DNA from: a virus
Length of the DNA stretch: 37,876 nt
Strand: one strand, 5' to 3'
Virus record (IMG/VR): IMGVR_UViG_3300047994_000092
Location: 1 to 37,876 of that record
Position numbers and translations under genes: made by a program. Below the pieces are notes generated by a model. That model saw only the letters and a program-made list of their open reading frames with translations, ran no database searches and was not told the DNA's origin. Shown piece after piece: positions 1 through 37,876 of this stretch (within the stretch, counting starts at the first letter, position 1; every line of letters begins with the position of its first letter).

Positions 1-127
1 TCCACCGCCGCCATGCCGGCCATGGCCAGGCCACCGACCACCGGGCTGCGCTCGCCGATCCAGTCGGTGATATCGGTCAGGGGCTGGGTGGCGCCCTTGA
101 TCAGTTCGCCGGTCTTCTCCAGGTAGC
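1..127. repeat. Left copy of exact 127-nt terminal direct repeat (assembly overlap of a circular or circularly permuted genome)
   Basis: tccaccgccgccatgccggcc...gtcttctccaggtagc read at 1-127 and again at 37750-37876. Confidence 0.95.
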
Positions 128-368
128 GCCCGCCCTCGATGGTCTTGGGGCCACCGGCCACGCGCTCCTGGAAGCTCTCCGCATTGCGCACTGCGTTCTT
201 GACGCCGCGCCCGCGCAGCAGATCCGCCATGGCGCGCCAGGCGGCCACCGGCTGCACCGCCATGTTCTTGCCCATCGTCAGCGCCGCATCACCCACGCCC
301 ACGGTCTCGCGGACGTTCTGGCGGATCCGGTCGGCCAGGCTCATCTCGGGTTCAGCGAACGGGTCCAT
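1..368 (-). CDS. 5' segment of a junction-spanning virion protein gene (ATG at 368-366); continues in frame at 37749 downwards
   Basis: Hand translation from 368 gives MDPFAEPEMSLADRIRQNVRETVGVGDAALTMGKNMAVQPVAAW... with no stop before nt 1. Position 41 equals 37790, the apparent start of the tracked 659-aa ORF, and is in the same frame. The ORF track misses it because it runs off the window edge. Confidence 0.7.
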   Translation of the reverse strand, partial: MDPFAEPEMSLADRIRQNVRETVGVGDAALTMGKNMAVQPVAAWRAMADLLRGRGVKNAVRNAESFQERVAGGPKTIEGGRYLEKTGELIKGATQPLTDITDWIGERSPVVGGLAMAGMAAV

Positions 369-369
369 G

Positions 370-753
370 TCAGCCCCCCAGCTTGTGAATGGCGTTGGCC
401 ACATCGGTCTTGCGCTGCGGATCCTCGCCGGCCATGCGCGCATGGCGCTGCTCCGCGTCACGTTTCCAGGTCTGCGTGAAGTCGTCGGCGGTGGTCAGGT
501 TGTTGGCCTTCATGTAAGCCTGGTGCTTGGCCCTGCTGCTGATATCGGCGCCATCGGGTGCGCGCAAGCCCTCATAGTGGCGATCGTTGGCCAGCGCGTT
601 GTGGATGGCAAAGCCTGGCACCACTTCAAAGAAGCGTTCGGCCGGTTCACCGCAGCAAACGAATGTCGGCGGCGCCGCGCAATATTCGCGGATGCTCATC
701 ACGCTGGTGAACTTGGCGCCGCACTTCTGGCACATGAACGAATAGGTACTCAT
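370..753 (-). CDS. Zinc-ribbon protein, 127 aa (CxxC...CC motif)
   Basis: Internal ATG of ORF 370..1455 (MSTYSFMCQKCGAKFTSV...FVCCGEP). The ATG at 753 overlaps the stop of the upstream gene as ATGA. The 234-aa N-terminal extension is Arg/Gly/Ala junk antisense-like sequence overlapping the portal gene. Confidence 0.6.
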   Translation of the reverse strand: MSTYSFMCQKCGAKFTSVMSIREYCAAPPTFVCCGEPAERFFEVVPGFAIHNALANDRHYEGLRAPDGADISSRAKHQAYMKANNLTTADDFTQTWKRDAEQRHARMAGEDPQRKTDVANAIHKLGG

Positions 754-965
754 GGCATCTCCAGCAGCGTCTTGATCTCCTGCTTGCGCTGATTCACCAG
801 CGCCCGCGCGCCGTCGCGCGCCGCGTTCAGCGGGGGCAGGATCAGCGCCAGCTTGCCGCCGCGCTGGTGGGCCAGCTGGATCGCGTTGGAGGTCACGAAC
901 AGGGCGGCCTTGGCCAGGCGCAGCTGGCCCAGCGCGGTCTCGATCTCGGCGGGGGTGGCAGGCAT
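750..965 (-). CDS. Hypothetical 71-aa protein downstream of portal
   Basis: ORF in operon frame, ATGA coupling to the next gene, starts 3 nt after the portal stop. Confidence 0.5.
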   Translation of the reverse strand: MPATPAEIETALGQLRLAKAALFVTSNAIQLAHQRGGKLALILPPLNAARDGARALVNQRKQEIKTLLEMP

Positions 966-968
966 GGC

Positions 969-3074
969 TTACATCGGCGCGCCGTTGAGCGGCGCCGGCT
1001 GTTGCGGTTGGAACGGGGCCACGGATCCAGGGCCAGCGCCCATTGGCTGGGGCCCGCCAGGCTGCGGGCCGCCAGCGGTCATCTGAATGGGCCCTCCAGG
1101 GCCACCGGGCGGCATGCCTGGGGGTGGCAGTGGGTTGGGCATCAGCGCGGTCTCCTTGGCCGTTTTCTCGGCCTCGGCGCCGTACTTGGCGGCCTGGGCC
1201 TTGTTCTTGTCGTCCTCGGGGGTCGGCGGTGGCGGCGGTGGCGGCTGCTGGGCCTTCTGCGTCAGCGCACGCGCGGCCTCGTCCAGCACGCCCTCGATGG
1301 TCTTGGCGCCCTTGAACCCGGCCGCCGCCCATTGCAGCAGCTTGATCAGGAAAGCGCCCGTTTCGGGGCTCTGCTGCACGATCGGCGCGGCGGCCATGAT
1401 GTAGTTGCTGGCGGCGCCCAGGAACTCGGTGCGGGCCTCCTTCTCGGCCGCCCAATCGGGCGCGGCCAGGCTGTCGCTGGTCACTTCGATCGAGTACATG
1501 CTGGTGCCAAAGTCCTTCAGCATCTGGATCGCCGGCTGGGCCAGCGCCGCGTCGGGCGTGCGCTCGATCTGGCTGCGCTTCAGGATGGTCTCGGGCTGGA
1601 ACAGGTTGCTGATGATGTTGGCGCGGATCCGCATCACGGCCGACACAAAGCGGGCCACCTCGTTCTGGAGGTTGGACAGCCTGGCGCCGCCATACTGCAC
1701 CTTCAGCTGCTGGGCCGTGGCGGTCTCGCTGGCCACCGATGCGCCTCGCATAATGTCCGAGATCCCCAGCACCTCGTAAAGGTCATGCTGTAGCTGGGCC
1801 TTGCGCTGGTTCAGCTGCACGATGGCATTCACGTATTGCTCGATGGGCATCCAATCCACCACGCCCTTCAGGCCGCCCTTCTCGGTGAATGCGCTCCAGT
1901 TGTCGGCGGGCACCAGGCTGTTCTCCACGCCGGTGGTCAGCAGCTGCTTGAGCGGGCCGGCCGTCTTGTCGTAGACCCCGGCGCATTTCACAGCATCGGT
2001 AAGGTGGCTGATCTTCGCGTTGATGCGGTCCAGTTCTTTGTAGAGATCCTGGGTCATCGCGTAGTCGGGGCGGGGCAGGAAAGCGCTGGTCAGCGTGGTG
2101 GCCACCACCGGCTGCGGGCAGGGGAAAAAATCCTCAAGCTCCAGCGGGTCGGGCTGGTCATCGAGCAAGAAGGTGCAGCCCTCCACAAACCAGCAAACGT
2201 AGTTGTCATCCTTGCTCCAGATTTCCCACACGGCGGCCTGCTTGAACGGCGTGGCCTTCAGCACATCGGTGTCACGATCGCCCTGGTTGTTGGCCGGCCC
2301 CTGCGTCTGCATCGGCACCATGGCCAGCTGCTGGTCGGTCAGGCTGAAACGCTGCTTCAGCTTCTCCTTGCTCATGTAGACGCGCCTGGCCACCCAGCGG
2401 CATTCGCGCCAGCGGCGGCAGGGGCTGTAGCGGAAGTCGTCCCAATAGACGTAATCCACCTCGGCCTCCTCGTTCAGGATCTGCTCCACCTCCTCGGTCA
2501 TGGGCTGGCCCATCGGATCGATCTGCGGCATGCCAGTAACCGGATCGGTTACTGGCATGGGCACCTTCTCGGTCTCCACCTCATAACGGCACCACACCTG
2601 GCCCAGGCCGCTCACGAAACGATCCTGCACCGCGTCACGCATGGCCGCGTTCGTGTCGTCATGCTCGCGCTCGATATCGCCGTTCAGGATGCGCTCCATG
2701 ATGATGCCGGCCGTGCGCGCCACATCGTCATCGAAGTCCTTGAATTTGCGATCCACCTCGGCCTTGGGCAGGCGGCCATAGATGGCCGACAGGATCACCT
2801 GCACGTTGCTCCAAAACAGGTTTGTCTTGGCCGCGTAGTTGCTCAGTGCGCCGTCCATCTGAGCATGGCCAATGTCCAGGTATTGCTTCTCGCACTCGCG
2901 CGCCGCCTTGGTGAATTTGTCCATCCACTTCTTGCTCGCGTCCAGTTCGGTCTGCCAGCGCTTGGCCTTCTTGGCCGATTCGATCAGCGAAGTCTTGCCG
3001 CCCTTGGCCGGGGCCTTCTTGGGCTTGGTGTCCTGCTCAAGCTCTTGGGTGTCGCCGCCGCTCACGTAGTCCAT
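969..3074 (-). CDS. Portal protein (701 aa from ATG 3074) with Pro/Gly-rich C-terminal tail
   Basis: About 700 aa gene immediately downstream of the large terminase. The tracked start at 3086 is TTG. ATG at 3074 is preceded by GAGG at 6 nt. Confidence 0.8.
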   Translation of the reverse strand: MDYVSGGDTQELEQDTKPKKAPAKGGKTSLIESAKKAKRWQTELDASKKWMDKFTKAARECEKQYLDIGHAQMDGALSNYAAKTNLFWSNVQVILSAIYGRLPKAEVDRKFKDFDDDVARTAGIIMERILNGDIEREHDDTNAAMRDAVQDRFVSGLGQVWCRYEVETEKVPMPVTDPVTGMPQIDPMGQPMTEEVEQILNEEAEVDYVYWDDFRYSPCRRWRECRWVARRVYMSKEKLKQRFSLTDQQLAMVPMQTQGPANNQGDRDTDVLKATPFKQAAVWEIWSKDDNYVCWFVEGCTFLLDDQPDPLELEDFFPCPQPVVATTLTSAFLPRPDYAMTQDLYKELDRINAKISHLTDAVKCAGVYDKTAGPLKQLLTTGVENSLVPADNWSAFTEKGGLKGVVDWMPIEQYVNAIVQLNQRKAQLQHDLYEVLGISDIMRGASVASETATAQQLKVQYGGARLSNLQNEVARFVSAVMRIRANIISNLFQPETILKRSQIERTPDAALAQPAIQMLKDFGTSMYSIEVTSDSLAAPDWAAEKEARTEFLGAASNYIMAAAPIVQQSPETGAFLIKLLQWAAAGFKGAKTIEGVLDEAARALTQKAQQPPPPPPPTPEDDKNKAQAAKYGAEAEKTAKETALMPNPLPPPGMPPGGPGGPIQMTAGGPQPGGPQPMGAGPGSVAPFQPQQPAPLNGAPM

Positions 3075-3082
3075 GGCCCACC

Positions 3083-4432
3083 TCAAATGCGGTTGACGCG
3101 CTGGCCCTGCATCTCAAAGAGATCGGTCAGCGTGAAGGGGTAAAACTTGCCGTCGAACGTCGCGCGTTCGCGGGGCTTGGTGTCTTTGACCAGTTCGCGC
3201 ACCACCTGCGCGCCGTAGCTGAAGGCATCGGATCCGTGGCTGGCCCAGTTGTGATCGGGCTCGGCGCTCATCACCTTGCGCTCGTCATCCCACTTGAATG
3301 ACCAGGCACGCAAAGCCTCCAGGCCACGCGCGCAACGATCCACGTGGAACGTGCAATGCGGGATCACCAGGCGGGCCGCATTGATGCGGTCCTGGAGCTT
3401 GCCCTGGGGCACCACGCTGCACTGGAAAGCCTGGGCGAACTGTTCGGCCACCGTGTAGCGGCTGGCCATGGTCTTGGCGCGGGCATCGTGCGGCAGGTAG
3501 ACATGATCGATGGGCAGGCCCACCGCCTTCAGCCGGTCGATCCACTCGCTGGCATCGAGGCCGTTGCCCTCCTCGTAATGGATCAGGTCGAAGCCGCCCA
3601 GCTTCAGCTGCCAGAACCAGAAGGCCGCCGCATCCCTGTAGCCCAGGTCGCAGCTGACCACGATCTTTGAGCCTGGCGAATAGATCGCGTCCTCGGTGAT
3701 CCGGCCCTCGCGCTCGGCGGCCGACACATAGCGGCCCACGATCGCGCCCACGTTGGCGCTGGCGAAGTCGCAGTAATACTCCTGCTGGATCAGTTCCTCG
3801 GGCATGTCCTGCGCCCGTTCGATCTCCATGTCTGCCTCGGTCAGCACCTGGGTCTCGCGGATGCTCATCACCGCAGTGAATGCGCCCTTCAGCTTCTGCG
3901 CCACCTGCAAGGTGCGCCATGCGTGGTTGTAGCCGCGCGGGGTGTAGATGAAGGAGACCGAACCATTGTTCTCGCGCAGAATCGGGCGCACAAAGTCGTA
4001 TGCCCTCGGGTCGGTCAGGCTCCACTCGCTGAACGTCACATGCACCGGGCTGGCGCCCATCAGGCTGTTGAAGTTGTCAGCGCCGACGATCTGCACGATG
4101 GAGCCATTGACAAGCTCCAGCTTCATCTCATCTTCCAGGCGGCGCTTGACCAGTTCGTTAGGGAAGGTCTGCCTGATCAGGTTCGTGCCCTCGCTGGTGA
4201 TGTTGTCCCACACCACTTTGCGGCCCTGCTTCAGCGTCGGCAGGCAATGCCAGTACAGGCCGGTGCGCTTGAATGCGTCCTTGCATGCCTGGGCCAGCGC
4301 GGTGCGGTCCTTGCCGCCGCGCCGGTGCATCACCCACACCGCGTATTTGCAGCCCTGATCCATGGCCAGCATGTAGGGCGTCTGGTAGTGCCGGGGCACC
4401 ATGCCGCCGTCAATCAGGCGCTGCGTGGCCAT
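3083..4432 (-). CDS. terL: Terminase large subunit
   Basis: 449 aa. Walker A-like HRRGGKDRT, Walker B-like VHVTFSEW, and nuclease-domain signatures VVSCDLG and PDHNWASHGSDAFSY. Sits between the small terminase and portal genes. Confidence 0.85.
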   Translation of the reverse strand: MATQRLIDGGMVPRHYQTPYMLAMDQGCKYAVWVMHRRGGKDRTALAQACKDAFKRTGLYWHCLPTLKQGRKVVWDNITSEGTNLIRQTFPNELVKRRLEDEMKLELVNGSIVQIVGADNFNSLMGASPVHVTFSEWSLTDPRAYDFVRPILRENNGSVSFIYTPRGYNHAWRTLQVAQKLKGAFTAVMSIRETQVLTEADMEIERAQDMPEELIQQEYYCDFASANVGAIVGRYVSAAEREGRITEDAIYSPGSKIVVSCDLGYRDAAAFWFWQLKLGGFDLIHYEEGNGLDASEWIDRLKAVGLPIDHVYLPHDARAKTMASRYTVAEQFAQAFQCSVVPQGKLQDRINAARLVIPHCTFHVDRCARGLEALRAWSFKWDDERKVMSAEPDHNWASHGSDAFSYGAQVVRELVKDTKPRERATFDGKFYPFTLTDLFEMQGQRVNRI

Positions 4433-4796
4433 CCTGCGGCTCCATGTCGATCACCTCGCCACCATTGGCCACCAGCTTCAGCTGCTGGATGTGGCCCTCA
4501 ATCGGGCTGTTCAGCACGCCGGGGACGGGTGTTGCCACCACGTTCAGCTGCTGGATCACGTAGGTAACGCCGGCCTCGGGCTCGTTGGCGTCGTGGCGCA
4601 TGTACTTGCTGAGGCCCATCATGAACACGGCCGGATGCTTCTTGGCCAGCCAGTTCAGATACTTGACGCCGCCCAGGAAGTGCAGGCTGGTCATATACAT
4701 GGTCCGAAGCTCTGAATTCACCTTGTTGGCGCTCATCAGATTCTTCTGGCCAGGCTTGCGCCCACCGCGCTTCACAGGCACGGTTTTCTCGGTCAT
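4410..4796 (-). CDS. terS: Terminase small subunit (putative)
   Basis: 128-aa basic N-terminus (KRGGRKPGQKN) directly upstream of and overlapping terL. Assigned by position. Confidence 0.6.
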   Translation of the reverse strand: MTEKTVPVKRGGRKPGQKNLMSANKVNSELRTMYMTSLHFLGGVKYLNWLAKKHPAVFMMGLSKYMRHDANEPEAGVTYVIQQLNVVATPVPGVLNSPIEGHIQQLKLVANGGEVIDMEPQDGHAAPD

Positions 4797-4800
4797 ATGG

Positions 4801-4841
4801 GTGTGAAATAGAAAAGGCCCCAGGGCTTGCGCACTGGGGCC
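4801..4841 (-). terminator. Rho-independent terminator-like hairpin plus T-tract immediately upstream of terS
   Basis: Stem GGCCCCAG (4816-4823) pairs with CTGGGGCC (4834-4841), with an inner GC/GC pair and tetraloop. On the minus strand it is followed by TTTTCTATTT (4815-4806). Confidence 0.65.
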
Positions 4842-4934
4842 TACTCAGGGCCGTACAGGGTGTCCATCAGTTGGTTGAAACCATTGATCGAGCCGACCCA
4901 GGCAGGAGTTACCCCGCCCGGTGCGGATTCTGCG

Positions 4935-5276
4935 TCAGATAAACCCCAGGTGCAAGAGGCGGCGCTGGAGGTTGGCCATGGCCCTGGTGGTCAGGATCTC
5001 GCGCAGAACCCGGTCCTGCATCATCCGCATGTTGAAAAACACCTCCACGCCCAGGCACTCCGCGCGGGCAATATGTTGCAGCGCCAGCTGTTCGTCGCGG
5101 GGCAGTTTCAGGATCTCGGTCTCGATGGATTTCATCAGCAGCTGCTCATATTCATCCTCGGGCTCACGCCCTGAGTTATCGAATTGAATGCGCGACAAAC
5201 CACGCTCATGGCTGTAATGGCTGCGCCATTGGTGCCAGCGCGCCAGCATCGAGCCAAGGGCGTGGTTATCGTCCAT
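4935..5276 (-). CDS. Hypothetical 113-aa protein, candidate late-gene regulator
   Basis: Last gene before the terminator/terS. The segment EILKLPRDEQLALQHIA weakly resembles sigma-70 region-4 LPxxxRxxL segments. Functional call is inference only. Confidence 0.5.
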   Translation of the reverse strand: MDDNHALGSMLARWHQWRSHYSHERGLSRIQFDNSGREPEDEYEQLLMKSIETEILKLPRDEQLALQHIARAECLGVEVFFNMRMMQDRVLREILTTRAMANLQRRLLHLGFI

Positions 5277-5419
5277 TACAGGCCGCCGCGCGTCACAAGC
5301 AGCGAAGCCACCCAGCAGGCCAGGCCGGCCGCGATCAGGTTCACGCGCCCCGATGGCACGCCAATGGCTGCGACGATGAAAAGGACCAGGGCGGCGATGA
5401 GAAAGATTAAAGAAAGCAT
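5276..5419 (-). CDS. Small membrane protein, 47 aa, two hydrophobic helices (below the ORF-track cutoff)
   Basis: Hand translation: MLSLIFLIAALVLFIVAAIGVPSGRVNLIAAGLACWVASLLVTRGGL. TAATG overlap with the downstream ATG at 5276. Confidence 0.45.
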   Translation of the reverse strand: MLSLIFLIAALVLFIVAAIGVPSGRVNLIAAGLACWVASLLVTRGGL

Positions 5420-5430
5420 GCTGTTCTCCT

Positions 5431-5754
5431 TTAAAACTGGAGCGCCAATTGCGGCGGCTCGGGCTTCTTCCAGGGTGTTTGTTTGCGGTTCACCTCCTGC
5501 TGCTCGATGTATTGAATGGCCAGGCCGATGCCGCGAATATTGCTAAATACCAGCTTGGGCGGGATCTGCGAATAAAGCTCCTTGAACAGCTGCCACAGGA
5601 TCACCAGGCGAATGGGGCGCGGTGACTTGGTGCGGAAGTGGTTGACGGTCGCGGCGCCCACGATGCGGCGCAGGCCGTCGCCCTCCAGCTTGCAGGCGAA
5701 GCGAGCGATTGCAGTAGGGGCCAGGTCTTGCGTGATGGTTGCCAGGTTGTTCAT
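5431..5754 (-). CDS. Hypothetical 107-aa protein
   Basis: ORF in operon orientation. ATGA-type overlap with the upstream gene end (5751-5754). Confidence 0.5.
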   Translation of the reverse strand: MNNLATITQDLAPTAIARFACKLEGDGLRRIVGAATVNHFRTKSPRPIRLVILWQLFKELYSQIPPKLVFSNIRGIGLAIQYIEQQEVNRKQTPWKKPEPPQLALQF

Positions 5755-6113
5755 GGAAAGCGCTCCTCTTGGGAGTTAATCGGAAACATCAGTTTGCTGA
5801 AAAGATCCCGATCTTTTGGGGCGCGGAATAGGAATGTGCGAACAAGCCGGCTTGTTCGTCCATTGGTGTTTTGAAATTCAGACAGGCCACTCGCTTTCAA
5901 ACCCTTGGCAATTCTTGCCTCGGCTTGTGTACGTCCACCAATCTCGTACTCTTGCCAATAGAGAATCAGGAGGGGAATCTTTTTGAAATTCTTGTATCCC
6001 TCCAGCCCCTCGGTATTGCACAGCCATAGGATCTCGGACATAACAAGGTTTAATTCGCGCTCGCGCAAAATGGTGTGACGGCCACGCCCAATGCCTTTGA
6101 GCATTGGAATCAT
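5751..6113 (-). CDS. Hypothetical 120-aa protein in a low-GC island (moron-like)
   Basis: ATG at 6113 overlaps the RusA-like stop as ATGA. Visibly AT-richer than its flanks. Two perfect palindromes lie in its 3' third. Confidence 0.5.
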   Translation of the reverse strand: MIPMLKGIGRGRHTILRERELNLVMSEILWLCNTEGLEGYKNFKKIPLLILYWQEYEIGGRTQAEARIAKGLKASGLSEFQNTNGRTSRLVRTFLFRAPKDRDLFSKLMFPINSQEERFP

Positions 6114-6454
6114 GGCGTCACCACCGGCTGAAACTCGATCTCCACGCCCCACTTGCCGCGCCGCTGCGCATAGGTGTAGTTCACCAGGTTGGCGTGACGG
6201 TCATCGATGCCCAGCCAGGCGGCGATCGCATCGCGGGTGGCCTTCATCGAGCCGGCCAGGTTGTCGGTGTCCAGGCCATTGCTGGGCGCCACGCGCGTGA
6301 TCAGGCAGGTGCAGGGGATCGTCGGCTTGCGCCGGCCCACCAGGCCCCAGCCTATGGCTCTTTTCTCGCGCAGGGCCCGGTTTGCCTTGACGCGCCAATG
6401 CTCCCGGTCATTGAGACCGGCGCCCGTTTTCAGGGGGATCGATATCGGTGTCAT
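6110..6454 (-). CDS. rusA: RusA-like Holliday junction resolvase (putative)
   Basis: 114 aa. The segment LDTDNLAGSMKATRDAIAAWLGIDDRH matches the D-x-DN...D...DD pattern of RusA-family endonucleases. Confidence 0.55.
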   Translation of the reverse strand: MTPISIPLKTGAGLNDREHWRVKANRALREKRAIGWGLVGRRKPTIPCTCLITRVAPSNGLDTDNLAGSMKATRDAIAAWLGIDDRHANLVNYTYAQRRGKWGVEIEFQPVVTP

Positions 6455-6623
6455 TCGGGGCTTTCTTCTGCCCCTCAGCCTTCTTGATCAATTGCTTCAG
6501 CGTGCCCTCTGCTGGGGCTGTCTCTGTCTTGCATACGTGCCCCTGCGGGCAGTAGATCAGCGTCCCCATTGGTGACGGTATGGCGCAGCCGGCCAACGTC
6601 ACCAGGAGGGCCAGCGCTTTCAT
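6408..6623 (-). CDS. Small lipoprotein (71 aa)
   Basis: N-terminus MKALALLVTLAGC is a signal peptide plus lipobox (LAGC). ATGA overlap with the upstream gene. Its 3' end overlaps the RusA-like start by 47 nt. Confidence 0.6.
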   Translation of the reverse strand: MKALALLVTLAGCAIPSPMGTLIYCPQGHVCKTETAPAEGTLKQLIKKAEGQKKAPNDTDIDPPENGRRSQ

Positions 6624-6865
6624 CTGCGTGCCCGCGCGACAGCCGCGCGGCCCTTGTCGGTCAGCTTGTAATGGTGGTGATGGCTGTTCGCCGAATCCTC
6701 CACGATCACATGGCCGGATGTGGTCAGAAACGTGAGCCAGCGCCGCAGCGCATGGGAGCGCCAGCGATCGTGGTCAGACACCCGCCCATCGTCGGCCAGG
6801 TACACCAGCAGCTGCGCCGCGCTGCTGATGCGATGGCTGGCGATGAGCTTGGGCAAGTCGGTCAC
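6620..6865 (-). CDS. Hypothetical 81-aa protein, possible winged-helix DNA binder (GTG start)
   Basis: GTG at 6865 overlaps the Lar-like stop as GTGA. The tracked longer start would overlap the Lar-like gene by 100 nt. Confidence 0.45.
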   Translation of the reverse strand: MTDLPKLIASHRISSAAQLLVYLADDGRVSDHDRWRSHALRRWLTFLTTSGHVIVEDSANSHHHHYKLTDKGRAAVARARR

Positions 6866-7113
6866 GGCTGGGCTCCAATCATGGCGGCGATCTCCTGCAT
6901 CTTCAGCAGCAGCATGTGGGCATCGTTGAGCGGCAGCGCCCGCTCCTCCCACAAGAACCATGCCTCGCGCTCAGATCGAGCGCTAGGGCCTTGCATGTCG
7001 CATGTGTTGCATTGCGTGTAGAACTGCCGGTCAAACTTCGCAGTCCAGCTGCGGTCATACAGGCTGATGCGGCTGCGCCCGCAGAAAGGGCATGCTGAAT
7101 GCTGCTCGATCAC
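6862..7113 (-). CDS. lar: Lar-family restriction-alleviation-like zinc-ribbon protein
   Basis: MIEQHSACPFCG...TQCNTCDMQGP...EAWFLWEER fits the Lar pattern (CPFCG ... C..C ... W..R). Confidence 0.55.
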   Translation of the reverse strand: MIEQHSACPFCGRSRISLYDRSWTAKFDRQFYTQCNTCDMQGPSARSEREAWFLWEERALPLNDAHMLLLKMQEIAAMIGAQP

Positions 7114-7116
7114 GGC

Positions 7117-7488
7117 TCACTCCTGGCCGGCGGCCATGCCCACCGTGTAGGACGGCGGCGCCGGGATCTCCTGGCCGATCGGGCGCCACAGGTGCAGGCA
7201 GTTCGGATGATTGTTGACCCACTCAGAGCGCGGCGGGTGCAGCTGCATCACGCGGTCCTCGTCATCCCAAAACAGCGCCTTTGCTTGGCACATTTCCGAC
7301 CATGTTGGGCAGCGGTTTGGCAGGCTCACGCTCACATGCTCCCAGCCCTCGCCATCGCTGGCGATCACGCGCAGCGGGGCGATGCTGCCCCGGATGGGGA
7401 TGAAGAAACAGCCATTGCAGCCATGTGCCTCGGTCGTTGCCAGCCGGCCGGTGCGCACGCGGTAGCGCTCGGGGGTCTTGAAGGTCAT
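7117..7488 (-). CDS. Hypothetical 123-aa protein (conserved prophage-type domain, function unknown)
   Basis: ATG at 7488 overlaps the upstream stop as ATGA. Sequence MTFKTPERYRVRTGRLATTEAHGCNG...EHVSVSLPNRCPTWSEM. Confidence 0.55.
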   Translation of the reverse strand: MTFKTPERYRVRTGRLATTEAHGCNGCFFIPIRGSIAPLRVIASDGEGWEHVSVSLPNRCPTWSEMCQAKALFWDDEDRVMQLHPPRSEWVNNHPNCLHLWRPIGQEIPAPPSYTVGMAAGQE

Positions 7489-7838
7489 GGCTGTCCCAGC
7501 AGCTTGTCTAAGGACGCCTGATAGCTGGCCTGGCAGTCGGCGCAGCGGCAGGCACATGCGCTGCCGTGGAACAGGCTCTCACGGGTCGGCATGGCCGGCC
7601 CTGGCCCCAACTGCGCCTCATAGCTCTGCACCATCCTGTCATCGTAGGGTGGCCAGGGCTGCGGCTTCACCGTGCCATCGGGCAAATGATCGTCGCGCTC
7701 AAAGGCCGCAAGGGCCGGATCCGGCTCGGGCTCCATGTTGATCATGCGGCCGATCTCGCGCAGGGTCACATCGTCGCGCAGGGCATCGGTCAGCGGGTCA
7801 GATCCGTGGACCGCCAGGCCCAGTAGATGGTCTCTCAT
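7485..7838 (-). CDS. Hypothetical 117-aa protein
   Basis: ORF in operon orientation with ATGA coupling downstream. Confidence 0.5.
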   Translation of the reverse strand: MRDHLLGLAVHGSDPLTDALRDDVTLREIGRMINMEPEPDPALAAFERDDHLPDGTVKPQPWPPYDDRMVQSYEAQLGPGPAMPTRESLFHGSACACRCADCQASYQASLDKLLGQP

Positions 7839-7855
7839 GGTGTTCTCCTTTGGGG

Positions 7856-8335
7856 TCAGGTGTTGCGGTCAGGGCGACCGCCATGGTTTTCAAAGGTCCA
7901 GGTGGCAGGGCCGCCGCCGATCACTTCAGGCTCACCCTTGGGCTGCAAGTCCTCGCCCATGCTCTGGATTGTCGGCGCCGGGATCACCACATCCTGCGGG
8001 GCCACCCAGCGCACGGCACGCATCACCGGCTGGATCGGGCCCTTGCATTCGTGCGTTTCGCCCTCCTGGTCATGCGACAGGATCAAGCCGATGCCGCCGA
8101 TCGGTGGATTGCCGCTGATGCTGAAAAAAGCCTGATCGGCCCAGGGCCGCAAAAGCGATTCATCGTCCACCCATAGATCGTGATTGCCGCCGATGTTCAC
8201 CGCCTGGATGGTGCCGCGCTCGCGGGCCTCTGGATCCTTGAACAGCGCGGCCATGATGATCTCGTAGCTGTCGGTGCCGGGGAGGTCGGCCCAGCTGATG
8301 GTCTTGGCGTAGGGGTCGATGATGATGGCCTTCAT
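7856..8335 (-). CDS. Hypothetical 159-aa protein
   Basis: ORF in operon orientation. 4-nt overlap with the upstream gene. Confidence 0.55.
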   Translation of the reverse strand: MKAIIIDPYAKTISWADLPGTDSYEIIMAALFKDPEARERGTIQAVNIGGNHDLWVDDESLLRPWADQAFFSISGNPPIGGIGLILSHDQEGETHECKGPIQPVMRAVRWVAPQDVVIPAPTIQSMGEDLQPKGEPEVIGGGPATWTFENHGGRPDRNT

Positions 8336-8526
8336 TCAGCGGACTCCTCACCAGAATCCACCAGAGCCTGAGTCAGCTTGTCGCGCACCAGGCGCACATA
8401 GGTGGGGTTCACATCGCGGGCCTTGATGGCTTGCGCAACCAGCAGGCAAAAAGCCTTGTCGGTCAGCGTGCCCATCACGATGCCCAGGCTCAGATAGAAG
8501 TTTGCATAGCGCTCGTTGTCGTTCAT
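8332..8526 (-). CDS. Hypothetical 64-aa protein
   Basis: ORF with 4-nt overlaps at both ends. Confidence 0.45.
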   Translation of the reverse strand: MNDNERYANFYLSLGIVMGTLTDKAFCLLVAQAIKARDVNPTYVRLVRDKLTQALVDSGEESAE

Positions 8527-9014
8527 GGCTTGGACTCCTTCAGTGCCTTGTTCTCAGCCACCAGCGCCGCCGCCACGCCGGCCAGGTCATGCCAGCTGTG
8601 ACGCGATAGCGGCTCTGGTGGGCCTTTGAGGGCGTTGGCGGTGTGTTCCAGGATGAAGGACAGCTGATCGCGCAGCTGGTCGGACTCCTGAAGCTCGGCC
8701 TTCAGCTTGTCGTTCTCATCCAGGGCCAACTGGAGATTGACCAGCATGGGGTCAGGTGGTGTCTCGATGGAGGCCAGGGCATCGGGCTTGACATCGCAGG
8801 CACCAATGAGCATGAACACCTGGGCATGCAAGGCCCGGCGCACAGCAGACTGCACCACAGGCAGCAGATCCTGCATCGTGGTCTGGCTGATGCCATCACC
8901 CTCCAGCAGTTCGATCAGCATGGAGTCAGGCATGCGAGCCTGCCGGTGGGCCAGCGTGATCCGCTTGATTGCCTCCTCGCGGATATGGTCTTGCAGGGGG
9001 TCAGTGCTTGCCAT
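8523..9014 (-). CDS. Hypothetical 163-aa protein; N-terminus (MASTDP) and start junction shared with the upstream paralogue family
   Basis: Start junction ATGGCAAGCACTGACCCC has the same 14-nt overlap architecture as the two junctions upstream. C-terminal half looks coiled-coil. Confidence 0.55.
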   Translation of the reverse strand: MASTDPLQDHIREEAIKRITLAHRQARMPDSMLIELLEGDGISQTTMQDLLPVVQSAVRRALHAQVFMLIGACDVKPDALASIETPPDPMLVNLQLALDENDKLKAELQESDQLRDQLSFILEHTANALKGPPEPLSRHSWHDLAGVAAALVAENKALKESKP

Positions 9015-9306
9015 GCTCGTCCTCCTTCACCTGCTGCATCAGCTGCTGCGTGGCGCGGCCCAGCATGCGCAGGTTCATGGTGGCGTCGGGGTTGGAGGAG
9101 GCCATCTCAAGAATGGCCTGGTCGCCCACCTTCTGCACCACCATCACCATCACCATCAGCTGCACATCGCCAGGCGGCCGGTTGGGGTCACTCTGCTCTG
9201 AGTCGTTGATGGCCATTTGCGTGAGCAGCTTGGCGCCGTCCAGCAGTGGCTTCATCTTCTCGCCCAGGCGGAAGCGCACCATGTACTCGGGGTCAGTGGT
9301 TGACAT
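9001..9306 (-). CDS. Small acidic protein, tandem paralogue 3 (101 aa)
   Basis: MSTTDPEYMVRFRLGEKM... Start junction ATGTCAACCACTGACCCC gives a 14-nt overlap with the upstream stop. Confidence 0.55.
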   Translation of the reverse strand: MSTTDPEYMVRFRLGEKMKPLLDGAKLLTQMAINDSEQSDPNRPPGDVQLMVMVMVVQKVGDQAILEMASSNPDATMNLRMLGRATQQLMQQVKEDEHGKH

Positions 9307-9565
9307 GGCCGGCCTCCTGCTCTGCGCCCTTCTTGGCGTTGGCCGTGGCCGTTTCCAGCAGCTTCAGAACCCCGGTGTTGTTCAGCGTGCTGATCATCTC
9401 GCACAGGCCATTCATGGGGCCATCGCTGACCTTCTGCTCCACGATCAGGAGCATGTGGAACTTGCGGCCACCGGTCATCTCCTTCAGCTGGTCATGCAGG
9501 GCCTTGCCGAGATCGTTCAAGTCGGCGCCCAGGGCGAACTGGTCATCAGGGTCAGGCGTGTTCAT
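9293..9565 (-). CDS. Small acidic protein, tandem paralogue 2 (90 aa from ATG 9565)
   Basis: AGGAGG lies 6 nt upstream of ATG 9565. Start junction ATGAACACGCCTGACCC gives a 14-nt overlap. Confidence 0.55.
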   Translation of the reverse strand: MNTPDPDDQFALGADLNDLGKALHDQLKEMTGGRKFHMLLIVEQKVSDGPMNGLCEMISTLNNTGVLKLLETATANAKKGAEQEAGHVNH

Positions 9566-9881
9566 CGTCGTCCTCCTCATCGTCGGGGATCTCGTTGACC
9601 AGGGAATCCATCAGCTTCACAGCTGCCTGGGCCAGCAGCTTGGCCGACTTCTGCCTGGGCATCGTGGCGGCTGTTTCCAAGCCATCCATCACGTGGATCT
9701 CGTTGCCCTCGATCTTGAGGGTCTTGCGGTGGCGCACCACCAGAACGATGCCCACATCCTGATCGGGGCACATGGCGTCAACCTCCTCATGCACGCGCTC
9801 GATGATCGGGCCCATGCGCTCGCCCAGTTTGAAGTCGTCGGGCACATCGGCGCCGGTGATTGCTTGCTCTTGCTCAGACAT
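9552..9881 (-). CDS. Small acidic protein, tandem paralogue 1 (109 aa, C-terminus EIPDDEEDDDEHA)
   Basis: Shares the layout PDDF.LG ... hydrophobic beta-like core ... LL..A...LM with the two downstream ORFs. Confidence 0.55.
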   Translation of the reverse strand: MSEQEQAITGADVPDDFKLGERMGPIIERVHEEVDAMCPDQDVGIVLVVRHRKTLKIEGNEIHVMDGLETAATMPRQKSAKLLAQAAVKLMDSLVNEIPDDEEDDDEHA

Positions 9882-9891
9882 AACTCTCTCC

Positions 9892-10344
9892 TTACGTGGT
9901 TGCCGTTTCGTCTTTGTTTTGGCCTAGCGCGGTGCGCCAGGCTTCTCTCTGAAAGATGGATAGACGCTCTCCACCTTGCTCTCTGCGCCGCAGCTTGCGT
10001 GCCCAATCCTTGGGGTCTTTGCCCACGGGCTTTTTGTTGGACAGCTGCGCGGCCAATTGTTGTACCCGATCTGGTGGTAGTTCCGGCCCGCTGATTGCCA
10101 CGTGCGCCGGCATGGGTTTGCGCCGGCAGATGGCACGGAACTGCAAGACATTCGGAGGGAAGTCGGGGTGCAGGTTCTGGAGGCCGTAGAGGATCGCCTG
10201 GCGGGATACCCCGGCAAGCTCATGGGCCCAATCGGATTCGATGGTTTCTGGCGGGGCGGTGCCATATTGGCCCATGAAGCGGGATCCGTAGGTGAGAAAC
10301 AGCTTGGCGAAAACCAGTTTCACCAGGTCGGGATGGAGGGGCAT
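9892..10344 (-). CDS. Hypothetical 150-aa protein in the replication module
   Basis: ORF with AGGA 6 nt upstream of the ATG. Follows the DUF1376 gene in the same operon. Confidence 0.55.
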   Translation of the reverse strand: MPLHPDLVKLVFAKLFLTYGSRFMGQYGTAPPETIESDWAHELAGVSRQAILYGLQNLHPDFPPNVLQFRAICRRKPMPAHVAISGPELPPDRVQQLAAQLSNKKPVGKDPKDWARKLRRREQGGERLSIFQREAWRTALGQNKDETATT

Positions 10345-10352
10345 ATTGAGTC

Positions 10353-10730
10353 CTAACGCAGAGCGTGATTCTCAAAAACTGAAGGTGGGCATTTGTGGTG
10401 GGGCCCTCCACATTCGCCTGGCCCCGGCCTGCCGATTGACCCGCCCCTACCCCTCCAAATGTTGGTGAGCACTGACTGACTTGCATGTTTGTGAACACTC
10501 ACACCCATCAGCAGCAGACCACCACCACAGCGCACCGAGCAAGCACACAGCTGCTGCTCCTCGATGCGATCGACGCGACAGCCAAGAGCCTGGCAGGCCG
10601 GGGAGGGGGTGCCGGGGGTGGCCAGGGTGAAGGGTCGAACGGTACAGGGTTCGGTACAGGGTAGCGAACTGCCCGCAAACCCGCATGGATCCTGGGGGTC
10701 GGCCTTCTGGTGGCAAAGGCGGGGGATCAT
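10353..10730 (-). CDS. Questionable Cys-rich 125-aa ORF filling the 382-bp gap (may be non-coding)
   Basis: For: ATGA overlap with the upstream stop and a perfect fit in the gap. Against: third-position GC falls in the second half, composition is odd (10 Cys), and it contains the tandem CGGTACAGGGT DNA repeats that also occur in other intergenic regions. Confidence 0.3.
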   Translation of the reverse strand: MIPRLCHQKADPQDPCGFAGSSLPCTEPCTVRPFTLATPGTPSPACQALGCRVDRIEEQQLCACSVRCGGGLLLMGVSVHKHASQSVLTNIWRGRGGSIGRPGPGECGGPHHKCPPSVFENHALR

Positions 10731-11689
10731 GGGGCCATGTCCAGGGTCAAAGGGTCGTCAGGGGTCCGAGGCTCTAAAACGGGCTGTGAGCGTTTGCGGA
10801 GGGCTTCAGGTACCCAGGCCCTACCCACCCCCTGATCGTCGCTCTGGTGCCCGTTTAGAGGCCTTGCTGGGCCCTTCTCAAACCGAGACTTGGCCACGGT
10901 CAGCGCATAAGCGAAGCCAGCGCCGCGCGCCACCGCCTCGGCTGCGGCCATACCCAGGTCTTGAGTGGTGACGCCAGCGCGCAGCAGATCGTGGAGCAGC
11001 GGGTGGCCAGGCGAAACGTCGCTGACGCCGAGCCGTTTCATCGCCTTGCAGGCCGCACCGGCTTGGTGCGGGTCGATGGTCTCCACGGCTAAGGGTTTGC
11101 CCTCGCTCGGCCCTATATCTTTTTCATTTTGGCTAATGGTGTTTGGTATATCCGTCACTGTTGCGTCATTACTGACGTCACCAATGACGTCACGAGTAAC
11201 GTCACGCTGATGGGTTTCCAGGCCGTTCCATAGCTTTCGGATATGTGATGCCGTGGCATTTGCTGGGATGAGTACCCCAGCAGCTGAGATATCACTACGC
11301 ATTAACCCTAATCTCTGGATATAACGCTTCTGCCTGATCGCAGCAGGCGTCACGCCCAAAGCGTCACCGTGACGGTCAAGCGTCACTTTCGCGTCACTGT
11401 GACGGTCTAGTGACGCTATGACCTCATCACACCGCTGGTTATGGAATCCATCGGCTTCAGCACGAAAATATCTATCGAGGATCTCGCGCACCGCAGCCCT
11501 CTCGGCGCTGGGGCGATCACCCTCGCCGTCGCACCTGGCCAGCTTGTAGATCCTGGGCATGGATAACGGCAGGGGCTTTTCGTTGATGTAGTACCAGTCC
11601 ACCAGGCGCCTGTAAGCACCCTCCTCAAGCATGCTGAGATCGCCACACTTCTTGGCCCAATCGCCCAGGTGATGCGGGTAGTAGTTCAT
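10727..11689 (-). CDS. DUF1376 (YdaU-like) replication-associated protein
   Basis: N-terminus MNYYPHHLGDWAKKCGDLSMLEEGAYRRLVDWYY is characteristic of DUF1376. ATGA overlap with the Cro-like gene. Confidence 0.75.
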   Translation of the reverse strand: MNYYPHHLGDWAKKCGDLSMLEEGAYRRLVDWYYINEKPLPLSMPRIYKLARCDGEGDRPSAERAAVREILDRYFRAEADGFHNQRCDEVIASLDRHSDAKVTLDRHGDALGVTPAAIRQKRYIQRLGLMRSDISAAGVLIPANATASHIRKLWNGLETHQRDVTRDVIGDVSNDATVTDIPNTISQNEKDIGPSEGKPLAVETIDPHQAGAACKAMKRLGVSDVSPGHPLLHDLLRAGVTTQDLGMAAAEAVARGAGFAYALTVAKSRFEKGPARPLNGHQSDDQGVGRAWVPEALRKRSQPVLEPRTPDDPLTLDMAP

Positions 11690-11913
11690 AGCTCCACCGC
11701 GTCCTGCTCCAGGGGATCCAGGAACATGCCCAGGCTCCTCATGGCCTCGGCACGCTGTCTGACCCTGTGAGCCAGGATGCGATCGGCAACCGCTTGGGGA
11801 ACTGGATCAGGCCACTGATGCACCGCTTGCCTGCTGATGCCCAGCGTGCGGGCCGCGTTGCTGATCGTGCCGCCCAGGAAATAGATGGCTGTCTGCTTCT
11901 TCATCGGCCGCAT
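11686..11913 (-). CDS. Cro/YdaS-like HTH regulator (start 11913 or 11904)
   Basis: KKQTAIYFLGGTISNAARTLGISRQAVHQWPD is a typical Cro/YdaS HTH. First gene of the leftward early operon, next to the operator repeats. Confidence 0.7.
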   Translation of the reverse strand: MRPMKKQTAIYFLGGTISNAARTLGISRQAVHQWPDPVPQAVADRILAHRVRQRAEAMRSLGMFLDPLEQDAVEL

Positions 11914-11953
11914 GCTGTGCCTGCTCAAGGCCACATGCAAGCATCATCGGCGG

Positions 11954-11967
11954 CACATATCAGCACA
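11954..11967. promoter_or_regulatory. Operator copy CACATATCAGCACA (inverted orientation)
   Basis: Exact reverse complement of the 14-mer found twice at 12059-12082. Lies 41 nt upstream of the Cro-like start. Confidence 0.6.
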
Positions 11968-12058
11968 TGCCTTCACACTTGACCCCACCACATTAACCGA
12001 GCGGTTCACTGTGCTATTCATCCTCACCATCAGCATGGCCTTCAGCTGTTACGTGTGG

Positions 12059-12082
12059 TGTGCTGATATGTGCTGATATGTG
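12059..12082. promoter_or_regulatory. Two overlapping tandem operator copies TGTGCTGATATGTG (10-bp register)
   Basis: Exact copies at 12059-12072 and 12069-12082. A related half-site GAGATATCAGTG lies at 12085-12096. Confidence 0.6.
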
Positions 12083-12154
12083 GAGAGATATCAGTGTTCA
12101 TCAGTGATGTGGAGCGGTTGCGTGTGGTGCGGATTCAGTGTCTCATCCGCTCCC

Positions 12155-12520
12155 ATGCAACGCGAACCCGACAACCTGATGCTGACCGGCCTGGAGCGCG
12201 AGGACCGCCGTTTGACACGTGCCGCAGCGCTGGAGGACCAGGCCGCGCTGATGCTCAAGAACGAGTTTCTGACCGCGCTGATGAACCCGCTGCTGCGGAT
12301 CTCCACACCAGGTTATGGGCCCACTGAGCAGACTCAAGCGCTGGTGGATGTTGTGATCGATCTCAGCCTGTTCAAGGGCCAGCTGTTGGCCGATCTGCTG
12401 CACGCTGCTGCGGCTTGTGATGACCCTGCTGTGCTGGCTGCGCTGCGCGAGTTCGCTGTGAGCCATTCCGAGAATCACGTGAGCCTGATGGCCGCAGAAG
12501 GAGCGTTCCGTGAAGACTGA
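12155..12520 (+). CDS. Hypothetical protein, first gene of the rightward early operon (start uncertain: 12080, 12107 or 12155)
   Basis: ORF 12080..12520. Its first 25 codons overlap the operator repeats. No HTH recognised and no clear SD at any candidate start. Confidence 0.45.
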   Translation: MQREPDNLMLTGLEREDRRLTRAAALEDQAALMLKNEFLTALMNPLLRISTPGYGPTEQTQALVDVVIDLSLFKGQLLADLLHAAAACDDPAVLAALREFAVSHSENHVSLMAAEGAFRED

Positions 12521-12631
12521 TCTGACCCCCTTGCTCCTGGCCACCGGGGCCATGGAGGGCCCATACAAGCGTCTGCGCCCTGTTCAGAGCCATTGGCTGC
12601 GCCGCCTGCTGCGCTGGGCCTGGAGGCACTG

Positions 12632-13459
12632 ATGCAACCCGGCATCTATCACGACATTGCCAATGACACCTATCACAAGGGGCCAGGCTTGTCTAACTCA
12701 GGGCTTCAGCGGTTCCGCAAGACACCGTTCCATTTTCATGCCTTGGCCCAGCCCCGTGATCTGCCGGCCAAGGAGCCCAGCCCACAGATGAAGAACGGCA
12801 CCCGCGTTCACTGCGCGCTGCTTGAGCCCGACCAGTTCGATCTGCGCTACCAGGTGGGCCCTGCGGTCGAGAGCAAGCGCGAGAAGGTCTGGAAGGAGTT
12901 TGCGGCCTACTGTGAGCGCATGGGCGTGGAGCCCATCACCAAGGTGGAATATGACGCAGCCATGGGCCAGGCGGCCAGCCTGGCGGCGCTGCCCGAGGTG
13001 GCCGAACTGCTGGGCTATGAGGGCTATGCAGAGTCCTCGGTCTACTGGATCGATCCCGCCACCGGCGTGCTGTGCAAGTGCCGCCCTGATCGCCTGTGCA
13101 TGGTGGCCCATGGCAAGGCCACCATCCTGCTGGATGTGAAGACCACCGGCGATGCCACAGATAACGAATTCAGCAAGTCCATTGCCAATTACGGCTATCA
13201 CCATCAAGCAGCCTGGTACTGCGGCGGTGTCAGCCAGGCGCTGGGCATGCCATGCCACGGCATGCTGTTCGGCGTGGTCGAGTCCGAGTATCCGTATGCG
13301 GCCAGGCCGGTGATGCTTACCGATTCTGCGCTGACCCGTGGGCGTGATGAAAACACCATTGCACTGAAGCGTTATGCCGAGTGTGAATCCAGCGGCATCT
13401 GGCCAGGGTTTCCAGCCGGCATCGCGGTTCTCGATCTGCCCCATTGGGCTTACAGGTGA
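12632..13459 (+). CDS. PD-(D/E)XK (RecB/Cas4-like, exonuclease VIII-type) recombination exonuclease
   Basis: GGAGG lies 5 nt upstream of ATG 12632. Motifs MQPGIYHDI..DTYH, ILLDVKTTGD and YGYHHQAAWY are typical of this family. Partnered with recT. Confidence 0.8.
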   Translation: MQPGIYHDIANDTYHKGPGLSNSGLQRFRKTPFHFHALAQPRDLPAKEPSPQMKNGTRVHCALLEPDQFDLRYQVGPAVESKREKVWKEFAAYCERMGVEPITKVEYDAAMGQAASLAALPEVAELLGYEGYAESSVYWIDPATGVLCKCRPDRLCMVAHGKATILLDVKTTGDATDNEFSKSIANYGYHHQAAWYCGGVSQALGMPCHGMLFGVVESEYPYAARPVMLTDSALTRGRDENTIALKRYAECESSGIWPGFPAGIAVLDLPHWAYR

Positions 13460-13467
13460 TGTGCATA

Positions 13468-13602
13468 GGCCAGGTTCGGTGCGGTTGGGTCAGGCTCGGT
13501 TAGCCCCGGCGGGGTTTGGTGTGGTTTGGTAAGGCATGGCTAGGCGCGGTTGGGTTCGGTAGGGCCTGGCTGGGCAGGATGTGGTTAGGCAGGGTCAGGT
13601 TT
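13468..13602 (+). repeat. Pentamer-phased GGYNN array, block A (27 slots, 25 GGY)
   Basis: Hand alignment: ggcca ggttc ggtgc ggttg ggtca ggctc ggtta gcccc ggcgg ggttt ggtgt ggttt ggtaa ggcat ggcta ggcgc ggttg ggttc ggtag ggcct ggctg ggcag gatgt ggtta ggcag ggtca ggttt. Confidence 0.9.
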
Positions 13603-13621
13603 TGCTATGTGTGCCATAGCA
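13603..13621 (+). other. Hairpin/palindrome TGCTATG-tgtgc-CATAGCA separating the two pentamer blocks
   Basis: 7-bp perfect inverted repeat with a 5-nt loop, read directly. Confidence 0.8.
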
Positions 13622-13635
13622 CAACGTGATTCTGT

Positions 13636-13785
13636 GGTAAGGCCAGGTGAGGTTTGCTGTGGTTGGGCCTGCTCTGGTTTGGTGAGGTCTGGCCGGCTAA
13701 TGCGTGGCGCGGTGCGGCAGGCTATGGAGCGGCGATGTTCGGTGTGCAAGGGCCAGGTGCGGCATGCAGCGGTTAGGCATGGTTT
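13636..13785 (+). repeat. Pentamer-phased GGYNN array, block B (30 slots, 22 GG, 28 starting with G), register shifted by 3 nt relative to block A
   Basis: Hand alignment: ggtaa ggcca ggtga ggttt gctgt ggttg ggcct gctct ggttt ggtga ggtct ggccg gctaa tgcgt ggcgc ggtgc ggcag gctat ggagc ggcga tgttc ggtgt gcaag ggcca ggtgc ggcat gcagc ggtta ggcat ggttt. Confidence 0.85.
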
Positions 13786-13805
13786 CTTTAATCAACGAGG
13801 TCAAC

Positions 13806-14420
13806 ATGAATCAATCAATTGCGATCGGCGAAGTCTCCAACGGAGCCGATGAATCCATTGCGGCCTCAGAGCCGTATTCAGTTGCCGTGCGCCTTACAGG
13901 CAGCGCCGATCTCCTGTTCCATCGCTGGAATAACGAGGCTGTGGCGGCCAAGGCCGGCGCGGCCAAGAACAGCAAGACCAAGAAGACCGATAACGTCGAA
14001 AGCTATGTGTATCGCAACGAGGCCGGCATGATCTGCCTCCCTGGTGAATACCTGCGCGGTGCGATCGTGACGGCGGCCAAGTTCAGACAAGACCCGCGCA
14101 GTTCGCGCAAGTCGGCCATGGATCTCTATCGTGCTGGTGTGATCTCGATGACACCGCTGGCATCGCTGGGCCGCGACACATGGGATTACGAGGACTCGCG
14201 CCGTGTGGTGGTGCAGCGTGCCGGCATCACCCGCGTGAGGCCCGCGATGCGTCATGGCTGGAATGCCGAGTTTGTGCTGACAGTGCTGACACCCGAATAC
14301 ATCGCACCCACCGATCTGCACGCTGTCATGGCTCAGGCCGGCACCCTTATTGGCCTGGGTGATTTCAGGCCCACCTATGGCCGCTTCAATGTCACCAGCT
14401 TTGAGGTGATCAAGACATGA
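13806..14420 (+). CDS. Uncharacterised 204-aa protein between exonuclease and RecT (possible ssDNA/RNA-binding accessory)
   Basis: GAGG lies 5 nt upstream of ATG 13806. Its stop overlaps the recT ATG as ATGA. The tracked N-terminal extension from 13704 runs through the pentamer array and is rejected. Confidence 0.65.
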   Translation: MNQSIAIGEVSNGADESIAASEPYSVAVRLTGSADLLFHRWNNEAVAAKAGAAKNSKTKKTDNVESYVYRNEAGMICLPGEYLRGAIVTAAKFRQDPRSSRKSAMDLYRAGVISMTPLASLGRDTWDYEDSRRVVVQRAGITRVRPAMRHGWNAEFVLTVLTPEYIAPTDLHAVMAQAGTLIGLGDFRPTYGRFNVTSFEVIKT

Positions 14421-15328
14421 ATGATCTGACCCTCACCAAGACCCAGCCGCGCAATCAGTCCCTGATCGTGCGCTTCGCTGACCGCTATGGCATCCAGGCC
14501 AATCGCGTCATGGACACCCTCAAAGCCACCGCGTTCAAGACCGAGCGCCAGGTCAGCGATGAACAAATGATGGCCCTGCTGATCGTGGCCGAGCGCCACC
14601 AGCTGGATCCGTTCACGCGCGAAATCTTCGCCTTCCCTGACAAGAATGGCGGCATCACGCCGGTGGTCTCGGTGGATGGCTGGGCCCGCATCATCAACGA
14701 ACACCCGATGATGAATGGCATGGAGTTTGAATACGACGTTGATGATCGTTTCATCACCTGCGTGCTGTATCGCAAGGACCGTGATCACCCCATCCGCGTC
14801 ACCGAGTTCTTGATCGAGTGCAAGCGCAACACCGACCCATGGAACAAGAGCCCGAAGCGCATGCTGCGCCACAAGGCCCTGATCCAATGTGCCCGCCTGG
14901 CGTTCGGCTTTGCCGGCATCTACGATGAGGATGAGGCCGCGCGCATCAGGGACATGGGCCCCGTTGACCAGGTGCAGCCGCCCAGCGCCAGCGCTGACCG
15001 CGTGCGCGCCGTGCTGGCCAATGTGGAGGTGGTGCCTGGCCCTGCCGACGATCGCAGCGTGAGCGAGGATCCACCGCCGCCGCCACCCCAGGCAAGCACC
15101 GACCCCACCACCGGCGAGATCCTGGCCACCGGCGATGAGCAGCTGGATCAGCGCATCACCGACCCGGCCACGCTGGATAACCTGCTCCAGACCTACCAGG
15201 ATCTGCTGCTGGCCCAGGACAACGCCGACAGCGCCGCCATCGTCCTCGATGAAGCCCGCTCGATTCTCGATGATCAGCGCCAGGCCATCCTGGGCAATCT
15301 GTTCACCACCACCTGGCCCAAGGAGTAA
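14417..15328 (+). CDS. recT: RecT-family single-strand annealing recombinase
   Basis: RFADRYGIQANRVMDTLKATAF...QMMALLIVAERHQLDPFTREIFAFPDKNGGITPVVSVDGW is a canonical RecT core. Has an acidic/Pro-rich C-terminal tail. Confidence 0.9.
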   Translation: MNDLTLTKTQPRNQSLIVRFADRYGIQANRVMDTLKATAFKTERQVSDEQMMALLIVAERHQLDPFTREIFAFPDKNGGITPVVSVDGWARIINEHPMMNGMEFEYDVDDRFITCVLYRKDRDHPIRVTEFLIECKRNTDPWNKSPKRMLRHKALIQCARLAFGFAGIYDEDEAARIRDMGPVDQVQPPSASADRVRAVLANVEVVPGPADDRSVSEDPPPPPPQASTDPTTGEILATGDEQLDQRITDPATLDNLLQTYQDLLLAQDNADSAAIVLDEARSILDDQRQAILGNLFTTTWPKE

Positions 15329-15333
15329 GCCAA

Positions 15334-15561
15334 ATGACAAGCCGCGTTTACGTTGTCACCGATCGCTCAGAAGACCCGCCGCAGCATCGCCTGGTGCGCG
15401 CGTCGGGCCCCTCGGTGGCGCTCAATCACGTGGCCAGCCGCATGCTGGCCTCCCACCTGGCCCCCAAGGATGAATTGGTGCAGCTGCTGACCACCGGGGC
15501 CAGGGTGGAGGATGCGGGTGAGCAGGCCCAGGGTGAGCTTGAATTGCCGAGCAACACCTGA
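15334..15561 (+). CDS. Hypothetical 75-aa protein
   Basis: ORF 5 nt downstream of recT on the same strand. Confidence 0.45.
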   Translation: MTSRVYVVTDRSEDPPQHRLVRASGPSVALNHVASRMLASHLAPKDELVQLLTTGARVEDAGEQAQGELELPSNT

Positions 15562-15578
15562 CCCATTACCGGGCGCGC

Positions 15579-15625
15579 CAGGCTGGCACCTCCTCCTCCC
15601 TCCCTCAGCCAACTTTGCCAGCCTG
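15579..15625 (+). other. 10-bp perfect inverted repeat CAGGCTGGCA / TGCCAGCCTG enclosing a 27-nt CCUCC-rich loop
   Basis: Arms at 15579-15588 and 15616-15625. Loop is cctcctcctccctccctcagccaactt. Confidence 0.6.
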
Positions 15626-15673
15626 CTCTGCTTACCCGCAGACGCCCCTTTTACATCTCCTCGTCAATGGTGA

Positions 15674-15679
15674 TTGACA
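15674..15679 (+). promoter_or_regulatory. Perfect -35 hexamer TTGACA (candidate promoter for the 465-aa gene; -10 weak)
   Basis: TTGACA at 15674-15679. Only weak -10 candidates (ctcaat/tcaata) lie 18-19 nt downstream. Confidence 0.3.
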
Positions 15680-15759
15680 AAAGCCCCTAAAACGTCGCTC
15701 AATACGCGGGCACCTGGCGGTGGCATGGCCGCTGCCTTATCTACTGAAACCTGCGGGAG

Positions 15760-17157
15760 ATGAGCATGACGACAAAAGTGGTGAATATGCGATGGAAGCC
15801 TGAGGAGTGGTTATTCGTGGCGGCGGCCGCGCTGCCTGATATCGATAAGGGCATGGACCGGATCCAGGCCACATTGAAAGCCTGCCGATTGCTGCCGCCC
15901 GAGCGCCACCGTGAGAAGTTCCAGAACAACACCGACGCCAAGAAAATCCTGGCCGGTTATCTGGAGAAGGTGCGCGCGATGAGCCGAAAGGAACGTGACG
16001 CTATGGAAGTCCCCACCGTGAAGAATCCCACTGTGCCCGCGCCTGCGCCGGTGGTGGCCGCCAAGCCAGCGCGCAAAAGCCCTGTGCTGACGAAGCGCCG
16101 TGTGTACGTGAACAGCAAGGTATTCCAGGCCATCGCCGCCGCGTTCACCCCTAGCGGACCCGCAGCCAAGCGCGGCCCGTTCAAGGTGCCCAATACCGAT
16201 GCCTACCAGCACAGCCCTGACCACATCCTGCGTTGGACCCATGCAGAGCGTTCACAGCTGGTGCGCGCGTTCGACATGATGGCCAGGGCCGGCGTCGGTG
16301 GCACCGCGATGGAACTGCTGATCATTGCCCAGGAGTTCGTCTTGCCGCCTGATCGCCGCCATTGGGACAAGGCCCTGCACCGGTTGTTCTACAAGAAGCC
16401 GCTGGGCGAGTTCCTGGAGGAGGGCCGCGCCCGCGCTGCGCTGATCGAAAACATCCCGCTGCCCCAGGCTTTCCTCGATGCGTTGGATCCGCCCGCCGCC
16501 GAGCCTGAGCCCGAAGCCCAGGAAACGCCCCAGGAGGCCACGCCGGTGGTGGTGGCTACTACCCCCGCACCTGCACCCCGTTCGTCGCTCCAGCAGGCCA
16601 CCAGGGGCTTTGTGGACACCATGGCCGGCGCGTTCGACAAGCTCCTGCTGGCACATCAGGCCGCGATGGTCGATCAGCTACAAGGCCGGATCTCTGCCAT
16701 GGCCGACACCATGGGCGCCTCGATCGCCGCTGTGATCCAGCAGGGCATGCGCCAGGCTGTCCACTCGATGGTGGAGGCCGAGCTAGGCGCGGTGGCCGCG
16801 CCGGCTGCTGATGAGCAGGTGAAGCGCCTGGAACAGGTCATCGAGCAGGTACAGCAGCCCAAGCCCACGCGGCTCAAGGTCGATGTGGTGGGCCTGGTGG
16901 GCCCGAATATCAGCCGGGTGCGGGATGCCTTCAATGGCTCGCTCGATGCCCGCTATATCGATCCTAATGAAGTGAAAAAGTGGATCCCGACGAAGGACCG
17001 CCATGTGATCGCCTTCACGCGGTTCGTGCCGCATTCAACGAACGAAAAACTGAAGAAGGCCGGGGTGTCCGCTACGTGGTTGACCGGTGGCCCACAGCTG
17101 GCGATCCAGGCCATTGAAAACCTGATGGAGCAGCAAGGAATTGAACGCAAGCACTGA
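15760..17157 (+). CDS. Hypothetical 465-aa protein with a duplicated N-terminal module (start 15760 or 15766)
   Basis: Long ORF. GGGAG lies 6 nt upstream of ATG 15766. Repeated RW..E...LPPERHR / RW..E...LPPDRRH modules. The C-terminal about 100 aa (VDVVGLVGPN...HVIAFTRFVPHS) has a Rossmann-like pattern. Confidence 0.6.
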   Translation: MSMTTKVVNMRWKPEEWLFVAAAALPDIDKGMDRIQATLKACRLLPPERHREKFQNNTDAKKILAGYLEKVRAMSRKERDAMEVPTVKNPTVPAPAPVVAAKPARKSPVLTKRRVYVNSKVFQAIAAAFTPSGPAAKRGPFKVPNTDAYQHSPDHILRWTHAERSQLVRAFDMMARAGVGGTAMELLIIAQEFVLPPDRRHWDKALHRLFYKKPLGEFLEEGRARAALIENIPLPQAFLDALDPPAAEPEPEAQETPQEATPVVVATTPAPAPRSSLQQATRGFVDTMAGAFDKLLLAHQAAMVDQLQGRISAMADTMGASIAAVIQQGMRQAVHSMVEAELGAVAAPAADEQVKRLEQVIEQVQQPKPTRLKVDVVGLVGPNISRVRDAFNGSLDARYIDPNEVKKWIPTKDRHVIAFTRFVPHSTNEKLKKAGVSATWLTGGPQLAIQAIENLMEQQGIERKH

Positions 17158-17509
17158 CCCCGTTGAACCACCATCTAACCAGCGCCTGCTGGAGATCCGC
17201 GCCAAGGCCATCAGGGACACCGCGCTGCTGGAGTCCATCCGCAAGTGGGAGCGCGGCATGCTCTGGTCCGGTCGCGTTCTCGCTGTGCCATGCCTGGCGA
17301 TGGGCATGTGGGCCGCCTCGATGATCAGTCTGGATCACTCAGCGGCCACGAGTGCGTTTCAGGCTTTTGCGGTGGTGTTCAACGCATGGTGTACGGCCAA
17401 GGCTGTCATGGCCGCAGAGAAGCGCTGGAGCGAGTACCTATGGCTTCTGAAGACGATCGCCGAAGTTAGGGAACACGTGGAGCATGGGCTGAAGGAGATG
17501 AGCAGATGA
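17141..17509 (+). CDS. Hypothetical 122-aa membrane protein (two hydrophobic segments)
   Basis: ORF overlapping the upstream gene end. Hydrophobic stretches VLAVPCLAMGMWAASMI and AFQAFAVVFNAWCTAKAV. Confidence 0.5.
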   Translation: MNASTDPVEPPSNQRLLEIRAKAIRDTALLESIRKWERGMLWSGRVLAVPCLAMGMWAASMISLDHSAATSAFQAFAVVFNAWCTAKAVMAAEKRWSEYLWLLKTIAEVREHVEHGLKEMSR

Positions 17510-17772
17510 ATGGAGCAACACCTGACCCCGAAACTCAGCAGCTGGCCGACGATCTGGCCATGGATTATCAGAAGGTTCGGATCCTGCCCGATGGCTCGAT
17601 CGCCTGCATCGATACCCTGATGTTCACCACCGCCATATTCACAGGCTGCGACAGGCATGGGTTTGAGCGTAGGTTTTGCTTTGAAGATCACGCCCTGGCA
17701 TATCAGCGCTTCGCTGAATTGCAAAGTGCAGAGGATGAGCCGCAGGGTTTTATTGCAAGGAGAAGCGCATGA
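17506..17772 (+). CDS. Hypothetical 88-aa protein
   Basis: ATGA overlap with the upstream gene. Confidence 0.5.
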   Translation: MNGATPDPETQQLADDLAMDYQKVRILPDGSIACIDTLMFTTAIFTGCDRHGFERRFCFEDHALAYQRFAELQSAEDEPQGFIARRSA

Positions 17773-17822
17773 TGTAAAAACCAAAGCCACCGGGGATGAG
17801 CGGGATAACCCGCCATAAAAAA

Positions 17823-17839
17823 GGGCCCAATCAGGGCCC
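17823..17839. terminator. Bidirectional terminator-like hairpin GGGCCC-aatca-GGGCCC
   Basis: Preceded by ATAAAAAA, which gives TTTTTTAT after the hairpin on the minus strand. Followed by gttcaatttatctattt on the plus strand. Confidence 0.55.
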
Positions 17840-17880
17840 GTTCAATTTATCTATTTGGCTAAGGGAGTACAGGATGAAAA

Positions 17881-18141
17881 ATGAGCAGTACCAAGCGTTT
17901 CATCACGCCCCAGGAGTTCAGCGCCGCGCAGGTGCCCAGCGCCCTCCTTGATATCCATATGGTCTCTGCCCTGGTGGGCTTCGCCGAGATCACCATCAGG
18001 CAATGGGCCCGACAGGGTAAGTTCCCCAAACCCATCACGTTCGGCCGCAGCGTGCGCTGGAGATCGTCCGATGTGATGGCCTGGAGCGCCGATAGGGGCA
18101 TTGTGTGGGCCGTGCCGCCCACCGTCACCCCCACCGCTTAG
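17881..18141 (+). CDS. alpA: AlpA-family excisionase/transcriptional regulator
   Basis: MVSALVGFAEITIRQWARQGKFPKPITFGRSVRWRSSDVMAW is the AlpA/MerR-like HTH signature. Convergent with and overlapping the integrase gene end. Confidence 0.75.
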   Translation: MSSTKRFITPQEFSAAQVPSALLDIHMVSALVGFAEITIRQWARQGKFPKPITFGRSVRWRSSDVMAWSADRGIVWAVPPTVTPTA

Positions 18142-19499
18142 GCGGCCAGCTTGAGCGGTTCCGCCTCGATCAGTTCGGTGGCCGGCTGGGCCATCAGCTG
18201 GTCGAGGTAATCGGCCCAGGCTTGGATCATCTCGATGCGCTCAGGCAAGAAGGTGGCGCGATCGTAGGCGCCGCGCAGGCCGTCCTTCACCAGGGTGCCG
18301 TCTGCCTTCTGGATGCCGGCGCTGTGCGCCAGCTGGCACTCAGCCACTTGAGCCGACAGGCCCAGCTGCTCCACCACCATCGTGCGGCCGGTGGCGCGGA
18401 AGCCGTGAGCGTTCTGGATCTCGCCCAGGCCCATCGAGCGCAGCGCGTTCGTCAGCGTGTCGTTCGTGATCGGCTTGCCCGTATTCATCGGAGACAGGAA
18501 CACCCATTCGGTGTGTCCGGTGAAGCTCTTGAGGGCGCGCAGCATGGCCACCACCTGCTTGGGCAGGGGCACCACATGCACGCCACCCTTCACATGCTTC
18601 AGGCTCTTGGCCAGCTTGGTGCCGGCGACGATCGGCGCATTCCACAGGCCGGCCTCCAGGTCCACATCAGGCCAGCGCATCGAGCAGGTTTCGCCAGGGC
18701 GCTGCCAGATCGCCACTTGCACCTGCAAGGCCGTGCGGGTGATCGGGTTGCCCCAGCCCATGATCTTCTCCAGCACCGTTTTGAGTTCGGTGGGCGTGGT
18801 CACTGCCGGGTTGTGGCCGGCCACATGGTTCTGCTTCACCTGGCCGCGCAACACGCGCGCCGGGTTGCCCTGGCGCAGTTCCATCACCTCGGCGTAATCG
18901 AACACCTGGGCCAGGTTCTTGCGCACCACCTGGCTGGTGGGCACCAGGCCGGCCGCCTCCAGGGGGCGGATCACCTGCTGGAGGATGTGCATCGGCTTCA
19001 CCTCCTCGATGGGCATGTGGGCGATCTCCAGCGGCAGGCTGCGCTTGATGATGTTGATCCACTCGGTGGCGCCCTTGGCCTTCCAGTCGCCGCTGCCCAG
19101 CTTGCCGGCCTTGTAGTCCTGGCAGACACCCAGCAAGGAGCCGGCCGGGGCCAGGCCCTCAGCTTCGCGCTTCTGTGCCACCGTCAGGGCCACCAGGGCC
19201 TGCTGCTTGGCCTCCTCAGCCACCTGCTTGGTGGCCACCGGATCGATGCCCTTGGCCAGCATGGCGCGCAGCTTGTCGGCGGCCGCGCGGGCCTCCTTCT
19301 TGGTCATGTACTTTTGCAGGCCCAGCACCATCGTGTTCGGCTTCTTGATGATCGGGCGCTGGTAATCGAAGCGCCACTGATGGCCAGCATCGTGGTCAAA
19401 CCGCAGCTTGAGATAGAGGCCGGTTTCATCGGCCAGGCGGGTCTTGGCGCAATCGGCTTGCTTCAGTTCGGTCAGCTGCTTGTCGGTGTAGGAGATCAT
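18138..19499 (-). CDS. int: Tyrosine integrase, P4-type (453 aa from ATG 19499)
   Basis: N-terminal arm-binding-type domain (LYLKLRFDHDAGHQWRFDYQ). C-terminal catalytic signatures HGFRATGRT, LAHS and GAYDRATFLPERIEMIQAWADYL. Confidence 0.9.
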   Translation of the reverse strand: MISYTDKQLTELKQADCAKTRLADETGLYLKLRFDHDAGHQWRFDYQRPIIKKPNTMVLGLQKYMTKKEARAAADKLRAMLAKGIDPVATKQVAEEAKQQALVALTVAQKREAEGLAPAGSLLGVCQDYKAGKLGSGDWKAKGATEWINIIKRSLPLEIAHMPIEEVKPMHILQQVIRPLEAAGLVPTSQVVRKNLAQVFDYAEVMELRQGNPARVLRGQVKQNHVAGHNPAVTTPTELKTVLEKIMGWGNPITRTALQVQVAIWQRPGETCSMRWPDVDLEAGLWNAPIVAGTKLAKSLKHVKGGVHVVPLPKQVVAMLRALKSFTGHTEWVFLSPMNTGKPITNDTLTNALRSMGLGEIQNAHGFRATGRTMVVEQLGLSAQVAECQLAHSAGIQKADGTLVKDGLRGAYDRATFLPERIEMIQAWADYLDQLMAQPATELIEAEPLKLAA

Positions 19500-19530
19500 G
19501 GTGCGCTCAGAGGAGAAGTGAGTGGGTTTG

Positions 19531-19575
19531 TCGGTACAGAGCCTGTACTGTACCGTGTACCGAAACTCAGTACAA
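19531..19575. promoter_or_regulatory. Cluster of CGGTACAG-type sites in the int leader
   Basis: CGGTACAG at 19532-19539, CTGTAC at 19543-19548, CTGTACCG at 19548-19555, TGTACCG at 19556-19562, CAGTACA at 19568-19574. Confidence 0.5.
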
Positions 19576-19619
19576 CCAACGCCACCACACGCCACCTAAG
19601 CTCACCCATCGATCGGCGC

Positions 19620-19632
19620 TAAGTGCTTGATG
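19620..19632 (-). promoter_or_regulatory. IHF-like site CATCAAGCACTTA (partial match to WATCAANNNNTTR)
   Basis: Read on the minus strand. A related copy lies 90 bp away. Confidence 0.3.
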
Positions 19633-19709
19633 CAAAAGGGGAATATATGCCTCAGCATCCCACCACACCACACCACACGCATTCCAGACCAGAATGCAGG
19701 GCTATTCGC

Positions 19710-19722
19710 TAAGTCGTTGATT
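19710..19722 (-). promoter_or_regulatory. IHF-like site AATCAACGACTTA (full match to WATCAANNNNTTR)
   Basis: Read on the minus strand, in the int-adjacent non-coding region expected to hold attP. Confidence 0.35.
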
Positions 19723-19828
19723 TGCCTAGGTTCAGGCCGCCTCAGCGCCTTCTGTACTGGATTCTGTGCCGGATCTCACGAACATGGGTGTGTTCGCATG
19801 TGGTGGTATGGCGTGGCATACGGTCCAC

Positions 19829-19879
19829 ACGCTTTGCGTTAAAAAGCGCTTGACGGTGGAAAACGCTCTGCGTTAAGAT
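19829..19879 (+). promoter_or_regulatory. Sigma-70-like promoter TTGACG-18 nt-TAAGAT bracketed by two 14-bp direct repeats ACGCT(T/C)TGCGTTAA
   Basis: -35 at 19850-19855 and -10 at 19874-19879. Repeats at 19829-19842 and 19863-19876; the second overlaps the -10. Confidence 0.5.
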
Positions 19880-19912
19880 GCAGGCTCTGCAACACCACCA
19901 CCGAACGACACC

Positions 19913-20143
19913 ATGAAGCTCACGATTGTCCAGGCCGCCAAGGTCGCCCACCTGCAACAGCACGGCATGCTGACCCTTTCCACCGAGCAAGCGATCCAGC
20001 GCCTGGCCGCCGTCGATTGGGATCTGCCCAAGGCCATCGAGTCGGCCTTGGACGAATCCTATGAGGAGTATCGCGCCGAGCAGGATCATGCTTTTGAACA
20101 GCGCGCCATCGCCTCCTGCCCAGCCCTGCGCTTCACCCTGTAA
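19913..20143 (+). CDS. Hypothetical 76-aa protein
   Basis: First ORF downstream of the promoter at 19850-19879. Confidence 0.5.
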   Translation: MKLTIVQAAKVAHLQQHGMLTLSTEQAIQRLAAVDWDLPKAIESALDESYEEYRAEQDHAFEQRAIASCPALRFTL

Positions 20144-20155
20144 TCGAGCCCCGCC

Positions 20156-20401
20156 ATGCAAGCCATCCTCACCAAGTACCTCGGCCCCACCAGCAGCAGG
20201 GGTGCCCGCATCATTGCCAAGGCCGTCAGCGGCTCCGTCACGATCGGCTGGGACCATGGCCTTGATGACGCCGAGAACCATCGCACAGCCGCCAAGTTGC
20301 TCCAGCTGAAGCTGGTGGACGCCACCGATAAGCACTGGCAGCGTGAAATGGTCTCGGGCTGCTTGCCCGATGGCTCCTATGCCCACGTTTTCAAGGACTG
20401 A
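20156..20401 (+). CDS. Hypothetical 81-aa protein (conserved YLGPT..RG.RI type N-terminus)
   Basis: MQAILTKYLGPTSSRGARIIAK resembles a small family I recall from phages and plasmids. Function unknown. Confidence 0.5.
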   Translation: MQAILTKYLGPTSSRGARIIAKAVSGSVTIGWDHGLDDAENHRTAAKLLQLKLVDATDKHWQREMVSGCLPDGSYAHVFKD

Positions 20402-20404
20402 CCG

Positions 20405-20593
20405 ATGAACCCCAAGGACTACGCCGCCCATTGGATCGCCACTCACGTGACCGATGCCCGCCTGGCTCGCACCAAGGCCAGGAACCTGGCCGCGATCGGC
20501 CACCGCAAGCTGGCCCATGATTGGCGCCAGCACGCCACCGAACTGATGGGCCGCGCCCGCGCCCTCAAGAACGAACTGAAAGGCACGCCATGA
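20405..20593 (+). CDS. Hypothetical 62-aa protein
   Basis: ORF 3 nt after the previous stop. ATGA overlap with the next gene. Confidence 0.45.
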   Translation: MNPKDYAAHWIATHVTDARLARTKARNLAAIGHRKLAHDWRQHATELMGRARALKNELKGTP

Positions 20594-20958
20594 CCCTCGC
20601 CGAACTCGCCGCCGATCTGGAGCGCCGCCTGGCGGCCCTTGAAGCCTTTTGGCTGACCACCACCGAGCAGCAGCGCCGCGATCGATTCGTGGTGATGCAG
20701 AACTGCAAGCACCCGGTGCGGTTCAAGGCCAGGGATGGCAAGTGGACGGAGCCCAGCCTGGTGGATCTGCCCAGGGCCACGCTGATGCCGCACTCTGGCG
20801 CCATACGCATGGCCAGGCAGCTGCGCGATGGCAACGATGAGAGCAACGCCAAGGCCATCCACCTGGGCGCCTGCTATGAATGCGTCAAGCAGCAGCTGAC
20901 CGAAATCCACACCACCGTGAGCAGCCACCTGGCCAAGATGGAGCAAACCCATGTCTGA
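20590..20958 (+). CDS. Hypothetical 122-aa protein
   Basis: ATG 20590 overlaps the upstream stop as ATGA. The tracked earlier start at 20521 is rejected. Confidence 0.5.
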   Translation: MTLAELAADLERRLAALEAFWLTTTEQQRRDRFVVMQNCKHPVRFKARDGKWTEPSLVDLPRATLMPHSGAIRMARQLRDGNDESNAKAIHLGACYECVKQQLTEIHTTVSSHLAKMEQTHV

Positions 20959-21178
20959 GATCCACCGCCCCACCGCTGATGAGATCCGCGCCGCCCGCAT
21001 CGAGGCCGAACTGGATCGCGCCGCAGCTGCTGCCCTGGTTCACCTGGGCCATGCCAATCGCTGGGCTGAATATGAGAATGAAGCCCGCACGATCAGCCTG
21101 GCCACGTGGGAGCTTTTCCTGCTCAAGACCGGCCAGCACCCGCAGCTGAAGGCCACGCGCAAGAAGGTGGCGGCATGA
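20951..21178 (+). CDS. Small XRE-like HTH protein (75 aa, putative)
   Basis: TADEIRAARIEAELDRAAAAALV....RWAEYENEARTISLATWELFLLKTG has the layout of short XRE-type regulators. Confidence 0.45.
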   Translation: MSEIHRPTADEIRAARIEAELDRAAAAALVHLGHANRWAEYENEARTISLATWELFLLKTGQHPQLKATRKKVAA

Positions 21179-21387
21179 GCGCCCTGTTCTGGTGGGCCAT
21201 CGCCGCCTGGGTGGTCTATTGCGTCCTGGATGGCCAGGAGCAGCGGCGCCAGGCCGATCGCCGGGAGCGGTGGGAGGAGCGCCAGGAGCGCCAGGAGCAG
21301 GAGCTACGTGAGGCCCACTGGATCCTGGATCACCGGCCGATTGATCTCGGCCTGCGCCCACCGCCCGGAATCGATTCCAGGCCCTAG
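21175..21387 (+). CDS. Small N-terminally anchored membrane protein with an Arg/Glu-rich helix (70 aa)
   Basis: ATG 21175 overlaps the upstream stop as ATGA. Sequence MSALFWWAIAAWVVYCVL followed by QEQRRQADRRERWEERQERQEQE. Confidence 0.5.
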   Translation: MSALFWWAIAAWVVYCVLDGQEQRRQADRRERWEERQERQEQELREAHWILDHRPIDLGLRPPPGIDSRP

Positions 21388-21647
21388 GAGGCCGCCGCTG
21401 CGCCGTTGGCGCCTACCCCATCACCCGCCCCGTTCAAGAGCCCCACAGCGCCATCCTGGCCGCTGATGGGGCTTTTCTCTTGCTGGGGCACGCGCACCGG
21501 CTGAATCTCCTGCGCCTGCGCCACCTGCTGCCGGATGTTGTCGATCACTGGCGCGGCTTCGGCGTAGGGCCGCTGGGCCAGCACGTTGACGAGATAGTCA
21601 AGGGTGCGCGCGTCGAAACGCAGGGCGATGTTTTGCGGGTCTTGCAT
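21384..21647 (-). CDS. Hypothetical 87-aa protein, last gene of the late operon
   Basis: ATG 21647 is preceded by AAGG. Its stop overlaps the convergent plus-strand stop within CTAG. Confidence 0.45.
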   Translation of the reverse strand: MQDPQNIALRFDARTLDYLVNVLAQRPYAEAAPVIDNIRQQVAQAQEIQPVRVPQQEKSPISGQDGAVGLLNGAGDGVGANGAAAAS

Positions 21648-21657
21648 GGTCTGCCTT

Positions 21658-22050
21658 TCAGGTGAAAGTGAAAGTGTATTGAGTGCCGACAATGAATTGC
21701 GACGTTATATGCCATTCAAATGTGTTAACGCTGCCGTCGTATAGGGCTGACGCGCTTGTAAAAGTGCTGTCAATTACACCGCCTTGAATACGCATGATGG
21801 AAAATGGAAACGGAGTTGACCCACCGGGCGGCAAATCAAATCCTATCAAAATAGAAGGCGCCACAAGTGGCACCGGCGTATTTGTGCGGGTTGCTAATCC
21901 ATATAGCGGCTTCCCGCCTGCGAGCGGCGGATTAGGGGCGACGCCACCGACGCCAAAATAAAACCCGGTAAATTGCCCATTGACGGCAGCGGTAACGCGA
22001 ACCACCCCGCCGCCGCCACTCATAAGCAACCCTTGATGGCCGCCGCTCAC
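21658..22050 (-). CDS. Hypothetical 130-aa protein downstream of the tail fibre (fibre accessory/assembly candidate), low GC
   Basis: GTG at 22050 overlaps the fibre stop as GTGA (alternative ATG at 22023). Shares the low-GC island with the distal tail-fibre region. Confidence 0.5.
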   Translation of the reverse strand: MSGGHQGLLMSGGGGVVRVTAAVNGQFTGFYFGVGGVAPNPPLAGGKPLYGLATRTNTPVPLVAPSILIGFDLPPGGSTPFPFSIMRIQGGVIDSTFTSASALYDGSVNTFEWHITSQFIVGTQYTFTFT

Positions 22051-24023
22051 GATACCCCCGGCCCGCTGATATATGCCACCGTCGGGGTGTTATACCAAAT
22101 GGTAGCAATACCGTTTCGGGCAAGCGTGCGCGGCCCCGTTAATGTCGTACCCGCCAGCGTCAGCGTAATACCGACCGGCGTTAGGGTTATGGGCGTTGTC
22201 TGCACGTTCAAAACACTATGCACCGCGCCCGTCGTGCTGACCGGAATATCAATCGCACCGCCGACGACATCCATCGTCCCGCGAATCCAATTCGGGAAAC
22301 CGGAAACCGGAATATCTCGCCAGCCTACTTCGTTCCCGGCATAAGTGAATACGCCGGCCCCGCTAATGCTGGCGCGCGTGACGTTGTTCGTCATGAAGTC
22401 GAGAATTGTGTCGCCAATCGTGCCAAGAATGGCGCGCCCGACCACTGCGGTAAAAAACGCCGTGCGGGTGCCGGCGATATTTATGTCAAAAATTGCCTGA
22501 TTGATTCCGGCGCCGCCTGCTGAAATTGTGCGGGTATCGGCGCCATAGCTCGCTTGCGGCGCGCCCACATTAAAGTCCCCGCTCGGAGAAAATCTGCCGC
22601 GCTCAAGGCCATTTGTGTGGAACGTTGTGAACCCGCCGAATCCAGCTAGTCCAGCAGTTATCCGCAATTCGCCGCTATCCAATTGCATACCAACTGAGCC
22701 AAACTGTGTAGCGCCCCCAGGCGCGCAAAACGCCATGCCGCGATACGCGGCATTCGTCGGTGTCTCAACCTGCACCCAGGCCGGGCCGGATGCGGCAGCC
22801 ACTACGAGTTTTTGATTCGGGGCAGCGGTGCCGATACCAACATTCCCGACCGAATCAATGCGCATGCGTTCGGCGCTGGTCAGAAGATCATATACAGTCC
22901 AGGCATTTGCGGCCACCCCAATGCCTGTCCCGACCCCCCAATCGCCGAGGGTTGTTTTTGATCTGAAATAGGCTTGCGATGTAATATCGTTTTGCGCAAT
23001 TATTACTGCCGGCGCCCCTGGTTTGAATATGTGCAACCGCGCATTTGCATCGGGTGTGTCTGTGCCAATGCCAACGTTTCCGTTGCTAGTAATTCGCATT
23101 TTTTCAGAGCCGGCAACGTATAGCGCAACGCGCGGCACAATTCCTGAGCCGTTCCAGCTTATTAGCTCAATCGCCGAGAAAGTACCAGACGAAACCCCGG
23201 CTTGAACAACAATGCTCGATTGATCTGCCGGTGTCTGAATAAAAAACGGAGACTGTGATGCAACGTCACGCGAAAATCGTATAGCGTCATTTCCGTTTGT
23301 GTGGATATGCAGCTTCGAGGTTGGGGCTGTCAGACCGATACCAATATTCCCGTTTCCGCCAAGAATCGACAAGCGAATGCCACCGCCCGGCGCCGCGTCA
23401 TTGATAAATAGGTGCGGCAAGCCGGCCGGGCTGACAATATCCCATGAGCTGACGCCGCTTTGCCCCAGGTGGAAAAATGGCGCGACCCCGTTCGGCGTAA
23501 CCGACGAAACCGCGCCGCCTGAACTGATCGCGCCGCCCGCGTCAATCGTCAGGCCAACTGTTAGAAGGCCGCTAACTGTTAGATTACCCGGCCCCGCCAG
23601 CGTGCCACCCACCAGCGGCAGATATTCGCCCACCAGCTTGCCGTCCACATAGCCCTTGGGCACCAGGTCATTGGCATCGACAGGCGGGCCTGCCCAGCGC
23701 GGGGTGGTGGTGAACAGGGCGGTGGCCGCCGAGATCGTGAAGCGCTCGATGCCGGCCACCGAGAAGCCCAGCACGCCGGCCGCCTGGCGATAGAGGCCGC
23801 TGGTGGTCTCCGCGCTGAAGGACAGGGCCGGCGCCACCGGGGTGCCGGTCGTGAGCAGAAGGGGGGCCAGCATCGAGCCGCGCCCGTTGCGGTCCAGGCT
23901 CTCGGTCAGCGCCGCGCCCAGGTCGGCCATCGTGGTGTTGGCCCACACCGATTCAATCAGGGTGCCAGTCACCACCGGGTTGCCGGTGGGGAGCGAATAG
24001 GTGCCGCTGCTGTTGCGTGGCAT
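22047..24023 (-). CDS. Tail fibre protein (658 aa from ATG 24023)
   Basis: GGAG SD upstream of the start. N-terminus MPRNSSGTYSLPTGNPVVTGTLIESVWANTTMADLGAALTESLDRNG is typical of phage tail fibres. Repeated GN(I/V)GIG(T/L)..P..KL motifs. Confidence 0.75.
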   Translation of the reverse strand: MPRNSSGTYSLPTGNPVVTGTLIESVWANTTMADLGAALTESLDRNGRGSMLAPLLLTTGTPVAPALSFSAETTSGLYRQAAGVLGFSVAGIERFTISAATALFTTTPRWAGPPVDANDLVPKGYVDGKLVGEYLPLVGGTLAGPGNLTVSGLLTVGLTIDAGGAISSGGAVSSVTPNGVAPFFHLGQSGVSSWDIVSPAGLPHLFINDAAPGGGIRLSILGGNGNIGIGLTAPTSKLHIHTNGNDAIRFSRDVASQSPFFIQTPADQSSIVVQAGVSSGTFSAIELISWNGSGIVPRVALYVAGSEKMRITSNGNVGIGTDTPDANARLHIFKPGAPAVIIAQNDITSQAYFRSKTTLGDWGVGTGIGVAANAWTVYDLLTSAERMRIDSVGNVGIGTAAPNQKLVVAAASGPAWVQVETPTNAAYRGMAFCAPGGATQFGSVGMQLDSGELRITAGLAGFGGFTTFHTNGLERGRFSPSGDFNVGAPQASYGADTRTISAGGAGINQAIFDINIAGTRTAFFTAVVGRAILGTIGDTILDFMTNNVTRASISGAGVFTYAGNEVGWRDIPVSGFPNWIRGTMDVVGGAIDIPVSTTGAVHSVLNVQTTPITLTPVGITLTLAGTTLTGPRTLARNGIATIWYNTPTVAYISGPGVS

Positions 24024-24033
24024 GGTGTTCTCC

Positions 24034-25761
24034 TTACTTCTGGTCGGCGCGCATCGCCGCAGCGCGGCCACCGGCCAGGATGGCCTCGGGGCCGTACTCT
24101 TGAACGAACCGCACAGCGATGGCGGGCAGAACCCCCTGGGCCACCAGCGCATCGACAGCGGGCTGGAAGCCCTGGGTGGCGAACACCTGGCCGGGGCGGC
24201 TGTAGAGGGCATGAGATCCAGCCAGGCCGGCGCCGCCCAGCATCAGGCCGGTGGTGTTGCCGGTGGCCGCCCCAAGGCCGATGCTGCCCAATGCGCCGCC
24301 CAGCATGGCGCGGCCGGTGGTGCCCGAATCCGGCACGCGATCGGGTAGCACCTCCTGGGCATCGCGCGTCAGCGCATTCAGCCTGCCGAATGGCGAATTG
24401 CCTTGGCCCTGCTGAAAGCGGGTGGCGCGGTTGTTCAGGCTCTTGTCCTGCTGCTCGATCGAGCGGCGCAGCGCGCGGGGCGTGAAGCGGCCGGTGGTCT
24501 CGGCGTTCTGAGATCCGGCGCGGCCGGCTGCGTTGTCCACCGGCAGGAAACCACGATAGGCTGCATCGGCCTCGCGCAGCGCGGTGCCGGCGCCGCGCCC
24601 CGACAGGTTGCCCAGGTCGGTCAGGGATTGCCGCCATTGGCCATGAATTTGCTGCATCGCCTCGCCCAGCGCGCGGTCCTCGGCATTGGCTGACGATAGG
24701 AGCCGGCCGTATGCCTTGCCCATGTCGGACTCGATGCGCTTGGCGATCTCGGGCGTCAGGTTTTGCGCACGGTCCAGAAGGTTCTGCTGCACGTACTCGG
24801 TCAGGCGCCGCTGCGAGTCCTGCGACAGCCCCAGCGCCGGATCCCTGGCCGCGTTGCTGGTGGCCTGGATGATCGGGGCGTGATCCACGTGGAACTGCGC
24901 CGGCATGCGGGACAGTGCGCGGTCATATTGGGCGCTGATCGAGTCGCGCGCCGCTGCGATGGCCTCATCACCGATGCCGCGCACGCCGGGGGCCACGTTC
25001 TGGATCGCGGCCTGGTTGAATTCGTCCACCGCGCGGCCACGCGCATTCTTGATGGCGCCGCCGATGAAGGGGATGCTGCTCAGACCCTCCTCCAGCTTGT
25101 TGCCGATGCCGCCCACCACCTGGCCCATTGTCGGCTGGATGCCGCGATCCATCAGGCGCTGGGCCTCGGGCGTGATCAGCGGGCGCACAGCGCCGCCCAG
25201 CACCCGATTGATGCCCAGCCCTATGCCGGATCCGATCGCGCCCTCCTTGGCCCCTTTGACCCCCTCGCCGGGTGCGGATGTGATGGCGCCCAGGCCGGCG
25301 CCCGCGCCAAGCTCACCAGCCAGGCGCGTGGCCGCAGCCCACGCCAGCGGCAAGGCGCGCGTGCCTAGCTGAAGCCCCTTGGTGATGGCGCCGCCTGGCG
25401 CCATCAGGGTCAGCGCTTGCGCGCCACCGCCGCCGACAGCGCCGGCCGTGCCGCTCTCCTCATCGAAAGCCTTGGCGCGGCGGATCCGCTCCGGGTTGAT
25501 GCCCTTGCTGCCCAGCTTCTGGTCCACCCAATCGCCCGCGTCCTGCACCGATTGCGGAAGCCTGCTCTTGAGGTTGAAAGCCAGCTGATCCAGGTAGCTG
25601 CTTGCTCCACCGGCGCCGCGCTCCAGCGCGCCCATCTGCGACACATCGCCGCCCGCGTAGGCGTCGGCGTCGGCCTTCTGGCGCGGATCCACGGCGGTGC
25701 CCGCCTTGGCCTCCAGTTCGGCCAGCCGGCGCAGTGCGTCGAGTTCTTCGCGCGGGGTCAT
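24034..25761 (-). CDS. Gly/Ala-rich 575-aa virion (internal/tail-associated) protein
   Basis: Long ORF in the structural operon between other tail-module genes. No catalytic motif recognised. Confidence 0.55.
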   Translation of the reverse strand: MTPREELDALRRLAELEAKAGTAVDPRQKADADAYAGGDVSQMGALERGAGGASSYLDQLAFNLKSRLPQSVQDAGDWVDQKLGSKGINPERIRRAKAFDEESGTAGAVGGGGAQALTLMAPGGAITKGLQLGTRALPLAWAAATRLAGELGAGAGLGAITSAPGEGVKGAKEGAIGSGIGLGINRVLGGAVRPLITPEAQRLMDRGIQPTMGQVVGGIGNKLEEGLSSIPFIGGAIKNARGRAVDEFNQAAIQNVAPGVRGIGDEAIAAARDSISAQYDRALSRMPAQFHVDHAPIIQATSNAARDPALGLSQDSQRRLTEYVQQNLLDRAQNLTPEIAKRIESDMGKAYGRLLSSANAEDRALGEAMQQIHGQWRQSLTDLGNLSGRGAGTALREADAAYRGFLPVDNAAGRAGSQNAETTGRFTPRALRRSIEQQDKSLNNRATRFQQGQGNSPFGRLNALTRDAQEVLPDRVPDSGTTGRAMLGGALGSIGLGAATGNTTGLMLGGAGLAGSHALYSRPGQVFATQGFQPAVDALVAQGVLPAIAVRFVQEYGPEAILAGGRAAAMRADQK

Positions 25762-25762
25762 C

Positions 25763-26824
25763 TCAGCGCCCCAGCTTCTGCTTCAGGGCGGCCATTTCAG
25801 CGGCCTCCTGCGGAGAGAGTTCGCCGGCCGCGTCATCGCCCCAGCTGCCGGTGGCGCCACCCTCGCGCTTGGGCGGGGGTGGGGGCGCTGCCGCTGGCTT
25901 GCGCCAGCGCGGATCGGTCACGATGTTCTCGGGGTTCAGCTGGCGGCGAGTGCCCTTCTCCACGTACTGCTGACCGATCTGGCGCATGCCGGTCTCGGCC
26001 TGCTGCGCCAAGCGGCCGGCCGTGCCCAGCATCTCCGCGCGCTGCTGCGGGTTCAGCCGGGTGCCCTGCATGGCGCCGTTGTAGGCGTTGCGGATCCGCT
26101 CCGGGATGCCGGCCGCGTTCTGCGCCGTGGCGAATTCGCCCTCACGCACCACGCTGCCAGGGTCCAGCATTTTCATGTAGCTGTAGATGAAAGCGATATC
26201 GCTGGGCGCGTCGGTTTTCTGTGCGATCGATTGCAGGTTTTGGAAGGAGCCAAGCACCATCTGGTGGGTCTTGGTTTCCTTGTTGAAATCGTCCAGCATC
26301 CGGTCCTCTACCGTCCAGTTGCGCGCGTCCTGGGCGGCTGCGCGGCCAGCGCCAGCTGCACCCAGCGCAGCGCGGCGATCGGCCGAAGCCTGGCGGCGGT
26401 CCTCGCTGCGCCGTTCGTCCTCCTGGATCTTGCGCGCGGCCTCGGCTTTGCCGGTCTGGAGCCGGGTCAGTTCGGCCTCCTGCTTCTCGGTCAGATAGTC
26501 GGGGTTGTAGGTGAATTTGCCGGTGATCTGGTCGGCGGATCCGCGCTCACTTACCTTGGGCTGGCGCGCCGCAATGGCGTTTTTCAGCACCAGGCCGCCC
26601 ACATCGCCGGCCGTCTTGCCGCCACTCAGCGCGCCCAGCAGGCCCAGCGCATAGTCGCGCTCGTTGCCGGTCTGCCTGGCGTCTTGCTCTTCGGGCGAAT
26701 ACATGGGCGCCTGCGGCCTGGCCATGCGCTCCTGCTGCGCGCGGATCATGGCGTCATATTCGGCCATCGGATCCACTGGCGGCAGGCCGCGCGCCAGCGG
26801 AAAATTGGTGTTCTGCACAGGCAT
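25763..26824 (-). CDS. 353-aa virion-module protein
   Basis: ATG at 26824 lies 2 nt after the upstream stop. The tracked 74-aa N-terminal extension overlaps the upstream gene and is rejected. Confidence 0.55.
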   Translation of the reverse strand: MPVQNTNFPLARGLPPVDPMAEYDAMIRAQQERMARPQAPMYSPEEQDARQTGNERDYALGLLGALSGGKTAGDVGGLVLKNAIAARQPKVSERGSADQITGKFTYNPDYLTEKQEAELTRLQTGKAEAARKIQEDERRSEDRRQASADRRAALGAAGAGRAAAQDARNWTVEDRMLDDFNKETKTHQMVLGSFQNLQSIAQKTDAPSDIAFIYSYMKMLDPGSVVREGEFATAQNAAGIPERIRNAYNGAMQGTRLNPQQRAEMLGTAGRLAQQAETGMRQIGQQYVEKGTRRQLNPENIVTDPRWRKPAAAPPPPPKREGGATGSWGDDAAGELSPQEAAEMAALKQKLGR

Positions 26825-26826
26825 GA

Positions 26827-27159
26827 TCAGACCCCCACGCAAATGGCGCCGTTCGCCGCGCGTGGCGTGCCGGCCAGGTAGAAGGCGATGGGCTCCGTGG
26901 CCGCGATGATCATGCGGCCGGCCGCATTGAAGGGGATCCCGCGCATGTAGCCGGCCACCGGGCCCACATTGGTGGCACTCAGCGCGCCGCTGGCGCTCAA
27001 GCCGATGCCGCCGAAATAGAACCCTGGGTTGACGTTGGCCAGGCACAGCGCGCCGTCATTGCGCAGCGGGGTGGCGCCGTCGCCGAACTGCTGCGGGGCA
27101 GCAGCCGACACCATCACGCGGCCGGCCGCGTTGTAGCGAAGCATGCCAGCGGTCAGCAT
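26827..27159 (-). CDS. 110-aa protein with an internal two-fold repeat (start 27159 or 27174)
   Basis: AAGGGG lies 6 nt upstream of ATG 27159. Repeats YNAAGRVMVSAAAP...NDGALCL and FNAAGRMIIAATEP...ANGAICV. Confidence 0.5.
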   Translation of the reverse strand: MLTAGMLRYNAAGRVMVSAAAPQQFGDGATPLRNDGALCLANVNPGFYFGGIGLSASGALSATNVGPVAGYMRGIPFNAAGRMIIAATEPIAFYLAGTPRAANGAICVGV

Positions 27160-27160
27160 G

Positions 27161-27640
27161 TCATTCCCCTTCATCGCCCAGGTGCGGGCTGGTGCGCTTG
27201 GCACCGGTCAGCGCATCCAGGTACTTGGCATTGCCGGCACGCATGCGGTTGTTGATGCCCTCGCGCCTGTAGTCGCTCTGCTGGTCCATCTGGCCGGCCT
27301 GGTAGCCGCTATACAGGTCTGCCGCCAGGTTGGCGATCGTCGGCGGGATGTAGACGCGCCCCACCTGCTTGCCTTGCATCTGGCCCTTGGCATCCTTGCG
27401 CAGCTGGTCGGCCATCTTCTGGCTGCGATCCACCTGGCCAAGCTCATCCTCCATGCCGCCCTGGGCCAGCATCATGGCCGCCAGTTCGGGCGGGATCTGG
27501 TAGGGCGTGCGCGCAGCGGACCCAGGAGCCGCTGGACCGGTGGGCTGGGGCCCACCCATGGACAAGGGTGCTGGAGGGGCTTGTGGGCCCATCTGAGGGC
27601 CCAGGCGACCCGGTGGCAGCTGGTAGGGGTTCATGGCCAT
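27161..27640 (-). CDS. 159-aa Pro/Gln-rich virion-module protein
   Basis: AGGAG SD. ORF in the structural operon. Confidence 0.5.
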   Translation of the reverse strand: MAMNPYQLPPGRLGPQMGPQAPPAPLSMGGPQPTGPAAPGSAARTPYQIPPELAAMMLAQGGMEDELGQVDRSQKMADQLRKDAKGQMQGKQVGRVYIPPTIANLAADLYSGYQAGQMDQQSDYRREGINNRMRAGNAKYLDALTGAKRTSPHLGDEGE

Positions 27641-27652
27641 GGTCTTGGCTCC

Positions 27653-29197
27653 TTACAGACGGTCGTATTCGACGCGCAGGATCCCGCTGTCCGCGTGGAC
27701 CACGTGCGGCATGTAGCGGCGCACCTCCTGGGCCATCACGCCCACCCGGATGCCGCGCTCTCCGATATAGCGGTAGGTGTAGACGCCGAAGCCGCGCGGG
27801 TGGCGGCCGATGCGCTTGATGCTGGTCTTGACGCGCCGATCGGATGGCTTGCCCAGGTAGGCCGCGCCCATCTGGCCGGCCGCGCCCATCAGCTGACCGA
27901 ACAGGCCGCTGCTGGCGTTCTGCTGGTCCATGGCCGCGCTGTACTGGTTCTGCGCCGCGCCGGTGTAGTCCACGCCCTGGCCCTGGCCGGCCTGGTTGTA
28001 GCCAGCGAATTGAGGCATGCCCACCTGCTGGCCGCTGATGATGGCGTTGATCTCGTTCAGGCTGAAGCCGCGCTGCTGCATCTGCTCCGCGATCTGCTGC
28101 TGGCGCATCTGGTTCTGGAACTGAGCGGCCTGAAGGTTCTGCTGGAAATTCTGGTTGCCGGCCGCCTGCTGCTGGCCGAAAGCCTGCTGCTGCTGCCCCA
28201 TGCCGTAGGTGCCCGCGCCAAGCTGCTGGTTGTATAGCTGCTGCTGTGCCGACAGCTGGCCCTGGCGTGCTTGTTCGCCCATGCTGAAGCCCTGGCCAAG
28301 CGCCGCGTTGTTGCCCTGACCGGCCTGCATGCGCTGGCTGAAATCCTGGTTCTGCGCCGCATTGGCAAACTGGCCCTGCTGGCCGATCTCGCCCACCTGC
28401 TGCTGGCGCAGCCCAATGTCCATGCCATAGTTGCGCTGGGCCTCGGCACCGGCGCCGGTGATCGCAGCCATCTGCGCCTGGTTATAGGCATCGTTGCGGC
28501 TGTTGCCGAAGTCGCGCATGGCGTTGGAATACGCCGCGCTGTTCATGCTGATGCCCTTGTTGGCCAGGTCGCTGTCCATCGATGCCTGGCGCTGCTGCCA
28601 CTGCGGATCCAGCCGGCTGGTGGCGCTCTGATAAATCGCGTCCTCGGCCTTCTGGCGCTGCGCGGCGGATCCAGCCACATCCTGCACGCCACCGAAGTTC
28701 AGGCCCTGCTGCACATTACCGGCGCCAGCGCCCAGGTTGGTGTTCAGCCCAGGGGTCTGCTGGCGGCTGGTGTCGGTGTTCTGCACGCGCGGGCCGCCGA
28801 AGCCGTAGGGGCTGGTGTATTGCTGCAAGTTGCCGGCCTGCGGGGCCTGGGCCCAGGGCTGCGCCTGGCTCCAATCCATCGCCTGGCCAAACTCCTGCTG
28901 TGCGCGCGGCATCAGACTGTTGGCCAGGTCGCTGCGTCCGCTTTGAAGCGCCAGCTGCGAATCGAGCGCGTGCTGGGCGTCAGGGTTCAGATTGGTGGTC
29001 TGGCTCCATTGCGTGACAGGCTTGCCGGTCGCCGGATCCACCTGCTGGCTGCTGCTCCAGGTCTCACTGCCCCAGGGGCTGTACTGGTTCGCGCGGTTGG
29101 CCCAGGTCTGTTGCGTCAGCTGGTCCTGCTGGCTGGCGGCCGTCTTCTCGGCGGCTGCGGTGTAGTCGGGTGCAGGGGGTGCAGACTTCTTGCCCAT
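27653..29197 (-). CDS. Q/N-rich 514-aa fibre/needle-like protein with a C-terminal intramolecular chaperone (Peptidase S74-type) domain
   Basis: AGGAG SD. The C-terminus SDRRVKTSIKRIG...GVYTYRYIGE...VGVMAQEV matches the S74 autoproteolytic chaperone signature (SDRRxK..I). The body is Gln-rich low complexity. Confidence 0.65.
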   Translation of the reverse strand: MGKKSAPPAPDYTAAAEKTAASQQDQLTQQTWANRANQYSPWGSETWSSSQQVDPATGKPVTQWSQTTNLNPDAQHALDSQLALQSGRSDLANSLMPRAQQEFGQAMDWSQAQPWAQAPQAGNLQQYTSPYGFGGPRVQNTDTSRQQTPGLNTNLGAGAGNVQQGLNFGGVQDVAGSAAQRQKAEDAIYQSATSRLDPQWQQRQASMDSDLANKGISMNSAAYSNAMRDFGNSRNDAYNQAQMAAITGAGAEAQRNYGMDIGLRQQQVGEIGQQGQFANAAQNQDFSQRMQAGQGNNAALGQGFSMGEQARQGQLSAQQQLYNQQLGAGTYGMGQQQQAFGQQQAAGNQNFQQNLQAAQFQNQMRQQQIAEQMQQRGFSLNEINAIISGQQVGMPQFAGYNQAGQGQGVDYTGAAQNQYSAAMDQQNASSGLFGQLMGAAGQMGAAYLGKPSDRRVKTSIKRIGRHPRGFGVYTYRYIGERGIRVGVMAQEVRRYMPHVVHADSGILRVEYDRL

Positions 29198-29206
29198 AAC
29201 TGTCTC

Positions 29207-29644
29207 CTAATGCAGCTTGCCAAGCCAGCGGCATTCAGCGCGCAACATGCGCATCACCACCAGGTCAGCATCGAGGCCACCGTCCGGGATCCGCATCACC
29301 TCGCGGAAGCCGACGCGCTCACAGAAGCCCAGCGATCCGGTGTTCAGGCTGTCCACCATCACCAGCACCGCATTGCAGTTGGCGGTCTTGAAGGCATAGC
29401 CGAAGGACTCGCGGATGATTCGGGCGCTGAACATCTCGGGCCGCTGGATGACGATGTGCATGCAGCAGGTGCGGCCGATAAAACCGTTGTAGCCGATGGC
29501 CACGCCCACGTGATCCATGTTGGACACCAGGCCGGTCATTTCATCGGGCACATACAGCACGCCCCTGAAGTCCTCGCTCCAATGGATGCCCAGCCGGTCG
29601 TGGAAGAAGGCATGCACAAACTTGCGATCGTCGGTCTGGATCAC
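29207..29644 (-). CDS. GNAT-like acetyltransferase fold protein (145 aa, GTG start)
   Basis: GTG 29644 overlaps the upstream stop as GTGA. ARIIRESFGYAFKTANCNAVLVMVDSLNTGSLGFCERVGFREV resembles the GNAT motif A/B region. Confidence 0.45.
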   Translation of the reverse strand: MIQTDDRKFVHAFFHDRLGIHWSEDFRGVLYVPDEMTGLVSNMDHVGVAIGYNGFIGRTCCMHIVIQRPEMFSARIIRESFGYAFKTANCNAVLVMVDSLNTGSLGFCERVGFREVMRIPDGGLDADLVVMRMLRAECRWLGKLH

Positions 29645-31308
29645 AGCGGGCCTCCTGGCTTCACCATGTACTCGATCGAGGCCAGCACGGTCTTCTCCTG
29701 CGAGGAGAGGAACAGGCTGGGCGCCAGCGCGAAGCCCAGGCCCACCACGCTGCGCCACTCGCCGTAAGCCTTCACGCCACCGCTCCAAAAATCGGCATCC
29801 CAGAATGAGGAGTCCCACAGCGATCCGACCGTGCCGGTGGACACCGCAGAGCTATAGATGGGGTTGATCTCAAAGTCCACGTTCATCACCACCTGATAAG
29901 CGGGGCGCGCCGCTGCGATGAAGTTCAGCCGGATCATCAGCGCCTGCTTCTTGATCGTGGGCATGCCCATGTAATTGAAGGCCGGCGTGAGCCTGGCGCG
30001 GATCTCATAGGCGCCGGTGCCATCGAGCTTCATCGCATCGGTGTGCTGATCGAACACGCGCAACACGCGGCCATCAGCGGTGCCCGCATACACCTCATTC
30101 AGACGCCGGCCGAAGGTCTTGCCAGGCACATCGAGGATGCGACTCCAGGCTGTGCTGTGCTGTTGAAAGGCGTATTGAATGTTCTCGCTGACCGACACGC
30201 TGGGCCGCGCGATATGCAGCAGAGCCAGGCTTGGTAACAGCATCACCTCCCAGCCATCGGTGTTCAGCAGCGTTCTGAAGTCTGCATTGAGCAGATCCTG
30301 GAGCTTGCGCAGCTGCACCAACACGGTGGTGTCGCTGGTGAGCAGGTTGTCCAGGCCGCCCTGCACGATCTGATTCACCGGGATCACACCGAACTGCGTT
30401 AGCACGTAGACATTGCCGCCGCTGGTTGTCATGCAGCGCCGGCCCACCGGGGGCTGGCCGATGTACCACACGCCCACGTTTGAAAACTTGGCCGCATCGG
30501 CGGGGTCGGTGCCCTCGTAGATGATCAGGTCGCCGCTGCTGCTGACGATCACCAGCCGGTCATCGATGCCCTCGCCAGCGTCCTGCGTCCAGTTGGCCAG
30601 GCCCAGCACCGCGCCGCCGCGCAGCAGCTGCGGGCCGAAGTCGAACAGCTGGGCCGCGCCACCCACCGCGCCCACCGACAAGAACCACACTTCGCCGCTG
30701 GCGCGCCGGGTGAACATCAGGCGCTTTTTCCACACGCACACATGCACGAAATCGGCGGGGTCAATGCCGGTGATGATGCCGGGGCCGGGGCCGCCCACGC
30801 TGGTCATCTTCATCCAGGTGGATCCGTTGTAGAGAAACGCGCCATCGGTTTCGCTGCACGCCACCAGGTACTGGCCACCACCGGCCGCCGTGAACTGCAC
30901 AAAGCTCATGGTGCCGGCGTTCGTGGTGCCGCTCAGTGCTATGTCAGGCAGGGCTGCATTGAAGTCGCCACCGGCCTCGATATCGAAAATGCCCTGATCG
31001 ATCACGGCGAACAATTCGGACGATGCCAGCGGGCTGATGATCGCGTTGGCCGGCGCACCCTCATAGCTCATCACCGTGCGGATCTGATGGCTGCTGCCGC
31101 CGCCGATGTGTGTGGCGTACTCGCGCCAGCCATCACGCACCGCCAGGCCCAGGTCGCTGCTCAGAATGTTGTCCATCTCCACCGCATCGGTGGGTGGCAT
31201 GTCGGCCACAGCGCCGGTCGAATTCAGGCCGCTCACAGGTGGCGCCACCGTCAGCAGCTGCTGAAGCGTCTGCTGAGGCAGGCGGCGGGGCTTCGCTTGC
31301 ATCAGCAT
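29641..31308 (-). CDS. 555-aa tail hub/tubular-type structural protein
   Basis: GGGAG SD. Large beta-rich protein in the tail module. Assigned by position. Confidence 0.55.
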   Translation of the reverse strand: MLMQAKPRRLPQQTLQQLLTVAPPVSGLNSTGAVADMPPTDAVEMDNILSSDLGLAVRDGWREYATHIGGGSSHQIRTVMSYEGAPANAIISPLASSELFAVIDQGIFDIEAGGDFNAALPDIALSGTTNAGTMSFVQFTAAGGGQYLVACSETDGAFLYNGSTWMKMTSVGGPGPGIITGIDPADFVHVCVWKKRLMFTRRASGEVWFLSVGAVGGAAQLFDFGPQLLRGGAVLGLANWTQDAGEGIDDRLVIVSSSGDLIIYEGTDPADAAKFSNVGVWYIGQPPVGRRCMTTSGGNVYVLTQFGVIPVNQIVQGGLDNLLTSDTTVLVQLRKLQDLLNADFRTLLNTDGWEVMLLPSLALLHIARPSVSVSENIQYAFQQHSTAWSRILDVPGKTFGRRLNEVYAGTADGRVLRVFDQHTDAMKLDGTGAYEIRARLTPAFNYMGMPTIKKQALMIRLNFIAAARPAYQVVMNVDFEINPIYSSAVSTGTVGSLWDSSFWDADFWSGGVKAYGEWRSVVGLGFALAPSLFLSSQEKTVLASIEYMVKPGGPL

Positions 31309-31309
31309 G

Positions 31310-32056
31310 TCAGCTCCCGTAGCCGGTGTCTGGAACGTTGAACTGCGTGGAGATCAGCGGGTAGGTGTCGGACCTTGCCACCTGCAAAACAGGTGCATCC
31401 GTATCGGCGCAGATCGCGGCCTCCTCGATCTCGTTGTAGTCGGCCTGGGCCGCCGTGGTGTCGAAGCCCTTGGCCGTCAGGAATGCCAGCTTCAGCTTCG
31501 CCTGGATCAGTTCGCTGTCGTACATCACCACCTGGTCATCGGCATCGATGAAATCCTGGTAGGTGATCGGCACGCCAGGCACCTGCACCCAGGCGCGGCT
31601 GCTGTAGTCGATGCGCAGTTCCTGCGGGGTGCTGAAAGAGTTGTAAAGCTCCAGCATGCCGTCGCGCGTGCGATAGACCACGCTGATGGTGGAATTGCCC
31701 AGGTTGCGGGCCTTCAGGCAGGCCCATTGCGGGGCCGTGGCGGGGCCCAGCATCGGCAAGCGGCTGGTGTCATTCCAGCCGGTCAGATCCAGGAACGAAT
31801 CCCAATCGGCGGGCATCGGGTAAGCGGTCAGTAGCGGATCCGTGAGCAGCAGCCAGGTGCGCTCCAGGTGGCTCCAGCGATAGGTCGCCGTTGGCTTCAC
31901 CAGGCGCCGGCCGGCCCAGGTCAGCAGCCGCATCATCTGCTGCGCGGTCTGATCGTCGGGGGCGGTGGCCATGGCCGCAGACACAGGCAGGCCCAGCTGG
32001 CCCTGCACCTGCTGAACGATATCCAGCGCGGTGGCGTACTTGTTGAATGCGGCCAT
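31310..32056 (-). CDS. 248-aa head-tail adaptor/tail-proximal structural protein (putative)
   Basis: ORF in the structural operon between head and tail genes. Assigned by position. Confidence 0.5.
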   Translation of the reverse strand: MAAFNKYATALDIVQQVQGQLGLPVSAAMATAPDDQTAQQMMRLLTWAGRRLVKPTATYRWSHLERTWLLLTDPLLTAYPMPADWDSFLDLTGWNDTSRLPMLGPATAPQWACLKARNLGNSTISVVYRTRDGMLELYNSFSTPQELRIDYSSRAWVQVPGVPITYQDFIDADDQVVMYDSELIQAKLKLAFLTAKGFDTTAAQADYNEIEEAAICADTDAPVLQVARSDTYPLISTQFNVPDTGYGS

Positions 32057-32062
32057 GATGGA

Positions 32063-32668
32063 TCAGGCGCCGGCCTTCTCGCGCAGCAGCTTTTCCAGGC
32101 GGTCGGCCTGGTCGCGCACCACCTGCTCCAGCGTATCGATGCGCTGGCGCTGATCGTCCATCAGCTGGGCCTGCTTGGCCGCCTCGGCGCTGGTCTTGGT
32201 CTTGCCCAGCCACACCTGGGCATGCTGCTTGAGCCTGACAAGACCCGGCACGCGGCTGGTCACATCGTCACGCACCTCGGCCAGCTGCTCCACCGTGCGG
32301 ATCCCGATGTAGCGCAACTCCTCGGCCTGGCCGCGCGTCAGCAGGGGCCAGTCATGCAGGCGGGTGCCGGTGATCTGCGCATCCTCGCTCATGCCCTGCT
32401 TGAACAGGCCGTATTGCTTGTGAAAGCGGCGCTTGTCCTGCGGGGTCGCGGGGCGGTCGTTGATGTTGTTCTTGTCACCCGGCACGATGATGCGCACGCA
32501 CTCCACATCGTCAATGATCGGGCGGCCCTCGGCGATGGTCTTGCCCTCGTTCTGGAGGGTGCCCATGTAGAACACCACGAATAGCGATTCATCGCCGGCA
32601 TCGGGGCGGCCAAAGAGATTAGGGTCGCCCATGTCGGGCAGGCCCTGCACGTTTTCGTACTGGTTCAT
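32063..32668 (-). CDS. 201-aa structural-module protein
   Basis: AGGAG SD. ORF in the structural operon. Confidence 0.5.
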   Translation of the reverse strand: MNQYENVQGLPDMGDPNLFGRPDAGDESLFVVFYMGTLQNEGKTIAEGRPIIDDVECVRIIVPGDKNNINDRPATPQDKRRFHKQYGLFKQGMSEDAQITGTRLHDWPLLTRGQAEELRYIGIRTVEQLAEVRDDVTSRVPGLVRLKQHAQVWLGKTKTSAEAAKQAQLMDDQRQRIDTLEQVVRDQADRLEKLLREKAGA

Positions 32669-32696
32669 TCGTTGCTCCTAGTTGCCAGGGGTCAGG

Positions 32697-32873
32697 TCAT
32701 GCATCACGCAAGTGATGCAGCGGGTGCGCCGGGTTATCCAGCGGTGTGCGCCATCCGGGGCGCATCTCGCCAACTGGTACGGCCTCGCCTTCTTTGGGCG
32801 GCTCGTATTCGGTCTCTGTCTCGGCCGGGAGATCCGGCTCCAGGTCATCGCGCGGTTGCTTGCTCTTGGTCAT
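32697..32873 (-). CDS. Small acidic 58-aa protein
   Basis: GGAG lies 6 nt upstream of ATG 32873, which is internal to tracked ORF 32697..32918. Confidence 0.4.
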   Translation of the reverse strand: MTKSKQPRDDLEPDLPAETETEYEPPKEGEAVPVGEMRPGWRTPLDNPAHPLHHLRDA

Positions 32874-32952
32874 GTTGGACTCCAAAAAGCCCCAGGCCGA
32901 AGCCTGGGGAATTGGCAACTGCGGCAGGCAGGATTGCCCGCCGCTCGGGAGA

Positions 32953-33531
32953 TCAGGCCGGTGCCACGCTGGCCGCCGTGCTGGAGCCGAAGACCGATTG
33001 ATCGTTCACCAGCGCCACGCCGCTGCGGTTTGTGAAACCGGCCTCCACGGCAGCGCCAGGCGCCACCGCACCGGTGGCCGTGACAGTCTTGATGGAGAAG
33101 CCGGTGAAGGCGGGGCCAGCGCCCGCATCGCGCGATCCGCCCTGGCCTGCCATGCCGATGCCGAAGCCGGCCGTGTAGGGGTTGGCCACGCCGCTGGGCA
33201 GGCTGCGGCCGCCGCCGATATACATGAATCGGCTGTCAGCCGATGCGGTGGCATCGGGCTTGGAAACGCCGGGGGTGTAGTCGTCGGTGAAGCCGGCGCC
33301 GCGAATGCCTGCAACGGCATTGCTGAATAGCGGATTCGATACGGGGCCGATGACAGGCGGGGAGCCGAAGCCGATGCCGGTGGACAGGGCGCCGGTCGAG
33401 AGGTTGCCGGCCTGGTCGCGGTCAAAGGGCGAACCCTTGGGGCCCGACATGAGATCGAACGTCACCGAAGGGCCCTGGGTCGGGTTGCCCTGGTTTTGCG
33501 CCAGGGTGGCGCCGGGAAGGGATGCAGGCAT
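32953..33531 (-). CDS. Gly-rich 192-aa protein downstream of the capsid gene (decoration/cement candidate)
   Basis: GGAGGG SD. Assigned by its position directly after the major capsid gene. Confidence 0.5.
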   Translation of the reverse strand: MPASLPGATLAQNQGNPTQGPSVTFDLMSGPKGSPFDRDQAGNLSTGALSTGIGFGSPPVIGPVSNPLFSNAVAGIRGAGFTDDYTPGVSKPDATASADSRFMYIGGGRSLPSGVANPYTAGFGIGMAGQGGSRDAGAGPAFTGFSIKTVTATGAVAPGAAVEAGFTNRSGVALVNDQSVFGSSTAASVAPA

Positions 33532-33579
33532 GATCTAGCCCTCCAAAGAAGTGGGCCGGTGGTCAGCCGGCCCTGGTGG

Positions 33580-34545
33580 TTATGGGGAGATCAGGCGGCC
33601 CTGGAACTGGGCGCCGCTGCACGTGAGGTTGCCGGCCCAGGCCAGGATCTGCGTGGTGGCGTCCTGGTTGATCGCATAGCGGCGATCGGGGCTCAGGGGC
33701 ACCAGGTTGCGCTTGCTGTGCGGCCTCCAGAACAGGTACTTGGTGTTCAGGAAATACGCCGTGTTCACCACGGCATAACCGCCAATGCCACCATCCAGCA
33801 CCACATCGGCATCCATGTATTTGATGGATGGGAAACCCAGCTTGCCGGTCTCGGTGCCGGTGAAGCGCTGCTGCGCTTGCAGGCTGGCCATGTAGATGGC
33901 CCACATATTGTTGTCCACCACGATCAGGTCGGGGCGGTCCATGCCGCGCACCAGGCTGGCCCACATGGCGTTGAAAGCGCCCTGCACGGTGGCAGCGGTC
34001 AGCGCTGCGCCGGCCGTTGTGGTCTTGCTGCGCCAGAAGGGCCAGGTGTTGCGGTCGATGCCGCCATAGACGCCGATCAGCGGATTCACAGGCACGGCGG
34101 CATTGAGGCCCACCACCTGCTTGCCACCGGCTGCGGTGCCGTCGCTGTAGACGCCCTGGGCCAGCAGATTCATCATGCTGGATTCGGCCACCTTGATGCG
34201 GCCCTCCAGCAGATCGATCATCTGTTCTTGGCCGGCATTCTTCAGTTCGTCCAGCCCGCTGTAGACCACAGGGCATGCGGCCTGCTTGAAGTCGTACTGC
34301 GCGGCGCTGATCACATCCTGGGCGGCCACCGGCAGGAGGTCATAACCGCTGTACCAGCCGACATTGCCGTTTTCGGCGAACGTCAGTTCTTCAAAGATCA
34401 GCGATCCGCCGCTGACGGTGCGCTCGTTGCCGCGCTGCTTCAGGCGGGCCAGGAGGGCATTGTTCTTGGTGACGTTATCGGCAAGCGTCTTGCTGCGCGA
34501 TTCGATCGTGGTGGCCACGATATCGGAAACATTGGGGAAGGCCAT
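33580..34545 (-). CDS. Major capsid protein (HK97-fold type, 321 aa)
   Basis: GGAG SD. Size and position after the scaffold gene fit. The N-terminus MAFPNVSDIVATTIESRSKTLADNVTKNNALLARLK resembles capsid proteins of this podovirus type. Confidence 0.75.
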   Translation of the reverse strand: MAFPNVSDIVATTIESRSKTLADNVTKNNALLARLKQRGNERTVSGGSLIFEELTFAENGNVGWYSGYDLLPVAAQDVISAAQYDFKQAACPVVYSGLDELKNAGQEQMIDLLEGRIKVAESSMMNLLAQGVYSDGTAAGGKQVVGLNAAVPVNPLIGVYGGIDRNTWPFWRSKTTTAGAALTAATVQGAFNAMWASLVRGMDRPDLIVVDNNMWAIYMASLQAQQRFTGTETGKLGFPSIKYMDADVVLDGGIGGYAVVNTAYFLNTKYLFWRPHSKRNLVPLSPDRRYAINQDATTQILAWAGNLTCSGAQFQGRLISP

Positions 34546-34661
34546 GATGGGGCTCCAGATTGGTTGTGAAACCGATCGTTAGGAGATGACCCAGCGGGTT
34601 CTCCGCGCCGATCTCTTGGCGCTTGAACCGGGTGGGCCCCATCAGGGCACTCGGGCGGGAA

Positions 34662-35774
34662 TCAGGCTCTGCCTGATTCGCCTATGGCTGCTTCAATGGC
34701 AGCGCGTACAGAGTCGTCTTTAGGGACTATCGAACCATCACCTGGTTGCGAGTCGCCTTTGATACTCGATGCCGCGCGCTTGGCACGAAGGACAGCTTGC
34801 GATGTGTTGCCCCTTTGGGCACTGGCACGCCGCTGATTGAGTATTGTGGCCACTTGCTCATCCATTTGGCAAGCCTGGTTGTAAATCTTCTCCAGGTCGC
34901 CGGGGCCCACCTGGTGGCCCTGCCTGGCGCGAATTTCCACCAGGTCGGCCATTACCCCAGCCACATCACGGTAAAACTCATGCGCCTGGCCGAAGGTTTC
35001 AAGCTCCTGGCGGATGGTATTTTCCTGCTGTGCCTGGCGATTCTCCAGAATCTGCTGCTGCTGATATAGCAGCTGGTCCAGGCGCGGATCACGAAACTGC
35101 TGCTGTTGCTGCGCAGCCTGGCCACCAGCTGGCGCCTGGCCGGCCAGCAGTTTGTCCAGGGTTTCCAGGTCGATGCCGTAGCTGGTGATAATCGCCGCCG
35201 CAATTTGAGCCTTGGCCTGGGGGGTTCCCATGCGAAGCTCGGCCGCCGTCTGCATCAGGTTTTGAACTGCCTGGAGCGGATTGGAATTCTCGGCCCTGAT
35301 GAACATTTCATAAGGGCGCACGACATTCTCAAATGCCTGCTGAAACTGGCGAGTTTCGGCGCCCTGCTGCACCGCGCGGTGAAGCTCATATTCACGGCGG
35401 TGGATCTCCTGGCGCACCTCGGGATCCAGGGCGCCCCACTTCTCGCGGGCCGTGGGCCTCCAGCTGGCCGGCGCTTTCAGGTCGCCAGGCTGCGGCGGGG
35501 GCGTCAGGCCACCCTGGGCCTGGCCAGGCTGCTGCGCGGCCTCCTGGGCCGGTTTCTGGCCCTCGGCGGGGGGGTGCTGGCCCTCGGCCGGCTCCTGCTT
35601 GGGAGCAAAGCGGCCATGTTGATCGCGCTGGCGGCCCTCGGCCTGTGGTGGCGCAGCTGCGCCAGCGGCCGGCTGGTCGATCTCATCGGTGGCCTGCTCC
35701 TGGAATGCCGCATCCAGGGTGTCGCGCAAGCTCGGGGCCTCATCGGGTTCGGGGATCAGATTTTCGGTTGCCAT
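34662..35774 (-). CDS. Scaffolding protein (370 aa, Gln/Ala/Glu-rich helical)
   Basis: Immediately upstream of the capsid gene. Low-complexity helical composition and a GGAG SD. Confidence 0.6.
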   Translation of the reverse strand: MATENLIPEPDEAPSLRDTLDAAFQEQATDEIDQPAAGAAAPPQAEGRQRDQHGRFAPKQEPAEGQHPPAEGQKPAQEAAQQPGQAQGGLTPPPQPGDLKAPASWRPTAREKWGALDPEVRQEIHRREYELHRAVQQGAETRQFQQAFENVVRPYEMFIRAENSNPLQAVQNLMQTAAELRMGTPQAKAQIAAAIITSYGIDLETLDKLLAGQAPAGGQAAQQQQQFRDPRLDQLLYQQQQILENRQAQQENTIRQELETFGQAHEFYRDVAGVMADLVEIRARQGHQVGPGDLEKIYNQACQMDEQVATILNQRRASAQRGNTSQAVLRAKRAASSIKGDSQPGDGSIVPKDDSVRAAIEAAIGESGRA

Positions 35775-35810
35775 TCAGGTTCTCCAGTGCCCTCAGCGGT
35801 GGGGCTGGCG

Positions 35811-37876
35811 CTAGTCCTGCGCCTCTTGGTCTTGTCGTAACAGGTCGGCCAGGGTCGCGGTGCCAACACCGGCGCCGGCCGCCGAAAACAGGGGCTTGCC
35901 GAAGCGCTTGGGCCATTCGCGCGCCACCTGCTCGGCCTGCTCGGGGCTGGCGTTCTCCAGCCACTTGAAAACGGCGTTCTGCATCAGCGTCTTGGGGCCC
36001 ACCTTGGTGCCCTGCGGGCCCCTGAAGCCAGGCGAAAACTCCTCGATGCGGTCGTGAATGTCCTGGGCCTCGATCGGCTGGCCCCGGTGCGTGAAGCTCT
36101 CGGGCGTGAAGCCGATCGCGTTGGGGTCGCCCTCGGGGTGATTGGCCAGGCGCGCGTCGGTTTCGCCGGCCAGCGCCTGCCAGATCCGATCGCCTGGCGC
36201 ATAGCCGGTGGCACGCGGCCTGCGGCCCGACAGCGTGCCGGTCACATCGCGCGGGTTTTCACCGGTGCGGGCCGCGTTGGCCAGGGTGTTGGACAGCAGG
36301 CGCAGCTGGTTGTCCGAAGTCAGGCTATCGACGCCCATGGTGATGCCCTCCTTGGAGGCATGCGCCAGCAGGGTCTGGTACAGCAGCGCGCCGGCCTTGC
36401 CGGCCTGGGTGGCGTGCGTCATCGGCTCCGACCCATCCCAATCGGTCACTTCGATATAACCCTGGCCAGGCACACGCATGGTTATTTTGTCGGTGTCGTT
36501 GCCGGAATAATCATCGTTTGGCTCTTTTGTCCATTTGATATTTCCGTTTTCATCGCGCACATATTCGCCGCCCTCGCTCTCGCGTGGCTCGCGCTCAATA
36601 TCGCCATATCGATCGCGCAGCGGTTCGCCGCCCTCGGCCCTGCGTTTCACCTTGATTGGATTTCCCTTCTCATCAAGGCCCTTTTTGATTTTCTTCACAT
36701 CGCCATATTCGTCGTACATCGGATAATCGCCTGGCGAATGCTCCAGGTCGTCCTCGATGATATTGCCGTCCGAATCCCGCATGTGTTCATACCGGCCATG
36801 GGTTTTCTCAACGTCGATATATTCAGGCTCATCGTTTCCATATTCACGCTCGATGTGGATCCGCTTGCCGGCGCGGTCGCCAAATTCCTTGGCGAAGTCC
36901 TCCAGGCTGCGGGCGTTTTGCGGCATGCCGCCGAATTGGAATATCTCGGGCTGCTCCTTGGCCGCGCGCAAGAAGGCCGCCACCGATTCGGGCGCCGCAT
37001 TGGGATCCACATTCAGCGCCTTGTTCCACCACTCGGCGCCGGCCGGCGCCGGCTGCGGATTCAGCGAGGTGGGCAGTTCGGTGGAGTTGCGCACCCAGGC
37101 CGGGATCTCGGGCTCGGGCACGTTGTCCATGTGGGCCTGCGCCTGGCGCAGCTGGCGCACCAGCTGGCGGGAATCGCGGCGCTGATCCATGCGCTGCTGC
37201 AAAGCCTGGTCGGCCTCGGGCGAGATCCGGGTGCGATCGGTGCCGGAGCGGCCGGCCTCGGGAATGTCCAGGATCCCACCGCTTCGCTCCTGGATCAGGC
37301 CGCCAGGCGCATCGATCGGGGTGGTGGTCTTGAGATTCAGTAGTTCCGTTTCGCGGCGCAACGTGTCGGCCAGGCTTTCCTGCGGGCTGCGGCCGGCGCG
37401 CAGTTCGTCCATCAGCTGCCATTGCGGTTCAGCCTCAGCGCGGGCCACCGCGCCGCTATAGCGGGTGCGGGCACCTTGCAAGCGCTCGCGCGCCCCCTCC
37501 AGCATCTGGTGGCCTTCATCGGTCGGCACATCGGGATGCACGATCGTGTGCGGGCCAGCGCGGCGCGGGTTGCCGATGTTGGGCCTGCTGTACTGGTCAT
37601 AAACCAGGTCGGTCTTGGCGGTCAGGCCACGCTCGGCATCGCTCAGTTCCTGCAAGGCAAGTTCTGGAGCGCTGCGGGGTTTGATGCCTGGAATGGTCAA
37701 CTGCTTGGCGCCGCGCAAGCCCTTGGCCAGCGCCTTGATCTTCAGCGGATCCACCGCCGCCATGCCGGCCATGGCCAGGCCACCGACCACCGGGCTGCGC
37801 TCGCCGATCCAGTCGGTGATATCGGTCAGGGGCTGGGTGGCGCCCTTGATCAGTTCGCCGGTCTTCTCCAGGTAGC
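35811..37876 (-). CDS. Body of the junction-spanning 768-aa virion protein (join with 368..128 after circularisation)
   Basis: The tracked 659-aa ORF starts at a GTG inside the terminal repeat. The reading frame stays open to the window edge and matches the frame from ATG 368. Total length 2,307 nt = 769 codons. Confidence 0.7.
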   Translation of the reverse strand, partial: YLEKTGELIKGATQPLTDITDWIGERSPVVGGLAMAGMAAVDPLKIKALAKGLRGAKQLTIPGIKPRSAPELALQELSDAERGLTAKTDLVYDQYSRPNIGNPRRAGPHTIVHPDVPTDEGHQMLEGARERLQGARTRYSGAVARAEAEPQWQLMDELRAGRSPQESLADTLRRETELLNLKTTTPIDAPGGLIQERSGGILDIPEAGRSGTDRTRISPEADQALQQRMDQRRDSRQLVRQLRQAQAHMDNVPEPEIPAWVRNSTELPTSLNPQPAPAGAEWWNKALNVDPNAAPESVAAFLRAAKEQPEIFQFGGMPQNARSLEDFAKEFGDRAGKRIHIEREYGNDEPEYIDVEKTHGRYEHMRDSDGNIIEDDLEHSPGDYPMYDEYGDVKKIKKGLDEKGNPIKVKRRAEGGEPLRDRYGDIEREPRESEGGEYVRDENGNIKWTKEPNDDYSGNDTDKITMRVPGQGYIEVTDWDGSEPMTHATQAGKAGALLYQTLLAHASKEGITMGVDSLTSDNQLRLLSNTLANAARTGENPRDVTGTLSGRRPRATGYAPGDRIWQALAGETDARLANHPEGDPNAIGFTPESFTHRGQPIEAQDIHDRIEEFSPGFRGPQGTKVGPKTLMQNAVFKWLENASPEQAEQVAREWPKRFGKPLFSAAGAGVGTATLADLLRQDQEAQD
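37750..37876. repeat. Right copy of exact 127-nt terminal direct repeat
   Basis: Identical to nt 1-127 by direct comparison. Confidence 0.95.

What the first reader, a model, noticed from the sequence alone, without database searches (positions are those of the whole stretch)
13460..13805. Intergenic spacer made of about 57 phase-locked GGYNN pentamers in two blocks around a hairpin, inside the exonuclease-recT module
Seen directly:
- The whole 346-bp gap between the exonuclease stop (13459) and the next ATG (13806) has strict 5-nt periodicity.
- Block A (13468-13602) has 27 consecutive slots. 25 begin with GG and all 25 are GGY.
- Block B (13636-13785) has 30 slots. 22 begin with GG (21 are GGY) and 28 begin with G.
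- The blocks are separated by a 7-bp stem / 5-nt loop palindrome (13603-13621), and their registers differ by 3 nt.
- Block A is strongly strand-asymmetric by my hand count: about 47% G, 27% T, 17% C, 9% A.
- With GG expected at about 10% of slots, 25 of 27 cannot be chance.

What it is not:
- A period of 5 is incompatible with codon structure.
- No ORF of 60 aa or more covers block A. The ORFs over block B are Cys/Arg/Gly artefacts.
- It is not a CRISPR array, a set of ordinary iterons, or a tRNA.

Hypotheses (inference):
1. A landing pad on ssDNA or RNA for an oligomeric protein that reads one unit per 5 nt. TRAP binding (G/U)AG triplets spaced by 2-3 nt is a precedent. From memory only, RecT-family filaments contact about 5 nt per subunit, and recT lies 600 bp downstream.
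2. A G-rich non-template strand forming R-loops or two-tetrad G2N3 quadruplexes. This would be formally analogous to the pentamer repeats of immunoglobulin switch regions, acting as a recombination or replication initiation hot spot.
3. A GT-rich Chi-like or RecA-preferred tract modulating host RecBCD.
4. A protein-sponge ncRNA.
Basis: partly seen in the sequence, partly recalled or inferred. Interest (0 to 1): 0.85.

Follow-up and report, generated by a model that had tools for sequence, protein, structure and literature searches.

The report
Phage VIPR guide-RNA repeat array
The strange 5-base-periodic spacer is the guide-RNA array of a VIPR system, a CRISPR-like, phage-borne RNA-guided DNA-binding system first described in 2026 preprints, and the 204-aa gene next to it encodes the protein that reads the repeats one unit per subunit.

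Summary
Window 13468-13602 holds 27 pentamer slots, 25 of them GGY. Window 13636-13785 holds 30 slots, 22 of them GG. No shuffle out of 20,000 reached the observed period-5 power.

It is not a RecT landing pad, a G-quadruplex tract or a Chi-like site. It is the vrRNA array of a VIPR (Viral Interference Programmable Repeat) system, described in bioRxiv 10.64898/2026.04.26.720920 and .720927.

The adjacent 204-aa gene (13806-14420) is a Vipr homolog:
- BLASTP against the SUSP1 Vipr gives E=1e-13.
- The only significant PDB sequence hit is "SUSP1 Vipr protein".
- The residues that contact GGY in SUSP1 are conserved.
- The AlphaFold model matches Cas7/Csm3 RAMPs.

In 53 of 59 homologous loci from many phyla, GGYNN arrays flank the gene, almost always on its strand (130 arrays against 4). 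The NN positions are near random.

I reproduced the published "1-nt skip" targeting code within this clade. Arrays match exonuclease and helicase genes of sibling elements, with the skipped base at the codon wobble position.

I did not find a convincing target for this window's own arrays. The locus is a new member of a very recently described kind. It is unusual in lying between exo and recT and in having long arrays of 27 and 30 units.

The parts
13468..13602 (+). vrRNA repeat array A. It has 27 GGYNN units; units 8 (GCCCC) and 23 (GATGT) are degenerate. It probably holds more than one guide.
   Evidence: Searches give the counts and the period-5 power. Searches show homologous arrays beside Vipr homologs. 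The motif matches the published vrRNA consensus.
13589..13636 (+). Long imperfect hairpin that ends array A. Its core palindrome is 13603-13621. It is a candidate 3' cap or tail, or a processing site, between the two arrays.
   Evidence: free energy -24.9 kcal/mol, z-score -5.0. The close relative L082 has a hairpin of unrelated sequence at the same place (5850-5886, -34.1 kcal/mol, z-score -4.3). In the published system the vrRNA 3' tail is a structured cap.
13636..13785 (+). vrRNA repeat array B. It has 30 units: 22 GG, 6 GC and 2 TG, so it is more degenerate than array A. It ends 20 nt before the vipr start codon.
13786..13805 (+). Short leader with the ribosome-binding site GAGG (13797-13800) for vipr. 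It is partly conserved with L082.
13806..14420 (+). vipr gene. It encodes a 204-aa minimal RAMP (Vipr homolog) with the G-loop GLGDFRPTYGRF (residues 183-194).
   Evidence: BLASTP against SUSP1 Vipr, E=1e-13; conserved H39, E81, R145, D186, F187 and R188. AF2 model with pLDDT 80; top Foldseek hits are Csm3/Cas7; the only significant PDB sequence hit is 36pp 'SUSP1 Vipr protein', E=1.1e-10.
12593..13459 (+). Upstream neighbour: a PD-(D/E)XK exonuclease (DUF3799 / exonuclease VIII-like). It is in the same operon. It is context and has not been shown to be part of the system.
14417..15328 (+). Downstream neighbour: RecT/Bet-type annealing protein. Its start overlaps the vipr stop (ATGA). It is context and has not been shown to be part of the system.
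   Evidence: One search shows the same overlap in L082.

Best explanation
The 346-bp spacer plus the 204-aa gene form a VIPR system carried in the early operon of a temperate phage.

Proposed mechanism:
- The spacer is transcribed with the operon. This is inferred; no separate promoter or terminator was found.
- Vipr protomers polymerise on the RNA, one per GGYNN unit. This is inferred by homology.
- Each protomer buries the GGY bases, using His39, Arg145, Asp186, Phe187 and Arg188. It leaves the two variable bases exposed.
- The string of NN dinucleotides acts as a non-contiguous guide. It pairs with double-stranded DNA whose sequence reads NNx-NNx-NNx, where the skipped base is usually the codon wobble position.
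- The filament binds the target and blocks its transcription. This step was shown experimentally for the SUSP1 system, not here.
- The likely targets are genes of competing phages or prophages in the same host.
- The hairpin at 13589-13636 probably caps the first array or separates it from the second.

The two arrays have 27 and 30 units, against a family median of 14, so each probably holds more than one guide.
For: Shown here:
1. The periodic GGYNN pattern is real and far beyond chance.
2. The 204-aa protein is homologous to the experimentally characterised SUSP1 Vipr. BLASTP gives E=1e-13. The family profile's only significant PDB sequence match is 'SUSP1 Vipr protein', E=1.1e-10. The SUSP1 locus L080 has GGYNN arrays on both sides of the gene, as published.
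3. The SUSP1 residues reported to contact GGY are H17, E71, R138, D177, W178 and R179. They align with H39, E81, R145, D186, F187 and R188. All are invariant in the alignment except W/F.
4. The AF2 model has pLDDT 80. Its best PDB structural matches are Csm3/Cas7 of type III-A, Cas7 of type VII, and Cas7-11 (E about 1e-6, TM about 0.5).
5. Among 59 homologous loci with both flanks present, 53 carry a GG period-5 array next to the gene. There are 130 arrays on the gene's strand against 4 on the other. The median is 14 units. Position 3 is 90% pyrimidine, and positions 4-5 are near uniform.
6. The closest relative (L082, Vipr 90% identical) has the same order: exo, array, hairpin, array, vipr, recT. 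Its NN identity to the window is 35-39%, its GG identity 70-87%, and its coding DNA identity 74%.
7. The 1-nt skip code holds in this clade. Nine of 129 arrays reach 8-11 consecutive matching units against sibling loci with skip 1. None exceeds 7 with skip 0, skip 2 or shuffled units.
8. Those matches lie in exonuclease and helicase genes, with NN at codon positions 1-2.

From the literature: vrRNAs co-purify with Vipr, one protomer binds per repeat, and targeting silences transcription and can be reprogrammed.
Against: - No convincing target was found for the window's own two arrays. There is no self-target.
- Eight IMG/VR scans and one metagenome scan gave only chance-level seed hits, with one borderline exception. 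Units 6-18 of array A match 12 of 13 units in a 684-aa ORF of two 40%-GC viral contigs. That could be chance given the A+T-rich pattern, and these contigs differ greatly in G+C from the 63%-GC window.
- Array B is degenerate, with 8 of 30 units not GG, and may be partly decayed.
- Arrays of 27 and 30 contiguous units exceed the 9-16 repeats reported per vrRNA, and I cannot place the RNA ends.
- No homolog of the published accessory gene vap1 is present.
- Transcription, processing and Vipr binding were not tested and cannot be tested with these tools.
Confidence: 0.9

Rival explanations
1. The array just upstream of vipr (array B) is mainly an autoregulatory leader rather than a guide. Vipr would coat its own mRNA up to the ribosome-binding site and so limit translation of vipr and of the translationally coupled recT. 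This could hold in addition to the guide function of array A.
For: - Array B ends 20 nt before the ATG and 11 nt before the GAGG site.
- It has no structured 3' cap (z-score -0.4 for 13776-13810).
- It is more degenerate than array A.
- Upstream arrays that end close to the start codon are common in the family.
Against: - In SUSP1 the upstream vrRNA1 is a genuine guide.
- Upstream arrays of relatives have real targets. For example, L029 3904-3978 lies just upstream of its vipr and matches exo genes of other loci.
- There is no direct evidence for autoregulation.
Confidence: 0.2
2. The tract acts at the DNA level. Its G-rich non-template strand would form G2N3 quadruplexes or R-loops and serve as a recombination or replication hot spot for the flanking exo/RecT module. 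These are the first reader's hypotheses 2 and 3.
For: - The strand is 42-47% G, with GG every 5 nt.
- It lies between exo and recT.
Against: - The same arrays flank Vipr homologs that have no RecT or exo next to them. Only 1 of 86 loci has a RecT homolog and 7 have an exo homolog. Other neighbours are RusA with a helicase, KTSC, ERF or YqaJ.
- The arrays track the vipr strand, 130 against 4.
- Position 3 is constrained to pyrimidine, which a G-quadruplex does not need.
- The NN positions match coding sequences of other elements under a 1-nt skip rule. A structural DNA element would not show this.
Confidence: 0.03
3. The repeats are a binding track for RecT filaments at about 5 nt per subunit.
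For: recT lies about 600 bp downstream, and its start overlaps the vipr stop.
Against: - The arrays co-occur with the 204-aa protein family, not with RecT.
- That family has the residues known to grip GGY.
- Vipr loci with ERF or with no annealing protein have the same arrays.
Confidence: 0.02

Closest known systems
VIPR systems (Vipr protein plus vrRNA), type II exemplars from Escherichia phage SUSP1 and a Pseudomonas fulva prophage (bioRxiv 10.64898/2026.04.26.720920 and 10.64898/2026.04.26.720927)
   Same: - A homologous protein of about 20 kDa with a RAMP fold and conserved GGY-contact residues.
- GGY/NN pentamer arrays on the gene's strand in the flanking intergenic DNA.
- NN positions that are hypervariable between close relatives.
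- A phage or prophage setting.
- The 1-nt skip / wobble targeting rule, reproduced in this protein's clade.
   Different: - Only 27-29% identity to SUSP1 Vipr, so probably another of the seven types, which I could not assign.
- Arrays of 27 and 30 contiguous units instead of separate vrRNAs of about 100 nt with 9-16 repeats, each with its own leader.
- The 3' element is a plain long hairpin after array A, not the SUSP1 pseudoknot tail. No structured tail follows array B.
- No vap1 homolog.
- The cassette lies between an exonuclease and recT, with a vipr/recT start-stop overlap.
Class 1 CRISPR effector backbones (Cas7/Csm3/Cmr4 filaments on crRNA)
   Same: - RRM-based RAMP fold, glycine-rich loop and thumb.
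- Protomers polymerise along a guide RNA at a fixed step and flip out bases at regular intervals.
   Different: - The step is 5 nt with three bases sequestered and two pairing, against 6 nt with five pairing.
- There are no CRISPR repeats, no Cas1/Cas2 adaptation genes and no Cas6.
- The guide is a degenerate tandem repeat, not a spacer between repeats.
- No CRISPR array or cas gene is evident around the locus.
TRAP (trp RNA-binding attenuation protein) binding to (G/U)AG repeats
   Same: An oligomeric protein reads a short conserved motif that recurs every few nucleotides on RNA.
   Different: - The fold is unrelated.
- TRAP is a closed 11-mer ring that regulates one operon.
- The spacers between TRAP triplets carry no guide information.

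Membership tests
VIPR system | A Vipr protein homologous to the characterised SUSP1 Vipr | tested here: met
   BLASTP gives E=1e-13 and 29% identity over 156 columns. tblastn hits SUSP1 at the vipr CDS. The family profile's only significant PDB sequence hit is 36pp_D 'SUSP1 Vipr protein', E=1.1e-10.
VIPR system | Minimal RAMP fold with an RRM core, a glycine-rich loop and a thumb | tested here: met
   The AF2 model has pLDDT 80.2 and pTM 0.75. The top 50 Foldseek PDB hits shown are all CRISPR RAMP-containing effector chains such as Csm3/Cas7 and Cas7-11 (E down to 1.6e-6, TM about 0.5). The G-loop GLGDFRPTYGRF lies between the last helix and the last strand. The putative thumb hairpin (about residues 128-148) is modelled with low confidence.
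VIPR system | Conserved residues that recognise G1, G2 and Y3 of each repeat (SUSP1 H17, R138, D177, W178, R179, E71) | tested here: met
   These align to H39, R145, D186, F187 (aromatic retained), R188 and E81. SUSP1 K33, the skip-base backbone contact, aligns to A52 and is not conserved in this alignment. K54 is invariant in the family and lies nearby.
VIPR system | Tandem GGY/NN (YNNGG) pentamer repeats in the intergenic DNA flanking vipr, on its strand | tested here: met
   The window has 27 and 30 units immediately upstream. The family shows them in 53 of 59 loci, with 130 arrays on the gene's strand against 4 on the other.
VIPR system | NN positions hypervariable while GGY is conserved between close relatives | tested here: met
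   Window against L082 (Vipr 90% identical): NN identity 35-39%, GG identity 70-87%, coding DNA identity 74%. The pooled NN composition is near uniform.
VIPR system | Each vrRNA has 9-16 repeats followed by a structured, conserved 3' tail | tested here: inconclusive
   The arrays here are 27 and 30 units, against a family median of 14. A hairpin follows array A and is conserved as a structure in L082. No structure follows array B. RNA ends are unknown. The paper also reports other layouts, such as staggered and ribozyme-separated arrays. No hammerhead was found here.
VIPR system | NN string matches natural DNA targets under the 1-nt skip rule, with the skipped base at the wobble position | tested here: inconclusive
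   This is met for the clade: 9 of 129 arrays score 8 or more with skip 1, and none do in three controls. The targets are in exo and helicase genes with NN at codon positions 1-2. It is not established for the window's own arrays. Only one borderline candidate was found, L087/L089 with 12 of 13 units.
VIPR system | An accessory vap gene next to vipr | tested here: inconclusive
   No homolog of SUSP1 vap1 was found in the window or in 86 related loci. The immediate neighbours here are an exonuclease and RecT. Relatives have RusA with an SF2 helicase, or a KTSC protein. I could not obtain the published vap1-6 definitions.
VIPR system | The repeat tract is expressed as a small RNA that co-purifies with Vipr and directs DNA binding or silencing | not testable with these tools
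   This needs small-RNA sequencing, pull-down and reporter assays.
CRISPR-Cas (Class 1) | A CRISPR repeat-spacer array and cas genes (Cas1/2, Cas5/6/7 set) | tested here: not met
   The repeat finder shows no CRISPR-like array. The neighbours are phage recombination and regulatory genes. There is no PADLOC hit.

The most novel reading that the evidence does not exclude
In this sub-clade, VIPR may be functionally wired into the phage's Red-like recombination module. The exo gene, the vrRNA arrays, vipr and recT form one operon, and the vipr stop overlaps the recT start. The close relative L082 has the same layout. Unrelated exonucleases (DUF3799 or YqaJ) sit directly upstream of the array in other loci, and sibling arrays target exo genes.

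Under this reading, exo and RecT would act as a new class of accessory ('vap') proteins. The R-loop or triplex that Vipr-vrRNA opens on a competitor's DNA would become an entry point for exonuclease- and RecT-driven degradation or recombination. That would be RNA-guided recombination rather than plain silencing.
Probability: 0.07. Interest if true: 0.85.

Novelty: new member of a known kind. Interest (0 to 1): 0.45.

Why it matters
VIPR is a newly reported kind of RNA-guided DNA recognition, proposed to predate CRISPR. This locus matters in three ways.

- The pattern can be found from raw sequence alone.
- This Vipr clade is large and widespread. It has 6,266 database relatives, about 60% identical across many bacterial phyla.
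- Its arrays obey the published 1-nt skip / wobble code. This is an independent computational confirmation on systems the authors did not test experimentally.

For annotation, homologs are currently labelled "hypothetical", "restriction endonuclease" or "HTH regulator", and the public gene call for this protein runs into the array.

The position between exo and recT, and the long uninterrupted arrays, are worth a specialist's look. They do not change the basic reading.

Tried and rejected
- **Rfam.** The whole window at gathering thresholds and 13380-13900 at permissive E-values gave no family and no hammerhead ribozyme.
- **Protein family libraries.** Pfam and PADLOC found nothing for the 204-aa protein. 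PHROGs gave only phrog_4652, of unknown function.
- **Promoter and terminator scan of 11600-15600.** No sigma-70-like promoter was found, and no terminator near the arrays. I therefore assume co-transcription with the operon.
- **Self-targeting.** The window's NN strings were tested against the window and 86 loci at skips 0-3. Nothing exceeded shuffled controls.
- **Target search in public collections.** I used all eight IMG/VR scans and the single metagenome scan, with seeds of 9-14 units under the 1-nt skip rule.
  - Array B seeds gave eight hits, and none extended beyond the seed.
  - One array A seed extended to 12 of 13 units in a 684-aa ORF (peptide DQAYILNTNPxYD, skip at the wobble position) on two related 40%-GC contigs.
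  - I do not accept this as a target. The pattern is A+T-rich, so chance matches in A+T-rich phages are not rare by my rough estimate. The contigs differ by 23 points in G+C from the window. The ORF has no match in GenBank phages or PHROGs. The window has no homolog of it.
- **Accessory gene.** vap1 of SUSP1, the 147-aa gene after vipr in phage DSL-LC04, and the KTSC gene of Burkholderia prophages have no homolog in the window.
- **VIPR type.** I could not assign the locus to one of the seven published types. The figures and data tables are not held.
- **Rejected readings.** I rejected a coding repeat, because a period of 5 is incompatible with codons and there are stops in all frames. I also rejected a CRISPR array, iterons, a G-quadruplex or R-loop hot spot, a Chi-like tract and a RecT track. 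Reasons are given under the rival explanations.

Full report
**1.

The exonuclease ORF ends at 13459 and the next gene starts at ATG 13806. I cut 13468-13602 into pentamers. This gives 27 slots, of which 25 begin GG, and all 25 are GGY. Cutting 13636-13785 gives 30 slots: 22 GG, 21 GGY, and 28 beginning with G.

Positions 4 and 5 of the units show no preference.

The Fourier power of GG positions at period 5 is 22.6 and 21.3 for the two blocks, against about 1 or less at every other period tested. None of 20,000 shuffles of either block exceeded 9.6. A sliding scan of the whole window on both strands found nothing comparable elsewhere.

The palindrome at 13603-13621 is real. It is the tip of a longer imperfect hairpin, 13589-13636, with a free energy of -24.9 kcal/mol and a z-score of -5.0. 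Its 5' arm consists of the last three repeats of block A.

**2. The neighbours**

- The upstream gene is a PD-(D/E)XK exonuclease (DUF3799; PHROG exonuclease VIII).
- The gene two positions downstream is a RecT/Bet annealing protein.
- The 204-aa gene between them (13806-14420) has no Pfam or PADLOC match. Its only hit is a PHROG of unknown function.
- Its stop overlaps the recT start.
- The wider context is the early operon of a temperate phage. A Cro-like repressor gene is transcribed divergently. An AlpA-like gene and a tyrosine integrase lie downstream.

**3. The key association**

The 204-aa protein has 6,266 database relatives. Many are about 60-70% identical although they are attributed to very different phyla.

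A scan of one genome per species returned 79 loci. In nearly all of them the strongest period-5 GG signal lies immediately upstream or downstream of the homolog, on the same strand.

- Of 59 loci with both flanks present, 53 have at least one array beside the gene.
- There are 130 arrays on the gene's strand and 4 on the other.
- 124 of the 130 are adjacent to the gene.
- The median array is 14 units and the longest is 138 consecutive units (L059 4579-5268).
- Pooled over 2,250 units, position 1 is 98% G, position 2 is 91% G, and position 3 is 90% pyrimidine. Positions 4-5 are close to uniform.

The pattern, not the sequence, is what is conserved, and it belongs to this protein family rather than to exo or RecT. 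Homologs of the window's RecT and exo occur in only 1 and 7 of 86 loci. Other neighbours are:

- RusA plus an SF2 helicase in about 22-25 loci;
- a KTSC-domain protein in Burkholderia pseudomallei prophages;
- ERF, NinB or YqaJ elsewhere.

**4. What it is**

A full-text search found two 2026 preprints from one laboratory that describe exactly this.

VIPR (Viral Interference Programmable Repeat) systems consist of two parts. One is a minimal RAMP protein of about 20 kDa, called Vipr. The other is a set of vrRNAs made of 9-16 YNNGG repeats, in which GGY is conserved and NN is hypervariable, followed by a structured 3' tail.

One Vipr protomer binds each repeat and sequesters GGY. The exposed NN dinucleotides pair with double-stranded DNA that reads NNx-NNx, where the skipped base usually falls on the codon wobble position. 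Binding silences transcription. Natural targets are competing phages, prophages and satellites.

**5. Membership tests run here**

- **Sequence homology.** The window protein hits the SUSP1 genome at the gene flanked by long intergenic regions. Those regions contain GGYNN arrays, and the residue numbering of that protein matches the structure paper. Pairwise BLASTP gives E=1e-13.
- **Solved structures.** A profile of the window's family, searched against all PDB sequences, finds one significant hit: 36pp 'SUSP1 Vipr protein', E=1.1e-10.
- **GGY-contact residues.** SUSP1 H17, E71, R138, D177, W178 and R179 align with H39, E81, R145, D186, F187 and R188.
- **Fold.** An AlphaFold2 model (pLDDT 80) has its best PDB matches in Csm3/Cas7 of type III-A, Cas7 of type VII, and Cas7-11.
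- **Hypervariable NN.** The closest relative with context (L082, Vipr 90% identical) has the same order: exo, array, hairpin, array, vipr, recT. Its NN positions are only 35-39% identical to the window's, against 70-87% for GG and 74% for the coding DNA. Its hairpin is unrelated in sequence but similar in shape.

**6. An independent test of the targeting code**

I took 129 distinct arrays from the related loci and scanned them against all those loci.

With one skipped base per unit, nine arrays reached runs scoring 8-11 units. With zero or two skipped bases, or with the unit order shuffled, none exceeded 7.

The hits make biological sense.

- The array just upstream of vipr in L029 matches the DUF3799-type exonuclease gene of other loci (confirmed in L003, L048 and L076) at the peptide EPFRCGVWR. 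Its matches in L005 and L072 were not tied to a gene.
- The downstream arrays of L009, L011, L021 and L024 match the Walker A segment (PTGGGKTPV) of the helicase in L019, L003 and L072.
- The arrays of L022 and L031 match the antisense strand of the helicase at KDLGYAVT in ten loci.

In each case checked, NN falls on codon positions 1-2 and the skipped base on the wobble position. A motif search did not find this Walker A segment in the guide-bearing loci checked (L021, L009, L024).

**7. What remains open for this window**

I found no convincing target for its own arrays. There was no self-target. Seeds from array B in IMG/VR did not extend.

One seed from array A extended to 12 of 13 units, with the mismatch at the degenerate unit 8. 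The match lies in a 684-aa ORF of two related 40%-GC contigs, with the skip at the wobble position. I treat this as unproven, because the pattern is A+T-rich and the G+C contents differ by 23 points. In addition, the ORF is unannotated.

I cannot place the RNA ends, say how many guides the 27- and 30-unit arrays hold, or assign one of the seven published types. No vap1 homolog is present.

Array B is more degenerate and runs almost to the ribosome-binding site, so an autoregulatory role is possible.

**8. Verdict**

Its first hypothesis was right in kind: an oligomeric protein reads one unit per 5 nt on RNA. It named the wrong protein and missed the guide function. Its DNA-structure hypotheses are not supported.

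The locus is a new member of a kind described only months ago. Three features deserve follow-up: the insertion between exo and recT, the vipr/recT translational coupling, and the long uninterrupted arrays. The evidence does not show that they change the mechanism.

Noticed in passing
L029 3904-3978; L009 5029-5133; L011 1352-1466; L021 5029-5133; L024 5030-5134; L022 5070-5174; L031 1311-1410; L054 2446-2535 and 3849-3923: [quoted passage not shown] In every case checked the skipped base falls on the wobble position. Controls with skip 0, skip 2 and shuffled units gave no such hits.
   Followed up: yes
L059 4579-5268; L061 4631-5407: Two loci have very long arrays. L059 has 138 consecutive GGYNN units. 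L061 has 117 units, followed by two 19-unit arrays, each offset by a single inserted base (5216 and 5312). This may correspond to the 'staggered arrays' mentioned in the preprint.
   Followed up: partly
L037 3323-3853 (minus strand): This is the only locus with large arrays on the strand opposite to vipr. About 100 units lie upstream in four phase-shifted blocks. It also has normal same-strand arrays downstream.
   Followed up: no
window 13764-14420 (public gene call P0001, 218 aa): The deposited gene call starts at GTG 13764, inside array B. Homologs are 201-204 aa and begin MN..., and a GAGG site lies at 13797-13800. Both favour ATG 13806 as the true start.
   Followed up: partly
L081 4977-5594 (phage DSL-LC04, OR003939.1); P0016 (Burkholderia pseudomallei): Vipr homologs are annotated in public records as 'helix-turn-helix transcriptional regulator' and 'Restriction endonuclease'. 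Both names look wrong.
   Followed up: no
L003 4621-7028 and about 22-25 other loci: A RusA-family resolvase and an SF2 helicase of about 600 aa with a zinc ribbon follow vipr in many loci, mostly from Phycisphaerae. Arrays lie between the genes. These may be the nuclease and helicase accessory genes of another VIPR type, or simply phage replication genes.
   Followed up: partly
array 3' ends in 123 distinct arrays, including window 13776-13790 and 13593-13607: Array ends are not random. The penultimate unit is GGCA[AT] in 31 of 123 arrays, against 267 of 2,320 units overall. The last unit is often GGTTT, followed by T-rich sequence. Both window arrays end in GGTTT. This may be part of a conserved 3' handle.
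   Followed up: partly
L083-L086 about 5890-5915; L032 about 1860-1880: A conserved short hairpin motif (CAGTGC-GGTGCGAATA-GCACTG) lies just upstream of the vipr-proximal array in Burkholderia pseudomallei prophages and in an unrelated Burkholderiales contig. It may be a 5' handle or a processing site.
   Followed up: no
L087 1629-1666 and L089 4342-4379: There is a borderline candidate target for units 6-18 of the window's array A. It lies in a 684-aa ORF with no known family, at the peptide DQAYILNTNPxYD, on two related 40%-GC viral contigs.
   Followed up: yes
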